From Pseudomonadota bacterium (lineage in GTDB: Bacteria; Pseudomonadota; Alphaproteobacteria; Rhizobiales; Xanthobacteraceae): a DNA stretch of 64,000 nt. Shown in pieces: positions 1 to 64,000 of this stretch. The stretch spans positions 2,732-66,731 of the forward strand of contig JAZJYY010000061.1 in NCBI GenBank assembly GCA_040390145.1. The letters run 5' to 3'. Made by a program: the position numbers and the translations under genes. A model generated the notes under the pieces. The model ran no database searches and was not told the origin of the DNA. It saw only the letters and a list, made by a program, of their open reading frames with translations. Numbering within the stretch: the first letter of the stretch is position 1; every line of letters begins with the position of its first letter.

Positions 1-372
1 ATTGAACTTGCCCCCCGCAGGGAGCCGGTCGACGGCCTGCGGGCCTGGCTTGCCGGTTACGTTGACCGCACCAGCGGCGCCCATGGCCGGCGCGGATGCC
101 TGCTGGTGGCCACAGCCATGGAACTGGCCGGCCAGGATGCCGAAGTCGCGCGTCGCGTCGCGGGCTTTTTCAAGGCGATGGAGACCAGGGTGGCGGATGC
201 GCTTTCCCGCGCGAAGGCGGCGGGCAAGCTGGCCGATGGCGTCGAGCCTTCAGGCGCCGCGCGAATTCTCGTCTGTTTTGTCGAGGGGCTGCGCGTGGTC
301 GGCAAGACGGCGCCGCCACGGGTGACGTCGCAAGCCACTGCCGACGCTCTGCTGTACCGCTTCATCAGATAG
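1..372 (+). CDS. TetR/AcrR family regulator, C-terminal part (5' truncated by window)
   Basis: Frame 1 is open from base 1: ...GRRGCLLVATAMELAGQDAEVARRV...AARILVCFVEGLRVVGK, a typical TetR C-domain 'GCL' motif. Confidence 0.75.
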   Translation: MELAPRREPVDGLRAWLAGYVDRTSGAHGRRGCLLVATAMELAGQDAEVARRVAGFFKAMETRVADALSRAKAAGKLADGVEPSGAARILVCFVEGLRVVGKTAPPRVTSQATADALLYRFIR

Positions 373-443
373 ATAAACCAGTGAACGCCTGCTCTATTCG
401 CGCGCCGATATCTGGACCGATCAGTCCTGAAAGGAAGAATGCC

Positions 444-1304
444 ATGACGGCCGTCCAGATCGCCTGCGCGGTGCTGGTACCTCTGCTCTGGGGCTATCAG
501 TTCGTGGCCATCAAGGTCGGCGTTGAGCAGTTTCCGCCGCTCTTCTTTCTCGGGCTGCGCTTCCTCGCCATGGCGCTGCTGCTCATCCCCTTCGTCAGAA
601 GGCCGACACGTCAGGAGTTCGGCCCGATCGCCTTAATCTCGGTGTTCCTTGGCGGATTGAATTTCGGGCTGTTCTATGTCGGCATGGGGCTCGGTTCTGG
701 CAGCTTGTCTGCCGTCGCCTATCAGCTGAATACGCCCTTCACTGTCCTGCTGGGCTGGCTGCTGCTCGCGGAGAGGCCGTCGCTAATGACGTCCGCCGGC
801 GTGCTGCTCGCCTTCGGCGGTGTCGTCGTGCTGGCAGGCGGGCCGGGCCTGGCCACCAACGCCTTGCCGATCCTGCTGGTAGCCGGGGCAGCCTTCGCGT
901 TCGCGGTCGCCAACGTCCTGACCAAGCGCGACGGCCCGTTCGATCCGCTGATGTTGACGGGGTGGTCGTCACTTTTCACCGTGCCGCAGGTCATGTTGAT
1001 GTCGCTGTTGCTTGAACATGGCCAGCTGGCCACCTTTGTCACGGCGGACAGACGCGGCTGGATGGCGCTCGCCTACACGATTTTCATCGGCGGCATTGCC
1101 GGCTTCGGCCTTTGGTTCTGGCTGATATCCCGTTGCACCATGGCGCGCGTGGCGCCCTTCGGTCTGCTGCTCCCGGTGTTCGCCCTGATGTCGAGTGTGC
1201 TGTTCCTCGGCGACCGCGTGACCCCGACGCTGCTCATCGGGGCGCTGCTCGCCATCTCCGGCGTTGCCATGACGCAAATGGGACCGATTGCTCGACCGAC
1301 TTGA
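444..1304 (+). CDS. EamA/DMT family transporter
   Basis: ATG 444 after AAGGAAG; about 10 hydrophobic helices; 'LWG..F.AIK.G...FPPLF...LRF' EamA motif. Confidence 0.9.
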   Translation: MTAVQIACAVLVPLLWGYQFVAIKVGVEQFPPLFFLGLRFLAMALLLIPFVRRPTRQEFGPIALISVFLGGLNFGLFYVGMGLGSGSLSAVAYQLNTPFTVLLGWLLLAERPSLMTSAGVLLAFGGVVVLAGGPGLATNALPILLVAGAAFAFAVANVLTKRDGPFDPLMLTGWSSLFTVPQVMLMSLLLEHGQLATFVTADRRGWMALAYTIFIGGIAGFGLWFWLISRCTMARVAPFGLLLPVFALMSSVLFLGDRVTPTLLIGALLAISGVAMTQMGPIARPT

Positions 1305-1312
1305 ACAAGCCG

Positions 1313-2227
1313 CTACTTCTTCGGCAGCCGCGGCTTCTCGATTCCGGCGAGGTCGCACAGCGCGTCCCCCATCGCCGAAAAGTCCTTGTCGCCGAAACCG
1401 CGGGCACGGGCGGTGCTGAAGGCTTCGCGGGCCGCGGCCGCCATCGGCATCGGGACTCTTACCGCATTGGCGGCATCGATGATCAGCGTCAGGTCCTTGT
1501 GGGCGAGATCGATGGTGAAGCCCGGCTCGATATCGCCGATCAATGCCTTGCTCGGCCAGTTGATCTTGAGCTGGCCGTTGACCGCGGTGGTGCCGTAGAG
1601 CACATCCAGCGTGCGTTCGAGGTCGAGCCCGAAGCGCTGCGAGAGCGCGAGCGCCTCGGCATTCATCTGGCAGGACGCCACCGCGAGAAAATTGTTGACC
1701 AGTTTTGTCTTGGTGCCGCTGCCGACCTCGCCGCAATGATAGATGGTGGTGCCCATCGCCTCGAGCAGCGGTTTGACGCGCTCGAAATCCCTGACCGAGC
1801 CGCCCACCATGAACAGCGATTCGCCGCGGTCGGCGTGGCTGGCGAGCCGGCCGACCGGCGCATCGACAAAGGAGAGGCCCTTGGCCGCGGCGGCCCTGGC
1901 CAGCCGGTCGGTGGTGCCGGGATCGATCGTGCTCATGTCGAGGATCAGCGCGCCGGGCCTGGCGCTGGCGATGATGCCGTCGGCGCGGCTGACGACGTCA
2001 TCGACCACGGCGGAATTCGGCAGCATGGTGACGATGATGTCGGATTTCTGGGCGACTTCCGCGACCGTAGCGGCGCCGCTGGCCTGCAGCAGTTCCAGTT
2101 CAGCGACCGCCTCCGGATTGATGTCGTTGACCGTGAGCCGAAACCCCTTGCGGCAGAGGTTGGACGCCATCGGCCGCCCCATCCGTCCCAATCCAATGAA
2201 CCCAACCTTTTCCATGCGTCTCTCCAT
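1313..2227 (-). CDS. NAD(P)-dependent beta-hydroxyacid dehydrogenase, YihU/sulfolactaldehyde reductase-like
   Basis: FIGLGRMGRPMA Rossmann motif, DAPVGR, KLVNN, and WPSKALIGDIEPGFTIDLAHKDL resembling the YihU C-domain. Confidence 0.85.
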   Translation of the reverse strand: MERRMEKVGFIGLGRMGRPMASNLCRKGFRLTVNDINPEAVAELELLQASGAATVAEVAQKSDIIVTMLPNSAVVDDVVSRADGIIASARPGALILDMSTIDPGTTDRLARAAAAKGLSFVDAPVGRLASHADRGESLFMVGGSVRDFERVKPLLEAMGTTIYHCGEVGSGTKTKLVNNFLAVASCQMNAEALALSQRFGLDLERTLDVLYGTTAVNGQLKINWPSKALIGDIEPGFTIDLAHKDLTLIIDAANAVRVPMPMAAAAREAFSTARARGFGDKDFSAMGDALCDLAGIEKPRLPKK

Positions 2228-2346
2228 TTTGTTTTTGAGGGCAGGCGTTCGACCGGCCCCGGCATCGATGTCAGGCGAGGTATAGGTTTTTTGCGGTGCT
2301 GTAAAACGCTGGATGCGCGAATTTTCTCAGAGGAATGCGCTGAGGC

Positions 2347-2509
2347 AGCCCCCACCCCAACCCTCCCCCGCAAGCGGGCGAGGGGGTGCACTGCCGATGA
2401 CGCCAAATCGAGATTCCAATCGAGCAAGCCTGATGGAGCCTGTGCAGCGAACTCCCCTTACCTCTCCCGCTTGCGGGGGAGGTCGGCGCGCGAAGCGCGG
2501 CGGGTGGGG
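2347..2509. repeat. Inverted pair of palindromic REP-like elements (family A)
   Basis: ccctcccccgcaagcgggcgagggg and cctctcccgcttgcgggggagg...gggtgggg are near reverse complements. Confidence 0.75.
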
Positions 2510-2724
2510 AAGATCAAAACTCGCTATGCCCCTGCGGATCGACCCGCCGGTTGATGCGCTTAAGCCGCGCGCCATCGAGCGGAAGATTTCGTCTGCCGGA
2601 TAGCCATGTCGCAATTCGGACAGTCGAGATGACTGCTCCGGCCTACCTATCGGGCATGAAGCGGAACTGATCCGGCGGCACGTCAACGGACGTGGTGGCC
2701 GGCCGCCGCGCCCGGGAGGTCAGC

Positions 2725-3954
2725 ATGAACATTGTCGTAACGGACCGCTCCCGCGAGCACCCCTATGGCTGGGTGATCGTCGCGGTATCGACTGTATGTT
2801 TGGCGCTCGGCTTTGGCGCAGGCAGCGCGGTTTCGGTCTTCATGAAGCCGTTCGAGCAGGAATTCGGCTGGCTCCGCGCCGACATTTCGATGGCCTACAC
2901 GATGCATACGATCGGCGCCGGATTGGGTGGCCTGTTCTGGGGCAGCCTTTCGGACCGGATCGGCGCAACCAGGATCGCGTTCATCGGCGCCGGCGCCATG
3001 TCGGCGGGCCTCGCGATGCTGCAATGGCAGCACGATCTGTGGTCGGTTTACCTGCTCTATTTCGTGATCGGGGCCGCCGGCTTTGCCTGTCTGTTCACGC
3101 CGCTGCTGGCGCTGTCGGGACAGTGGTTCAATGCCGGCAAGGGCCTCGCGATCGGCATCGTCACGGCCGGCGGCGCCATCGGCCAGGGCGTGGTGCCCTA
3201 TCTGCTGCAATACCTGACCACGCAATTCGGCTGGCGCGACGCGGCGTTCTATCTCGGCTGCGGATATTCCGTCGTGCTGTTTCCGCTGCTGTTCCTGCTG
3301 CGGCCGGCGCCGTCCGTTGCGCAGCCGCTCCATACGGTGGATCGGTCGGATTCCAACCTCTGGGGTGTGCCGCATGTCGTCACCATCCCGTGGCTATGTC
3401 TCGCGGGTTTTTTTTGCTGCGTCTGCATGGCCGTTCCGCTCGTGCATCTGGTGCCGCTCGGCATCGACCTGGGATGCAGCCCGCGGATGGCGGGGGGACT
3501 GCTGCTCTCGCTGATGATCTCGGGCGTTTTCGGCCGGCTGTTCTTCGGATGGCTCGCCGACCGCACCGGCGGCCTGCCGGCCTATTTCCTCGCCTCGCTG
3601 GCGCAGACGTCGGTGGTGTTCTGGTTCACCCAGACCAGGGATATGGCGACCCTGTTCCAGCTTTCGGTCTTGTTCGGGTTCGGCTTTGCGGGCGTGATGA
3701 CCTGCCTCCTGATCTGTGCCCGCGAGGCGGCGCCGCTGCGCATGTCCGGCATGGCCATGGCGATCGTCTCGCTGGCGGGGTGGATCGGCATGGGGCTGGG
3801 CAGCTATCAGGCCGGCTTCTTCTATGACGTGACGGCGAGCTATCTGGTGTCTTACGCCAACGCCGCCATCGGGGGAATTCTCAATATTCTGGTGGTTGCG
3901 GCATTGATCTGGTACCGGCACAGCACCTCGGTGGCGCGCACGATCTCGCCCTAA
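2725..3954 (+). CDS. MFS transporter
   Basis: GGAGG RBS; 12 TM pattern; GSLSDRIGA and GWLADRTGG motif A copies. Confidence 0.9.
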   Translation: MNIVVTDRSREHPYGWVIVAVSTVCLALGFGAGSAVSVFMKPFEQEFGWLRADISMAYTMHTIGAGLGGLFWGSLSDRIGATRIAFIGAGAMSAGLAMLQWQHDLWSVYLLYFVIGAAGFACLFTPLLALSGQWFNAGKGLAIGIVTAGGAIGQGVVPYLLQYLTTQFGWRDAAFYLGCGYSVVLFPLLFLLRPAPSVAQPLHTVDRSDSNLWGVPHVVTIPWLCLAGFFCCVCMAVPLVHLVPLGIDLGCSPRMAGGLLLSLMISGVFGRLFFGWLADRTGGLPAYFLASLAQTSVVFWFTQTRDMATLFQLSVLFGFGFAGVMTCLLICAREAAPLRMSGMAMAIVSLAGWIGMGLGSYQAGFFYDVTASYLVSYANAAIGGILNILVVAALIWYRHSTSVARTISP

Positions 3955-3993
3955 AGCGAGATGGCCTTTGGTTGAATCGGTCGTCTGCGGTCG

Positions 3994-4023
3994 CTTCACC
4001 TCTCCCCAGCGGGGAGAGGTGAA
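3994..4023. repeat. Short family A hairpin between convergent genes, probable terminator
   Basis: ttcacctctcccc-agc-ggggagaggtgaa perfect stem. Confidence 0.65.
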
Positions 4024-4059
4024 CCCGGCTGCTCTAGCTCAACCTAATCTCATCGCGCT

Positions 4060-4557
4060 CTAGAACTCGCTATGGCCCTGCGGATCGACCAGCCGGTTGA
4101 TGCGCTGGGCCGCGGCCATGGCAAAGCGCACCGTCATCAGCTTGCGGGTCGGCGCCGGCAGGCGGTGCTCCGGCGCCTCGCAATGCAGGTGCGCACCATA
4201 GGCGTCGGCAACGATCAGGCCGGTCTGCCCGGGGAAGATTTCGCAGGGCAAATCCTGCGTGAAGGCGAAGAACAGCCGGTCGCAATGGGCGCGGTAATCC
4301 TGCCATTTCTGGTCGGCGCGCAGATCCTCCACCGAGGACTTGATCTCGACGATCCAGATCTCGCCGCGCTCGTTCAGCGCCACCAGGTCGGCGCGCCGTC
4401 CCGACGGCAACGGCAATTCGCTGATGCAGGAGAATCCCAGCGAGCGTAATAGCCGCGCGGTGCCGCGCGCGATCGCCAGCGCCGTCTCCGACTGGCGACG
4501 GTCCAATGGCGGCACAAGGCTGACCTCAGGATTTCTTTGGCGAGCGGGCGATTCCAT
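4060..4557 (-). CDS. mmcB: MmcB family DNA repair protein (PD-(D/E)XK nuclease)
   Basis: ELPLPSGRRADLVAL...IWIVEIKSSVEDLRADQKWQDYRAHCDRLFFA. Confidence 0.9.
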   Translation of the reverse strand: MESPARQRNPEVSLVPPLDRRQSETALAIARGTARLLRSLGFSCISELPLPSGRRADLVALNERGEIWIVEIKSSVEDLRADQKWQDYRAHCDRLFFAFTQDLPCEIFPGQTGLIVADAYGAHLHCEAPEHRLPAPTRKLMTVRFAMAAAQRINRLVDPQGHSEF

Positions 4558-4716
4558 CGGCCCAGCCTATGCCGATTCTGCGCCGGCCGCCATCAACCGG
4601 TCGCGCCGAATCAGCCGCAATTTCGCACCGGCCCGGCCTTGATTTGGACCTCAGCGGACCGTGAAGCCGGGGAACTCTGGGTTCCAGGGGACGAAACACC
4701 GGAGGAGAACAGCACC

Positions 4717-5853
4717 ATGAAGTCCGTCATCACCAGACATGTCATTACCATCCGCACCCTCGTATTCGCGCTCGCCGCCCTGCCGTTTGACGCCGGCCTC
4801 TCGGCCGCGGCGGCAAAACCCACCGTCGAGGTCGCGTTCGTGCTGGACACCACGGGCTCGATGGGCGGCCTGCTCGAAGGCGCCAAGCGCAAGATCTGGT
4901 CGATCGCGACGGCGATCGTAGACTCCAATCCCGACGCCGATATCCGGATGGGCCTGGTCGCCTATCGCGACATCGGTGACGATTACGTCACCAGGACGTT
5001 CGACCTCACCACCGACATCCAGAATCTCTATGCCAACCTGCTGGAGATGAAGGCGCGCGGCGGCGGCGACTGGCCCGAAAGCGTCAACGAAGCGCTCGAC
5101 GTCGCCGTCAACAAGCTGCGCTGGACGCTTTCGAGCGATACCAGGCGGATCGTGTTTTTGGTCGGCGACGCGCCGCCGCATATGAACTACGCGCAGGACA
5201 CCAAATATCCGACGACGCTGGCGGTGGCGAAACAGAAGGACATCATCGTCAACGCGGTGCTCGCCGGTAACGCCCGCGACACCGAGCGGGTGTGGCGCGA
5301 CATCGCCCAGCACGGCAACGGCCGCTTCATTCCGATTCCGCAGGACGGCGGCCAGGTCGTCGTCATCGAGACGCCCTATGACGAGGACATCATCATCCTG
5401 CAGCGGGAAATCAACGGCACCGTGATCCCCTACGGGCCGCGGGCGCTGCAGAAGCGCACCGAGGACAAGACGCGGCAGCTGAGCCAGGTGGCGTCCGCGG
5501 CACCGGCGCAGGCATCGGAGATGGCGAGCTATCTCAACAAGCGCGCGCAACGATCGTCGGAAGCCGTCACCGGCGACGGCGACCTCGTCAGCGACGTCAA
5601 GGCCGGCCGCACCAGCTTTTCCGCCATCAAGGAAGAGGATTTGCCCGAAAACCTGCGCGCCATGAAACCCGAGCAGCGCATGGATGAACTCAACAGGCAG
5701 ATGAACCAACGCAAGGCGTTGAACGAGAAACTCGGCGCGCTGGTGGCCAAGCGCGACAAGTTCGTCGCCGAAGCGCAAGCCAAGGCGCCGCCGAAGGCGT
5801 CGTCGTTCGATCGCGTGGTCGAGGATACGCTGAAGGTGCAGATCAAGCGGTAG
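4717..5853 (+). CDS. Secreted vWA-domain protein
   Basis: GGAGGAG RBS; signal-like N-terminus; MIDAS DTTGSM; VAYRD; GGGDWPE; GDAPPH. Confidence 0.85.
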   Translation: MKSVITRHVITIRTLVFALAALPFDAGLSAAAAKPTVEVAFVLDTTGSMGGLLEGAKRKIWSIATAIVDSNPDADIRMGLVAYRDIGDDYVTRTFDLTTDIQNLYANLLEMKARGGGDWPESVNEALDVAVNKLRWTLSSDTRRIVFLVGDAPPHMNYAQDTKYPTTLAVAKQKDIIVNAVLAGNARDTERVWRDIAQHGNGRFIPIPQDGGQVVVIETPYDEDIIILQREINGTVIPYGPRALQKRTEDKTRQLSQVASAAPAQASEMASYLNKRAQRSSEAVTGDGDLVSDVKAGRTSFSAIKEEDLPENLRAMKPEQRMDELNRQMNQRKALNEKLGALVAKRDKFVAEAQAKAPPKASSFDRVVEDTLKVQIKR

Positions 5854-5874
5854 CTATCCGAACCAGGTCGGTGC

Positions 5875-5902
5875 CTTCACCTCCCCGCAAGCGGGGGAGA
5901 AG
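5875..5902. repeat. Family A hairpin between convergent genes
   Basis: ccttcacctccccgcaagcgggggagaagg. Confidence 0.55.
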
Positions 5903-5910
5903 GCGCGCCG

Positions 5911-7518
5911 TTACCGGGCAGTGATGATCACGCCTTCATTGCCGCGCAGATCCAGCGTGCTATCGATCTTCTCGCCCTCGCGGTCGAGAAAGGTCGAGAG
6001 CAGGATTTCGCCCTTGAGGCCGGCGGCCTCCGAGACCAGCGAAACCGGCTCGGCGCCGAGATTGAGCGCGACCGTGATGGCCGGTTCTTCCGACCCGCGG
6101 CGGTAGATCAGCAGATCGCCTTCCGCCGCGATCGGCACATAGTTGCCCTCGATCAGTTGCGGCAGTTGCTTGCGCAATCGGATCAGCGCCTTGTAGAGAC
6201 TGAGGATCGACAAGGTGTCGGCCTCGAGATTGACGACGTTCTCGTGAACGAAATCGTCCGCCAGCGGCAGCCAGGGCGTTGAAGCCGAGAAGCCCCCGTG
6301 AGGCGTGGCGTCCCACTGCATCGGGGTCCGGCAACCGTCGCGGCCGACGCCGATCCCGGGAACGTTCTTCTCGAAGGGATCGCGCACCTGATCGGGCGCG
6401 ATCGTCACCTGGCGCATGCCGATCTCGTCGCCATAATAGAGCGTCGGCGTGCCGCGCAAGGTCAGCAGCAGCATCGCGGCGACGCGGGCCTGCTCCCGCC
6501 CCACCCGGCTCGCGACCCGCGGCCGGTCGTGATTGCCCAGCACCCAGTTCGGCCAGGCCCCCGCGGGCAGCGCCGCTTCGTAATCGGCAATGATCTTCTC
6601 GATCGACCGCGCGCTCCACAGCGTCGATAGCAGCGCGAAGTTGAACGGCAGATGCGCGCCGCCGAGGTCGTTGCCGTAGTAGGCCACCAGACGGTGCAGC
6701 GGCAGATAGACTTCGCCGATCAGGACCCGCGCGCCGAATTCGTCGACCACGCGCCGCATCTCCGCGATCACGTCGTGAACCTCGGGCTGATCGGTGGAAT
6801 GGCGCGTCAGGATCTTCTCGTGCGGGGGCCTGCCCTCGCGGAAATGCGGGTTCGGCGGATTGTCGCGAAATTCGGCGTCCTTGATCAAATGCCAGATCAC
6901 GTCGACGCGAAAGCCATCTACGCCCTTGCGCAGCCAGAAGCGCATCACGTCATAAATCGCCTCGCGCACCTGCGGATTGCGCCAGTTCAGATCGGGCTGT
7001 TGGGCGAGGAAGGCGTGATAATAATATTGCCCGGTTTCGGCATGATATTCCCAAGCGCTGCCGCCGAACTCCGATAGCCAGTTGTTGGGCGGCCCGCCAT
7101 CCGCGGCCGGATCGCGCCAGATGTACCAGTCGCGTTTCGGGGCATCGCGCGAACCGCGGCTCTCGACGAACCAGGGGTGGCAGTCCGAGGTGTGGTTGGG
7201 CACGAGATCGAGGATGAGCTTGAGGCCGCCGTCATGGACGGCCGCTATCAGCGCGTCGAAATCCTCCATCGTGCCAAACAGCGGATCGATGCCGGTATAG
7301 TCCGAGATGTCGTAGCCGAAATCCGCCATCGGTGACGTGAAGATCGGCGACAGCCAGATCGCGTCGATCCCTAGGGAGCGCAGGTAGGGCAGGCGGCGGA
7401 TGATGCCCGCGAGATCGCCCACCCCGTCGCCATTGCTGTCCTGAAACGAACGTGGATAGACCTGATAAAAGATGCCGTGCCGCCACCAGGAATCGTCGCG
7501 TTGCAGGATTTCCAACAT
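5911..7518 (-). CDS. GH13 alpha-glucosidase / oligo-1,6-glucosidase
   Basis: WWRHGIFYQVYPRSFQDSNGDGVGDL, DLVPNHTS, GVDGFRVD, LGNHD; true start near 7518 after GGAGA. Confidence 0.92.
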   Translation of the reverse strand: MLEILQRDDSWWRHGIFYQVYPRSFQDSNGDGVGDLAGIIRRLPYLRSLGIDAIWLSPIFTSPMADFGYDISDYTGIDPLFGTMEDFDALIAAVHDGGLKLILDLVPNHTSDCHPWFVESRGSRDAPKRDWYIWRDPAADGGPPNNWLSEFGGSAWEYHAETGQYYYHAFLAQQPDLNWRNPQVREAIYDVMRFWLRKGVDGFRVDVIWHLIKDAEFRDNPPNPHFREGRPPHEKILTRHSTDQPEVHDVIAEMRRVVDEFGARVLIGEVYLPLHRLVAYYGNDLGGAHLPFNFALLSTLWSARSIEKIIADYEAALPAGAWPNWVLGNHDRPRVASRVGREQARVAAMLLLTLRGTPTLYYGDEIGMRQVTIAPDQVRDPFEKNVPGIGVGRDGCRTPMQWDATPHGGFSASTPWLPLADDFVHENVVNLEADTLSILSLYKALIRLRKQLPQLIEGNYVPIAAEGDLLIYRRGSEEPAITVALNLGAEPVSLVSEAAGLKGEILLSTFLDREGEKIDSTLDLRGNEGVIITAR

Positions 7519-7547
7519 CATTCTCCAGGTCGCTAGTGGCGGGGGGC

Positions 7548-7572
7548 AACGCCGGGAACCCCGAGGGGTTCG
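7548..7572 (-). promoter_or_regulatory. Near-consensus sigma-EcfG promoter for the alpha-glucosidase
   Basis: CGAAC-N16-CGTT on the minus strand, about 30 bp upstream of the start. Confidence 0.5.
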
Positions 7573-7731
7573 AACCGCTTGTGTCCACAGCCTGATCCCG
7601 AACAGGAAATTGCGATGCCGGTGTGACGAAACGCCGGCCGCGGACCCCGTACCCCTTTGGCATCCCCTGGATTGGGCTTGGGAATAGCGCCCGGCCGGGT
7701 TAAGTAATGCCTGCCTGAGGGGGCGGGGATT

Positions 7732-8799
7732 GTGACCGAGTTCAGTTTTTTTGTGCGCGACGCGGATTTCAGCGTCGCTGAGATTGCCGCATTGACAGGG
7801 GCGGAGCCGTGCGAGGGCGCCGATCTCTCGCGCCGCGTAAGCGGCATTGCGCCGGTCGATCAGGCTGGTGCAACCGACCTCACCTTCGTTTCCGAAAGCA
7901 AATTCGCAGCTTCGCTGCGATCGACGCAGGCCGGGGCCGTATTGACTACGGAGCGCTTCGCGCGCCAGGCCCCCGAGGGCGTCGCGGTGTTGCGCGTGCG
8001 CAAGCCGTATGACGCCTTTGTCGCGGTCGCGCGCCGGATCTACAGGGGCTCGCTGCGGCCGGCCTCGATGTTCGGCACCGTCGGCGTCTCGCCGGGAGCG
8101 ATGGTGCATGCGACGGCGCAACTGGGCGAGGGCGTCACGGTCGATCCGTTCGCGGTGATCGGGCCGTCCGCCACCATCGGAGCCGGCACCCTGATCGGCG
8201 CCCACGCCGTGATCGGGCCTGACGTGCAGATCGGCAGCGACTGCGCGATCGGGGCCAACTGCACGGTGACCCATAGCCATCTCGGCGACCGCGTCGTCAT
8301 CCACCCCGGATGCGATATCGGCCAGGACGGTTTCGGCTATCTCTTGAGCGCCGAGGGGCATACCAAGGTTCCGCAGATCGGCAGCGTCATCATCCATGAC
8401 GATGTCGAGATCGGCTCCGGCACGCGGATCGATCGCGGCGGAATTCGCGATACCGTGATCGGCGCGGGAACCAAGATCGATAACCTCTGCCAGATCGGCC
8501 ACAACTGCGTCGTCGGCCGCCATTGCATCATCGTGGCGCAATCCGGCCTCAGCGGCAGCGTGACGCTGGAGGATTTCGTCGTGCTCGGACCGCGCACCGG
8601 CATCATCCCGCACATCACCGTCGGCAAGGGCGCGATCACGGCATCCAGGTCGACGATTTACGAGAACGTTCCCGCGGGCCAGTTCTGGGGCGGATTTCCG
8701 GCCAAGCCGAAAAAGCAATGGTTGCGCGAAGTGGTGGCGCTGGAGCGACTTGCCGCGCAGGCGCGGAAGAAGGACGACGACGGGCAGTCGGAAACATAG
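7732..8799 (+). CDS. lpxD: UDP-3-O-acylglucosamine N-acyltransferase (orphan paralogue)
   Basis: Hexapeptide repeats, IGQDGFGY, KVPQIGSVII, IDRG, KIDNLCQIGHN. Confidence 0.9.
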   Translation: MTEFSFFVRDADFSVAEIAALTGAEPCEGADLSRRVSGIAPVDQAGATDLTFVSESKFAASLRSTQAGAVLTTERFARQAPEGVAVLRVRKPYDAFVAVARRIYRGSLRPASMFGTVGVSPGAMVHATAQLGEGVTVDPFAVIGPSATIGAGTLIGAHAVIGPDVQIGSDCAIGANCTVTHSHLGDRVVIHPGCDIGQDGFGYLLSAEGHTKVPQIGSVIIHDDVEIGSGTRIDRGGIRDTVIGAGTKIDNLCQIGHNCVVGRHCIIVAQSGLSGSVTLEDFVVLGPRTGIIPHITVGKGAITASRSTIYENVPAGQFWGGFPAKPKKQWLREVVALERLAAQARKKDDDGQSET

Positions 8800-8821
8800 A
8801 ACTTTCACGAGGCGCGATTTT

Positions 8822-9018
8822 CTTCTCCCCTCCTCCCACGCGCCCTTACGCGTGGCGGGGTCGAGACGAGCGAAGCTCGCTCTCCGGGGTCGGGGGTGCT
8901 TCCGCAAACTCGTTGCCATCTATACGCGCGGATAGACCCCCCACCCCCGACCCCTCCCCGCCGCTGCGTCCGCCTTCGCCAAGCGGCTTCGGCGGACACA
9001 GCGGAGGGAGGGGCGAAG
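8822..9018. repeat. Composite palindromic element (family A related)
   Basis: Nested inverted repeats: cccctcctccc...gggagggg and ggggtcgggggt...acccccgacccc. Confidence 0.65.
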
Positions 9019-9062
9019 AATCTTTTTCTTGGCGAGCCGCCAAAAATCGGCATTGTGCGGCC

Positions 9063-9746
9063 ATGACCCAGCAAACCGAAGCCAACCCGACAGAAGCCAA
9101 GCCGAAAGCCGGCGCCCTTATCATCCCGGTCACGCTGTTCGAGCAGAACTGCATGCTGCTCTGGTGCGAGGCCACCAAAAAGGCCGTGGTGATCGACCCC
9201 GGCGGCGACGTCGACAAGATTCTCGCCGCGATCAAGCAGGCCAACGTGTCGGTGGAGAATATCTGGCTGACCCATGGCCATATCGACCATGTCGGCGGCG
9301 CCGCCGATCTGCGCGACGCGCTCAAGGTCGAGATCATCGGGCCCCAGATCGACGACAAGTTCCTGACCGACAATGTGGTGATGAGCGGCCTGCGCTTCGG
9401 CATGGCCGGCGTGCGCGATTTCGTGCCGGACCGCTGGCTTGAGGAGGGCGATCAGGTCAGGGTCGGCGAATTGACCTTCGACGTCCTGCACTGTCCCGGC
9501 CATTCGCCGGGCAGCGTGGTGTTCTACAACAAGGACATGCGTTTCGCCCATGTCGGCGACGTGCTGTTCAGCGGCTCGGTCGGGCGCACCGACCTGCCCG
9601 GCGGCGACCACGGCACGCTGATCAAGTCGATCACCGAAAAACTGCTGCCGCTCGGCGACGATGTCGGCTTCATCTGCGGCCATGGTCCCGGCTCCAGCAT
9701 CGGCCAGGAGCGGCTGACCAATCCGTTTCTCACCGGCGAGATGTAA
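9063..9746 (+). CDS. MBL-fold metallo-hydrolase (YcbL/glyoxalase II-like)
   Basis: THGHIDH, CPGHSPG, GDVLF.GSVGRTD, CGHG. Confidence 0.9.
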   Translation: MTQQTEANPTEAKPKAGALIIPVTLFEQNCMLLWCEATKKAVVIDPGGDVDKILAAIKQANVSVENIWLTHGHIDHVGGAADLRDALKVEIIGPQIDDKFLTDNVVMSGLRFGMAGVRDFVPDRWLEEGDQVRVGELTFDVLHCPGHSPGSVVFYNKDMRFAHVGDVLFSGSVGRTDLPGGDHGTLIKSITEKLLPLGDDVGFICGHGPGSSIGQERLTNPFLTGEM

Positions 9747-9750
9747 CTTT

Positions 9751-9778
9751 CCTCTCCCCGCGCGCGGGGAGAGGTGAT
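9751..9778. repeat. Family A hairpin between convergent genes
   Basis: cctctccccgcgcgcggggagagg. Confidence 0.6.
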
Positions 9779-9785
9779 GAGATCG

Positions 9786-12275
9786 CTACCCCGAAACCAT
9801 GCCGCGGATCCGCCGCGACAGATTGTCGAGGTCGAACGGCTTGGTGATCATTTCCATGCCGGGCTGCAGGAAGCCGTCCGCCATCGCGACGCTCTCGGCA
9901 TAGCCGGTGATGAACAGGATTTTCAGATCGGGGCGGGTTTCGCGCGCCTGGTCGGCGAGCTGGCGGCCGTTCATGCCGGGCAGGCCGACATCGGTCACCA
10001 GCAGATCGATCCGCGCGCCGCTGCGCAGGATTTTCAGGCCCGACGGTCCGTCGACCGCCTGCAGCGTGCGGTAGCCCTGCTCGCCCAGCATCTCCAGGAT
10101 GATGCCGCGCACCACCGGTTCGTCTTCGACCACCAGCACGGTTTCGCCGGTGGCGACATGTTCGGCCGCCCGCGCCGCCGAGGCATGCCCGGTATCGATG
10201 TCGCCATGGTGCCGCGGCAGATAGAGTTTTACGGATGTCCCCTGCCCGACCCTGCTGTCGATGGTCACATGGCCGTTCGACTGCCGCGCAAATCCATAGA
10301 TCATCGACAGCCCGAGACCGGTGCCTTGTCCGATCGGCTTGGTGGTGAAGAACGGATCGAAGGCGCGCGTCGCCACCTCCGCGCTCATCCCGACACCGGT
10401 ATCGGTGACACTGATGCAGACATATTCGCCTGGCGACAGCGCCGGCGTATTCGCCGCGGCGCCGTCGAGCCGCGCATTGGAGGTCGCGATGACGAGCCGG
10501 CCGCCATCCGGCATGGCGTCGCGCGCATTGATGGCGAGATTGAGCAGCGCGCTTTCCAGCTGGTTGGGGTCGCACAGCGTGCCCCACAGGTCCTCCGCCG
10601 CTGATATCTCCAGATCGATGGTCTCGCCGATGGTCCGGCGCAGCAGGTCCTCCAGCGACACCACCAGCGCATTGGCATCGACGCTTTTCGGAATCAGCGG
10701 CTGCCGCCGGGCGAAGGCTAGCAGGCGGTGGGTGAGCGCCGCGGCGCGGTTCGCCGATGTCATCGCCGCGTTGATGTAGCGCGCGACGTTGTCGGTCCGT
10801 CCCTGGTTGAGACGGGTCTGCAGCAGGTCCAGCGATCCGACGATGCCGGTCAGCAGATTGTTGAAATCGTGGGCGATGCCGCCGGTCAGCTGTCCCACCG
10901 CTTCCATCTTCTGCGACTGCAACAGCGCTTCCTCGGTGGCCTTGAGCCGTTCTGCCGCGACCTTGTCCGCGGTGACGTCGCGGGCCACGGCATAATTGTG
11001 ATCCTTGTCGGATACCCCGGTCCACCACAGCCAGCGGTACGAACCATCCTTGTGGCGGAAGCGGCTCTCGAACCTGACGGTGGTTTCACTCTCGCCGAGC
11101 TTCTTGAACTTCTTCCGCGTCGTGCCGCCGTCGTCGGGATGCTCCAGCCACTCCGCGGTGCGGTTGAGCAATTCCGCCTCGCTCCAGCCCAGCGTTCGGG
11201 TCCAGGCCGGATTGACCGTTCGCCAGATGCCGTCGCGATCGGACACTACCAGCAGATCCTGCGACACGTTCCAGATCCGGTCGCGCTCCCGGGTCTTTTC
11301 CTCGACGCGCTGGGCCAGCGTCGCATTCAGTTCGGCGAGCTGGTCGGCCAGCTTGCGGAAGCGCTCCTCGCTCTGCCGAAGCGCCTGCTCCGCAGCCACT
11401 TGTTCGGTGACATCGCTGTGCGCCCCGACCAGCCGGATCGCCCTTCCATTCTCGTCGCGCTCAATGGTGGATTTGACCAAAATCCACCTGATCTCACCGT
11501 CGCTCGGCCGGATGATCCGGTACTGCACGCTGTAATCGCGCACCTTGCTCGCGATCGCCTCGCGGAATTTCTTCTCCGCAACTTCGCGGTCCTCGGGGTG
11601 GACGCGCCGCACCCAATCCTCATGGGATTCGTTGGCGGCATCCGGCGGCAGCCCGTGAATCAGCAGATATTCCGGCGACCGGCGGTTGCGGAAGCCGGTG
11701 CGGAGATCGACCTCGAGCCCGCCGATCCGGCCGATCTGCTGCACCCGGGCCAGTTCGGCCTCACGCTCCCGCAGCGCCTCGGCGGCGACAACATCCCGGG
11801 TGACGTCCTGACAGACCACCAGCACGCCGCCAATGCCGTCATCCTTGTCGATCGGGTTGTAACTGTAGGTCCAGTAGACCTGCTCGAGTTTGCCCTGACG
11901 CGTGACGGGGACCAGCTGCTTTTCATGCCAGGTGGCGCCGCCGCCGCTCATCACCTGTTCGATCTGGGGGCCGATAATGGGCCAGATTTCAGCCCAGCAC
12001 TCCCGGCCGCGCTGGCCCAGCGCGCTCGGATGGCGCTCGGGACCCATGGTCTGGCGATAGGCGTCGTTATAGAATTGGATGAGTTCGGGACCCCACCAGA
12101 TGAACATCGGGTGATTGGAATTGAGCATCAGCCGCACGGCGGTGCGCAGGCTCTGCGGCCAGGTCAGGGGCTCGCCGAGCGGCGTCGCCGACCAGTCATA
12201 GGCGCGCGTCAACGCCCCCATTTCGCCGCCGCCAGCGAGAAAATCCGCAGAACCCGGTTTGCTGACCTTCAACAT
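9786..12275 (-). CDS. Multi-PAS hybrid sensor histidine kinase/response regulator
   Basis: PAS/PAC repeats; H-box GGIAHDFNNLL; NARDAM; DTGVGM; FFTTK..GQGTGLGL; receiver LLVTDVGLPGMNG. Confidence 0.93.
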   Translation of the reverse strand: MLKVSKPGSADFLAGGGEMGALTRAYDWSATPLGEPLTWPQSLRTAVRLMLNSNHPMFIWWGPELIQFYNDAYRQTMGPERHPSALGQRGRECWAEIWPIIGPQIEQVMSGGGATWHEKQLVPVTRQGKLEQVYWTYSYNPIDKDDGIGGVLVVCQDVTRDVVAAEALREREAELARVQQIGRIGGLEVDLRTGFRNRRSPEYLLIHGLPPDAANESHEDWVRRVHPEDREVAEKKFREAIASKVRDYSVQYRIIRPSDGEIRWILVKSTIERDENGRAIRLVGAHSDVTEQVAAEQALRQSEERFRKLADQLAELNATLAQRVEEKTRERDRIWNVSQDLLVVSDRDGIWRTVNPAWTRTLGWSEAELLNRTAEWLEHPDDGGTTRKKFKKLGESETTVRFESRFRHKDGSYRWLWWTGVSDKDHNYAVARDVTADKVAAERLKATEEALLQSQKMEAVGQLTGGIAHDFNNLLTGIVGSLDLLQTRLNQGRTDNVARYINAAMTSANRAAALTHRLLAFARRQPLIPKSVDANALVVSLEDLLRRTIGETIDLEISAAEDLWGTLCDPNQLESALLNLAINARDAMPDGGRLVIATSNARLDGAAANTPALSPGEYVCISVTDTGVGMSAEVATRAFDPFFTTKPIGQGTGLGLSMIYGFARQSNGHVTIDSRVGQGTSVKLYLPRHHGDIDTGHASAARAAEHVATGETVLVVEDEPVVRGIILEMLGEQGYRTLQAVDGPSGLKILRSGARIDLLVTDVGLPGMNGRQLADQARETRPDLKILFITGYAESVAMADGFLQPGMEMITKPFDLDNLSRRIRGMVSG

Positions 12276-12341
12276 TCCATACGATCGGTGGCTGGTTCAG
12301 CCCAAATGAGCAGCCGGAACTCAACCGCCGGTCACCCCGCA

Positions 12342-12366
12342 AACGCCCATGACGACCATTTGTTCC
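12342..12366 (-). promoter_or_regulatory. sigma-EcfG (general stress) promoter
   Basis: Exact GGAAC-N16-CGTT on the minus strand, upstream of the hybrid kinase. Confidence 0.7.
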
Positions 12367-12429
12367 AAATAAATTCGCCATCGACGGAACAAAATGGCCG
12401 TTGCCTGCGTGGCGGGGCGGGGCCGCCCC

Positions 12430-13665
12430 CTATTTCATCAGACCGGCGGCCGTGAGCGCGCGGGTGATGACGGCGCTGACGTCAATGCCGGAGCGCTTCG
12501 CGGAGGCCGCCGGATCCGGCTCGGGACGGCGGCTGCGCGTCGCCAGCGGCACGAACATTTTTGCGAGCTCCCGCGCGCCTTCGGCCGCCGAAGCCGTGGA
12601 GGGGATCGTTTTCTCAACTTCCCCAGGCGTCGTCTCCCTGGAATCTTCCTTCGCCGTTTCCCGGGCAGCCAGATGAATCCATTCGGTGAGCCCGAAGAAA
12701 TTCGCGATGTGATAGGACGATGAAATGCCCGCTTCGATCAGGAAGGCGCCCTGCGCGCCATAGCGCTCGTCATTGTCCCCGATCCCGAGCGGGGTGCCGT
12801 GGGCCATATTGGTGATGGTGTAGGATTCGATGATGGTTTCACCATCGGCATTCCACCAGACCTGGCGGGGGTAGCCGTCGACATCGGCCTCGGACATCGG
12901 CGGGGAGGGCAGCTGATGCACGTCGAGCCACTGCTTGACGATCTCGTCGGCATTGGCGGGGTTGACGGTGCGGTCGGCGCTGCCATGCCAGACCGAAAGC
13001 TTCGGCCAGGGACCCTTGTGGCTGGAGGCGTTGCGCACCAGATCGCCCAATTCGGCGGCGGGCCGAGACGGCGACTGGTACATGCCGCTCAGCGCTTCCC
13101 GCATGTTGGTGGCGACGCCGAACGGCAGTCCGGCGATGATGGCGCCGCCGGCGAATACTTCGGGATAGGTCGCCAGCATCACCGAGGTCATGGCGCCGCC
13201 GGCGGAAAGCCCGGTGACGAAGACGCGTCGCGTATCGATGCCGACATCGAGCTCCATCCGCGCGATCATCTGCCGGATCGAGCAGGCCTCGCCGCTGTCG
13301 CGCGCGGTATCCTCGGGATTGAACCAGTTGAAACAGCCATTGCCGTTGTTCGACGACTGTTGCTGCGGCATCAGCAAGGCGAAACCGTAATGTTTCGCCA
13401 GCATCGACCAGCCGGCGCCCAGATCATAGCCGGCCGCGGTCTGTCCGCAGCCGTGCAGGACGACGACCAGAGCCGGCACCGCCTGGCGATGATCGGGCAC
13501 GAACGAGAACATCCGGAGGGCGCCCGGATTGGTGCCAAAATCCCTGGTTTCCAGCAGCGGACTGTCGGCAGGCGGCTGCAGGTTTCGTCCGATATCACCC
13601 AAGCCATTGAAACCGTTGAGCTTAGGCAGATGTCGCAGAAATTCGATGTTTTTGGCGAGGGACAA
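12430..13665 (-). CDS. PHB depolymerase family esterase (LpqC-like)
   Basis: TTG start after AGGAG; VVLHGCGQ, CFNWF, lipase box GLSAGG, WHGSAD.TV. Confidence 0.88.
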   Translation of the reverse strand: MSLAKNIEFLRHLPKLNGFNGLGDIGRNLQPPADSPLLETRDFGTNPGALRMFSFVPDHRQAVPALVVVLHGCGQTAAGYDLGAGWSMLAKHYGFALLMPQQQSSNNGNGCFNWFNPEDTARDSGEACSIRQMIARMELDVGIDTRRVFVTGLSAGGAMTSVMLATYPEVFAGGAIIAGLPFGVATNMREALSGMYQSPSRPAAELGDLVRNASSHKGPWPKLSVWHGSADRTVNPANADEIVKQWLDVHQLPSPPMSEADVDGYPRQVWWNADGETIIESYTITNMAHGTPLGIGDNDERYGAQGAFLIEAGISSSYHIANFFGLTEWIHLAARETAKEDSRETTPGEVEKTIPSTASAAEGARELAKMFVPLATRSRRPEPDPAASAKRSGIDVSAVITRALTAAGLMK

Positions 13666-13714
13666 CGGCGGCTCCTTCGTGAGAGGCTTGTTAACCTCAT
13701 CAGGACCAGATAGT

Positions 13715-13726
13715 TGCTGCACTGCA
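13715..13726 (-). promoter_or_regulatory. Putative PhaR box
   Basis: TGCAGTGCAGCA matches the recalled consensus TGCRNYGCASMA, 50 bp upstream of the esterase. Confidence 0.55.
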
Positions 13727-13925
13727 AAATAAAAAGACCGTGTGCTGTCAATCCCCACTTTTGGCGGCATCTTGCTTAACGGCGTGCGCATCGGCGACGC
13801 CGATCTGGCGGAAGGCGGTCGATCGCGTCCGGACGTTTCGACCGTCATTCGGCTGATATGGTGGCCCGATAGCTGCATGGTGTCCGGCGCCTTGTGCCAA
13901 GCCTGCGAGTTCGGGACCGCCTTCG

Positions 13926-15317
13926 ATGTATGATTACGACATGCTGGTGATCGGCTCCGGCCCATCCGGCCGCCGTGCCGCTATTCAGTGTGCCAAGCTC
14001 AACCGCCGGGTCCTGGTGGTGGAAAAGGGTCGCCGGGTCGGCGGCGTGTCGGTTCATACCGGCACCATTCCGTCGAAAACCCTGCGCGAGACCGTGCTCA
14101 ATCTGTCCGGCTGGCGCGAGCGCGGCTTTTACGGCCGCTCCTACCGGGTCAAGCAGGACATCGGCGCGGTCGACCTGATCGCGCGCCTGCAAAAGACCCT
14201 CGACCATGAAGTCGAAGTGCTGGAGCACCAGTTCAGCCGTAACGCGGTGAAAACCGCCTGCGGCGAGGCCCGCTTTGTCGGACCGAACCAGATCGAGATC
14301 ACAGCTGACAGCGGCGAGATCCGCGTGGTTTCCGCCGCCCATGTCCTGATCGCCTGCGGCACACGGCCGTTCCGGCCTGAATATGTGCCGTTCGACAACA
14401 AGACGGTGTTCGACAGCGACGAGATCATCGACCTGCCGAAGCTGCCGCGCAGCCTGGCTGTGATCGGTGCCGGCGTGATCGGCGTCGAATACGCCACCAT
14501 CTTCTCGGCGCTCGACGTCGCAGTGACGCTGATCGAGCCGCGGCCGACCTTTCTCGACTTCATCGACAAGGAACTGATCGGGGAATTCATGCACGAACTG
14601 CGCGACCGCAACGTCGCGCTGCGGCTCGGCTCCACCGTCACATCGATCGAGCGCAGCGAGAGCGGCAGCATCGTCACCCGGCTGTCCGACGGCCGCAATG
14701 TCGCGTCCGAAATGCTGCTGTTCGCCGCCGGCCGGGTCGGCGCCACCGACCGGTTGAATCTGGAAGCCGCCGGGATCGCGGTCGACCATCGCGGCCGCAT
14801 CGCGGTCGATTCACTCACCCTGCAAACCAGCGTGCCCCACATTTACGCCGCCGGCGACGTGATCGGCTTTCCGAGCCTCGCCTCCACCTCGATGGAGCAG
14901 GGTCGGGTGGCGGCCTGTCATGCGCTCGGCATGGAGCCGATGGCGCCGCCCGAGTTCTTTCCCTACGGCATCTATTCGGTGCCGGAGATTTCGACCACGG
15001 GCCTTACCGAGGAAGAAGTGCGCACCCGCGGCATTCCCTACGAGGTCGGCGTCGCCCGCTTCCGCGAAACCTCGCGTGGCCACATCATGGGGCTCAACAG
15101 CGGTATGATGAAAATGATCTTCTCGACCAAGACCCGCCGCCTGCTCGGCGTGCACATTCTCGGCGAAGGCGCCACCGAACTGATCCATATCGGCCAGGCC
15201 GTGCTCAACCTGGAGGGCACCATCGACTATTTCATCAAGAACACCTTCAATTATCCGACGCTGGCGGAGGCCTACAAGATCGCCGGGCTGGATGCGTGGA
15301 ATCGGATGAGCCGGTGA
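13926..15317 (+). CDS. sthA: Soluble pyridine nucleotide transhydrogenase
   Basis: IGSGPSG, HTGTIPSKTLRE, GAGVIG.EYA, TFNYPTLAEAYK. Confidence 0.93.
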   Translation: MYDYDMLVIGSGPSGRRAAIQCAKLNRRVLVVEKGRRVGGVSVHTGTIPSKTLRETVLNLSGWRERGFYGRSYRVKQDIGAVDLIARLQKTLDHEVEVLEHQFSRNAVKTACGEARFVGPNQIEITADSGEIRVVSAAHVLIACGTRPFRPEYVPFDNKTVFDSDEIIDLPKLPRSLAVIGAGVIGVEYATIFSALDVAVTLIEPRPTFLDFIDKELIGEFMHELRDRNVALRLGSTVTSIERSESGSIVTRLSDGRNVASEMLLFAAGRVGATDRLNLEAAGIAVDHRGRIAVDSLTLQTSVPHIYAAGDVIGFPSLASTSMEQGRVAACHALGMEPMAPPEFFPYGIYSVPEISTTGLTEEEVRTRGIPYEVGVARFRETSRGHIMGLNSGMMKMIFSTKTRRLLGVHILGEGATELIHIGQAVLNLEGTIDYFIKNTFNYPTLAEAYKIAGLDAWNRMSR

Positions 15318-15324
15318 GCGGCCA

Positions 15325-16074
15325 TCAGATACGTTCGACGACGACCCGCATCCGAAATGCAATTTGCCGCCGAATGAATTCCGGGACCTTTTGCTCCAGC
15401 GCCAGCATCGGACCAACCAGCGCGGCGGGCATCAGCGACCAGTTCTGAAATCCACCGCTCATCGGATAGGCAAACAGGCTGAACCAATCGACGCTCTGGA
15501 TTCTCAATGAAGGAATCACTGTTTCAACCCGCTGGCGCGCCGCGGGCGTCGAGAACAGAAGGGTGGGGATCGCCTGATTGGCGTCGAAAGGATCTCGATC
15601 CGGGTTGATCGCAACGTCCGCAAAGGCGTCGGCGTTCATATCCACGGGCTCGACATGGACATGGTGGTAGAACTGACGCGCCAGCGTCGTCATCGCCGGC
15701 TCGATCATCGCAAGACGCCCGCCGGGTTTCAGCACGCGCGACGCTTCCTTGAGGAATTCAACCGGGCGCTCGAGGTGATGCAGCACATCGAGCATCACAA
15801 CGCCGGAAAAAAATTCGTCGGGAAACGGCAGCCGATGCGCATCGGCCACGACATCGATGCCCGGAAACGACAGGATGTCGGTGGTGATGACCTCCGGCCT
15901 GGAATCCTTGATGTGGGCCGTGCCGCCGCCAATGTCGAGAATACGGCCTTCCGGGCAGCTCTCCAGCAACTGCCGGTGAAAATCACGATACAGCAGGCGG
16001 ATGTTTTCTTTCCGCTCCCACACGCTGCGATGGGTAAGCTGGCGCTGGTCCAAGCCATTCGAATTGGTGTTCAT
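15325..16074 (-). CDS. Class I SAM-dependent methyltransferase
   Basis: ILDIGGGT, ADAHRLPF, DVLHHL, SRVLKPGG. Confidence 0.88.
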   Translation of the reverse strand: MNTNSNGLDQRQLTHRSVWERKENIRLLYRDFHRQLLESCPEGRILDIGGGTAHIKDSRPEVITTDILSFPGIDVVADAHRLPFPDEFFSGVVMLDVLHHLERPVEFLKEASRVLKPGGRLAMIEPAMTTLARQFYHHVHVEPVDMNADAFADVAINPDRDPFDANQAIPTLLFSTPAARQRVETVIPSLRIQSVDWFSLFAYPMSGGFQNWSLMPAALVGPMLALEQKVPEFIRRQIAFRMRVVVERI

Positions 16075-16086
16075 TGCAAACTCGCC

Positions 16087-17568
16087 TCAAATGGCCTTGA
16101 GCTTGCGATAGGCGAACCACACCATCTTCAACAGCAGCCAGCCGTCGCGAAATCGCGAGATCTGGGTTTCGCCGAAGGTGCGCGCCTTGTAATGGATGGG
16201 CGTTTCGACAATTTTCAGATTCTGTTTCGCCGCGCCGAAGATCAGGTCGAAATCGCCGAACGGATCGAAATTGCCGAAATAGCCGCGCTCTCTTGCCAGC
16301 ACTTCGTAATCCTTGCGCATCAGCACCTTGGTGCCGCACAGCGTGTCGGTCAGCCTGGTGTTGACGAGGTAGCTGAACAGATAGGCGAAGCAGCGGTTGG
16401 CGATCAGGTTCAGCGGACGCATCGCCTCGTTTTCCATCGGATAAATCAGCCTTGTGCCGTTGACGAACTCGGCCTTGCCGCTCTCGATCACGGCGTGATA
16501 CTTCGGCAGCGCTTCCGGCGGCATCGTCAAATCGGCATCCAGGATCATCAATACGTCGCCGGTCGCCGCGGCAAAGCCCTTGCGGACCGCGTCACCCTTG
16601 CCCTTGCCGTCCTGCTTCAGCACCTTGATGTCCCAGACGTCCTTGTAGGCATCGCGCACCCGCTCGCATTCCTCGAAGGTGCCGTCGCTGGAATTGCCCT
16701 CGACGAACAGGATTTCCTGCGATGAGCCGAACCGGGGCATGCGCAGGATCGCGTTCTCGATATTGCCCTTTTCGTTGCGGCAGGGGATCAGAATGCTGGC
16801 GGAAAATTTACGGTCCGGGAATTTATAGATCGGGCGCCCGACGAGGTAGGTCCGCAGACACAACTGCCTGATCCCGGGCAATGGCGCGATGTACCGGTTG
16901 ACGAACGGTCCGAGACCGAACAGGCGCAGCGGAATCAATTGCCGCTGTTCCTGACTGATCACCTCGAAATCCGCCAGGTCCATCAGGTTCAGGAAATCAA
17001 CCGTGGCGATGTAATTGATTCGGGGTTGCTTGCTGCGCAGGCGCACCAGCTCCGCGAGCTTCAGGATCGGTTCCCACAAATGGGAATAATAGGAGATGAT
17101 AATCCGGGTCGACGGCCCGCACAGATGATGGATCAACTTCAACGTCCCATCGATGTCCTCGAACATACCGATGGTGTCGGCAATCACGACATAATCGAAC
17201 GGTCCTTCGATCGCGCTCAGCGTCACCGGGTCTTCCGCGTCGCCCAGCACGAAATTCAGCCCCGGATGCAATCCTTTGGCCCTGGCAATCGTCTTGGCGC
17301 CGAAATCGACGCCGACACCGTAGGACGGCTCCAGCGCGGCGAGCAGCTCTCCGCTGCCGCAGCCCAATTCCAGCACTCGCTTGCCCGGCGGAATCAGAAA
17401 TCGCATGAATTTCCGGTCGTCTTCGCGATAGGCGGCATTGAACTTGCGGCGGCGATCCTGTTCATTGAGACCGGCTTCGACGTACGCCTGGAATTCCCGT
17501 TTCCGCGGATTGGACTGCAGTGGGAGAGCGGATGGCGTCTGATCCATTGGGGCCTCAACTGAACTCAA
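16087..17568 (-). CDS. Bifunctional SAM methyltransferase / GT2 (polyprenyl-phosphate sugar synthase-like)
   Basis: N-terminal VLELGCGSG; C-terminal IPCRNE, GNSSDGT, GKGDAV, DADL, TDTLCGTK. Confidence 0.9.
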   Translation of the reverse strand: MSSVEAPMDQTPSALPLQSNPRKREFQAYVEAGLNEQDRRRKFNAAYREDDRKFMRFLIPPGKRVLELGCGSGELLAALEPSYGVGVDFGAKTIARAKGLHPGLNFVLGDAEDPVTLSAIEGPFDYVVIADTIGMFEDIDGTLKLIHHLCGPSTRIIISYYSHLWEPILKLAELVRLRSKQPRINYIATVDFLNLMDLADFEVISQEQRQLIPLRLFGLGPFVNRYIAPLPGIRQLCLRTYLVGRPIYKFPDRKFSASILIPCRNEKGNIENAILRMPRFGSSQEILFVEGNSSDGTFEECERVRDAYKDVWDIKVLKQDGKGKGDAVRKGFAAATGDVLMILDADLTMPPEALPKYHAVIESGKAEFVNGTRLIYPMENEAMRPLNLIANRCFAYLFSYLVNTRLTDTLCGTKVLMRKDYEVLARERGYFGNFDPFGDFDLIFGAAKQNLKIVETPIHYKARTFGETQISRFRDGWLLLKMVWFAYRKLKAI

Positions 17569-17682
17569 AACCGCTATCTCCCGTTGTCGATGATGGCCTT
17601 TTAGACTGAACCGACAGCAAATTGAACCGGATTCGACCCCCGGACGCGGCCTGGATCAATTTCCTGGCCGCCGGTTCATGGG

Positions 17683-19317
17683 TCATTTGTCTACGACTTT
17701 CGGGAAACCAACGATTCTCTCGACGGTATCCCCGAAGCCCTGATCGAGCAGAGTCTCGGTCAGCGCGGTCTGCGGCTCGATTCGGTCGCTTCTTGACTGC
17801 ACGACCAGAACCGCGCGTCCAGCCTTTTCGAACTGGTCGAGATAGGACCAGTCGACCGCGCCGGAATGCGCCCGCCATGGCTTTCTCAGTCCCGCGTCGT
17901 AGACAAGGGTGTCGGTCGTCTGGGAAAACAACCGTGCAAATTTCCAGTCGGACCAGGCCAATCCGATCACGATAGCGAGGGGTTTGTAGCCCGCCCGATA
18001 AGCTCCGATCACAACCGGGTCTTTGTATCGCGCGATCACGTCATTGATCGCCTTTTCATTTTCGCGGCGAAGTGCGCGCTCATTCGCAAAGCTCGAAGAC
18101 ATGCTCTGGATGGAGGTAGCACCAATTGCCGAGGCAATCACGGCCGCGGCAATGTATGGCGTTGGCCGCCGGACAAAGCGGCTGATGGCCCACACGATGA
18201 TGGCCGGCGCAATGGCCACGGCCGGCATGAGGTAATGGATTGCGAAATGTTTCAGGACGAGGAGGATCGCGGTTCCCAGCGCCGCAGCGATGATGACGGC
18301 CTTGAGCCTGTCGCCGGAATTCGAAAACAGCATCGCCGCCGCCACGGCTAAGGCGGCGACAACCAACATGGGCTCGGCAGACGCGATCAGTGCGGTCCTT
18401 TCCGGAATCACGGCCCAATCAATGAACCCCGTCGCCCCGTCGCCGTGGCGGCCTACATGCGTGACGATCGAGAACAGAAAGCTGAAAGCGCGTTTCAATT
18501 TGTCAAAGATCGGCAGAAGAAAGAAAAACGCCCACAGGGCGCTCGCCGACAACGCGATCATTATCGGTCGCGGCCGCCTAAGCAGAAACGCCAGAAGCAG
18601 CAACGGAAAGAAGGTTGCCTTGCTGGGTATGCCAAGGCCGATGAAAAAGCCCACCGCGACGGCCCTGCGATCCGAGCAATCCTCGTCGGCAAACAAGGCC
18701 GGCACCAGCACCGCCATCAACGCGGTCGCGGACAGGCACACGATCGCTTCTGGCGCGGCGTGAAAAATCCGGGGAAACAGCGTTCCAAAAAGCAAATAGG
18801 CCGTCTGGCAGGCGATGCCTGCCACCATGAAGCGCGTTGACCGGGCAATCGCCGCGCCGAGCCAGTAGACTGCGATGCAGTTCATCACCAGAAACGCGGT
18901 CATGACAACGCGCAGATATTCCTCCGGATTTGTTGCAATGGATGGCGCAAACGCCAGCGACGTCAGCCCGAACAGCGTTGCGGACGACCACGCCATGATA
19001 CTGAAGAGGCCCGCCAGGAGCTGGACCGGCGTTCCAGGGTGCTCGACGAGCGAAGGATTGTAGCCCTTCATCAGGCCGGCGCCGTTGAACAGATACGGGT
19101 AAGCCGGATCGTAATCCAGGCCCCGCAGGCCTGAATAGATCGGGCTCATGTGGCCAATCATCACAAGACCTGCGATCAGCATGATCGCTGGAAAAATCAG
19201 CAATACGAGCGTTGACCCAGACAGGCGCCACCAGCGCGGCGCGCGCGCCCTCGTTTCCGCCGCGGCCTGGGGTCCGACCACCTTCGAACTGGTTATCTCA
19301 GTCTGGCTCACGCCCAA
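17683..19317 (-). CDS. Polytopic membrane protein, GT-C (ArnT/PMT)-like
   Basis: TM1 then loop DYDPAYPY...EHPGTP; about 12 TMs; soluble C-terminal tail. Confidence 0.55.
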   Translation of the reverse strand: MGVSQTEITSSKVVGPQAAAETRARAPRWWRLSGSTLVLLIFPAIMLIAGLVMIGHMSPIYSGLRGLDYDPAYPYLFNGAGLMKGYNPSLVEHPGTPVQLLAGLFSIMAWSSATLFGLTSLAFAPSIATNPEEYLRVVMTAFLVMNCIAVYWLGAAIARSTRFMVAGIACQTAYLLFGTLFPRIFHAAPEAIVCLSATALMAVLVPALFADEDCSDRRAVAVGFFIGLGIPSKATFFPLLLLAFLLRRPRPIMIALSASALWAFFFLLPIFDKLKRAFSFLFSIVTHVGRHGDGATGFIDWAVIPERTALIASAEPMLVVAALAVAAAMLFSNSGDRLKAVIIAAALGTAILLVLKHFAIHYLMPAVAIAPAIIVWAISRFVRRPTPYIAAAVIASAIGATSIQSMSSSFANERALRRENEKAINDVIARYKDPVVIGAYRAGYKPLAIVIGLAWSDWKFARLFSQTTDTLVYDAGLRKPWRAHSGAVDWSYLDQFEKAGRAVLVVQSRSDRIEPQTALTETLLDQGFGDTVERIVGFPKVVDK

Positions 19318-19473
19318 AAACGTCCCGAAGCTCGCTCTAAACCGGCATTGCCCTCCCCTCCATCCCAGCTATCCGGAGATAGATCAAGCTCCCGCAACTG
19401 CAATCTGGCGGTGATTGGCTCGGCGCAATCGAAGCTGTCGCGAGAAGGGATGCCTGCCTGCGATGCAGCCCTC

Positions 19474-19611
19474 CAGCCGCTCGCCGTACCCCTATTGCAA
19501 TGTCCGCTTGCCGGGTCCGACCAGAAATCGCATGAAACTGCGATCGTCTTCGCGATAGACGGCATTGAATTTCTCGCGGCAATCCTGCCTGTTAGGCTGG
19601 ACCGGCTTCGA
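19474..19611 (-). pseudogene. Degenerate duplicate of the 5' end of the methyltransferase-GT2 gene
   Basis: Reads QDCREKFNAVYREDDRSFMRFLVGPGKRTLQ*GYG versus QDRRRKFNAAYREDDRKFMRFLIPPGKRVLELGCG at about 17344-17480. Confidence 0.85.
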
Positions 19612-19672
19612 ATTGAACCGGTTTCAGGCCCGTCGGGCGGTGATCCAACGTGTATTCCGGAAGCGAATCTTG

Positions 19673-21046
19673 ATGAAATCGCTGGCAAAAATCGGTGTAT
19701 CGGCGAGGTTCGCACAGACCGTGGCCGTTTTTGTCATTTCTTCCGTCATCTCGCTGCTCCTCCTGTCGAAGGCTTCGCCGATCACTTGGGAGGATCATTT
19801 CCAGATCGGACAGAATTTGAGGTCGACCGGGACACTGACGGTTGACGGCGTGCCTTCCATTCTCCGTCCTCCCGGATTTCCCGGTTTCGTTGCGGCAGCA
19901 CTTTGGGTTGGCGACGTGATTTCCGCGCCGGCAGACGCTCTCTCCGGACGCACCGCCGAGCGCGATCAGCGCATTGTGGTGTCCGCGCATGGACTGTTGC
20001 TGGGGACCATGGCGGCGGCGCTTTTCTTCTGGGCATCGCTTTCGAACAGTTTCATCGTGGCGGCGGGCATCGCTTTCGCAGCAACCCTGAACCCGTTTTC
20101 GCTGGCGCTCGCCCATGTCGCCTCCTACCATTTGCTGTTCGTGGTGATGACAACCGTATCCACACTGGGGCTGCTTTCGTTGCGGCGTTCCCCGTCATCC
20201 GGGCCCGCCGCCATGGCGGCGGGAATACTCTGGGGCCTGACCTCTCTGGTGAAGCCTGTCACGCTGGTCATTCCGTTTTTCGTTGCGCCGTTGATGCTAT
20301 GCCGGTTGCCGCGAAGCATGGCCATCAGGTCGATCGGATTGATGGGTGTAGGAATGATCCTGATCGTCGGCCCTTATGTTGCACGCAACTATCTGGTAAC
20401 GGGACAGCCGATCGTAACCGCCCAGTCGGGTTTTGCGTTCTGGGGAACTTCCATCGAGAAAATCGGCCCAGACGAACCATTCCTGGTCTGGCAGCCGATC
20501 TGGTGGAAACACGGAATGCCGACGTTCACGAAGATCACCGGCTCCGCCGAATATAGCGGACCGCTGTTGAACGCCCACGCCGTTCAACTCAACGCCGCGT
20601 TCTCCAAGGAGGCCCGGGAAAACATCCTCGCCGCGCCCGGAATCTATCTGCACAACGTCATTCACAATTTCATTTCCTTCAACCTGGACACGATGGAGTT
20701 CTGGAACAAGTTCTTTATCGTTCACAACAAGCGGCTGGCGCAGGCCCTTTCCAGGTTCTGGATTATCTCCCTGATGATGCTGGCCGCCGCGGGCATGATC
20801 TGGGGCTGCGTCAAACGCGACGATGATGCCATGACAGTGACCGCGATTTATCTCGGAATGGTCATTGCCCACTCGATCTCGTTTGCGACCGAGCTTTATA
20901 CGGTCTCGAAGCTCCCGTTGATCGTGCTGGGATTTGCGCTTCTGGTGAGAAGACTGGAGCATATGCCGCGTCACGCAATTCCCGCGCGCGCAGCGGCGTG
21001 CGGCATGGCTGGCTTCGGCCTGCTGATTTCGCTGGTGGCGGCGTAA
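19673..21046 (+). CDS. Polytopic membrane protein, GT-C (ArnT/GT39)-like
   Basis: WEDH, LRPPGFP, GLTSLVKP, PYVARNYLVTG motifs; many TMs. Confidence 0.6.
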   Translation: MKSLAKIGVSARFAQTVAVFVISSVISLLLLSKASPITWEDHFQIGQNLRSTGTLTVDGVPSILRPPGFPGFVAAALWVGDVISAPADALSGRTAERDQRIVVSAHGLLLGTMAAALFFWASLSNSFIVAAGIAFAATLNPFSLALAHVASYHLLFVVMTTVSTLGLLSLRRSPSSGPAAMAAGILWGLTSLVKPVTLVIPFFVAPLMLCRLPRSMAIRSIGLMGVGMILIVGPYVARNYLVTGQPIVTAQSGFAFWGTSIEKIGPDEPFLVWQPIWWKHGMPTFTKITGSAEYSGPLLNAHAVQLNAAFSKEARENILAAPGIYLHNVIHNFISFNLDTMEFWNKFFIVHNKRLAQALSRFWIISLMMLAAAGMIWGCVKRDDDAMTVTAIYLGMVIAHSISFATELYTVSKLPLIVLGFALLVRRLEHMPRHAIPARAAACGMAGFGLLISLVAA

Positions 21047-21050
21047 CGAT

Positions 21051-22649
21051 ATGAAGACAGGCGCAGCGAAGTTCTGGAATGCCTTGCTTGAACTCAATGA
21101 ACTCGGCTGGAGCGCTTTCCTGCTGTGTCTTGCAATTGCTGCTCATGCCTACTCCATAGCTGTCACTGGCGCGAAGTTCTGGATCGATTCAATCGTCTAT
21201 TTCGAACTGGCGCTGGCGCTGTTCGACGCCGATCAACTGGGCCGGCTGTACAATTCAGGATTTGGCTTTCTTTATCAGCACGTCGTTCCCGGCATGCCGT
21301 TCCTGATTCGCGGGCTGGACGAAATCTTCGGGCAGCACCTGTGGCCCGCATTGTCGATCATACAGGGTCTGCTCAGCGCATGCGCCGTCACCTATTTCGT
21401 GCTGAGCTTCAGGGACAAGCTCAGTCGGCCGGCGCAAATGGCCGTTGTGGTTCTCTGCGGGCTGCACCCCTATTTCGTGGCTTTTCATGCCGCGGCGCTG
21501 ACGGAATCCGTTTCGGCGTCGATCCTGCTGACCTCGCTCGCGATCGCGATCCGCGGCCTCAACGGACGGCTTTCCGTCACCTTCTCCGTGAGCCTGCTGT
21601 GGCTGCTTTCCATTCTGGCGGCGCAGTTCCGTCCCTATCTGGGACTGGTCGGAATCTGCGTCGCCGTGCTGGTGATATTCCAACGAGGGGCGCCCCGGCG
21701 TGTCGCGCTATATGCCGTTACGGCGCTGGCTCTTGCCGCGGGAATCCTGGTGTTTCCGCTGTACCGGGCCGCGCTGGGGATCGGCTTCTTCATACCCAAC
21801 GTCAGCGCCCTGATGCTCACGCATGTCTCGTACGTCGCCTGGGATCTCGATCCGGAGACCGCGCAGTCCCTGAACAACGTGGTGCTCAACGATGGCATCC
21901 GCGCCCGGCTGATCGGCAAGGAAGCCATCAGCTACGGCGACGCCAAACATATCTTCGACGATCTGGTTTCATCGGGTCGCACCCCCGCGGAGGCAAAGCA
22001 ACTGATCGCGGCCGCGGCATGGCGCGCCCGCACATCCTCCATCGGTATCGTCGAACGGCAACTGCAGCTGCCGCTCGCGTCGGTCGGTTTCCAGATTGCC
22101 GCCGCGTGTTGCCAGCCGAACCGTCAGCTCACCCGCGACATGACTGCGATGGATATGTTCCGTCATATCCGAAACTACTTTCGCTGGAATTCCGGAGTAG
22201 CCGGCACCAGCTACGTCGAGACATTCGACACGTTCTCGAACATGACGCGTTCGTCCCGAACCTACTCGGATGCGGCGGAGAATTTCTATGAGGCCAGGAT
22301 CCGTCCCTATGTGAGCGACTCCCTGAAATTTCTCCGCGATCCGCTGCGTCTCACCTTGTTCGTTACCGACCCGTTCATCCTGGTGGCCTGGTTTGGCCTG
22401 TTTCTTTGCTTCTGGCCCGGGCAAAGGACGGCGCTGCTGATCATGTTCGTGCCGTTCGCGGCGATCTATGTGGTGGCCGTTTATACCCACATTTTCGGCG
22501 ACAATCGTCACGCCCACCCGCTGCTCCCGATTATCGTCGTCGGGCTGGTGAAGGTCGCGGATGACTTCTTTAGCAAGGGTATCTGGGCGAGACTTCGCGC
22601 GCGCTGGAGGCCTTCGCACTCGAAAGCCCGGCCCGCAAACCTGCCTTGA
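21051..22649 (+). CDS. Polytopic membrane protein, GT-C-like
   Basis: WIDSIVY, VPGMP, ALTES, QFRP, DNRHAHPLLP; large periplasmic loop. Confidence 0.55.
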   Translation: MKTGAAKFWNALLELNELGWSAFLLCLAIAAHAYSIAVTGAKFWIDSIVYFELALALFDADQLGRLYNSGFGFLYQHVVPGMPFLIRGLDEIFGQHLWPALSIIQGLLSACAVTYFVLSFRDKLSRPAQMAVVVLCGLHPYFVAFHAAALTESVSASILLTSLAIAIRGLNGRLSVTFSVSLLWLLSILAAQFRPYLGLVGICVAVLVIFQRGAPRRVALYAVTALALAAGILVFPLYRAALGIGFFIPNVSALMLTHVSYVAWDLDPETAQSLNNVVLNDGIRARLIGKEAISYGDAKHIFDDLVSSGRTPAEAKQLIAAAAWRARTSSIGIVERQLQLPLASVGFQIAAACCQPNRQLTRDMTAMDMFRHIRNYFRWNSGVAGTSYVETFDTFSNMTRSSRTYSDAAENFYEARIRPYVSDSLKFLRDPLRLTLFVTDPFILVAWFGLFLCFWPGQRTALLIMFVPFAAIYVVAVYTHIFGDNRHAHPLLPIIVVGLVKVADDFFSKGIWARLRARWRPSHSKARPANLP

Positions 22650-22666
22650 ACGGCAGATGCGCGCCG

Positions 22667-23509
22667 TCAGGCGACGCGCGCGATCACGTTCATGCTTTCA
22701 CCGTCGGCGAGCATCCGCTGCAGCTCCTTTGCCTCGGACGGCAGCCGCTTCTCGGTTCGCTCATCGAAAAAGACATAACCGTTGGGAATGAAGTGGCTCA
22801 GAAGCTGATCGAGCGAAGCGCCGCGCTCCTCGAGCACATAGGGCGCCAGTTCCATCACAAAGATCGGCCGCGTATCGCGCAGCAGCGAGGTTGCGCCGCT
22901 GAGCACATCGCATTCGAACCCGTCGACGTCGAGCTTGACCAGTTGCACCTTGCGGTCGGCACGTTCGCTCAGGATGCTGTCGAGGCTGCGCGCCTGCGCG
23001 GATTCCGTCTGCATTTCGCGGCCGAGGTGCTTGGCGTGCAGCCCTTCTTCCACGGCGAGAGGCCAGCTCGAATAGATCGCGCCGGGAACGCTGGCGCCGT
23101 CGCTGGCGGTCAGGAAGCAATGGAAAGCCTCCACCCGGGACGCAAGCGTGGGATTGAGATCGAGGTTGCGGCTGAGTTTGCGGAAGGCAAAGTCGGTCGG
23201 CTCGAATGCCATCACGCGACCTTGAGGACCGACCAGGCCGGCGAGGTGCAGCGTGTGCGCCCCGATATTGGCCCCGATGTCGAGCACGAGGGCCGACGGC
23301 TCGGTGAGCCTGGCCAATGCGAGGGCAGTGCCCCGCTCGAACATGCCGCCGAGGTAGATGGCAAAATCGATGCCCTGCGAAAGGTCCAGTTCATAGCGCA
23401 CGCCCCGCCGGGCGAAGATGCCCTTGTCGGACCGTCCGGCGATGCCCCGGAAAGATCGCACGACATGGTGGATCGCGCGGGCGATGGCGATTTTGTTGGC
23501 CGTTTTCAT
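22667..23509 (-). CDS. FkbM family methyltransferase
   Basis: VLDIGANIGAH, AFEP, VKLDVDGFE.DVL.GA. Confidence 0.9.
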   Translation of the reverse strand: MKTANKIAIARAIHHVVRSFRGIAGRSDKGIFARRGVRYELDLSQGIDFAIYLGGMFERGTALALARLTEPSALVLDIGANIGAHTLHLAGLVGPQGRVMAFEPTDFAFRKLSRNLDLNPTLASRVEAFHCFLTASDGASVPGAIYSSWPLAVEEGLHAKHLGREMQTESAQARSLDSILSERADRKVQLVKLDVDGFECDVLSGATSLLRDTRPIFVMELAPYVLEERGASLDQLLSHFIPNGYVFFDERTEKRLPSEAKELQRMLADGESMNVIARVA

Positions 23510-23846
23510 CGAAATTCCAGTTGCGTTGAGCCCGGACAGATAGAGGTTTTCGGGCGAAAACACTACAGCCGTCAGGGGGCATTTCAGGTCATCGATGCTA
23601 TTTGTGGTGCCTGATTGCAAGGTCGCACGGGAGCAGGCGTTTCCCGGAAAGTCGCGCCGTATCGCTGTTCGCCTTCGCCCGACGCGGGGGTCGCAGCTCG
23701 ATGCCGTAGCGGGCGTGGATCTGCGCGATCGTGCCATCCACCAGCGGCGCCTCGATCACCGCGAGGCTGGCCAGCGATGAAGTCGGCGAATCGCGGACGA
23801 CGATGCTGCAGGGCCGCACGGCAGCGTTCGCGTGGTCAGGGCACTG

Positions 23847-23877
23847 AACGTGCAGCTCGATGTCGGCTGCACGTTTT
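23847..23877 (-). terminator. Hairpin downstream of the OMP gene
   Basis: aacgtgcagc...gctgcacgtt stem. Confidence 0.5.
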
Positions 23878-23882
23878 CCCGC

Positions 23883-26138
23883 TCAATAGCGGGCGACGAC
23901 CGGCGGTTCGGCTCCGAACTTGTAGGAAATGCCGGCGCGCAGCACCTCGATGGTCTGGCGGCCGCGACGCTCGGAATAGGATTGGTCACCCGGCACGGTC
24001 GATGTGAATGTGACGGTGTCCTGCACCTTGCCGAAGTCGTAATGCAGATATTCGAGCCGCCCGATCCAGTTCGGGCCCCACGGCATCCATTCCGCGCCGG
24101 CGCCGATGACGCCGCCAAAATGATCGGACGGCGTTGTCGTCGATTCGACCATGGACAGGCCGGCCTGGGCCGACGCCGTCGTCCCGGTTCGCTCCAGCCG
24201 TTCCCACGCCGGGCCTCCGGTCGCATAAAGCAGCGCGTTTTCCGTGGGGAGCCAGCCCAGGCGCGCGCGCGCGGTCGCGAGATATTTCACGCGGTCGCCG
24301 AGTGAATGGGTTTCCGTAAAGCCGGGAAATCCGTTGCCTCCCATCACGCTCCCGGAATTTCCCCTGATATCGCTAAGGCTGAAGTCGACCTCTAGTCCGG
24401 TCACGACCCGGCCATACTGCCAATTGTAGCCGGTGTGCCCACCGGCTACCCAGCCGCGCGACGTGATTCCACCGACCTGCCCGAAGTCGACGAAGTTCAC
24501 GACCTGGGTAAAGTCGTTGTTCTTCCAGGCGGAGCCGCCATGCGCACCGAGATAGTATCCCGCCCAGTGGGTTGCCGCGCCCGCGACCGCCGGCGCCTTG
24601 GCGTAAGGCACGGCCGTCATGCCCGTCGGATCACCGAACTTGTAGGACAGGCCGGCGCGCACGATGTCGAGATGATGGTTCCCGGCGGACGACGGCACGA
24701 AGATATTGGTATTGATCAGGCCGGAAGGCTGGATGGTACCGAAATCGTAATGCAGATATTCGACGCGGCCGATCCAGTTGCTGCCGGGCAGTTTTGCCTC
24801 CACGCCAGCGCCGGCGACCCAGCCGAACCGGTTGGTGGCGGCAACGCTGTCGAAACGCTGCGTGCCGGCCTGACCGGCGCGGACGATCAACAGGTCTCTG
24901 TCGAGACGCTCCCAGCCGAGGCCTGCGGTGCCATAGAGCAGCAAATTGTCGGTTGCCGACCAACCGAGTCGGGCGCGGAGCGATCCGAGATAGGCGATAT
25001 TGGTCGAACTCGCGGCGCTGTCCGCGGCGGCAAAGCCGGTGGGTGATGTGCCCTTGATGCCGGTGCCGCTGAAATCCAGCTCAAAGCCGGCGACCGCGCG
25101 ATCGAATTGCCAAGTGTAACCGGCGTGACCGCCATAGACGGCGCCCTTGAGGCCTGGCCCGGTAATGCTCGCGAGCGGCGTGAAATTCCAGGGATCGCTG
25201 TACTTGTTCGCTCCCCAGCCGTAGCCGCCGTGAACGCCGAGATAGAATCCCGCCCATGACGACATCGAGGTCGCGATCACCGGCGCCTTGGCATAGGGAG
25301 CCGGGGCCGCGGCGGCGAGCGTACCGAACTTGTAGGACAGCGCCGCGCGGACGATGTCGTAACTCTGGCGGCCCGATCGCTCGGCGAAGGGAGGAAAATT
25401 TGGAAGGGTCCCGAACCGGCTGCTGGCCCGCTCGACCGCACCAAAATCATAGTGCAGGTATTCGAGGCGACCGATCCAGTTGCTGCCGGCAAGCCTTGCT
25501 TCCGTGCCGGCACCCGCCACCCACCCCAAGCGGTCGAACGGGGTCCTCCCGCTGTTCGTGCCGTTCTGGAACGCATTGACGTTGCTCACGTCGCGCTCGT
25601 CGAACGACGTCTCGAACCGCTCCCATGCCACGCCGGCGGTGCCGAAAATCAGGACATTGTCGGTCGCCGTCCATCCGAGCCTGCCGCGAGCGGTGCCAAG
25701 ATATTTCGCACGATGGGTTCGGGTGTGATCGAACGTAAACTGGCCCGGCACGATTCCGGATCGCGACACGCTGCCGTGGATGTCAGTTGCGCTGAAGTCA
25801 ATCTCGAGGCCGGCGACCGCGCGACCGAATTGCCAGTTGTATCCGGCGTGAGCGCCGTACACCCCGCCGGCGGAATTGATCGGGCCGACATAATTGAAAT
25901 CAGCCTGGAGTTCGGCGAAGTCGTTCCGGCCCCAGCCGTAGCCGCCGTGAACGCCGAGATAGAATCCGGCCCATGAAGCCGCGATCGCGGGAGGCGCTGC
26001 CTTCGCCGCCGGCGGAATGTCGGCGGCGGAGACCTCGGACACGCCGGCAAGGGCGATGGCGCAGGTCGCGATCAGCCGCGAGGTCACGCCGGTGGGCGAG
26101 AGCCTCGAAGATGCCAAGCTTTCTGACGCGATCCGCAT
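23883..26138 (-). CDS. Outer-membrane protein with three tandem Omp25/RopB-like beta-barrel domains
   Basis: Signal peptide; three W.G(F/Y)YLG.HGG...WIGR.EYLHYDFG...RA..SYKFG units joined by PYAKAP linkers; ends VVARY. Confidence 0.88.
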   Translation of the reverse strand: MRIASESLASSRLSPTGVTSRLIATCAIALAGVSEVSAADIPPAAKAAPPAIAASWAGFYLGVHGGYGWGRNDFAELQADFNYVGPINSAGGVYGAHAGYNWQFGRAVAGLEIDFSATDIHGSVSRSGIVPGQFTFDHTRTHRAKYLGTARGRLGWTATDNVLIFGTAGVAWERFETSFDERDVSNVNAFQNGTNSGRTPFDRLGWVAGAGTEARLAGSNWIGRLEYLHYDFGAVERASSRFGTLPNFPPFAERSGRQSYDIVRAALSYKFGTLAAAAPAPYAKAPVIATSMSSWAGFYLGVHGGYGWGANKYSDPWNFTPLASITGPGLKGAVYGGHAGYTWQFDRAVAGFELDFSGTGIKGTSPTGFAAADSAASSTNIAYLGSLRARLGWSATDNLLLYGTAGLGWERLDRDLLIVRAGQAGTQRFDSVAATNRFGWVAGAGVEAKLPGSNWIGRVEYLHYDFGTIQPSGLINTNIFVPSSAGNHHLDIVRAGLSYKFGDPTGMTAVPYAKAPAVAGAATHWAGYYLGAHGGSAWKNNDFTQVVNFVDFGQVGGITSRGWVAGGHTGYNWQYGRVVTGLEVDFSLSDIRGNSGSVMGGNGFPGFTETHSLGDRVKYLATARARLGWLPTENALLYATGGPAWERLERTGTTASAQAGLSMVESTTTPSDHFGGVIGAGAEWMPWGPNWIGRLEYLHYDFGKVQDTVTFTSTVPGDQSYSERRGRQTIEVLRAGISYKFGAEPPVVARY

Positions 26139-26209
26139 GGGTTCCTCCGTTTTCGCAACGAAAATATATCCGGCAGCATCCAAACATTTGACGGAATATT
26201 TTTGTAATC

Positions 26210-26226
26210 TTCGTAAATTATACGAA
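26210..26226. promoter_or_regulatory. Palindrome in the AT-rich OMP/Lrp divergent region
   Basis: TTCGTA-AATTA-TACGAA. Confidence 0.4.
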
Positions 26227-26365
26227 AAGCTTGGCATTGTTGCGCAAATACAACGAAAATGTCCTGGCGGTCATGCCGGGCGTGCGAAGTTAGGTAGTTT
26301 GGCGGACTGGCGAAGCGGGCCGACCGGTGAAAGAAAGGACCGCTCAGGTGCTTGAATCCGACCTC

Positions 26366-26830
26366 ATGGCAAAATTCGACGACATCGACCGCCAATTGCT
26401 GACCCTGCTGCAGGACGACGATCGTCTGCCGCTGTCAGAACTCGGCAGGAAAATCGGAATCCCGGTTTCGACTGTCAACGACCGCATCAAGCGGCTGGTC
26501 CGGCAGGGCATGATCGCGGGCTTTCACGCCCGGATCGCACCGGAAGCGCTGGGGCTGAATTTGCTTGCCTTCATTCTGGTGAGCTGGAGCAATCCGAAGG
26601 TCGAGGCCGCGTTCCTGAAGAAAGCCAAGGCATCGCCCGACGTGCTCGAATGTCACCACATCACCGGCGCCTGGAATTATCTCTTGAAGGTGCGGGTGAA
26701 AACGACCGGCGATCTGGAACGGTTTCTCTCGGAAGTCGTCAAAGGCGTCGAGGGCGTCGAACGCACCGAAACACTGATCGCGCTGTCTTCCCCCAAGGAA
26801 ACGTGGAAGGTCAGCCTGCCCGACACCTGA
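26366..26830 (+). CDS. Lrp/AsnC family regulator
   Basis: DDIDRQLLTLLQDDDR HTH; ECHHITG.WNYLLKV. Confidence 0.92.
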   Translation: MAKFDDIDRQLLTLLQDDDRLPLSELGRKIGIPVSTVNDRIKRLVRQGMIAGFHARIAPEALGLNLLAFILVSWSNPKVEAAFLKKAKASPDVLECHHITGAWNYLLKVRVKTTGDLERFLSEVVKGVEGVERTETLIALSSPKETWKVSLPDT

Positions 26831-26974
26831 GCGCGTCACCCCGGAGCGACGCCCGTCATCCCGGTCTGCACGACAACCATGCATCGGCGGCCGCTTTCCG
26901 CGATTGCCTTGACCTTTGCCGCCCCGTAGTTTGGGGCCAAGCATCCAAGAACAACGAGTCCGGAGAGAAACCCC

Positions 26975-28216
26975 ATGGCGCGCCTCAAATTCGGAGCCTT
27001 CCTCGCCCCGCATCACCCGATCGGCGAGCATCCGATGCTGCAATTCCGCAGGGATCTCGACCTGGTCGAACAGCTCGACGCGCTCGGCTATGACGAATTC
27101 TGGTGCGGCGAGCATCATTCCTCGGGCTGGGAGACCATCGCCTCGCCGGAGATGTTCCTGGCCGCCGCCGGCGAGCGCACCAAGCGCATCAGGCTCGGAA
27201 CCGGCGTGGTCTCGCTGCCCTATCACCATCCCTACAACGTCGCGCAGCGCATGGTGCAGCTCGACCACATGACCGGCGGCCGCGCCATTTTCGGTTCCGG
27301 ACCGGGCGCGCTGGCCTCCGATGCCCACACGCTCGGCATCGATCCGATGACGCAGCGCGACCGCCAGGACGAGGCGATCGGAATCATCCGCCGGCTGTTC
27401 AACGGCGAGCGCGTCACCGCGAAAAGCGACTGGTTCACCATGAACGACGCCGCGCTGCAGATTCTGCCGCTGCAGGAAGAGATGCCGTTCGTGGTGGCCT
27501 CGCAGATCTCGCCGTCGGGCATGACGCTGGCCGGCAAATACGGCATCGGCATCATCTCGCTGGGCTCGATGTCGACGCAGGGCCTGATGGCGCTGCCGAC
27601 GCAATGGGGTTTTGCCGAGGACGCGGCGAAGAAGGCCGGCACCACCGTGAGCCGCGCCAACTGGCGCGTGCTGCTGAGCTGGCACATCGCCGAAACCCGC
27701 GAGCAGGCGCAGCGCGAGGCCGGCCCGGGCCTGATGCGCTGGCACAACGAATATAATGTCCGCACCCTGCAGCGGCCGGGGCTGCAGCCGTTCACGTCGC
27801 CCGAAGACGCGGTGGAGAAGACCGCCGGCGGCGAAGGTGCGGCCTCCACCATCGGCACCCCCGACGATCTGGTCAAAACCATCAAGAGCCTGATGGAGGT
27901 CTCCGGCGGCGTCGGCACCATCGTCGGCTTCGTGCACGACTGGGCCAACCCCGAAAACACCCGCCGCAGCTGGGACATGGTGGCGCGCTACGTGGTGCCG
28001 GAGATCAACGGCCACATCGCGAAACTGCGCGAGTCGCAAAAATTCCTGATCGAGAACCGCGCGGTGTTCGAGCGCGCCGGCCAGGCTGTGATGGCCAAGA
28101 TCATGGAGAACGACAAGGCCGCGGCCGCGCTGCAGCACACCGGCCCCGGCCGCGTCGCGATCCCGACCATCAACGCACCGGACCTGCAGAAGGAAGCCGC
28201 CAAGCAGAAGGCGTAG
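26975..28216 (+). CDS. LLM flavin-dependent monooxygenase (limonene monooxygenase-like)
   Basis: FGAFLAPHH, WCGEHHSSGWE, LGTGVVSLPYHHP, GPGALASDA. Confidence 0.88.
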   Translation: MARLKFGAFLAPHHPIGEHPMLQFRRDLDLVEQLDALGYDEFWCGEHHSSGWETIASPEMFLAAAGERTKRIRLGTGVVSLPYHHPYNVAQRMVQLDHMTGGRAIFGSGPGALASDAHTLGIDPMTQRDRQDEAIGIIRRLFNGERVTAKSDWFTMNDAALQILPLQEEMPFVVASQISPSGMTLAGKYGIGIISLGSMSTQGLMALPTQWGFAEDAAKKAGTTVSRANWRVLLSWHIAETREQAQREAGPGLMRWHNEYNVRTLQRPGLQPFTSPEDAVEKTAGGEGAASTIGTPDDLVKTIKSLMEVSGGVGTIVGFVHDWANPENTRRSWDMVARYVVPEINGHIAKLRESQKFLIENRAVFERAGQAVMAKIMENDKAAAALQHTGPGRVAIPTINAPDLQKEAAKQKA

Positions 28217-28237
28217 GGGCGACGCGAAGGTGCTTGG

Positions 28238-28319
28238 CGTCATTCCGGGATGGTCCGAAGGACCAGACCCGGAATCTCGAGATTCCGGGTTCGATGCTTC
28301 GCATCGCCCCGGAATGACG
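28238..28319. repeat. Family B cruciform repeat
   Basis: cgtcattccggg...cccggaatgacg with internal hairpins; second copy at 30475. Confidence 0.8.
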
Positions 28320-28444
28320 AGCGCGATGGACAAGGGGTTATTTACCTGGCTGGATTATGCCGGTGACCGTCGGCCCGAATCCTCGGTCGCAATAAAGTCG
28401 CGGTCCGCTGGGATCATTGGCTGGGACCATCAGGAGCAAGTGTC

Positions 28445-29824
28445 ATGTCGATGCAAAGCGCGGTCTCTCCCGCCGCGGTAACTTGGACCGCGCCGAAGCG
28501 CAATTCGCTGACCCACATTCCCGGTGACGAGGGCTGGCCCTTCATCGGCAAGACGCTCCACGTGCTCGCCGACCCCAAGGGGCAGATCGAGCGGGCGGCG
28601 GCGCAATACGGGCTGGTGTACCGCAGCCATCTGTTCGGCGAGACCAGCCTGACGCTGCTCGGACCCGAGGCCAACGAACTGGTGCTGTTCGATCAGGCCA
28701 AGATTTTTTCCTCGCAGCATGGCTGGGGCCGGATTCTCGGACTCTTGTTTCCGCGCGGCCTGATGCTGCTCGACTTCGAGGAGCATCGCCTGCACCGCCG
28801 CGCGCTCTCGGTCGCCTTCAAGTCCGGGCCGATGAAATCCTATCTCGGCGAACTCGATACCGGGATCGCGGCGCGGGTTGCGCAATGGAAGGCGAAGCCT
28901 GGCCCGATGCTGCTGTATCCCGCCATGAAGCAACTTACGCTCGACCTTGCCGCGACCTCGTTCCTCGGTGCCGAGATCGGACCCGAAGTCGACGACATCA
29001 CCCGCGCCTTCGTCGACATGGTGGCGGCCTCGGTCGCCGTGATCCGCAAGCCGCTGCCCGGCACCGCGATGGCGCGCGGCGTCAACGGCCGCAAGCGCAT
29101 CGTCGCCTATTTCTCCGAACAGATTCCGATCCGCCGCGCCAGGGGCGGCGGCGAGGACCTGTTCTCGCAGCTGTGCCACGCCACCCACGAGGACGGCGCG
29201 CTGCTGTCGACGCAGGATATCGTCGACCACATGAGTTTCCTGATGATGGCGGCGCATGACACGCTGACATCGTCGCTGACATCGTTTATCGGCGAGCTTG
29301 CCGCCCGGCCGGACTGGCAGCGAAAGCTGCGCGACGAAATTGCCGGCCTCGGCATCGCCGCCGATGCGCCGACCACCTTCGACAATCTGGAAGCGATGAC
29401 GCTGACCGAAATGGCGTTCAAGGAAGCCCTGCGGCTGAAGCCGCCGGTGCCCTCGATGCCGCGCCGCGTGGTCCGCGACTTCACCTTCAAGGGCTACGCG
29501 ATCCCGGCCGGCGCCATGGTCGGCGTCAATCCGCTGTTCACCCACCACATGCCCGACATCTGGCCCGACCCGGAAAAATTCGATCCGATGCGCTTCACCG
29601 ACGAGGCCCAGCGCGGCCGCCATCGCTTCGCCTGGGTGCCGTTCGGCGGCGGCGCGCATATGTGCCTCGGGTTGCACTTCGCCTACATGCAGGCGAAATG
29701 CTTCGCGCGGCACTTCCTGCAGAATCTCGAGGTCTCGTTCGAGCCGGGCTACAAGCCGGACTGGCAGATCTGGCCGATCCCGAAGCCACGCGATGGATTG
29801 CGGGTGACGCTGAAGGCGTTGTGA
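28445..29824 (+). CDS. Cytochrome P450
   Basis: AAHDT I-helix, EALR, FGGGAHMCLG heme motif. Confidence 0.95.
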   Translation: MSMQSAVSPAAVTWTAPKRNSLTHIPGDEGWPFIGKTLHVLADPKGQIERAAAQYGLVYRSHLFGETSLTLLGPEANELVLFDQAKIFSSQHGWGRILGLLFPRGLMLLDFEEHRLHRRALSVAFKSGPMKSYLGELDTGIAARVAQWKAKPGPMLLYPAMKQLTLDLAATSFLGAEIGPEVDDITRAFVDMVAASVAVIRKPLPGTAMARGVNGRKRIVAYFSEQIPIRRARGGGEDLFSQLCHATHEDGALLSTQDIVDHMSFLMMAAHDTLTSSLTSFIGELAARPDWQRKLRDEIAGLGIAADAPTTFDNLEAMTLTEMAFKEALRLKPPVPSMPRRVVRDFTFKGYAIPAGAMVGVNPLFTHHMPDIWPDPEKFDPMRFTDEAQRGRHRFAWVPFGGGAHMCLGLHFAYMQAKCFARHFLQNLEVSFEPGYKPDWQIWPIPKPRDGLRVTLKAL

Positions 29825-29833
29825 GGCCGAGTG

Positions 29834-29937
29834 CGTAGGGTGGGCAAAGGCGCCACTTGGCGCCGTGCCCACCATCTATCATCGCGCAAGCTGGGAAATG
29901 GTGGGCACGGCGCAAGGGCGCCTTTGCCCACCCTACG
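29834..29937. repeat. GTAG-type REP doublet (REPIN-like)
   Basis: cgtagggtgggcaaaggcgcc...ggcgcctttgcccaccctacg. Confidence 0.8.
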
Positions 29938-29944
29938 ATTCACC

Positions 29945-30448
29945 CTACTCGATAAACGTCGTCAGCTGCGCGCCCTCGTCCGCCACGAACACCGCGATCA
30001 GCTCCGCCGGCTCGGTGGTGCTGGCGTTGGCCGAAACCAGATGGGTGGCGCCCGGCGGCTCGAAGAATGACTGGCCGACCTTGAAGGTCTCGACCGGCCC
30101 ACCACCGAGCTGCGAGCGGATTTCGCCTTTGGTGACGTAGGCGGTGACCGAGCCCGCATGGCGATGCGCGCGGGTAAATCCGCCGGGACCGTAGAACACC
30201 CGCACGATCGTGACTCGCTTGCCCGGCACGTTCGGCAGCGCGTACGAGCCGATCGGCTCGACGGTATCGAGCGAGGAGCCGGCGGGCGCGCTGCCGGCAC
30301 AGAGCGGCGCGATCACCGCCGAAATGGCGTCCATCGTCGACGGCAAGGCCTTGCCGATCACAAGCGCGCAGGCGAGGCCGGCGATGATGGCCAGATGCAG
30401 CGGGCGGGCTTCGGGTCGCGCGAGCTCGGTGGCGAATGTTGCGGACAT
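29945..30448 (-). CDS. Cupin domain protein
   Basis: HRHAG...FFEPPGATH.VSANAS. Confidence 0.85.
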   Translation of the reverse strand: MSATFATELARPEARPLHLAIIAGLACALVIGKALPSTMDAISAVIAPLCAGSAPAGSSLDTVEPIGSYALPNVPGKRVTIVRVFYGPGGFTRAHRHAGSVTAYVTKGEIRSQLGGGPVETFKVGQSFFEPPGATHLVSANASTTEPAELIAVFVADEGAQLTTFIE

Positions 30449-30474
30449 TGGTGACTCTCCCGGTTGGCTCTCCT

Positions 30475-30555
30475 GTCATTCCGGGATGGTGCGCGAGCAC
30501 CAGACCCGGAATGTCGAGATTCCGGGTTCGCCTCTTCGAGGCGCCCCGGAATGAC
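30475..30555. repeat. Family B cruciform repeat
   Basis: gtcattccggg...cccggaatgac; same layout as 28238. Confidence 0.8.
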
Positions 30556-30560
30556 GGCGA

Positions 30561-31406
30561 CTACGATCCCGTCGCCTTCTCAAATTTTTCGCGCAGCCCG
30601 ACATAGCCCTGCTGCTGCACCGTCCAGTTCTTGCCGCCGGTGATCGCGCCGTCGATCACGAGATCATGGCCGTTGATAAAGCTGGACTCGTCGCTGGCGA
30701 GGAACACCGCGGCGTGGGCGATATCCTCGGGCAATCCGGCGCGCGGAATCGGCTGTGCCGACTTGTAGACCCCGTGCATCAGCTCGGGCGTCTTCTCCGC
30801 CGCCTCCACCGACAGGCCGAGCGCCTTGCCGAAGATGCCGGTGGCGATCACCCCCGGCGAAATCGAATTGACGCGAATGCCGGCCTCGCCGAGCTCCATC
30901 GCCACGCATTTGGTGAGGTGGATGACGGCGGCCTTGGCCGCGCCATAGACCAGCGACGTGGAATAGCCGGCGAGCCGTCCGGCGATGCTGCCATTGTTGA
31001 TGATGCTTCCGGAGCCCTGCTTTCGCATATGGGGCGCAGCGTATTTCATGCCGAGCATCACGCTGCGCACCAATGTCACCATCGCGGCGTCGAAGCGGGC
31101 GGCGTCGAGACCCTCGATGCCGCCGGTCTGCGCCGGACCGCCGGCATTGTTGAACAGGCAATCGATGCGGCCGAATTTCTCGACCGACAGCTCGATCAGC
31201 GCGCGGATCTGCTCGTCGACCATGACGTCGGTCTGGCGAAAGATGCAGTTGGCGCCGAGTTGTTTCGCCAGCGCCTCGCCCTCCGGCACGCGGCGCCCGG
31301 CGATGACGATTTTGGCGCCTTCGGCGACGAAAATCTCGGCGGTGCGCAGCCCGATGCCGCTTGTCGCCCCTGTTATCACCGCGACCTTGCCATCCAGCCG
31401 TCCCAT
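30561..31406 (-). CDS. SDR family oxidoreductase
   Basis: TGATSGIG, NNAG, YGAAK. Confidence 0.92.
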   Translation of the reverse strand: MGRLDGKVAVITGATSGIGLRTAEIFVAEGAKIVIAGRRVPEGEALAKQLGANCIFRQTDVMVDEQIRALIELSVEKFGRIDCLFNNAGGPAQTGGIEGLDAARFDAAMVTLVRSVMLGMKYAAPHMRKQGSGSIINNGSIAGRLAGYSTSLVYGAAKAAVIHLTKCVAMELGEAGIRVNSISPGVIATGIFGKALGLSVEAAEKTPELMHGVYKSAQPIPRAGLPEDIAHAAVFLASDESSFINGHDLVIDGAITGGKNWTVQQQGYVGLREKFEKATGS

Positions 31407-31569
31407 GTCGTTCTCCCGATGATGATTTGTTCTTGATTGCGGATTTATCCCCATCCTGCCGGAACTAGGCAAGCCTCCTCCAGCTCGATGCCCGGCTGAC
31501 GCCGATTACAACCTCAAATCGCGGATTTTCCTCTATGGTCGGCCTTATTTTGGATTCGCTGATCGGCTG

Positions 31570-32541
31570 ATGTCAGTCATGGGGAAATTGATCGACGAGT
31601 TTCGGCTGGCCTGGCGGGGAATCTCCTCGCCATCCCCGCTTCTCGGCATCGGATTTGCGGTCTTCTGCCTCGCGCTGTCGACCGCGGCGCGGTGGGGCCT
31701 TGCCCAGATCCGGCCGGATGTATTCTTCACCCCGTATTTTCCGGCGGTGGTGTTTGCCACCGCGTTCGGCGGTTTCCGGCTCGGGATCGCGACGGCGCTC
31801 GCCGGCGGCGCGCTTGGAATGTTCGTTAGTTTCGGCGGGGCTGCCGCGGATTTTGCCAGGCTGGCGCTGATGGCGGCCTATCTGATCGCCTGCGGCCTCA
31901 CGATATGGGGCGTCGAACACTACCGATCGATCGCCTCGCAGCAGCGGGAGATTTCGAGGCGGCTGATCCGGGAAGAGGAATATCGCAAACTCCTCGTCGG
32001 CGAACTGCAGCACCGCCTGAAGAACAAATTATCGACAATTCACGCGGTTCTGCATCAGGTGCTGCACGATCGGCCGGAGATCTGGGCCGGCGTCGATCAG
32101 CGGTTGCGCGCGCTGTCCAGGACCGATGACCTGATCGCAAAGCTCGATGGTTTGGGTTGCGATATCAAGGATCTCCTGATCTCCGAACTCGGGCCTTATG
32201 GCCATGTGCGGTTCACGCTGAACGGAGATCCGCTGTTCCTTCCCGACAGGCTCGCGGTGAGCCTGGCCCTGATATTCCACGAGCTCGCCACCAATGCCGG
32301 CAAGTACGGCGCGTTTTCCTCCCCGCGCGGGCTCTTGCAGGTGTCGTGGCGCGTGACCGACGGCCGTCTCAATATCACCTGGGACGAAACCGAAGGTCCT
32401 CCGATCGAGGACGTCGGGGCCGCCGGCTTCGGCACCAAGCTGTTGAAATCGGCGCTCACCTCGTTCGACGGCAAGACCGAAATAGCGTTCCTGAAGACCG
32501 GAGTTCACTGCACGATGCAGTGCCGGATACAAGCGAGCTGA
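31570..32541 (+). CDS. Membrane-bound HWE-family histidine kinase
   Basis: N-terminal TMs; ELQHRLKN; HELATNAGKYGA; WDE; GFGTKL. Confidence 0.88.
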   Translation: MSVMGKLIDEFRLAWRGISSPSPLLGIGFAVFCLALSTAARWGLAQIRPDVFFTPYFPAVVFATAFGGFRLGIATALAGGALGMFVSFGGAAADFARLALMAAYLIACGLTIWGVEHYRSIASQQREISRRLIREEEYRKLLVGELQHRLKNKLSTIHAVLHQVLHDRPEIWAGVDQRLRALSRTDDLIAKLDGLGCDIKDLLISELGPYGHVRFTLNGDPLFLPDRLAVSLALIFHELATNAGKYGAFSSPRGLLQVSWRVTDGRLNITWDETEGPPIEDVGAAGFGTKLLKSALTSFDGKTEIAFLKTGVHCTMQCRIQAS

Positions 32542-32719
32542 AGAATCTTCGTTTCGCGCGCGCCGATCTTTCGAACGCCCGGCATTGCGAAATCGCATTA
32601 GAGCTCTGTTAATGACGATTGGGGCAGAGCTTGTTCAAATCGTAAACTCGCACAACTGAACCCGACTTTTTGAGTTCCACTTAACCAAAACTACAAGAGC
32701 TTCCGCCAAAGTCGGCGGC

Positions 32720-34504
32720 ATGCAAAGCCGAACCCAACACGAGCAGCGGACCGCCGCAAACGAAGGCGACAGCGAGTACGCTCTTGCTAACGAATTGAGA
32801 ATTCTGAGGGATGTCTTCAGAATGCTCCCGACCGGCGTGACGGTGCAGGACGAGCAGGGCCGCTTCCTGCTGGTGAACGACGCCGCCGCGGCCCAGCTCG
32901 GGATGGCTGGAAGCGAAATGGAGGCGCCGGCCTCGAAGGAACTGGACCACCGCCGCAAAACCGGCATGGAGCTGCTGCGCACCGGCAGCCATGCCGTTGC
33001 CGAGGAATGCGTCAACCGCGACCAGGCCCGGCAGGTCTTTCTCACCACCCACCGGCCGGTCCGTATCGCGGACCGCAACCTGTTGCTGTCGAGCTCCGCC
33101 GACATCAGCGAACAAAAGGCCCTCGAGGATCACCTGTTCCGGTCGGCCTATTACGACGAACTGACTGGCCTGCCGAACCGGGGCGTGATCGAGCACCGCG
33201 TTAACAGCCTGCTGCACCGCGACCAGCCGCAAGGACGGTTCGCGCTGGCATTTCTCGACATCGACAATTTCAAGCACATCAACGACTATTACGGTCATCC
33301 GATCGGGGATGCGCTGCTGATCGAAGTCGCCAAGCGGCTTGGGATGGATTTGCGCGAATCCGACATGCTGTCGCGGATCAGCGGCGATGAATTCCTGCTG
33401 CTGCTCAATCCGATCCAGAGCGAGCAGGAGGTGGCGGAATACATCCGGTTTACGCTGGAACGACTGCGGGCCCCCTACTTCATCGACGGATCGGAAATCT
33501 TCGCCTCGACCTCGATCGGGATCAGCCTTTATCCCGAGCACGGCCGCAGCTACGACCTGCTGCGTCAGAACGCCGATATCGCGATGTATCGCGTCAAGAA
33601 CGACGGCAAGGGCTCCGCGGCCTTCTTCGACTCCAGCATGGAGCGCGAGGCGCTGGCGCGAATGAAGGTCGAGCAGTCGCTGCGGCTCGCCATCCTGGAG
33701 AAACGCTTTTGCTGCGCCTTCCAGACCAAGGTCGATATCCGGACCAAGGACATCAAGGGCATCGAGGCCCTGGTGCGGCTGCGCGACGATGACGGCGTCA
33801 TCCAGGCCCCCGGCACGTTCATCAATCTCGCCACCGAGCTCGGCCTGATCGACGAGCTCACGCATCTGGTGCTGGCCGAAATCGTCAAGTCGATCGATCT
33901 GATCAACGAGACTTTCGGTCCCGATGCCTCCATCAGCATCAACGTCGCGGCCAAGCAGGCCTGCAACCCGGAATTCATGCGGACGTTTGCGGACGCCCTG
34001 CAGGCCACCGGCTATCCGGAGCGGTTCATGATCGAGGTGACGGAGGACGCCTTCGTGACCAAAACCCATTTCCAGGACGAAATCCTGCCGAACTTCCGGA
34101 AACTGGGGGTGCGGATATCGATCGACGATTTCGGCACCGGCTATTCGTCCTTGTCGGCGCTGGCCGACATCACCGCCGACGAACTCAAGATCGACCGCTC
34201 CTTCATCACCGACATTCACAAGCGTCCGCGCAGCCAGGGCATCCTGCGCGCGATCGAATCGCTGAGCGAGGCGCTCGGCATGACCATGATCGCCGAGGGC
34301 ATCGAAACCTTCGAGGAACTCGCCTACCTGCAGGCTGCCACCAAGATCCGCTACGCACAGGGATACTACTTCTCGCGGCCGATCTTTCTGGAAGAACTGC
34401 GGCCGGCGATACCGGTCGCCAGCGAAGCCCGCGCCAGCCTGACCAGCCGCCCGCCGCAGGAAAGCCGCCCGGCCTACGCCCGCAGCGAACGCTATCGCCG
34501 CTGA
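32720..34504 (+). CDS. PAS-GGDEF(SGDEF)-EAL protein
   Basis: DELTGLPNR, SRISGDEF, EALVR, DDFGTGYSSL. Confidence 0.92.
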   Translation: MQSRTQHEQRTAANEGDSEYALANELRILRDVFRMLPTGVTVQDEQGRFLLVNDAAAAQLGMAGSEMEAPASKELDHRRKTGMELLRTGSHAVAEECVNRDQARQVFLTTHRPVRIADRNLLLSSSADISEQKALEDHLFRSAYYDELTGLPNRGVIEHRVNSLLHRDQPQGRFALAFLDIDNFKHINDYYGHPIGDALLIEVAKRLGMDLRESDMLSRISGDEFLLLLNPIQSEQEVAEYIRFTLERLRAPYFIDGSEIFASTSIGISLYPEHGRSYDLLRQNADIAMYRVKNDGKGSAAFFDSSMEREALARMKVEQSLRLAILEKRFCCAFQTKVDIRTKDIKGIEALVRLRDDDGVIQAPGTFINLATELGLIDELTHLVLAEIVKSIDLINETFGPDASISINVAAKQACNPEFMRTFADALQATGYPERFMIEVTEDAFVTKTHFQDEILPNFRKLGVRISIDDFGTGYSSLSALADITADELKIDRSFITDIHKRPRSQGILRAIESLSEALGMTMIAEGIETFEELAYLQAATKIRYAQGYYFSRPIFLEELRPAIPVASEARASLTSRPPQESRPAYARSERYRR

Positions 34505-34690
34505 GTCAGCCAGCCTCTGCCCTTTTCCAACCCACGCAATGGGTCGTCACGAAGTGCCGCCCAACCGTCATGGGAACAATCGCGGCCGGCATTTCCACGG
34601 GCCGACCGCGCCCCGTTAAACCTTAAGTAACCGGGTTTCCTAACCGGTATGCCATCTCTGGGTTGTATGCATGCTTCCCGGGAGATGGGA

Positions 34691-37600
34691 ATGCGAAGAT
34701 TGCTGGTCAATTTCCGGGGCGCGCTGGGATCGTTTCGAAAGGCCTCCACCGGGTCAGAGCGCATGGCCGCGCCAATTCGCCGGGGGCCGATTCTCTCGCT
34801 GATTCTGTGCGGCGGTATTTTGGTTGCGGCGATCATGCTCGGCACCATGATGATGGTCGGCGAATTCCGCGAGCGTGCGCTCAGCAACAACGAGCGCGAA
34901 CTCGAAAACACCGTGCTGCTGCTCGCACGCCACTTCGACCAGCAGTTCGAGGACACCGAGATCATTGCCCACGACGTGATCTCGAGAATGCAGTTTACGG
35001 AAATCGACTCGCCGGAGACGTTCCGGATCTGGATGTCGAGCTACGACGCCCACCAGATCCTGAAATCCAAGGTCAGCGTGCTGTCCTACATCGGTGACGT
35101 CGGCATCTTCGATGCGGACGGCAAGCTGATCAACTCGTCGGGGACCTGGCCGCTGCCGTCCGTGGACATCGCGGAGCGAACCTTTTTCAAGAGTTTGAAG
35201 TCGGACGCCAATCTGAAAACGGCGGTCGTCGCACCGGCTCGCCACCACACCACCGGCAACTCGACCACCGTCATCGCCCATCGGATAAGTGGCCCGAACG
35301 GGATTTTTCTCGGACTGCTGGCAAGACGAATCGACCCCGTCCATTACGAAAGATATTTCGCCTCCGTCACGCTGGGAAGCGGATCCGCGATCTCCATGTT
35401 TCACCATGATGGAACGATGCTGGCGAGATACCCTCATGTCGATTCGCTGGTCGGACAAAAATTCGAGACGGCGCCGCTGCTGAACAAGGTGCTGACCGAC
35501 GGTGGCCGCCAGACCCTGCGGGTTCAAAGTCCGGTCGACAGCATGCACCGGCTGGGCTCGGCGGCCCCGCTGAGCCGCTTCCCGATCGTCGTGGTCGCGA
35601 CCACGACCGTGCAGGCGGCGCTGGACGACTGGTACGCGCAAACCAGGTTCATGGTTGCCGCCGCCTTGCTGTCCGCACTGGTGATCGCCTTCGTCCTGTT
35701 CCTGATCATCCGGCAGGTGACCCGCCAGAATCAGGAATCGCAGCAGCGGCTGAGCCTGCAGAAGCAGCAGCTCGACACCGCCCTGAACAACATGACGCAG
35801 GGCCTCGTGCTGTACGACGCATCGGCGCGCATCATCCTGTGCAACCGCCGCTATATCGACATGTACGGGCTGTCGACCGAAATCGTCAAACCGGGTTGCC
35901 ATTTTCGCGACCTGATCCAGCACCGCCAGGACACCGGGTCCTACGACGGCGACGTCGACGAATTCTGCTCGACCATCATGCGCAACGTAGCGCAGGGCAG
36001 GGTCACCCACATGACCATGCACAGCGCGGGGCGCTCCTATCTGATCGTCAACAAGCCGCTGGCGCAGGGCGGGTGGGTTGCCACGATCGAAGACATCACG
36101 GAGCGCCGAAACCTCGAACAGGAACGCGACCGCAATTATGCGTTCCTTCGTCAGATCATCGATCACATCCCGACGCAGATCACCGTGAAGGACCTGCGCG
36201 ACGGCCGTTACGTCCTGGCCAATCGCGTGGCCGAAACGCAGTTCGGGCTGCCATGCGAGGAAATCGTCGGCAAGACGGCGTTCGATCTTTTTCCGGCGAA
36301 AGTCGCCGAGAAGCTTTCTGCGGACGACGAAAAGGCCCTGAACAGTCCCGATGGCCTGTTCCTCGACGTCTTCCCGTCGCAGATCCAGGGCCAGCGCTTC
36401 ATCACGTCAAAACGCATCGGAATTCCCGACCAGACCGGCGTCAACCGCTATCTGATCAACGTCGTCGACGACGTCACCGAGCGCCGGCGCGCCGACCAGA
36501 GGATCGCGCACCTCGCGCATTACGACGCGCTGACCGACCTGCCGAACCGGGTGCTGTTCCGCGAACAGATCGAGCGCGAGTTGCAGCGAACTGCCCAAGG
36601 CGAGCAGTTCGCCCTGCTCTACATCGATATCGACGAATTCAAGGGCATCAACGATTCGCTTGGGCACCATGTCGGCGATGAACTGCTGAAGGCGGTGGCT
36701 GGCCGCATCCGGAGCTGCCTCGGCGAGGCTGACCTGATCGCGCGGCTCGGCGGTGACGAGTTTGCGGTGATCCAGAGCGGCGTCAGGAACGTCGCCGATG
36801 TCGTTGAATTCGTCACCCGGGTTCACGAGTCGATCCGGCAGCCCTATCAGTGCCTCGGTCACCAGCTCTCGACCGACGCCAGTATCGGCATTGCACTGGC
36901 GCCGCAGGACGGCACCGAGCTGGATCAGCTGATCAAGAACGCCGATCTGGCGATGTATGGCGCCAAGGCCGGAGGACGGCGAACCCATCGCTTTTTTGAA
37001 CCCGCGATGGACGCCAGCGCGAAGGCGCGGCTTGCCATGGAGCAGGACCTGCGCCAGGCGCTGGTGGATGGCGGTTTCGAAATCCACTACCAGCCGCTGG
37101 TCAACCTTCACAGCGACGAGGTGACCGGTTGCGAGGCCCTGCTGCGCTGGCGCCATCCCGAACGCGGCATGATCTCGCCCGCCGAATTCGTCCCCGTGGC
37201 GGAAGACACCGGCCTGATCGTTGAACTCGGCGAGTGGGTGCTGAAGACCGCCTGCGCCGAGGCCGCCAGCTGGCCGGATCATATCCGCATCGCCGTCAAC
37301 GTTTCGCCCGTTCAGCTGAAATGCCCGACGCTGGCGCTGAATATCGTGAATGCGCTTGAGCACTCCGGCCTGCGGGCAAGCCGGCTGGAACTCGAGATCA
37401 CCGAAGCCGTGCTGATCCGCGACGACGAGACCGCGCTGACCATCCTGCATCAGTTGCGCGCCATCGGCGTGCGCATCGCGCTGGACGATTTCGGCACCGG
37501 CTATTCCTCGCTGAGCTACCTGAAACGATTCCCGTTCGACAAGATCAAGATCGACCGCTGCTTCATCGGCGACATCACGGAAATCGACGGCTCGTCGGCG

Positions 37601-37795
37601 ATCGTGCAGGCGGTGGTGAACATCGCAGCCTCCCGCAACATGACGACGACAGCCGAAGGCGTCGAGACGCTGGAACAGAAGCAAATGCTCCGCGCGCTGG
37701 GCTGCACCGAGATGCAGGGCTATCTGTTCAGCGCCGCCAAGCCGGGCCCGGAAGTCAGGCGCTTGTTCGGCACGCGCGATGCGATGACCGCCTAG
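34691..37795 (+). CDS. Cache-PAS-PAS-GGDEF-EAL protein
   Basis: Two TMs around a periplasmic domain; RLGGDEF; EALLRW; DDFGTGYSSL; start uncertain (34649-34763). Confidence 0.92.
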   Translation: MRRLLVNFRGALGSFRKASTGSERMAAPIRRGPILSLILCGGILVAAIMLGTMMMVGEFRERALSNNERELENTVLLLARHFDQQFEDTEIIAHDVISRMQFTEIDSPETFRIWMSSYDAHQILKSKVSVLSYIGDVGIFDADGKLINSSGTWPLPSVDIAERTFFKSLKSDANLKTAVVAPARHHTTGNSTTVIAHRISGPNGIFLGLLARRIDPVHYERYFASVTLGSGSAISMFHHDGTMLARYPHVDSLVGQKFETAPLLNKVLTDGGRQTLRVQSPVDSMHRLGSAAPLSRFPIVVVATTTVQAALDDWYAQTRFMVAAALLSALVIAFVLFLIIRQVTRQNQESQQRLSLQKQQLDTALNNMTQGLVLYDASARIILCNRRYIDMYGLSTEIVKPGCHFRDLIQHRQDTGSYDGDVDEFCSTIMRNVAQGRVTHMTMHSAGRSYLIVNKPLAQGGWVATIEDITERRNLEQERDRNYAFLRQIIDHIPTQITVKDLRDGRYVLANRVAETQFGLPCEEIVGKTAFDLFPAKVAEKLSADDEKALNSPDGLFLDVFPSQIQGQRFITSKRIGIPDQTGVNRYLINVVDDVTERRRADQRIAHLAHYDALTDLPNRVLFREQIERELQRTAQGEQFALLYIDIDEFKGINDSLGHHVGDELLKAVAGRIRSCLGEADLIARLGGDEFAVIQSGVRNVADVVEFVTRVHESIRQPYQCLGHQLSTDASIGIALAPQDGTELDQLIKNADLAMYGAKAGGRRTHRFFEPAMDASAKARLAMEQDLRQALVDGGFEIHYQPLVNLHSDEVTGCEALLRWRHPERGMISPAEFVPVAEDTGLIVELGEWVLKTACAEAASWPDHIRIAVNVSPVQLKCPTLALNIVNALEHSGLRASRLELEITEAVLIRDDETALTILHQLRAIGVRIALDDFGTGYSSLSYLKRFPFDKIKIDRCFIGDITEIDGSSAIVQAVVNIAASRNMTTTAEGVETLEQKQMLRALGCTEMQGYLFSAAKPGPEVRRLFGTRDAMTA

Positions 37796-37828
37796 GAATT
37801 GGAGGCGAAGTTTATCGGTTCCGGCCCC

Positions 37829-37853
37829 GGAACCCGACGGGCCCAACGGCGTT
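37829..37853 (+). promoter_or_regulatory. sigma-EcfG promoter of opgGH
   Basis: Exact GGAAC-N16-CGTT, 36 bp before the start. Confidence 0.7.
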
Positions 37854-37889
37854 TCATTCCGTTGCACGCGTCGTGTCCGTGGAGGCTCA

Positions 37890-39404
37890 GTGAATCGTCG
37901 GGATTTTCTTCAAGTTTCAGTAGCGTTGCCGCTGGTGGCGTCGTCCGCGCGGGGGCTCTTCACACCTGCAAGCGCTCAAGCCGCACCGTTCGAGCGGTCC
38001 AGCGTGCGGCAGATGGCACGCGATGCCGCCGGCAAGCCGTTCAAGGCGCCGGACAACAAGCTGCCGGACAATCTGAAGGACCTCGACTATGACCGCTACC
38101 GCGCCATCCGGTTCCTGCCGGATCGCGCGCTCTGGCGCGGCGAAAGACTGCCGTTCGAAGTGCAGTTCTTTCATCGCGGGTTCTTCTATACGAACCGGGT
38201 GGATATCTATGAAGTCGCCAACGGCCAGGCGACCAAGGTGATCTATCAGCCCGAACAGTTCTCGTTCGGCGATACGGCGCCGCCGAAGCCGGGCGTCGAT
38301 CTCGGCTTCGGTGGCTTTCGTCTGCACGCCCCGATCAACAGGCCGGATTACTACGACGAAATCTGCGTCTTTCTCGGCGCGAGCTACTTCCGCGCCGTCG
38401 CAAAGGGGGAGCAGTATGGCCTCTCCGCACGCGGGCTTTCGATCAACACCGGCCAGCCCAAGGGCGAGGAGTTTCCTCAATTCAGGGCGTTCTGGATCGA
38501 AAAGCCGGCGGCAAACGCCACTTCCATCGTCGTGCACGCCTTGCTGGACAGCGAGAGTGCGGCCGCGGCTTACCGCTTCACGATACGGCCGGGCGAGACC
38601 ACCCTGTTCGATGTCGAGATGGCGATCTATCCGAGAGTGCCTCTCGAGCATGTCGGGCTGGCGCCGATGACGAGCATGTTCTTCTTTGGGCCCAACGACC
38701 GAATCGATGTCGATGATTTCCGTCCGTCGGTGCACGACTCCGACGGCCTCGCCGTCTTCAACGGCAGAGGCGAGGAACTGTGGCGCCCGCTGCAAAATCC
38801 GCGCGACCTGCAGATCAGCACGTTTTCCGATTTGAACCCTCGCGGATTCGGCCTGATGCAGCGGCAGAAGGATTTTGCCGCATATCAGGACATCGAATCC
38901 GGGTTCGAGCGGCGGCCGAGCCTGTGGGCCGAACCGATCGGCGACTGGGGCGAAGGCTCGGTGCAACTGGTGGAAATTCCGACCAAGGAAGAAGTCCACG
39001 ACAACATTGCCGCCTTCTGGCTTCCGAAGACGCCGCTGGCCGCCAAGGGCGAGCATACCTACACCTATCGGCTGCATTGGGGACCGGACAATCCCAAGTC
39101 CACCTCGCTGGCACGTTTCTCGCGCACCGGCGTCGGCACGCGCGGCGAAGGCACCAAGCTGTTCGTGCTCGATCTGGTCGGCGAAAAGCTGAAACTCGTG
39201 GACCCGAAGAAGATCCGCGGCGTCGTCACCGCTGAAAACACCAAGGTTTCGAACATCGTCACCCAGCCGATCCCGGCCACGGGAGGCTGGCGGCTGAGTT
39301 TCGAGCTTTCGGTCAAGGATAAGGTGCCCGTCGAACTCCGGGCATCGCTGATGCAGGACAATGACGCGATCTCCGAGGTCTGGGTTTATCGATGGACACC
39401 CTGA
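37890..39404 (+). CDS. opgG: Periplasmic glucan biosynthesis protein, OpgG/OpgD family
   Basis: Tat signal NRRDFL; FLGASYFRA; YGLSARGL; RPSVHDSDGL. Confidence 0.9.
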   Translation: MNRRDFLQVSVALPLVASSARGLFTPASAQAAPFERSSVRQMARDAAGKPFKAPDNKLPDNLKDLDYDRYRAIRFLPDRALWRGERLPFEVQFFHRGFFYTNRVDIYEVANGQATKVIYQPEQFSFGDTAPPKPGVDLGFGGFRLHAPINRPDYYDEICVFLGASYFRAVAKGEQYGLSARGLSINTGQPKGEEFPQFRAFWIEKPAANATSIVVHALLDSESAAAAYRFTIRPGETTLFDVEMAIYPRVPLEHVGLAPMTSMFFFGPNDRIDVDDFRPSVHDSDGLAVFNGRGEELWRPLQNPRDLQISTFSDLNPRGFGLMQRQKDFAAYQDIESGFERRPSLWAEPIGDWGEGSVQLVEIPTKEEVHDNIAAFWLPKTPLAAKGEHTYTYRLHWGPDNPKSTSLARFSRTGVGTRGEGTKLFVLDLVGEKLKLVDPKKIRGVVTAENTKVSNIVTQPIPATGGWRLSFELSVKDKVPVELRASLMQDNDAISEVWVYRWTP

Positions 39405-41575
39405 CGTCTCCTGACCTGGAGCTATTCCGCGGCAGCGGCCAGCGGGTCGCGTTCCTGCCATCGGAAGCCCCGCTCGAAATGTCAACGCAGGCGTTGCGGG
39501 ATTTCGAGAGAGGCAGGGGTGCGGCCGATTTCGGATTGAAGTCCATCACACTGCGGCGCGCCTATATCTTCATCGGCACCGCGGCGCTGACGCTCGGCGG
39601 CTGTTACGAAATGTACCAGGTGTTGCAGGTTGGCGGCATCACCACGCTGGAAGCAATGGTGCTGGTTCTGTTCGTCCTGCTGTTCGCGTGGATCGCATTC
39701 TCGTTCATGTCCACGCTGGCGGGCTTTTTCGTATTGCTGCTGCGAAAGCAGGATCCGCTGGGGATCGATCCCGACGCGCCGCTGCCGGAGGTCCGAAGCC
39801 GCAATGCGATGCTGCTGCCGACCTATAACGAGGACCCCTATCGGGTGATGGCGCGGCTACGGGCGATCCACGAGTCGGTCGGGGAAACCGGATACGCCTC
39901 GCAGTTCGACTGGTATGTGCTGAGCGACACCACCGACCCTTCGGTCTGGATTGCGGAAGAGAAATGCTTCCTGCAGCTTCGCGAAACCGGCGCCGACAGG
40001 CTGTTCTACCGTCATCGCCCGCAGAACACGGCGCGAAAATCCGGCAATATCGAGGACTGGATCAAGCGGTTCGGCGGCGGCTACGATCACATGATCATCC
40101 TCGATGCCGACAGCCTGATGTCCGGCGACACCATCGTGCGGCTCGCCGCCGCCATGGAACGGCATCCCGACGTCGCGCTGATCCAGACGCTGCCGATCGT
40201 GGTCAATGCGACGACCCTGTTTGCGCGGTTGCAGCAGTTTGCCGGCAGACTTTACGGCCCCCTGATCGCCGCCGGCATCGCCTGGTGGCATGGATCCGAG
40301 GGCAATTACTGGGGACATAACGCCATCATCCGGGTGCGTGCCTTCGCACTGGATGCCGGCCTTCCCGAATTGCGCGGCCGCAAGCCGTTCGGCGGGCACA
40401 TTCTCAGCCACGATTTCATCGAAGCGGCCCTGATGCGGCGCGCCGGCTGGGCCATTCACATGGCGCCGGCGCTCGGCGGCAGTTTCGAGGAGTGCCCGCC
40501 TTCGCTGCTGGATTTCGCCGCGCGCGACCGGCGATGGTGCCAGGGCAACCTGCAGCACCTGGCGGTTCTCCCCGCCCGCGGCCTGCACTGGGTATCGCGG
40601 CTTCATCTGCTCACCGGCATCGGATCGTATCTGACCGCCCCGCTCTGGCTGAGCTTTCTGGCTCTGGGAATCCTGATTTCGCTGCAGGCGCAATTCGTCC
40701 GGCCGGAATATTTCCCGAAGGGATTTTCGCTGTTTCCGCAATGGCCGGCGCAGGATCCCGTACTCGCCGCCTGGGTCTTCCTCGGTACGATGGGTTTGCT
40801 GATCATGCCCAAGCTCCTGGCCTTCCTGCTGCTGCTGACGCAGCGCGAGACCCGAAAGCGCTTTGGCGGAGGTTTTGCAGCGCTGGCCGGCATCCTCATC
40901 GAAACCGTTCTGTCCAGCCTGATCGCACCCGTGATGATGATCTTTCAATCCACCGCCGTCGGCGAGATCCTGCTGGGGCGCGACGCCGGCTGGCAGGTCC
41001 AGCGCCGCGACGACGGCGCCGTCCCGCGCAGCGAGACGTTCCGCAAATACGCGCTGCCAACGCTGGTCGGGATCATGATGGCGATCGCCGCCTATGCGGT
41101 GTCGTTGCCGCTGTTGTTGTGGATGACACCCGTCATCGTCGGCCTTCTGCTGGCCATTCCGATCGCGCTGCTGTCGTCGATTTCTTCCGGCAGAGCCGGT
41201 CGCCCTCCCCGGCTGTTTGCCACCCCCGAGCAGACGGCGCCGCCGCAGGTTCTGGTCCGCGCCAATCAGCTGGCGGCGGTCGGGCATGAGGCGATCAACT
41301 GCCCGATCCTTGAGTTGCGCAACGATGCCGGCTTGTTCAAGGCGCATCTGGACAATCTGCCGGTTCACGGCAAGCGCGTCCGCGGACAGGTCGACCGGCA
41401 TCTCGCGATCGCCCGGGCGAAGATCGAGGATGCCGAAACCCTGCAGGAAGCGTTGCGGTTTCTCGATCCGCGCGAGACGTTCGCGACCCTCGGCTCTCCA
41501 GCGCTGTTGCGGGCCGTGCTGAATTTGCCGACCAGTGGCAAGGAGACCGACCCGCATCCGAAGCCGGCATCCTGA
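39392..41575 (+). CDS. opgH: Glucan biosynthesis glucosyltransferase H
   Basis: RKSGNI, LDADS, YWGHNAIIR, LSHDF.EAA, RDRRWCQGNLQH. Confidence 0.95.
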   Translation: MDTLTSPDLELFRGSGQRVAFLPSEAPLEMSTQALRDFERGRGAADFGLKSITLRRAYIFIGTAALTLGGCYEMYQVLQVGGITTLEAMVLVLFVLLFAWIAFSFMSTLAGFFVLLLRKQDPLGIDPDAPLPEVRSRNAMLLPTYNEDPYRVMARLRAIHESVGETGYASQFDWYVLSDTTDPSVWIAEEKCFLQLRETGADRLFYRHRPQNTARKSGNIEDWIKRFGGGYDHMIILDADSLMSGDTIVRLAAAMERHPDVALIQTLPIVVNATTLFARLQQFAGRLYGPLIAAGIAWWHGSEGNYWGHNAIIRVRAFALDAGLPELRGRKPFGGHILSHDFIEAALMRRAGWAIHMAPALGGSFEECPPSLLDFAARDRRWCQGNLQHLAVLPARGLHWVSRLHLLTGIGSYLTAPLWLSFLALGILISLQAQFVRPEYFPKGFSLFPQWPAQDPVLAAWVFLGTMGLLIMPKLLAFLLLLTQRETRKRFGGGFAALAGILIETVLSSLIAPVMMIFQSTAVGEILLGRDAGWQVQRRDDGAVPRSETFRKYALPTLVGIMMAIAAYAVSLPLLLWMTPVIVGLLLAIPIALLSSISSGRAGRPPRLFATPEQTAPPQVLVRANQLAAVGHEAINCPILELRNDAGLFKAHLDNLPVHGKRVRGQVDRHLAIARAKIEDAETLQEALRFLDPRETFATLGSPALLRAVLNLPTSGKETDPHPKPAS

Positions 41576-41648
41576 AATCCAGCGGCGGGACGGTGACCGC
41601 CGGCACTGATCTTGCGCTTGACCGGCAACGAGTGCCGGCTCTATCAAG

Positions 41649-42698
41649 TTGACCAAGGAGCGCGCCTTGGTCCCTTCATCACCTGTTATCGTCAGCGGCG
41701 CGCCCGGCTCGCCCTATACCCGCAAGATGCTGGGAGTCCTCAGGTACCGCAGGATCCCGTACAGCTTCGTGCATTTGAGCGCTGCGCAGAGCCGGGGACT
41801 GCCCCAGCCAAAAGTCTCGCTGTTGCCCACTTTCTATCTGCCTGGACCGACAGGGAAGCTCGAACCGGTTACGGATTCCAGCCCGATCATCCGGCGGCTG
41901 GAGCGCGAGTACAGCGGGCGCAGCGTCATTCCTCCCGATCCGGTGGCGGCGTTCATCGATTTTCTGCTGGAAGACTATGGCGACGAGTGGCTGACCAAGG
42001 CGATGTTTCACTATCGCTGGGCCTACCCCGCTGACATCAAGCAGGCCGCGGAAATCCTGCCGCATTGGCGTGGAATCTCGCGCTCCGATGCCGAGGTTGC
42101 CCAGCTGAGCCGTGCCTTCGCCGAGCGTCAGATCGGCCGCCTCCATGTCGTCGGCTCCAACGAGACGACCGCACCGGTCATCGAGGCGAGCTACCATCGC
42201 TTGCTCGAACTGCTCAACGCTCACCTGCGCGAATTCCCGTTCCTGATGGGCGCCCGGCCGGGTGCCAGCGATTTTGCGATATTCGGCCAGCTCACCCAGC
42301 TTGCACAGTTCGATCCTACACCGATGCAGGTCACGCTGCGGATCGCGCCGCGCGTCTATGCCTGGGTCAGCCTGATGGAGGATCTTTCGGGAATGGAGCC
42401 TGCCGCGCTCGATTGGCTGGACGCCGCTTCCCTCCCGGCAACCCTGCGCGATCTCCTGAACGAAGTCGGGCGCGGCTATGTGCCGGTCATGCTGGCGAAC
42501 GCGCGGGCGATCCAGCATGGCGCGGCACAGGTCGAAACCGTCGTCGACGGCAAGGTGTGGGTTCAACCGCCGTTTGCCTACCAGGCCAAATGCCTGAAGT
42601 GGATACGCGATGCCTATCGGGATCTTGGTGAAGCCGAGCGGCGCTCGGTCGATGCGATCCTGGCCCCGACCGGCTGCATGGCATTGTTCGCGGCTTGA
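41649..42698 (+). CDS. Glutathione S-transferase-like protein
   Basis: SPYTRK, LLPTF, TDSSPII, EDYGDEW, PGASDFA. Confidence 0.8.
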   Translation: MTKERALVPSSPVIVSGAPGSPYTRKMLGVLRYRRIPYSFVHLSAAQSRGLPQPKVSLLPTFYLPGPTGKLEPVTDSSPIIRRLEREYSGRSVIPPDPVAAFIDFLLEDYGDEWLTKAMFHYRWAYPADIKQAAEILPHWRGISRSDAEVAQLSRAFAERQIGRLHVVGSNETTAPVIEASYHRLLELLNAHLREFPFLMGARPGASDFAIFGQLTQLAQFDPTPMQVTLRIAPRVYAWVSLMEDLSGMEPAALDWLDAASLPATLRDLLNEVGRGYVPVMLANARAIQHGAAQVETVVDGKVWVQPPFAYQAKCLKWIRDAYRDLGEAERRSVDAILAPTGCMALFAA

Positions 42699-42715
42699 GG
42701 TATGGAGTGTCCGCC

Positions 42716-43201
42716 ATGGCCAACATCGAATCGCGTCTCAAAGCTCTGGGTTTGATCCTGCCGCCGGCCTTCGCGCCGCCGCCCGGCGTGGTTCTGCCGT
42801 TCGTCCATGTCCGCGTGATCGGAAAACGCGCCGTGATATCAGGGCACGGACCGCAGAGCCCGGAAGGACCGCTGGCCAAGCCGCTTGGAAAGGTCGGCGC
42901 CGAGGTGAGTCTCGAGCAGGGCTATGCCGCCGCAAGGCTTACGGCGCTGTCGATGCTGGGCTCGCTCAAACGCGCGCTCGGCGAGCTCGATCGCGTTTCG
43001 CGTTGGGTGCGGGTTTTCGGCATGGTCAACTCGGCGCCCGGATTCGTCCAGCAACCCGCCGTCATCAACGGCTTCTCCGAGCTCATCCTCGAACTCTGGG
43101 GAGCCGAGGCCGGTGCCCATGCCCGCAGCGCGGTGGGCATGGCCGAATTGCCGTTCGGGATGCCGGTGGAAATCGAGGGCGAGGTCCAGATCGCGGATTA
43201 G
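42716..43201 (+). CDS. RidA/YjgF-like family protein
   Basis: ISGHGP, INGFSEL, HARSAVG, PVEIE. Confidence 0.85.
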   Translation: MANIESRLKALGLILPPAFAPPPGVVLPFVHVRVIGKRAVISGHGPQSPEGPLAKPLGKVGAEVSLEQGYAAARLTALSMLGSLKRALGELDRVSRWVRVFGMVNSAPGFVQQPAVINGFSELILELWGAEAGAHARSAVGMAELPFGMPVEIEGEVQIAD

Positions 43202-43278
43202 CCGCAAATTCATATGATTGTCGGGCATACCGTCATAGGATCGGCGAACGCACTCCCCTCCGGCTTTGAAGCAACCGC

Positions 43279-43683
43279 ATGCAACCTGTTTCCATCGTTC
43301 TGAACATCTTCTGGATCCTGCTCGGCGGCGCGTGGATGGCCGCCGGCTGGATCATCGCTGCGGTCGTCATGGCCATCACCATCATCGGACTGCCCTGGGC
43401 CAGGGCCGCGTTCAACATCGCGGTCTATACCCTGCTGCCGTTCGGCTCGCGGGCGGTGCGCCGCGACGAAGTCACAGGCCAGTCCGATATCGGCACCGGG
43501 GCGCTGGGCATGATCGGCAATTTGATCTGGCTGGTGCTGGCGGGCTGGTGGCTGGCGCTCGGGCATCTCGTCACCGCGGTCATTCTGGCGGTGACGATTA
43601 TCGGCATTCCCTTCGCGTGGGCGCACCTCAAGCTCGCCGGCATCGCGCTGTGGCCGATCGGCAGGGTGATCGTGCCGGCTTAG
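43279..43683 (+). CDS. yccF: YccF domain membrane protein
   Basis: Two repeats of N.(F/I)W..L.G.W...TIIG.P. Confidence 0.88.
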   Translation: MQPVSIVLNIFWILLGGAWMAAGWIIAAVVMAITIIGLPWARAAFNIAVYTLLPFGSRAVRRDEVTGQSDIGTGALGMIGNLIWLVLAGWWLALGHLVTAVILAVTIIGIPFAWAHLKLAGIALWPIGRVIVPA

Positions 43684-43720
43684 GGCAGATCGCCCGAAGC
43701 GACACCCTCGGCGTTACACC

Positions 43721-44005
43721 TCAGCGCCAGGCTTCGTGCGATTCAAGCGGCGGGTCGCGGACCCAGTGAGGCCTCAGCAGGACCTTCAACCCGGCTTCGA
43801 ACGGAAGAACATCGACCTGGCGCGAATCCTGGGCGATCCTGATCGCCCAGTTTCTGGGAATGGCTGGATGTTCCTGGAACAGTCTTTGAATGATGCCGGC
43901 GGCGAACAGCATGGCGTCGATATCGTCGGCCAACGCCGCCCCATCATGGCCATGGCCATCGATGGGCTTGATCGGATCGCAGACCTGAAACCTGTAAAAC
44001 GGCAT
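43721..44005 (-). CDS. Small hypothetical protein (DUF6894-like)
   Basis: MPFYRF...L.DD..A...A..II..L...W.I.I...R.V..LPF pattern. Confidence 0.5.
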   Translation of the reverse strand: MPFYRFQVCDPIKPIDGHGHDGAALADDIDAMLFAAGIIQRLFQEHPAIPRNWAIRIAQDSRQVDVLPFEAGLKVLLRPHWVRDPPLESHEAWR

Positions 44006-44039
44006 GTCGAATAAATTACCGGGTTTGCGCCATGACGAT

Positions 44040-44053
44040 TTGATATCGATCAA
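44040..44053. promoter_or_regulatory. FixK/FNR box
   Basis: Perfect TTGAT-ATCG-ATCAA, centred 41.5 bp upstream of ATG 44005. Confidence 0.7.
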
Positions 44054-44111
44054 ATCTTCCGTTTTCCGCCGTCCCCCAAGCGTCCCTAGCCCATCCGGCC
44101 GCTTTGCTTCC

Positions 44112-45191
44112 CTACGCCGCCAGCCGGCCGCGGTTGTTCTCGGCCAGGATCGGGCGGATCAGCCGGCCAAAACGTTCGGCTTCCTCGTCGTGCAGATAGC
44201 CCGACAGGCAGAACGAGTGGCAGCCCGCGTCGATGAATTGCTGCAACGTGTCGGCGCATTGCCTGGGATTGCCGACCACCGCGATGCCGGCGCCGGGCCG
44301 TACCCTGGTGATGCCGGTCCACAGATGCGGCATCAGCAGATCGCCGTGCTCGCGGGCCAGCTCCTGCACCCGCCGGTTGGCCTCCGACTTGTTGTAAAGC
44401 GTCTTCATCTCCTGCTTCTGCCGCTCGGTGGCATGGCGCACCAGCACGTCGGCGGCCTCCCACGCATCCGCTTCGTCTTCGCGGCAGATCACCTGCAGCC
44501 GCATGCCGAAGCCGATGGTTTTTTCCCGGCCATGCGCCCGCGCCATCTCCCTGATCTCGGCGATATTGGCGGCGATGCGTTCCGGCAGGTCGCCCCAGAA
44601 CAGATGCACGTCGGAATGTTTGGCGGACATTTCCCAGGCCGGCCGCGAACCGCCGCCGAGATAGAATTTCGGAAATGGCTGCTGCAGCGGGCGCGGCCTG
44701 ATATGCGCCCCGGACAGCGTGTGGAATTTGCCCTCGAAGTGCACCGGGCCGCGGGTGGTCCACAGCGCCTTCAGGATCGAAACCTCCTCCTCCATCAGAG
44801 CATAGCGCTCCTCCTTGGCGTAGCGCACGCCCTCGCCCTCGACTTCGCTTTCGTTCTGGCCGGCGATCAGATTGATGCAGATGCGCCCGCCCGACATCTG
44901 GTCGAAGGTCGAGATCATCTTGGCCAGCAGCACCGGGTTGATGTAGCCGGGCCGGGCCGCGATCAGCGGTTTTATCTTCGACGACCGCGCCGCCATGAAG
45001 GCGCCGGTGATCCAGGCTTCCCAGCACACCGAGCCGACCGGGATCAGCAGATATTCAAAACCCGCAGCCTCCGCGGCCTGCACCACGCGGTCGCACAATT
45101 CGGGCGAGCCCGGCACCTGGGCTTCCATCACGCCATAGGCCGTGGTGTCGCCGTGCGTGGGCAGATACCAGCCGAATTCGAGCGGACGCAT
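44112..45191 (-). CDS. LLM monooxygenase, alkanesulfonate monooxygenase (SsuD)-like
   Basis: WYLPTHGD, LLIPVG..C.EAW, AARPG, FDQMSGGR, LWTGI..VR.GAG.A.VG. Confidence 0.85.
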   Translation of the reverse strand: MRPLEFGWYLPTHGDTTAYGVMEAQVPGSPELCDRVVQAAEAAGFEYLLIPVGSVCWEAWITGAFMAARSSKIKPLIAARPGYINPVLLAKMISTFDQMSGGRICINLIAGQNESEVEGEGVRYAKEERYALMEEEVSILKALWTTRGPVHFEGKFHTLSGAHIRPRPLQQPFPKFYLGGGSRPAWEMSAKHSDVHLFWGDLPERIAANIAEIREMARAHGREKTIGFGMRLQVICREDEADAWEAADVLVRHATERQKQEMKTLYNKSEANRRVQELAREHGDLLMPHLWTGITRVRPGAGIAVVGNPRQCADTLQQFIDAGCHSFCLSGYLHDEEAERFGRLIRPILAENNRGRLAA

Positions 45192-45316
45192 GCAGTTTCT
45201 CCCTGAAGGCGGCTTCGCCGCGCTGTTTTCTCGAGGGGCAGTTTACAGCCTGCGTCCGGCGCGACAATCGGCTATCGCCCCGACGGCCCCGGGCCAATCG
45301 ACCGGTCCGAAATCCC

Positions 45317-46423
45317 TCAGGAAACGCTGACGGTCTCGCGGGGGTCAACCGGACGGACCGAACGTTCATCGACCAGATAATTGGTCAGCAGTGCGCCGGC
45401 CCACATGGCGGTGAGCGCCACCCAGGATGTCAGGGCAAAGATCGCCCCGCCCGTGACGCCGGCGCCGACGGCACAGCCGCCGGCCAGCATGCCGCCAAAC
45501 CCCATCAGCGCCGCGCCGAACAGATAGCGGCCCATGCTCGGCCCGTCCTGAAAGCCCTGGATCTTCCATTCGCCGGCCAGCAACGCGGCAAACAGCGAAC
45601 CGGCGAACACGCCGGGCACCAGGCCGATATCGAATCCCAGCTGCAGGGATGGAGAATTGATCAGCCCCATCAGCGTATCGGCCGACGGCCCGATGAAACT
45701 GATGCTCTTGACCTGAACGAGATTGAACGAGGATTGCGAAACGCGAAACGTGAACAGCCAGCCGGCCGCAACCGCAAGGCCGACACCGACGGCGCTGGCG
45801 CCGGCGACAACATCGACGCGGGCACGCCGCGCCAGCCACAGCGCGCCGCCGAGCCCGAGCATGCCGAGCAACAGGCCCGTCACTGCGCCGGCATCCACCA
45901 GTGCGAGCAGGCTGCGCGAGGGGCCGCCCTGCACGGTCCAGAGTTCAGACAGCGTTTCCCGAAGCGGCGCCAGCACCCCTCGCAGCGATGCCTGGCCGAC
46001 GATGGTGAGGACGAGCCCGGAAATCAGGGCCCGGAGATTCCCGGTCGCCGACAGAACCAGCAGCCGGCTGGCGCAGCCGCGCGCCAGGATCATGCCGGCG
46101 CCGAACATCAAGCCCCCGATCAGGCTGCCGGAAAGACTGCCGCGCGCGGCGAGCTGGCGGGCGCCGCCGACGTCCAGCCAGCCGAAGGCGATGAGGGCAT
46201 TGGTGGCGGCAACGGCAGCGGAAAACACCAGCAGCCAGATCGCGAATTTCGAGCTGAACCGTCCATGGGAGAATTCGATCACGGCGGATCGCAGGCAGAA
46301 TTTGCTCGCCTGCGCACAGGCGCCGAACAGCATTCCGATCAGCAATCCGCCTGCGGCAAGAACCACCGCATCGCCCGCCAGATCAATCAGCCATTGCAGA
46401 GACACGCCGTTCGCGCCTTTCAT
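45317..46423 (-). CDS. YeeE/YedE sulfur-compound transporter
   Basis: SKFCLR, LARGCASR, LAGGCAVG conserved Cys motifs; start may be GTG 46405. Confidence 0.88.
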   Translation of the reverse strand: MKGANGVSLQWLIDLAGDAVVLAAGGLLIGMLFGACAQASKFCLRSAVIEFSHGRFSSKFAIWLLVFSAAVAATNALIAFGWLDVGGARQLAARGSLSGSLIGGLMFGAGMILARGCASRLLVLSATGNLRALISGLVLTIVGQASLRGVLAPLRETLSELWTVQGGPSRSLLALVDAGAVTGLLLGMLGLGGALWLARRARVDVVAGASAVGVGLAVAAGWLFTFRVSQSSFNLVQVKSISFIGPSADTLMGLINSPSLQLGFDIGLVPGVFAGSLFAALLAGEWKIQGFQDGPSMGRYLFGAALMGFGGMLAGGCAVGAGVTGGAIFALTSWVALTAMWAGALLTNYLVDERSVRPVDPRETVSVS

Positions 46424-46549
46424 CGGCCGGTGACGATTCCGCCATGGGTAGAATGGCGAAAAGTCACCCGCCGGTGATTGATTTGGCGCAACAAGACGCC
46501 TTGTTGCTTCGGATCCCGGCTGGACCGTTACCCGCCCGCCGGGTCGACC

Positions 46550-47890
46550 TCAGGGGCAGATATAGCCGGTGCCGCTCGGATTCCTGAAGCAGCCGACCGA
46601 TTCCGGCAGCAGGTGTTTGGGCAGCCACAGCACCACTTCGGGGAAGAAGATGCAGAACGCGATGGCGGAAAAGAACACGAAATAGATCGGCAGCGACGCG
46701 AACATCGCCTTGCCGAAACGCACGCCGACGAATTTCGACGCCATCAGCAGCGCCAGCCCGTAAGGCGGCGTGATCAGCCCGAACGCCAGCGTAACGATGA
46801 TCACCACGCCCATATGCACGGGATTGATGTCCGTGGTCTGGGTGAGGTCGGTAATGATCGGCATGAAGATGATGATGGCAGGTATCGCGTCGATGAAATC
46901 GCCGACGATGACGAACAGCACGACCAGCAGCAGCATGATCATGAACGGGTCGCCGCCGGCGGCCGACGAGATCCAGCCCGACACCACCGCCGGACCGCGC
47001 AGATAGGCCAGCATCCAGCCGAACACCGAGGCGGCGCCGATGGTGATCAGCGGAATCGAATAGAGCAGTCCGGTCAGCGCCAGGTCCCTCGGCAGATGCC
47101 TGTAATGGCGGGGGTTGAGCAGCGGAATGGCGACGAAGACGATATAGGCCACGGCAATGATACCGGCCTCTGTCGGCGTGAACTGCCCGCCGAGAATGCC
47201 GCCCATGATGATCAGCGGGATCATCAGCGGGATGGCCGCCTCCTTGGTCGCGGTCGCGAACCTGCCGAACGTCGCCCGCTTGTGCTTCAATCCGACCGGC
47301 CCGAAGAAATGGCTGTAGATCATCAGCCCGATGCCCACGAACACGCCGGGCGCCACGCCGCCGAGGAACAGTCCGCCGATCGAGACATTGCCGGTCGCGC
47401 CGTACACCACGGCCATGATGCTGGGCGGAATGAGGTTGGCCATCGTCGAGGCCGAGGCGATCAGGGCGGCGGTGAAGGCGAGGTCATAGCCTTCGCGCTT
47501 CATCTCCGGCGCCAGCGTGCGCGACAGGATGGCCACGTCGGCAGCGGACGAGCCGGAAATGCCGGCGAAGAACATGCTGAAGATCGTCACCACCTGGGCG
47601 AGGCCGCCGCGGAAATGCCCGACCATGGTCTGCGACAGCGTGATCATGCGGGACGTGACGTTGGCCGAGGTCATGAGATCGCCGACCAGCAGGAAGAACG
47701 GCACCGCCAGCAGGGCTTCGGTGTCCATGCCGTTGAACAGCTGCGCCATCATCGAGGCGAGGCTGACCGGGGTGAACGACGTCACCACCAGCACCGACGC
47801 GATCAGCGCAAAGGCCACCGGCACGCCCATATAGCCGAGAAACAGGAACAGAAATCCCATCAGGAAGATGAGGCCGCCATTGGTGGTCAC
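46550..47890 (-). CDS. dctM: TRAP transporter large permease
   Basis: LLAVPFFLL.G, GISGSSAAD, IPPSI, TPTEA, ITPPYG. Confidence 0.92.
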   Translation of the reverse strand: MTTNGGLIFLMGFLFLFLGYMGVPVAFALIASVLVVTSFTPVSLASMMAQLFNGMDTEALLAVPFFLLVGDLMTSANVTSRMITLSQTMVGHFRGGLAQVVTIFSMFFAGISGSSAADVAILSRTLAPEMKREGYDLAFTAALIASASTMANLIPPSIMAVVYGATGNVSIGGLFLGGVAPGVFVGIGLMIYSHFFGPVGLKHKRATFGRFATATKEAAIPLMIPLIIMGGILGGQFTPTEAGIIAVAYIVFVAIPLLNPRHYRHLPRDLALTGLLYSIPLITIGAASVFGWMLAYLRGPAVVSGWISSAAGGDPFMIMLLLVVLFVIVGDFIDAIPAIIIFMPIITDLTQTTDINPVHMGVVIIVTLAFGLITPPYGLALLMASKFVGVRFGKAMFASLPIYFVFFSAIAFCIFFPEVVLWLPKHLLPESVGCFRNPSGTGYICP

Positions 47891-48435
47891 AGCGCTTTCC
47901 TCTTCTCGTCGGCGTGCGTCGTGCCGACAAAGCCGTGTTTCCAGCCGTTGACGATCTGCTCGATGATGAAAATGGAGACCAGCACGCCGCAGAGCGGAAT
48001 GGCCGCATAAAGGCTCGACAGCGGCGTCATCGACGGCATGCGCAGGCTTTTGAAGCCGTCGAGAAAATTCAGGTAGCCGAAATAGATCATGCAGAACGCG
48101 ACACCGAGCACGACCAGCCGGTTGAACATTTCGAAGAACAGCCGCTTGTTGCCGGTCAGCGATTCCGCCAGCACCGCGAGATAGAGGTGGTCGTTGCGCC
48201 GCGTCGCCGCGCCGACGCCGATGAAGATGCCGTAGATGAAGAAGGTCATGGTCGCCTCCTGGAGCCAGAGCCAGGGATGACCGATCGTGCGGGTGACGAT
48301 GTCGCACATCACCAGGACGGAAAACCCTGTAATGGCGACGCCGCACAGGATCATCAGGACCTGTTCGAGCCAGTCGAGCGCGCGCCACTTCAGGTACCGC
48401 TGCTCTTCCAGCACGAGGCTATTGAAACCACGCAT
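47887..48435 (-). CDS. dctQ: TRAP transporter small permease
   Basis: Four TMs; W.QE...F...IFIG...A.RRNDHL. Confidence 0.88.
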   Translation of the reverse strand: MRGFNSLVLEEQRYLKWRALDWLEQVLMILCGVAITGFSVLVMCDIVTRTIGHPWLWLQEATMTFFIYGIFIGVGAATRRNDHLYLAVLAESLTGNKRLFFEMFNRLVVLGVAFCMIYFGYLNFLDGFKSLRMPSMTPLSSLYAAIPLCGVLVSIFIIEQIVNGWKHGFVGTTHADEKRKAL

Positions 48436-48466
48436 GATCTTTTTCCGAATTCGGATTGCGGAGCGG

Positions 48467-48498
48467 CGACGCGGGGAGCGCTCGGGCTCCCCGCGTCG
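48467..48498. terminator. Strong hairpin between dctP and dctQ (mRNA stabiliser or partial terminator)
   Basis: cgacgcggggagc...gctccccgcgtcg 13-bp stem. Confidence 0.55.
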
Positions 48499-48511
48499 TG
48501 AAACGCGCTGC

Positions 48512-49519
48512 CTATTTGACGTTGCGCACCAGGCCGAGGACCTTCACGGCGTTCGGCCCGAGGTCGGAGGCCAGCTTGTCCTGGATCGGCTTGCTGATCT
48601 CCGCAAAGCCCGACTTGTCGACGGTCTTGACGACCTTGACGCCGATCTTCTCGAGTTTTGCCTGCGCTTCGTGTTCGAGCTTGAAGGCCGCGGCCGGCTC
48701 GTTGCGGCTGACCTCGTCGGCGGCCGCCTGCACCCATTTCTTCTGCTCGTCCGTGAGCGTGACCCACACCTTGTCGCTGACGAACAGCGCGGCATTGTTG
48801 GCCTCGTGTTCGGTGAGCGAGAGCACCGGCGCGGGTTCGTAGTGCTTGTTGACGAGGTAGTTGTTGATGCCGTTTTCGGCCATGTCGACGACGCCGGTCT
48901 GCAGCGAGGTGTAGACCTCGCCGAACGGCATGTGCACGACCTGGGCGCCGTAGGCCGGGAACAGCGTGTCTTCGGTGACGGTGGCCTGCACGCGAACCTT
49001 GACGCCCTTGATGTCGGCGACCTTCTCGACCGCCTTCTTGCCGTACATGTGCCGCAAGCCCTGCGATCCCAGCCCCAGCATGTGCGCGCCCTTCATCTTG
49101 GCCGCGTACAATTCCTTCATCGCCGCGATTACGGCGGGATCGCCCAGCACCTTGATGGCGTGGGCTTCGTCGCGAAAGATGAAGTGAAGCGAGAATACGC
49201 CGGACTCCGGCTGCGCGGTCGAGGCGTTGGCGGTGGACAGCATCACGAAGTCGATGTCGCCGGTCTGCACCTTTTGCAGGGTCTGCGCCTCGGTGCCGAG
49301 CTGGGCGCCGGGATACTGATTGATCGAGAGCGTGCCCTTGCTGAGTTCGCCCAGCTTCTTGTTGAACATTTCGGCGCCGATTCCGTAGCCGCTGTTCTTG
49401 GGCTGGTCGTAGGCGAACGAGAACTCGCGCTTCTGCGCCAGCGCGGCGGTCGAGGCCATCGCCAGCGCGGCGCCGAGCAGAATGCCGCGCGCGAGCGGCA
49501 GATACCGTGAAACGGACAT
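48512..49519 (-). CDS. dctP: TRAP substrate-binding protein
   Basis: Signal peptide; YPGAQLG; GVKVRV; MPFGEVYTSLQTGVVD.AEN. Confidence 0.92.
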   Translation of the reverse strand: MSVSRYLPLARGILLGAALAMASTAALAQKREFSFAYDQPKNSGYGIGAEMFNKKLGELSKGTLSINQYPGAQLGTEAQTLQKVQTGDIDFVMLSTANASTAQPESGVFSLHFIFRDEAHAIKVLGDPAVIAAMKELYAAKMKGAHMLGLGSQGLRHMYGKKAVEKVADIKGVKVRVQATVTEDTLFPAYGAQVVHMPFGEVYTSLQTGVVDMAENGINNYLVNKHYEPAPVLSLTEHEANNAALFVSDKVWVTLTDEQKKWVQAAADEVSRNEPAAAFKLEHEAQAKLEKIGVKVVKTVDKSGFAEISKPIQDKLASDLGPNAVKVLGLVRNVK

Positions 49520-49630
49520 TGAAATTCCTCCCCTGCTGTCGCCGCTTTTGCGGACTGATGGTTCGCCGGGCATGGGCCCGGCGGCGGCAGTATCAACCGC
49601 CCCCGCGCTGTACACAAGATAGTTTTTTAG

Positions 49631-49642
49631 ATTGTATACAAT
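49631..49642. promoter_or_regulatory. GntR/FadR-type operator
   Basis: Perfect palindrome ATTGTATACAAT between divergent dctP and gntR; weaker copy tgtacacaa at 49609. Confidence 0.65.
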
Positions 49643-49666
49643 TTGGAGCAATGGCAAGTTGCAGCG

Positions 49667-50419
49667 ATGGCGAGCGCTAAACCTTCCAGAAAGCCGCCGC
49701 TCCGCAAGGACGCGACCAACGGCATGTCCGCGGCGATGGCCGAGCCGCAGGCGCGCGAGCCGTCGATCGCCGACCTGATCGTGCGAAAACTGGAGGAAGA
49801 CATCGTGCTGGGGAGGCGGCACCCGCGCGAACGGCTGGTCGAACAAGATCTTTGCGCGGATTTCGATACCCACCGCGGCGATGTCCGGCTCGCGCTGTTC
49901 GAGCTGGAAAAGATGGGCATCGTCGAACGGATCCCGAATCGCGGCGCGATCGTGCGCGATCTGAAGCCGCGCGAGGTCGAGGAGATCTACGACGTGCGCG
50001 AGGAGCTCGAGGTCATGGCGGTGCGCATCCTGCCGTTTCCGGTGCCGGACGCGGACCTCGCCAGGCTGGAGGCGATCCAGCACGCGCACGGCAAGGCGGT
50101 CGACGCCGCCGACCTGCTGGCGGTGTTCCACAGCAACGTGCAATTCCATCGCGCGCTGTTCGGCCTGTGCGGCAACACCAGCCTGATCGAAACCATCGAA
50201 TACCTGGCGCAGAAGGTCTCCGGCATCCGATCCTATGCGCACGCCAAGCCGGAGGCGCTGAACGATTCCCGCCGCGATCATATCGCCATGATCAAGGCGC
50301 TGCGGAACTCGCGCCGCGACGACCTGATCAAGCTGACGCGCCGCCACCTCAAGCCCGCGGTGCGGGCCTATATCGATGCCTACCGGCGCCGCTTCGGTGA
50401 CGGCGGCTCCGGAGCCTGA
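49667..50419 (+). CDS. GntR (FCD) family regulator
   Basis: PRERLVEQDL..HRGDVRLAL..LE..G; EIYDVREELE; FH; DH. Confidence 0.9.
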   Translation: MASAKPSRKPPLRKDATNGMSAAMAEPQAREPSIADLIVRKLEEDIVLGRRHPRERLVEQDLCADFDTHRGDVRLALFELEKMGIVERIPNRGAIVRDLKPREVEEIYDVREELEVMAVRILPFPVPDADLARLEAIQHAHGKAVDAADLLAVFHSNVQFHRALFGLCGNTSLIETIEYLAQKVSGIRSYAHAKPEALNDSRRDHIAMIKALRNSRRDDLIKLTRRHLKPAVRAYIDAYRRRFGDGGSGA

Positions 50420-50453
50420 ACGCACCACGCTTCGTGCGCGGCCCTGACCGGTT

Positions 50454-50681
50454 TCACGTCAGTCCCTTGATCCGCTCGCGATAGGCTTCCAGGCCCAGCC
50501 GGACGTCCTTGTCCTCGACCCATTCGCCGCGCTCATCCATCACGCCGGCCTCCAGCATCGCGGCGGCGCAGGGCCAGTGCAGATCGACCCAGTGCGGCAC
50601 GTCGGCCTCCGCCATGCCGCTGCGGCGGCAGATCCGCTCGGCCATCTCGCGGGCCAGAGGTTCGATGTTGGAAGAGGTCAT
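50454..50681 (-). CDS. Small hypothetical protein
   Basis: 75 aa with coding-like GC3 bias. Confidence 0.55.
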   Translation of the reverse strand: MTSSNIEPLAREMAERICRRSGMAEADVPHWVDLHWPCAAAMLEAGVMDERGEWVEDKDVRLGLEAYRERIKGLT

Positions 50682-50756
50682 GCAATGATCATCAGATGGG
50701 TTGCGGTCGGGAGGCCACGTTATGAGAAGACATGGCCGACAGCATGGCAGCCGGGC

Positions 50757-52646
50757 TTATCGCATGGCTGCCGGGCCGGCGGTGGCGAGGATGGCGGCGA
50801 TCGCCGCATCGCCTTCCGCTTCCCGCGCCAAAATGGCCTCGCGGGCCCAGAGATAGGACGCCTCGAAAATCTCGCTATGGCGTTCGAATTCGGTGACGCC
50901 AATGTCGGGCGAAAACGGCGGCCGCATCACATGATCGTGCGGCGCGGCCGGCAGCGTATCATAGCGCTGGTGCGCCACCAGGCTTCGCCACAGCACGCTG
51001 ACCGCGCTCGGCGCCGCCGGCAGCAGCTTCTTGCGGAACGGCGTCAGCATCGCCAAAGCGAGCTCGAACCGCCCCGGCAGTTCGGCGTAGTCGACATCGA
51101 ACCTTTCCTCCGCGGGGTCGCCGAAATGCACCACCAGGTTGGGACCGCTCTTCAGCTGATGCATCTGCGCCAGCGGAACATTTTCGATCAGGCAGCCATC
51201 GACCAGCATCGCGCCATCAGGCGTGTAGAACGGCGGCAACAGACCGGGGATCGCGCTCGAGGCGCGCACCGCGTGCCAGAGCAGCCCCGAGCGGATCAAT
51301 TCGAGATTATGGGTGGAAAGATTGGTGGCGACCGCCGCGAACGGCCGCCAGCAATCCTCGATCCGGCACTGGTCGCCATATTGCTCGGCCAGCGCGCGGT
51401 CGAACGCCTTGTGATCCAGCAGGGCATAGCGCGGCCAGGTCGGCCGCCGGAAGCTGCGGCTCTTGACGAAGATCTCGTGGGTGCCGCGCTCCAGATGATC
51501 GGCCTCGTGGTTCTTGGCGAAACCCGCCGCCATCGCCGAGCCGACGCTGGTGCCGACAAAGATGTCGAACACGACGCCGCGCTCGCGGAACGCGCGGTAG
51601 ATGCCGACATGCGCCGATCCGAAGGCGCCGCCGCCGGCGGCGACGAAGCCGAGCGCGCGGCCGGACATGAACCGGATCAGGCTGTCGATATCGCCCTGAT
51701 CCTCCAGCGCGACATGGTGATTCATAAAGCACGGCAGGCGGGCGAGCCAGGCCGCGGTGCCGCTGACCTCGCCGCTGCGCCGCGCGTGAATCCGCACCAG
51801 ACGGCGCGCCGAGGCGGGATGAATCCTGCAGGCGAAGGTCTCGACCTCGGTCAGCACACCGGCGACCGGCGCCCTGCCCTGGGTGACGAACACCACCATG
51901 TCGGCCTGGCGAATGGCCTTGCGGGTCCAGATCGAGTCTTCGCGGTCGCCGAGATAGACCACCAGCGGTGCGGTCTGCTCGATCTTGTTGAGCCAGTCGG
52001 CGACTTCAGGCGAATCCAGCGCCCGGCCGGGAAACATTGCTTCGAGACGGGCGGGATCGACGATCTCGGCGTCGGTCGCCGCCAGACCGAGGCGCAGGCG
52101 GCGATCGAAAGTTTCCGGTACAGGCTCATATCCGCCCTGGATCAGCGCCACGGTTCGCGCCGTCGGCGACGCGCGGACCGGGGTGAGGCGCGCCGTCTCC
52201 CGGGCGAAGCGCAGCGCCAGCGCCGCGAGCACCGCCTCGACGATTTCAGGGGTGTGTGCGGCCAGCTCGTGATAGGCGGCGCGCGTCAGCGCCAGCACGC
52301 TGGTGTCGCGGATCGCAATCACATCGGCGGTGCGCGGCACGTTGGCGAAGAAGCCGATTTCACCGACCAGTTCGCCGGCGCGAAGCTCGGCGATCGGCGC
52401 CGGATCGCCTGATTTGCGGACCGCGAGCGCGCCATGCAGCACGATGAACAGGGCGTCCGAAGGCTCGCCCTGCGCCACCAGCAGCTGGCCGCGCACCAGG
52501 TCCTGGCGGACCATCGCGCGAACAGCCTTCCGCCGCTGTTCGGAACTGAGCGTTCGAAACAGCGCGAAATCGTCGGACACGTTTCCCCACGCGAATGTCG
52601 AGTTCAGCCCATCCATTGGCCCTACCCGGTTCTGATTGGGGGCCAA
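50757..52646 (-). CDS. cNMP-binding + patatin-like phospholipase (NTE family)
   Basis: GELVGE..PRTADV cNMP domain; GGGAFG, GTSVG, DGC. Confidence 0.9.
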   Translation of the reverse strand: MAPNQNRVGPMDGLNSTFAWGNVSDDFALFRTLSSEQRRKAVRAMVRQDLVRGQLLVAQGEPSDALFIVLHGALAVRKSGDPAPIAELRAGELVGEIGFFANVPRTADVIAIRDTSVLALTRAAYHELAAHTPEIVEAVLAALALRFARETARLTPVRASPTARTVALIQGGYEPVPETFDRRLRLGLAATDAEIVDPARLEAMFPGRALDSPEVADWLNKIEQTAPLVVYLGDREDSIWTRKAIRQADMVVFVTQGRAPVAGVLTEVETFACRIHPASARRLVRIHARRSGEVSGTAAWLARLPCFMNHHVALEDQGDIDSLIRFMSGRALGFVAAGGGAFGSAHVGIYRAFRERGVVFDIFVGTSVGSAMAAGFAKNHEADHLERGTHEIFVKSRSFRRPTWPRYALLDHKAFDRALAEQYGDQCRIEDCWRPFAAVATNLSTHNLELIRSGLLWHAVRASSAIPGLLPPFYTPDGAMLVDGCLIENVPLAQMHQLKSGPNLVVHFGDPAEERFDVDYAELPGRFELALAMLTPFRKKLLPAAPSAVSVLWRSLVAHQRYDTLPAAPHDHVMRPPFSPDIGVTEFERHSEIFEASYLWAREAILAREAEGDAAIAAILATAGPAAMR

Positions 52647-52706
52647 TGTATCGCCGGCCCGCCGTTACGGCGAGCGATTTAGGGTTTGCTGCGCCCGCGA
52701 AGGATT

Positions 52707-53180
52707 CTATGCCGGGGGCGTCGTCAGCAGCTGGACGAACTGATCGTCGCCGATTTCGGTCTGGCTGATCAGAACACTGCAGCGAAGATGATCGGTCAGA
52801 TAGCCGCCGACCGACCCGAACCACCATCGCGCCAGCGGCCCGGAGGGTCGGTGGCCAACCACGACGAGATTGGCTCCGATCTCTTCCGCGACGGCGGCGA
52901 TCTGCTGTGCGGGGGCTCCCATGCCGAGCCGTGCCGTCGGCGAAAATCCCGCGGCCCTGAGCCGCTCCACGCCTTCGGCCAAAATCGCCTTGTAGGCCGA
53001 GATCTGTTCGTCGATCGAGATCCCGACGCCTCCCTCCAGGGTCGCAAGCGCGGGGGCGTTTTCCACGACCGCCAGCAGCAAGACCTCGGCGCCGCACAAT
53101 TGCGCGAGCTTGGCACCCTCGCGCAACGCGCGCCGTCCCTCGACCGAGCCGTCATAGGCGAGCAGAACTTTCTTGTACAT
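52707..53180 (-). CDS. Universal stress protein
   Basis: MYKKVLLAYDGS, LVVVGH, GSV. Confidence 0.9.
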   Translation of the reverse strand: MYKKVLLAYDGSVEGRRALREGAKLAQLCGAEVLLLAVVENAPALATLEGGVGISIDEQISAYKAILAEGVERLRAAGFSPTARLGMGAPAQQIAAVAEEIGANLVVVGHRPSGPLARWWFGSVGGYLTDHLRCSVLISQTEIGDDQFVQLLTTPPA

Positions 53181-53500
53181 GAGGCGTCCCCCGATGCTCA
53201 TGAAGCCGAGCCCGGGAAGGCTAGCACTAATCGACCGGACAGGAAGCCGACTTTGATCCGAAGAGCAGTGATCGGAAAGGTCTCCAGCGTCCCGGGCCCC
53301 CGCGGCGGATCGCTGCAGGCAGCAATTTTGACGCCGAGGTCAGTGGCCGTCGACCGCCCATGCGGTGGGGAGCGCGACTGACCCCGATGGTCCTCGGCCT
53401 GGGTCCGATTTCCGCCAGCATCGCAGGCGAGCGGCGTAGCGCACTTACGGTTGCGCAGTACCAAGCCCATCGTGACTTCCCTCACATTTACATTGTCACA

Positions 53501-54418
53501 TCAGACCTGCCGCAGATCGTAACCAAGTCGCGGGAAATGCACGACGACGTCGCCGAGCCTCGGATCGTTCCGGCGCAGGGCAATTTCATCAGCATCGACC
53601 AGAACAAGCTCTCCTTCGACTGGGTCTCGGCCATAATCATCGGCGCGGATACGCACATGACTGCCAAGCGGCGGATCCTCATCGAAGGGGTTTGAGCTGC
53701 GCGGCGTTGCCGGTTGCGCAACAGCAGCGACGTCCAGGGCATCCGCGGCGGTTATAGGCGATGAGGTGCCATGACCAAAGGCGCGCATTCGCGCCATCCA
53801 GTCAGCGATGCGGGGATAAGGGGTAAGCTCGTGTGCCAGGCGTTGGCTGCGCGCCGTCATGAACCAGAGCGGATGGTAGACAGCGAAATCGGCCACGGTG
53901 ACTTGCGGCCCGGCAATCCAGCCATGGCCGCTCGCCAGCAGCGACTCGACAGTGGGAAGCTGCGCGCGGACAAACGGTGCATTTCGCTTGGCCGCGCGCT
54001 GCACTGTCTCAGCACTGGGAAGCGGCAGATCGCGCATGCGCGAACGATCGGCCTGCAGTTCGGGAGGAAGCAGGTCCGAGTTGGTGCCTGAGACGTAGAG
54101 CGACATCGGGCGGAAAAACTGGTGCTCGGCCCAGTATGCGATCATGTCCGCGAGCGCGGTCGTGCCGTCCGGATAAAGTGAAGGCTGCGGCTTTCGCCGA
54201 TCGAGTTCGCGCAGGATCAGCCGCGTGTCGCAAAAGATGTCCGCTCCGACCTGTAGAACCGGCGTGCGACGATAGCCGCCGGTCAAAGGCGCCAAGTCAG
54301 GTTTGGGGGCAACCGGGGGGATGATCACGCCGCGCCATGCGAGCCCTTTGTACCCCAACGCGAGCCGCGCTTTCTCGGCATAGTTCGAGAAATCGTAGTG
54401 ATGCAGGATTAGGTCCAT
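53501..54418 (-). CDS. Glutathione S-transferase family protein
   Basis: LHHY..SNYAEK.RL, GGYRRTPVLQVGAD.FCDT, HFPRLGY. Confidence 0.88.
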   Translation of the reverse strand: MDLILHHYDFSNYAEKARLALGYKGLAWRGVIIPPVAPKPDLAPLTGGYRRTPVLQVGADIFCDTRLILRELDRRKPQPSLYPDGTTALADMIAYWAEHQFFRPMSLYVSGTNSDLLPPELQADRSRMRDLPLPSAETVQRAAKRNAPFVRAQLPTVESLLASGHGWIAGPQVTVADFAVYHPLWFMTARSQRLAHELTPYPRIADWMARMRAFGHGTSSPITAADALDVAAVAQPATPRSSNPFDEDPPLGSHVRIRADDYGRDPVEGELVLVDADEIALRRNDPRLGDVVVHFPRLGYDLRQV

Positions 54419-54728
54419 CGGGGACGCCGGCTCACGTTATTGCACAAACGATGCGAGTTCATTTGTATGTATGCGAAAGTTTGGACCACCGTTCATCGAC
54501 CGCTGCCAAACATAGGCATAGATGTTGTTGACTACGAGAGTAACCCCCGATTCTCCGAGCGCCTGATCTTGTTCGAGTTCGTGCTAGCCCGCCAGCTATC
54601 TCTACCAATGATTCCCGACCCTCGCGCAAGCCCTCAGTTGCAGCTTGCCGAGGAATCCAAGGTGCTCCAGGCCCGCCGGCGGTTAAAACTGACCGGCACA
54701 GTCCCGGCACCCTCGGCACGTGCTTTTC

Positions 54729-54804
54729 TGGCGCACCCGACACGATTCGAACGTGTCACCTATGCCTGAGGCGGGCACGCCCCTCCAACAGAGCCTACCC
54801 CAGC
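54729..54804 (-). pseudogene. Inverted degenerate copy of tRNA-Arg (pseudo-tRNA / att-like)
   Basis: 3' 28 bp identical to the tRNA, 37/39 over the 3' half; D-arm region recognisable; 5' acceptor strand destroyed. Confidence 0.85.
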
Positions 54805-54819
54805 CCCTTTCAGGGCCGG

Positions 54820-54848
54820 TTGCCCCTGCCCCGCCAATCGGCTAAATG
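54820..54848 (+). promoter_or_regulatory. sigma70-like promoter of tRNA-Arg
   Basis: TTGCCC-N17-TAAATG. Confidence 0.5.
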
Positions 54849-54857
54849 GACCGTCAC

Positions 54858-54934
54858 GCACCCGTAGCTCAGCTGGATAGAGCGTTGCCCTCCGAAGGCA
54901 AAGGTCACACGTTCGAATCGTGTCGGGTGCGCCA
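54858..54934 (+). tRNA. tRNA-Arg(CCG)
   Basis: 77-nt cloverleaf; anticodon arm ttgcc-ctCCGaa-ggcaa; TTCGAAT T-loop; encoded CCA. Confidence 0.97.
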
Positions 54935-55015
54935 TCTCACCACTAAACGCGGGGACCAAGCGCGTCCCCTTTCCGTTATTCTGAAGTCCATGAGCTAATG
55001 GATTTCGGTAGATCG

Positions 55016-55116
55016 GGTCGCGCCGGCGATCGGCCGGCTAATGTTCGCGAAGCGACCGCCGTTCTCCTTATTCCAGGTCACACCTTGGGCGGGACGTACT
55101 CGCTGGACTCGACCAT
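55016..55116 (-). pseudogene. yghU: 5' remnant of YghU-type glutathione-dependent disulfide oxidoreductase
   Basis: GAGGAG RBS; MVESSEYVPPKV-(1-bp loss)[21 protein letters not shown], then similarity ends. Confidence 0.8.
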
Positions 55117-55347
55117 GCTCGATCTCCTCGGGCTGGGGCGGTGGCTCAGCTGCAGGCTGGTGGACCAAGGCAGGGCCTGGGTAGATAGATCTCCGCTTTT
55201 CGGACGGCCCGACCTTGCTGGGTTGGTCGTCTACATGCGCCCTGACGTAGTGAACTGCTGAGGCTGCGTGTTCCCTGGGGTTGCGTTCGTGGACGGTCGC
55301 CTGCGCTCCAGGCGGCCATTGTGCTACCTCAAGATTTGAGACGTCCA

Positions 55348-55378
55348 GACCTTCGGCGGTTTAGGGCGCCGAAGGTCC
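55348..55378 (-). terminator. Hairpin after the peroxiredoxin-like gene
   Basis: gaccttcggcg...cgccgaaggtc. Confidence 0.5.
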
Positions 55379-55400
55379 GATTGGAGCGGCGTACGAGAAT

Positions 55401-56108
55401 TCAGGCGACCTGTCGGCGCGCCAGTTTCTCCAGAACCGGGAAGACGGCCGAGGGCTCCGGCCGACGGGTATAGTCGGCGTTCACTTCGGCGTAGGCGATC
55501 ACTCGGTCCCGAGCGATGACATAGCGGGCGCTCATCGGGAGGGTCCAGCTTTCCTCGCCGTTAAACTGCGGCAGGTCGGCGCCGAGCGTCTTGTGGGCCA
55601 CGCGCAGATAGTCCGGCAACGTCCAGCGCACGTTGAACCGGGCAGCGACTTCGCCGCCATGGTCGCTCAGGATCGGGAAGCCGAGCCCGTTCTGGCGTTG
55701 CGATTTTCGGCTGTTGGGCGCCAACTGCTGAGAGATCGCGACCAGAGTCGCACCACGCGCCTCGATCTCCGAGCGAGCTTCTTCGAGCGCGGTCAGTTCG
55801 TAGTTGCAGTAAGGACACCAGACGCCGCGATAGAACGTGACGACGAGCGGGCCTCCGGCGAGGAGCGCTTTTGAAGAGACCGAATTGCCGTCGGAGTCGG
55901 GCAGGGTGAACTCCGGCGCGACGTCCCCGACCTTCAGTGCGCGGGCCGGAGCGCCCGACGCGATCAGTTCCTCGACGGAGCGATGCAGGGCTTTGACGGC
56001 CGCCGGGGGTGCGAGGCGTGTATCGAATTCGACTTTGAACGCATCGAGCTTGCCTTGCAGCGGCAGACCGGATTGCGCGATCTTGGTGAAGGTTTCCTGG
56101 AATGTCAT
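55401..56108 (-). CDS. Peroxiredoxin-like (AhpC/TSA) protein
   Basis: APEFTLPD, FYRGVWCPYC, DYTRRPEP. Confidence 0.88.
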   Translation of the reverse strand: MTFQETFTKIAQSGLPLQGKLDAFKVEFDTRLAPPAAVKALHRSVEELIASGAPARALKVGDVAPEFTLPDSDGNSVSSKALLAGGPLVVTFYRGVWCPYCNYELTALEEARSEIEARGATLVAISQQLAPNSRKSQRQNGLGFPILSDHGGEVAARFNVRWTLPDYLRVAHKTLGADLPQFNGEESWTLPMSARYVIARDRVIAYAEVNADYTRRPEPSAVFPVLEKLARRQVA

Positions 56109-56204
56109 CAAGCTTCTCCGTATCGGCGCAGCACTATCGCTGGCGTGACGCCCCCAATGAGCCATTCTGAAGCATTGCAGAAGGACAGCTGAAGCCATAT
56201 GACT

Positions 56205-56221
56205 TATTCAAAAGTGGAATA
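56205..56221. promoter_or_regulatory. LysR T-N11-A box
   Basis: TATTC-AAAAGTG-GAATA between divergent genes. Confidence 0.55.
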
Positions 56222-56234
56222 GATGGCGGGTCGA

Positions 56235-57122
56235 ATGGATCGATTGCATGCGATGAGCGTCTTTGTCCGCGTCGTTGAGACCGGTTCCTTCTCGGCCGCC
56301 GCGCGCGATTTGCAGATAGGCCAACCCACTGTGTCGAAATTGGTCGCGGCGATGGAGCAACGTCTCCAGGTGCGGCTTCTGGTCCGCTCAACGCGCCAGC
56401 TTCACCCGACTGAAGCCGGCCAGGCCTTCTACGAGCGGGCGCGCCGCACCCTCGCAGAAGCCGATGAGGCAGAGACTGCCGCGCGCGGATTAGGCAAGGG
56501 GCTCGATGGACGGCTGCGCGTTTGTGCGTCCGTCACCTTCGCGAGACTGCACATTGTTCCAAGGATCGGCGGTTTCTTGGACGCGCATCCAAATCTTCGT
56601 GTCGATTTCGTCTTGGACGATCGCTTCGTTGATTTAATGGGGGAGAATATCGACGTGGCCCTGCGTGCGGGGGAGCTGTCGGATTCGAGCCTGACCGCGC
56701 GAAAACTTGCCACTTGCGAGCGATATGTAGTTGCGAGCCCGGCGTACCTCGCGCGGAGGGGCATTCCGTCCACTCCAAGTGAACTCCACGACCACACCGC
56801 GCTTGTCTACACTCAAGGGCTGGTCGCGGAGGAATGGCGCTTTCGTCGCGCGACGACGGATACGTCCGTGCGCATCCCCACTCGGCTGTCTTTCAGCGCC
56901 GCCGAGGGCGTTCGTGAGGCGGTAATCGCTGGCCTTGGCCTCGCGATCAGTTCGCGGTGGATGATGGAACCAGAGCTTGCGAGCGGGAGCGTGGTCCCGG
57001 TGCTTACCGACTGGAATCTTCCCAACGCAGACTTGTGGGCCCTCTTTCCGACCGGGAGACTGCCGACGGCGAAGGCGCGCGCGTTCGTCAGTTGGTTCGA
57101 AGAGACCTTCTCGAAGAATTAG
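56235..57122 (+). CDS. LysR family regulator (CrgA-like)
   Basis: MDRL..M..FVRVVETGSFSAAAR...QPTVSK; RSTR; DVALR.G. Confidence 0.93.
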   Translation: MDRLHAMSVFVRVVETGSFSAAARDLQIGQPTVSKLVAAMEQRLQVRLLVRSTRQLHPTEAGQAFYERARRTLAEADEAETAARGLGKGLDGRLRVCASVTFARLHIVPRIGGFLDAHPNLRVDFVLDDRFVDLMGENIDVALRAGELSDSSLTARKLATCERYVVASPAYLARRGIPSTPSELHDHTALVYTQGLVAEEWRFRRATTDTSVRIPTRLSFSAAEGVREAVIAGLGLAISSRWMMEPELASGSVVPVLTDWNLPNADLWALFPTGRLPTAKARAFVSWFEETFSKN

Positions 57123-57429
57123 CAGTCAACTTATCTGCCGAGCGCCGTCGATGAACTCCTGCCAACGACCGTTGGCCAAGTACCACCATTCTTTCGTTTG
57201 AAGGGCGCCACTGAAATTCGAGGTCACGCCCATCACCATCCAGGACAGGATCGGCTTCGCGCCACAGGACTACCGGCGGGTCGCGCATCAGCTGTCGAGA
57301 CAGTAACCGATCAGGCGCCGTGCAGGCCGCGAATCTGCTATCCTGCCGCTGCACGGACGATGCATCTCACGCGGACCGGTCCGCCGGCGCAGCACGTCTG
57401 ACGTTCCACCCAGAGAAAGCGGGCCTGAC

Positions 57430-57627
57430 ATGAGCGAGCGAATCGAGACGCTGAAGAAGGCGCGTGAGCGCATGGCCGACGACCGCGACGCCTTCGCCAA
57501 AACGCTGGCCGCGCCGTTCGATCGCGACAAGGCGGAGCGGGCGCGGCTCAAATTCATCGAGACCCAGGTCCTGATCGACGCCATCGATCGCGCCATCGCC
57601 GGCGAGCAGGCGAGGCCGGCGGCCTGA
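57430..57627 (+). CDS. Small hypothetical coiled-coil protein
   Basis: 65 aa with host-like codon usage. Confidence 0.6.
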   Translation: MSERIETLKKARERMADDRDAFAKTLAAPFDRDKAERARLKFIETQVLIDAIDRAIAGEQARPAA

Positions 57628-57640
57628 ATCGCCTTTTGTG

Positions 57641-58045
57641 CTAGATTGCCTTGGGATTCTGCGGAGCCGAATCGCGATGTCGTCCGATCCGGCTCTTGAA
57701 ACGATGGCCGATCACGATCAGCGCGCCTTCCGGACGGGGCGCCTCGGGCACATCGGACCGGCGCCGGATCAAGACCGGCGGCTGGTTGTCCTGGGTGATG
57801 GCTTCAAGCGCGTCGAGGAATTGTCTGCCGGCTTCGGTGATCTGCCAGCCCTCGGCATCGCGCAGCACGTAACCGGAGCCGAAAATATCGATGGCGGCCA
57901 CCCGCGCGGCCAAGCGCTTGATCCGCGCGCTCCATTCGGCGCCACTGGACGAGAGGATCGCGACGTCCCGGTTGAGAGAAGCAAGCGTGGCCCGGCCGCT
58001 GTCGTGACTGGCCAGCACTTTCAGAATGGTAACCTGCAAACTCAC
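57641..58045 (-). CDS. Hypothetical protein, possible winged helix
   Basis: ILKVLA...GWQITEAGRQFL wing-like motif. Confidence 0.6.
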   Translation of the reverse strand: MSLQVTILKVLASHDSGRATLASLNRDVAILSSSGAEWSARIKRLAARVAAIDIFGSGYVLRDAEGWQITEAGRQFLDALEAITQDNQPPVLIRRRSDVPEAPRPEGALIVIGHRFKSRIGRHRDSAPQNPKAI

Positions 58046-58178
58046 GCCAGCGCCTTGGACCGCAACGGTTCTTTGTTTTATGCGCGGTCGTCGAGGCTTG
58101 AATAGCGTGGCGCCGGCGCCGGCGTCCAGCGCGGGCGGCGAGTTATCCGCAGGCTTGAGAATTCGACGCTTGTTCAGC

Positions 58179-58547
58179 CTAGACTTTCACCAGGCTTTCG
58201 AAACCACCATAGATCATCCGCTTGCCGTCGAACGGCGGCTTTGAATTCGGACCCATCATGTTGGCGAGACGCGGATCCGCCATCACCTTGGCGTTGATCT
58301 TGTCGCGCTGGGCGCGCGACTTGTAGGTGATCCAGGCGAATACCACGGTCTCGCCAGGCTTCAGCTTGACCGCGCGCGGGAACGAGGTGAGCTTGCCGAC
58401 CTTGACGTCGTCGGCGACCCATTCGCGGTAGTCCAGCGCACCGTGCTCGCGCCAGACCTTGCCGCATTTTGTGGATATCTTGCGATAGGCCGCGATGTTC
58501 TTCCTGGGAACCGCGACGATGAAGCCATCGACATAGGGCATCGGCAT
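58179..58547 (-). CDS. DUF1428 (YbaA) family protein
   Basis: YVDGFIVAVP, TSFPRAV, PFDGKRMIYGGF. Confidence 0.9.
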   Translation of the reverse strand: MPMPYVDGFIVAVPRKNIAAYRKISTKCGKVWREHGALDYREWVADDVKVGKLTSFPRAVKLKPGETVVFAWITYKSRAQRDKINAKVMADPRLANMMGPNSKPPFDGKRMIYGGFESLVKV

Positions 58548-58620
58548 TTCTCTTTGCTGGTGTGACTGACGGGTTCAGCTCTGGCAACAGGATGCCTGAA
58601 CCGCGATAGCTTTGTATTGG

Positions 58621-59118
58621 TCACGAAGTCGCAGCCAATTTCCCTGACGCAGCCAGATGCTCTTCCAGCTTGTCGAGCAGTTCGCTCCATCCACGCGCAT
58701 GGCCGTCGCGCGCGGCTTCGTTGAAGAATTGTTCGTGGTGCAGCGTCAGCAGGGTGCCGCCGCCGTCGGGCTGCAGCGACACGGTAACCTGCGATTCCCG
58801 TTCCGGCGTCGAGTGCCACGCCCAGCTGAACGCGATCCGCGCGTTCGGCATCACTTCGCGATAGACGCCGTCGACCTGGAAATACTCGCCATCCCCGCTT
58901 TCGAAGCTGATGCGGTAGCGGCCGCCGACGCGCAGATCGATGTCCGCCCGCACCGATCCGGCCTTGACCTGCGCGGGCCCGAACCAGCGCGCTATTTTTT
59001 CCGGGTCGGTCCACGCCGCGTAGACTTTTTCGCAAGGCGCATTGATACGACGCTTGAGCGTGAGGCTCGGCCGGCTGGCGAGCCCGGCGCTGCCGGCAGC
59101 GGCTGATGCGGTGGCCAT
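58621..59118 (-). CDS. SRPBCC (AHSA1-like) domain protein
   Basis: GGAGG RBS; AP.EKVYAAWTDPE...WFGP; DLRVGG.Y; H..GW...LDKL. Confidence 0.9.
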   Translation of the reverse strand: MATASAAAGSAGLASRPSLTLKRRINAPCEKVYAAWTDPEKIARWFGPAQVKAGSVRADIDLRVGGRYRISFESGDGEYFQVDGVYREVMPNARIAFSWAWHSTPERESQVTVSLQPDGGGTLLTLHHEQFFNEAARDGHARGWSELLDKLEEHLAASGKLAATS

Positions 59119-59447
59119 GTGTCTTCCTCCATGAATGCGGCAAGGCGGTCGAGATTCTCGGACCAGAAGCGCTGGTAGCGGTTGAGCCATTCCATCGCCT
59201 GCTCCATCGGGCTGGCGGTGAGCCGGCACGCCACGGTGCGCCCGGTTTTCTCGCGCGCGACCAGTCCCGCGTCCGACAGCACGTCGAGATGTTTCATGAC
59301 CGCGGGCAGTGACATTGCGAACGGCTGGGCCAGTTCGCTCACCGAGATGCTGTCCCGGCTGCCGAGCCGCGCCAGCAGCGCGCGCCGCGTCGGATCTGCC
59401 AGTGCTGCGAAGGTGCGGTTCAGGATTTCGTCGTTATACTTAACCAT
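58992..59447 (-). CDS. ArsR/SmtB family regulator
   Basis: FAALADPTRR, SELAQPF.MSLPAVMKHL.VL..AGLV. Confidence 0.9.
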   Translation of the reverse strand: MVKYNDEILNRTFAALADPTRRALLARLGSRDSISVSELAQPFAMSLPAVMKHLDVLSDAGLVAREKTGRTVACRLTASPMEQAMEWLNRYQRFWSENLDRLAAFMEEDTWPPHQPLPAAPGSPAGRASRSSVVSMRLAKKSTRRGPTRKK

Positions 59448-59457
59448 AAGGTTTAGT
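59438..59457. promoter_or_regulatory. Probable ArsR autoregulatory operator
   Basis: ACTTAACC-ATAA-GGTTTAGT imperfect palindrome over the start codon. Confidence 0.55.
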
Positions 59458-59601
59458 GTAGCGGCAACAAGAATTTCGTCAAGTGGGGGTGGCGTTTTTG
59501 ATAAAAGGGAAGCCGTGGAACAACCCACAACGCCGCCGCGATCGCCGGGTCTCATTCTGCTGAGAGACCCGGCGCCGGAGGCAAGTATAATATAGGCGGA
59601 A

Positions 59602-59862
59602 TCAGTAATCCCGGTAGGTCCGCCCACGCCGCGGCTGCTGCTGATTCAGGGCAGCGCGCGGATTGACGTTGCAGTAGAGATTACGTCCCGATGCCGCCGC
59701 CTGGCATTGGGCATAGGTCTGGTAGAAACAATCGCCGGGAATGCCGACACCCCTGCCCTGCGCACAGAAGGGATAGTCGTAGGCCGCGGCGGGCGTCGGT
59801 CCGGCAAACGTGGCGGCCCCTGCCGCCACCACAGCCAATAGTGCGAATGCTGCTTTACGCAT
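59602..59862 (-). CDS. DUF3551 secreted Cys-rich protein
   Basis: Signal peptide; YPFC...GDC.Y.TYAQC.AAASGR..YC.VNP. Confidence 0.88.
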   Translation of the reverse strand: MRKAAFALLAVVAAGAATFAGPTPAAAYDYPFCAQGRGVGIPGDCFYQTYAQCQAAASGRNLYCNVNPRAALNQQQPRRGRTYRDY

Positions 59863-59936
59863 GATCTTGTCTCCTCGTCGGGATTATGTCGCCGCGTAGA
59901 AAACCCCATCACGCCCGCTATGTTCCGTGATCCGGA

Positions 59937-60923
59937 TCACTCGACCTTGAGGCCGGCGGCCTTCACCACCTTCTCCCATTTCTCGGTTTCGGCCACGATC
60001 ATCTTGCCGAATGCTTCCGGCGTGCCGGGCAGCGGCGCGCCGCCGAGGTCGATCAGCTTGGCCTTGATCGCGGGCTCGGCCAGCACCTCGTTGATCTCCT
60101 TGTTCAGCTTCGCGATGATCTCCGGTGGCGTCTTCTTCGGCGCCCCCATGCCGAACAGCGCGCTCGCCTCGTAACCCGGAACGGTATCGGCCAGAACCGG
60201 CACGTCGGGCAACAGCGCCGAACGCTCCGTCGTGGTCACCGCCAGCGCGCGCAGGGAACCGGCGCGGATGTGCTGCAGAATCGAGGGCATGTTGTCGAAG
60301 ATCAGCTGCACCTGACCGCCGAGCATGTCGGTGATGGCAGGTGCGGCGCCGCGGTAGGGAACATGCTGCATCTTGATGCCCGTCATCATCATGAACATCT
60401 CGCCGGACAGATGCACCGAGGTGCCGTTGCCGGACGACGCCATGTTCACCTTGCTGGGGTCGGCCTTCACATAGGTAATGAACTCGGCCACCGTCTTGGC
60501 CGGCACGTTATTGCTGACCGTCATGACATTGGGAACACGGTTGAACGCCGCGACCGGCGCGATGTCGCGAACGACATTGAATTTCAGGTTGGTGTAGAGC
60601 GTGGCGTTGACGTAATTGGCCGGATTGACCAGCAGCACGGTGTAGCCATCCGGCTCGGCATTGACCACCGATTCGGTGGCGATGTTGTTGCCGGCGCCGG
60701 GCTTGTTTTCGATCACGAATTGCTGGCCGAGCCGTTCCGACAGCCGCTGCCCGATCAACCGCGCAATGATATCGGTGGCGCCGCCGGGCGGATAGCCGAC
60801 CACCCATTTCACCGGCCGGGTCGGATAATTCTGCGCCGCGGCGCTGCCGATCGAAGCGATGGCCGAAATGCCGATCGAAATACAAGTGGCGATCAGACAA
60901 ATGGCGGTGCGACGTGAGGTCAT
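59937..60923 (-). CDS. Bug/TctC family substrate-binding protein
   Basis: YPTRPV..VVGYPPGGATD; ENKPGAG; HVPYRG. Confidence 0.92.
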   Translation of the reverse strand: MTSRRTAICLIATCISIGISAIASIGSAAAQNYPTRPVKWVVGYPPGGATDIIARLIGQRLSERLGQQFVIENKPGAGNNIATESVVNAEPDGYTVLLVNPANYVNATLYTNLKFNVVRDIAPVAAFNRVPNVMTVSNNVPAKTVAEFITYVKADPSKVNMASSGNGTSVHLSGEMFMMMTGIKMQHVPYRGAAPAITDMLGGQVQLIFDNMPSILQHIRAGSLRALAVTTTERSALLPDVPVLADTVPGYEASALFGMGAPKKTPPEIIAKLNKEINEVLAEPAIKAKLIDLGGAPLPGTPEAFGKMIVAETEKWEKVVKAAGLKVE

Positions 60924-61061
60924 ACAGTTTTGCTCCCGGCGGCCGCGTCGTATCGCGCGGTCCGAACCTGTTGAATTGACAACGGGCCGCGTTGTAACAA
61001 ACAAAGCGGGTGACGGCCAGTGCGGCGGATCGCCCTGAAGACGCGACGAAAGGATAATGCC

Positions 61062-61481
61062 ATGGCTGTTATGGTGAACGCGCTCGATCACATCGTGATC
61101 AATGTCGCCGACGTCGCGCGTTCCGCCGAATGGTACCGGAAGATTCTCGGCATGGAGATCCAGGTGTTCAACCCGGGCCCGGGCAAGGCGCCGCGGACGA
61201 CGCTCAGGTTCGGGAAGCAGAAGATCAATGTGCGGCCGCGCGACGCCGACACGGTCGAGTGGTTCACCGCCGACCACGTCGCCGCCGGCAGCGACGATCT
61301 GTGCTTTCTCACCTCAAGCGCGCCGGACGAGGTGGTCGCGCATCTGAAGGCCCATGGCGTGGCGATCGAGGAAGGCCCGGTCGCCAAACAGGGCGCCCGC
61401 GGTACGCTGCGGAGCGTCTATTGCCGGGATCCCGACGGCAGCTTGATCGAGATTTCTTCGTATGAGGACGGTGTCCTGTAG
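61062..61481 (+). CDS. VOC/glyoxalase family protein
   Basis: LDHIVINV.D; GSDDLCF; SVYCRDPDG.LIEI. Confidence 0.88.
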   Translation: MAVMVNALDHIVINVADVARSAEWYRKILGMEIQVFNPGPGKAPRTTLRFGKQKINVRPRDADTVEWFTADHVAAGSDDLCFLTSSAPDEVVAHLKAHGVAIEEGPVAKQGARGTLRSVYCRDPDGSLIEISSYEDGVL

Positions 61482-61489
61482 TAACCACC

Positions 61490-61603
61490 GCCGTCATCCT
61501 GAAGTGCCGTCGCACTTGCGACGGCCTCGAAGGATGGGCAGCAGGCACCGAGCCAGTCATCCTTCGAGGCTCGCCGAAGGGGCTCGCACCTCAGGATGAC
61601 GGC
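61490..61603. repeat. Family D palindromic doublet
   Basis: gccgtcatcctga...ctcgaaggatg / catccttcgag...tcaggatgacggc. Confidence 0.75.
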
Positions 61604-61691
61604 ACCAGATTTGCTCCCCGTCCGATCCGGTGGCAGAACACCTCCCAAGCAACAACACTGAAGCGGCCGCCAAGGCTGCGCGGGAGGATCC

Positions 61692-63278
61692 ATGTCCAAT
61701 TCACAGGCAGCGCCGGGTATCGTGGGGCCGTTCGCGGGGCTTGATGTGCCGTGGCTGCTGCGGATGCGGGCCGGGACGCGGCGCGACCATGCGTTCCTGG
61801 TCTGGGCGCCGTTCGATGCGCCGGCGCGAAGCTGGAGCTACGGCGAATTCCACGAGCGGGTCGGCGCGCTGGCCGCGGGGCTTGCCGCGCGCGGCATCAA
61901 GCCCGGCGAGTATGTCCTGATCCATCTCGACAACTGCATCGAGGCGATGCTGACGTGGTTTGCCTGTGTCGAGCTCGGCGCCATCGCGGTGACCACCAAT
62001 ACCCGCTCGGCGCCGGCCGAAATGGAATATTTTGCGGGTCATTGCGGCGCGGTGGCCGCGATCACCCAGCCGGCCTATGCCGGGATGGTGGCGGCGCATT
62101 GCCGGAATTTGCGCTGGCTCGCGGTGATCTCGCACGATTCGGGGGCAGCGCCTGCGCCGGGATTCAGCCCCCAGCGCAGCGACCGTTTCGAGGCGCTGTT
62201 TGGCGACAGCGCCGACCGGCCGCGCCGCGCCACCGACCCGATGGCGCCCTGCAGCGTGCAATACACTTCCGGAACCACGTCGCGGCCGAAGGCGGTGCTG
62301 TGGACCCACGCCAACGCGCTGTGGGGCGCCAAGATCAACGCCGCCCACCAGGATTTGCACCAGGGCGACGTGCACCAGACCTACCTGCCGCTGTTCCACA
62401 CCAACGCGCTGGCCTATTCGATGCTGGCGAGCCTGTGGGTCGGCGCCACCTGCGTGATCCAGCCGCGGTTCTCCGCCAGCCGGTTCTGGGGCGTGGCGCT
62501 GCAGCACGGCTGCACCTGGACCTCGACGATCCCGTTCTGCATGAAGGCGCTGCTCGAACACGAGATCCCGAAGAATCACAGGTTCCGGCTGTGGGGCACG
62601 GCGATCAACGATCCGCCGCCGTTCGCCGCCTTCGGCATCAAGATGATCGGCTGGTGGGGCATGACCGAGACCATCACCCACGGCATCGTCGGCGAAGTCG
62701 ACCAGCCCAACATTCCGATGTCGATCGGCCGGGCCGCCGCGGAATATGCCATCCGCATCACCGATGATGACGGTACGCCGACTGAAGTCGGCGGCACCGG
62801 CAATTTGCTGATCAAGGGCGTTCCCGGGCTGTCGCTGTTTGCGGAATATCTGCACAACGAGAAGGCGACGCGGGAAAGCTTCGACGAGCACGGCTATTTC
62901 ATCACCGGCGACCGGGTCACCCTGCTGGACGACGGCTTCATCAAGTTCGGCGACCGCGCCAAGGACATGCTGAAGGTCGGCGGCGAGAATGTCGCGGCCT
63001 CCGAGATCGAGCAGGTGATCGCGGTGGTGCCCGGCGTTCGCGAGGCCGCGGTGGTGGCGAAGAAGCACCCGATGCTCGACGAGGTACCTGTCGTGTTCAT
63101 CATTCCCGCCGCCGGCGTCGAGGGCGCGCCCAAGGATCTGCACGACACCGTGATGGCCGCCTGCCGCGGCGCGCTGGCCGATTTCAAGGTGCCGCGCGAA
63201 ATCCACTTCGTCGACGACATGCCGCGCTCGACGCTGGAGAAGGTGGCGAAGGCGGAACTGCGGAAGCTGGTGGGGTAG
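61692..63278 (+). CDS. Acyl-CoA ligase (CaiC-like AMP-binding protein)
   Basis: YTSGTTSRPK, WGMTE, FITGD, DRAKDMLKVGGENV. Confidence 0.92.
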   Translation: MSNSQAAPGIVGPFAGLDVPWLLRMRAGTRRDHAFLVWAPFDAPARSWSYGEFHERVGALAAGLAARGIKPGEYVLIHLDNCIEAMLTWFACVELGAIAVTTNTRSAPAEMEYFAGHCGAVAAITQPAYAGMVAAHCRNLRWLAVISHDSGAAPAPGFSPQRSDRFEALFGDSADRPRRATDPMAPCSVQYTSGTTSRPKAVLWTHANALWGAKINAAHQDLHQGDVHQTYLPLFHTNALAYSMLASLWVGATCVIQPRFSASRFWGVALQHGCTWTSTIPFCMKALLEHEIPKNHRFRLWGTAINDPPPFAAFGIKMIGWWGMTETITHGIVGEVDQPNIPMSIGRAAAEYAIRITDDDGTPTEVGGTGNLLIKGVPGLSLFAEYLHNEKATRESFDEHGYFITGDRVTLLDDGFIKFGDRAKDMLKVGGENVAASEIEQVIAVVPGVREAAVVAKKHPMLDEVPVVFIIPAAGVEGAPKDLHDTVMAACRGALADFKVPREIHFVDDMPRSTLEKVAKAELRKLVG

Positions 63279-63300
63279 AGCGTCCACATTCTTGATTTTG

Positions 63301-63317
63301 GTATCGCTACATGATAC
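63301..63317. promoter_or_regulatory. Probable HigA operator
   Basis: GTATC-N7-GATAC immediately upstream of higB. Confidence 0.5.
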
Positions 63318-63323
63318 ATACAC

Positions 63324-63605
63324 ATGATCAGGACCTTTGCTGACAAGCGGACCGAACTGGTGTCTGCGGGTGAAAGTCCGAAGGGCTTTCCGTCGGGCAT
63401 CCTCAGGGTCGCCCGCCGTAAGCTCAAGATAGTGGACGCCGCCGTCGCGCTTGCCGATCTTCGCGTGCCGCCGGGGAATCAACTGGAGGCACTTGCAGGT
63501 GACCGGAGGGGACAACATTCGATCAGGATCAACGATCAATGGCGAATTTGTTTCGTTTGGACTCCGGAAGGGCCGACCGAGGTTGAAGTCGTTGACTATC
63601 ATTAG
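63324..63605 (+). CDS. higB: HigB (RelE-like) toxin
   Basis: DLRVPPGNQLEAL.GDR.GQHSIRINDQWRICF...VDYH. Confidence 0.93.
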   Translation: MIRTFADKRTELVSAGESPKGFPSGILRVARRKLKIVDAAVALADLRVPPGNQLEALAGDRRGQHSIRINDQWRICFVWTPEGPTEVEVVDYH

Positions 63606-63640
63606 GCGGATTGGTCAACGCAGCAGGAGAGACTAGGGTC

Positions 63641-63943
63641 ATGGCCAGAAAATTGCCGCCAATGCATCCCGGAGAAGTACTGCGGGAGGAATTTCTGATT
63701 CCCATGAACCTTTCGTCCTATGCGCTGGCGAAAATTTGCGACGTGCCGCGTACACGCATTGAACGTATCGTGCGAGAGGAAATTAATATCACGGCTGACA
63801 CCGCGCTTCGTCTCTCGCGAGCCTTCGGGACGACGGCCGGTTTCTGGCTCAACCTGCAGACTCAATTTGATATCGCGACGGCGGAGAAGGCCATCGGCAA
63901 GGCGTTGGCGAAGATTGTCCCGGTTTCGAGGGACGCGGCATAG
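63641..63943 (+). CDS. higA: HigA antitoxin (XRE HTH)
   Basis: HPGEVLREEFL, ITADTALRL, FWLNLQ. Confidence 0.93.
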   Translation: MARKLPPMHPGEVLREEFLIPMNLSSYALAKICDVPRTRIERIVREEINITADTALRLSRAFGTTAGFWLNLQTQFDIATAEKAIGKALAKIVPVSRDAA

Positions 63944-64000
63944 GGCGCTCCCCGCTGCTGCCCCTGGCCTTTAGTGATACCCGAATGCGATCGGGCGGAA

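Follow-up and report, generated by a model that had tools for sequence, protein, structure and literature searches.

A tRNA gene that stands back to back with an inverted and partly decayed copy of itself raises the question whether the pair works as a recombinational switch, whether it offers two attachment sites to mobile elements, or whether it is what an inserted element has left behind. We investigated such a pair, formed around a tRNA-Arg(CCG) gene, in a stretch of 64,000 nucleotides (the window) that belongs to a 6.0-Mb assembly in 192 contigs with 64% G+C, a two-piece tmRNA and a completeness of 88%. An earlier note had suggested either of the first two possibilities. Comparison with other genomes points instead to the third. 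With a probability of roughly 0.7, positions 54693-54934 form the end module, on the attR side, of a Bradyrhizobium and Nitrobacter island family that targets tRNA-Arg(CCG), preserved here as a frozen and immobile scar.

The tRNA gene, its inverted copy and the promoter

The functional tRNA-Arg(CCG) gene lies at 54858-54934 on the forward strand. It is called by ARAGORN, which finds no other CCG isoacceptor in the assembly, it scores 67.7 bits with the Rfam tRNA model, and it is 100% identical in 17 of 17 aligned genomes. A terminator-like hairpin follows 3' of it at 54951-54969 on the same strand, as placed by a consensus scan. The repeat search of the window pairs the 3' part of the gene (54886-54934) with an inverted arm at 54729-54777. 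The two arms are 49 nt long, lie 108 nt apart and are complementary at 44 of the 49 positions (90%). The inverted arm carries, on the reverse strand, the 3' strand of the anticodon stem, the T-arm, the 3' strand of the acceptor stem and the CCA. The exact reverse complementarity over 28 nt between 54729-54756 and the end of the tRNA, from which the earlier note had started, was confirmed at these coordinates. Similarity extends past the 49 nt, where the reverse strand aligns with tRNA positions 6-33, which correspond to the D-arm and the 5' strand of the anticodon stem. The copy had been described as decaying through a recognisable D-arm, and this decay is real: in local alignment the 47 nt on the 5' side of the conserved part match tRNA positions 6-33 better than 99.5% of shuffled sequences (p=0.0045). 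The decayed 5' part of the pseudo-tRNA (54778-54812, reverse strand) lacks the 5' strand of the acceptor stem, and the anticodon loop of the copy is mutated in the window, reading CGCCTCA.

A BLAST search of the whole assembly finds the 3' half of the tRNA in two copies only, the gene itself and the inverted copy (39 nt, 94.9% identity, E 8.5e-11), and no further 3' fragment. Neither of the tRNA models used detects a tRNA on the reverse strand. ARAGORN calls only the forward-strand gene in the window, and in 16 related loci it likewise reports the forward-strand tRNA and never the copy. The Rfam tRNA model gives no match on the reverse-strand copy even at E<=10, and in the Rfam scan of 54000-55600 the real tRNA is the sole genuine match, the rest being chance. 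Elsewhere in the assembly ARAGORN makes three odd calls (C166, C175 and C182), namely a 'tRNA-???' of 94 nt whose anticodon has 4 bases, a tRNA-Phe(aaa) of 97 nt and another 'tRNA-???' whose anticodon has 2 bases.

The putative promoter of the tRNA gene (54813-54857, forward strand) had been placed between the two copies, and this placement holds. The motif TTGCCC-N17-TAAATG is found at 54820-54848, between the gene and the inverted copy, with a -35 element TTGCCC at 54820-54825 and a -10 element TAAATG at 54843-54848. The -35 element and a CAATCGGCTAAATG block upstream of tRNA-Arg(CCG) are conserved throughout the genus, with or without the module described below, but a strict scan for the sigma-70 consensus passes over the motif. 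In other genomes the promoter region is part of a direct repeat of about 85 nt that borders islands. The -35 box together with the spacer (54820-54842, TTGCC-N7-GGCCAA) mimics the anticodon arm (TTGCC-CTCCGAA-GGCAA), a likeness that about 35 related loci share at the corresponding place. Several units of the tandem arrays discussed further below end at this mimic, so it could be a secondary att core. Judged by its resemblance to the anticodon arm, the -35 region might be a secondary att site.

A recurrent end module and its islands

The conserved unit is larger than the inverted pair. It comprises 242 nt (54693-54934), made up of a 36-nt flank, the inverted pseudo-tRNA, the promoter and the tRNA, and its left edge lies 36 nt to the left of the start given in the earlier note. 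The flank, which we call f (54693-54728, forward strand), has GGCAC three times in direct orientation, with starts at 54695, 54706 and 54715, a proposed cluster of integrase arm-type sites. We searched 200 genomes of the genus with 53190-54815 as the query, and the matches consisted of the inverted copy and the 36 nt past its CCA end. Among the 200 sampled Bradyrhizobium species at least 13 have the whole unit, and a single Nitrobacter MAG has it too. This tally, like the counts of 0 and 9 among 401 genomes given below, includes one unpublished genome (G016), which enters these counts only and carries no individual claim. Among the loci that bear the module are those of B. japonicum SZCCT0231 and of many Bradyrhizobium sp. 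MAGs. In six other genomes the whole of 54693-54934 aligns at 80-86%, and the homology ends sharply to the left of 54693 and to the right of the CCA of the tRNA. Across the genomes of about 185,000 species the pattern of flank and fragment is found essentially only in contigs of Bradyrhizobium or Nitrobacter type, the few others being without the tRNA fragment. The flank is absent from the plasmid and phage collections, in which only a tRNA-like match of 49-57 nt was found.

An alignment of 17 distinct modules describes how conservation is distributed within the unit. Mean pairwise identity over the 17 genomes is 0.35 in the left flank outside the module and rises to 0.80 in f and to 0.94 in the acceptor and T-arm part of the copy (its first 30 nt). 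It is 0.74 in the variable loop and the 3' part of the anticodon region of the copy, 0.52 in the 5' part of the copy, 0.74 in the promoter and 1.00 in the tRNA. The preferential maintenance of the 3' half of the copy, which had been proposed from the window, is thus borne out by the 17 genomes (94% against 52%). A reason for this maintenance may be constraint within an att arm, gene conversion from the adjacent tRNA, or both. The modules come in two types. In type a, found in the window, in Nitrobacter and in five further genomes (G213, G347, G404, G063 and G179), the 5' half is decayed but can still be recognised and the loop is mutated, and type b has an intact CCGAAGG that is abutted by unrelated sequence. 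Three other roles for the conserved parts were considered and rejected. A structured RNA in the 3' half of the copy and the flank is not supported by RNAalifold, which recovers only the T-arm from the 17 sequences, nor by the single-sequence z-score of +0.33. The flank is not a native tRNA trailer, as it is never found behind an intact tRNA. As an intrinsic terminator it matches weakly in the window, over 5 pairs, and most genomes have no T-run.

In nine genomes we find the module at the right end of an island. The order is the same in all of them: promoter and tRNA positions 1-39, the island, f, the inverted fragment, the promoter and the intact tRNA. The outermost neighbours belong to the host, with the left fragment adjoining the backbone at Usp and the tRNA's 3' end adjoining a gene like that at 57403 of the window. 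The islands measure 1.1 kb (G063), 1.2 kb (G141), 5.2 kb (G347), 7.2 kb (G082), 16.8 kb (G378), 22.6 kb (G166), 25 kb (G154), 29 kb (G213) and 30 kb (G404), and the end repeats, as measured in the four large ones, are 83-108 nt long and 93.5-100% identical. Because f and the inverted copy lie within these direct repeats, they were brought in by the island. The displaced partial tRNA copy consists of the promoter and positions 1-39/40, ends in ...CTCCGAAG and is followed by a conserved non-tRNA arm (CTGGACC...). Since the displaced left end consists of the promoter and positions 1-39, it is the gene's 5' half that these islands restore. The 5'-half junction is present in at least 17 of 400 genomes of the genus, and in the Nitrobacter locus the module is followed by the 5'-half junction, as expected for a tandem insertion.

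The content of the islands is varied. Their ORFs have a low GC3 (0.55-0.7), and a block of them reads as type-I R-M-like, judged by ORF sizes. Some islands encode a RepB/ParB protein and a large serine recombinase, others a tyrosine integrase of about 325 aa, and neither recombinase is common to all of them. The promoter copies at the two ends of an island are near-identical within a genome and track the host clade and not the module type, which implies gene conversion or crossover at the promoter end of the repeat. This behaviour of the promoter copies and the lack of a recombinase common to all islands count against reading the module as an island end, and so does one genome, G167, whose whole module is opposite in orientation to the displaced fragment. 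In the same genome a segment of 4.35 kb (L040 5474-9823) separates the displaced 5' half from the tRNA. By sequence, one part of its ORFs reads as a HipA-like kinase and another as an IS91-type fragment that includes a truncated XerC-like recombinase. This fragment was rejected as a candidate for the island integrase, since its sequence and its neighbour read as an IS91-type unit. Further fragments of promoter and 5' half, without an inverted copy, are found 0.2-5 kb upstream of the intact gene in G015 (C136:14167-14450), G031 (C1:2239277-2239530) and G020 (C10:110470-116017), one of them from a different family within the order. At tRNA-Arg(CCG), insertion with repair of the 5' half may therefore extend beyond the family of islands with the module.

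The window itself holds only part of this arrangement. On the reverse strand Pfam assigns, from left to right, a TRAP transporter with DctM and DctP components (46550-48388, a fused DctM-type gene, and 48512-50428), a patatin/cNMP-binding protein (50757-52646), a universal stress protein (Usp, 52707-53201), a GST-like protein with GST_N_3 and GST_C_2 (53501-54418), which is cargo or a neighbour of the remnant, an AhpC/TSA peroxiredoxin (55401-56198) and a TctC receptor (59937-61277). A divergent LysR regulator (56223-57122) lies on the forward strand. An empty site was found in contigs of a 90-95% relative from a groundwater metagenome (X3), which have the joints 53260>54819, where 1558 nt are skipped, and 54938>57429, with about 39 other letters at each joint. 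This empty site identifies 53261-54818, with the GST gene and the module, and 54939-57428, with the AhpC and LysR genes, as insertions. The remnant island DNA upstream of the module is thus 53261-54692, and the second islet (54939-57428, 2.5 kb) begins 4 nt past the CCA of the tRNA and has no att repeat left. The inserted DNA is missing from collinear relatives also by synteny. The end of the Usp gene (window 53062-53191) lies 98 nt from the tRNA promoter in G001, the patatin gene lies 100 nt from it in G010, and in G021 a homologue of 57406-57624 is found about 100 nt 3' of the tRNA. In 11 close relatives conservation is limited to the tRNA and about 40-55 nt upstream of it, and none of the 11 has an inverted copy within 1.5 kb of the tRNA. 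The inserted segments have a slightly lower G+C (57-64% vs 65-70%), and no att-like cores or fragments were found at the islet borders 53261 and 57428. An orthologue of the GST protein with 90% amino acid identity is encoded on the same side of the module array in Bradyrhizobium sp. E19 (L097), outside the array. A different indel is seen in the neighbourhood, where about 5.1 kb with the TRAP transporter (45282-50428) is missing from G010 and the genes flanking this segment are adjacent.

A displaced 5' fragment was found neither in the window nor in the whole assembly, so the island is not bracketed here as it is in the nine relatives. The earlier note had also proposed to look in this genome for an integrase that uses tRNA-Arg(CCG), and none dedicated to it was found: the assembly has only two PF00589 genes, located elsewhere on contigs C118 and C58, and the scanned ORFs of the 44-64 kb region include no recombinase. 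In view of the missing 5' fragment and integrase, the island status of the window segment is drawn from the homology of the module together with the empty-site comparison.

The related genomes suggest which recombinase could act at these sites. A module with the tyrosine integrase of about 325 aa occurs in 9 of 401 genomes of the genus. In 8 of the 9 it shares a contig with the displaced fragment, with the f-T2-tRNA module or with both, and in the four genomes with both ends mapped (G378, G166, G404 and G213) it lies between the island ends. In all nine its homology starts exactly at a palindromic core resembling an anticodon arm, AGAGCGTTGCC-N7-GGCAACG, the first 11 nt of which equal tRNA positions 21-31. 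This edge was seen in G378 (L056 from 14290), G166, G404, G213, G093, G275, G358 and G283. The core, with a different neighbour in every genome, looks like a hot spot for further, nested insertion, for example of a serine-recombinase island. What counts against such nesting is that in all nine genomes the DNA to the left of the core is unrelated sequence and not the tRNA 5' half. A GGCAC triplet spaced by 9-11 nt is found 100-155 nt from the core, just upstream of the integrase gene, in three genomes. In f the repeats are spaced by 11 and 9 nt and lie 52-76 nt from the anticodon loop of the copy, and the surrounding 6.5 kb contains only 12 GGCAC sites. As predicted for arm-type sites, the motif in f is repeated, phased, conserved and common to the other arm. 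No second copy of the flank exists from which gene conversion could draw, and yet it is conserved (80%); we therefore read it as a candidate group of arm-type sites; f would then be a cluster of such sites for an integrase.

These observations can be arranged into a probable history of the locus. The islands would recombine in the anticodon arm, with the displaced host fragments ending in ...CTCCGAAG. The att arm of the island would bring a promoter and tRNA positions 1 to about 39 and so repair the gene from its 5' side, which would leave the displaced promoter and 5' half at the far end of the island. Outside the promoter block this arm would carry the dead, reverse-oriented tRNA copy and then the three helically phased GGCAC repeats, which would be bound as arm-type sites by the tyrosine integrase of about 325 aa. 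In the window the island would have been reduced to about 1.4 kb, with the GST gene, and the module. With the far-end junction and the integrase lost, the structure would be a fixed scar, and the tRNA would still be expressed from the promoter that the module brought. How the module itself arose is less simple. We considered single-step origins (antiparallel integration, a flip of the promoter segment and aberrant excision) and none of them yields all the observed junctions. It is conceivable, though we hold it to be unlikely, that the copy and the flank are the fossil core, identity block and arm of an ancestral attP of the ordinary type, which restored the 3' half and became one of the rare 5'-restoring type through inversion beside a captured promoter and 5' half, or else that the mirror-image 3' half is a part of this attP that still works by binding protein. 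If either were true, the locus would reveal how an island family can change the end from which it mends its target gene.

Switch, second attachment site or local duplication

The main idea of the earlier note is that of an active invertible segment. A recombinase would turn over 54778-54885, with the promoter and the 5' half, between the two inverted 3' halves, so that the tRNA is rebuilt on the opposite strand and read-through takes a new direction. The geometry permits this flip, as inverted arms of 49 nt, 28 of them exact, surround the promoter and the 5' half, and in some other genomes the copy even retains an intact CCGAAGG core. For a switch, both orientations would be expected in populations or among relatives, but a pattern search for the flipped state, an intact tRNA from the D-stem to the CCA beside the flank, finds it in none of 401 genomes of the genus, and a single orientation, in which the intact gene lies distal to the flank, is seen in 17 of 17 aligned modules and in every further module-bearing locus that we inspected. 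We also checked the orientation on Logan contigs, which cannot show rare variants. Those of X1, the probable source sample, have the orientation of the window only and break inside the repeat, and in X2, an independent aquatic sample with about 96% identity, one contig spans 54380-54885 in the same orientation. No recombinase gene is nearby, the only two PF00589 genes being elsewhere in the assembly, and in the window the anticodon loop of the copy is mutated. Our conclusion is that the segment does not act as a switch in the window, and the probability that we leave to one is very small indeed. An inversion in the past, during the origin of the module, may nevertheless have taken place.

A double attachment site is the alternative. 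The copy and the flank would then be an attB of their own, with islands on the left entering its 3' half and those on the right using the real tRNA, and repeated integration would keep refreshing the 3' half and the flank. Tandem, direct arrays of fragment and flank, with units 1-4 kb apart, are indeed found at L083/L097 (up to six units), L090, L080, L084, L092, G199 and G048. One array unit starts exactly at CCGAAGG beside unrelated DNA, the outermost fragments have no flank, as expected for an original attR, the best-conserved block takes in everything between the T-loop and the far end of the flank, and in G123 and G024 ordinary 3' fragments border islands to the right of the real tRNA. 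The arrays can, however, also be explained by tandem accretion of islands that bear the module, and their left edges (T-loop, CCGAAGG or -35 box) fit either tandem accretion or independent att use. Moreover, the copy and the flank are island-borne, as they lie within the island direct repeats of nine genomes, no genome has an intact second tRNA at the place of the copy, and the flank is never seen behind the real tRNA or ordinary 3' fragments, nor on plasmids or phages. We therefore hold a double attachment site to be unlikely. The suggestion that each copy served as an integration site for the islet beside it survives in part: both flanks are insertions and the copy is at an island boundary, but the copy belongs to the end module of the island and is not an independent chromosomal attB. 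A neutral inverted duplication of the tRNA in an ancestor of the host, with the 3' half kept alike by nothing but gene conversion, appears quite improbable. It would explain why substitutions in the conserved half of the copy are scattered singletons and why its 5' part decays like a pseudogene, and the invariant real tRNA is a ready conversion donor only 108 nt away. Against it stand the single-copy flank, with a conservation of its own (80%) that ends abruptly on the outer side, the patchy occurrence of the module in about 7% of the sampled species, in two forms that do not follow the promoter type of the host, and its position between island direct repeats.

The richest of the arrays, in Bradyrhizobium sp. 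E19 (L083/L097, NZ_JAUSLT010000101.1), has up to six units of fragment and flank in direct orientation within about 10 kb. Its cargo ORFs look caspase-like and saccharopine-dehydrogenase-like when read from their sequences, and there is no integrase-like ORF between the units.

Known relatives of the system and its meaning for tRNA-Arg(CCG)

Islands that split a tRNA gene and restore its 5' half are already known. In the Islander collection those with a displaced 5' tDNA fragment are a minority, 159 vs 3760 (PMC4383910). They resemble the islands described here in that the tRNA is split in the anticodon arm and regenerated from sequence that the island brings, and in that they have direct-repeat ends, an internal tyrosine integrase and tandem accretion (PMC4383910). 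The island arm in Bradyrhizobium differs from this class by an additional inverted dead tRNA copy and a repeat-bearing flank, and the island of the window differs further in being a 1.4-kb remnant without integrase or displaced fragment. The Islander pipeline rejects inverted fragments as false positives (PMC4383910), and island-finding software would discard the end module because its fragment is inverted.

Other known systems share single features with the locus. The attP of lambda type (P1/P2, P'1-P'3) is similar in that three phased direct repeats are found 52-76 nt from an inverted-repeat core, here the anticodon arm of the copy, and in that the motif is repeated near the integrase-proximal core. 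The GGCAC motif and the integrase are unrelated in sequence to those of lambda, and an assignment to the P or the P' arm would be putative. The fimS/FimBE and Hin/hix switches likewise have a promoter bracketed by inverted repeats, but here there is no adjacent recombinase and no second orientation in 401 genomes or in contigs, and one of the repeat arms lies within a tRNA gene of essential type. The polypartite symbiosis ICEs of Bradyrhizobium and Mesorhizobium (PMC9174649) occur in the same genus, and tRNA-Arg is a known ICE site. Their head-to-head att sites cause inversions (PMC9174649), but these span hundreds of kb between distant att sites, whereas here the copies are 108 nt apart. The window contains no ICE genes.

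For the genome studied here the practical message is modest, as it has two small islets beside the tRNA, one with the GST gene and one with the peroxiredoxin and LysR genes, and neither is mobile any more. The locus also shows that inverted tRNA fragments beside live tRNA genes need not be switches. For the family the finding provides a clean and recurrent case of an uncommon class of islands, those that repair their tRNA target from the promoter side, and a complete island of 29 kb is available in the cultured B. japonicum SZCCT0231. In Bradyrhizobium tRNA-Arg(CCG) is a multi-layer hot spot of integration, with ordinary 3'-fragment islands downstream of the gene and the 5'-restoring family upstream of it.
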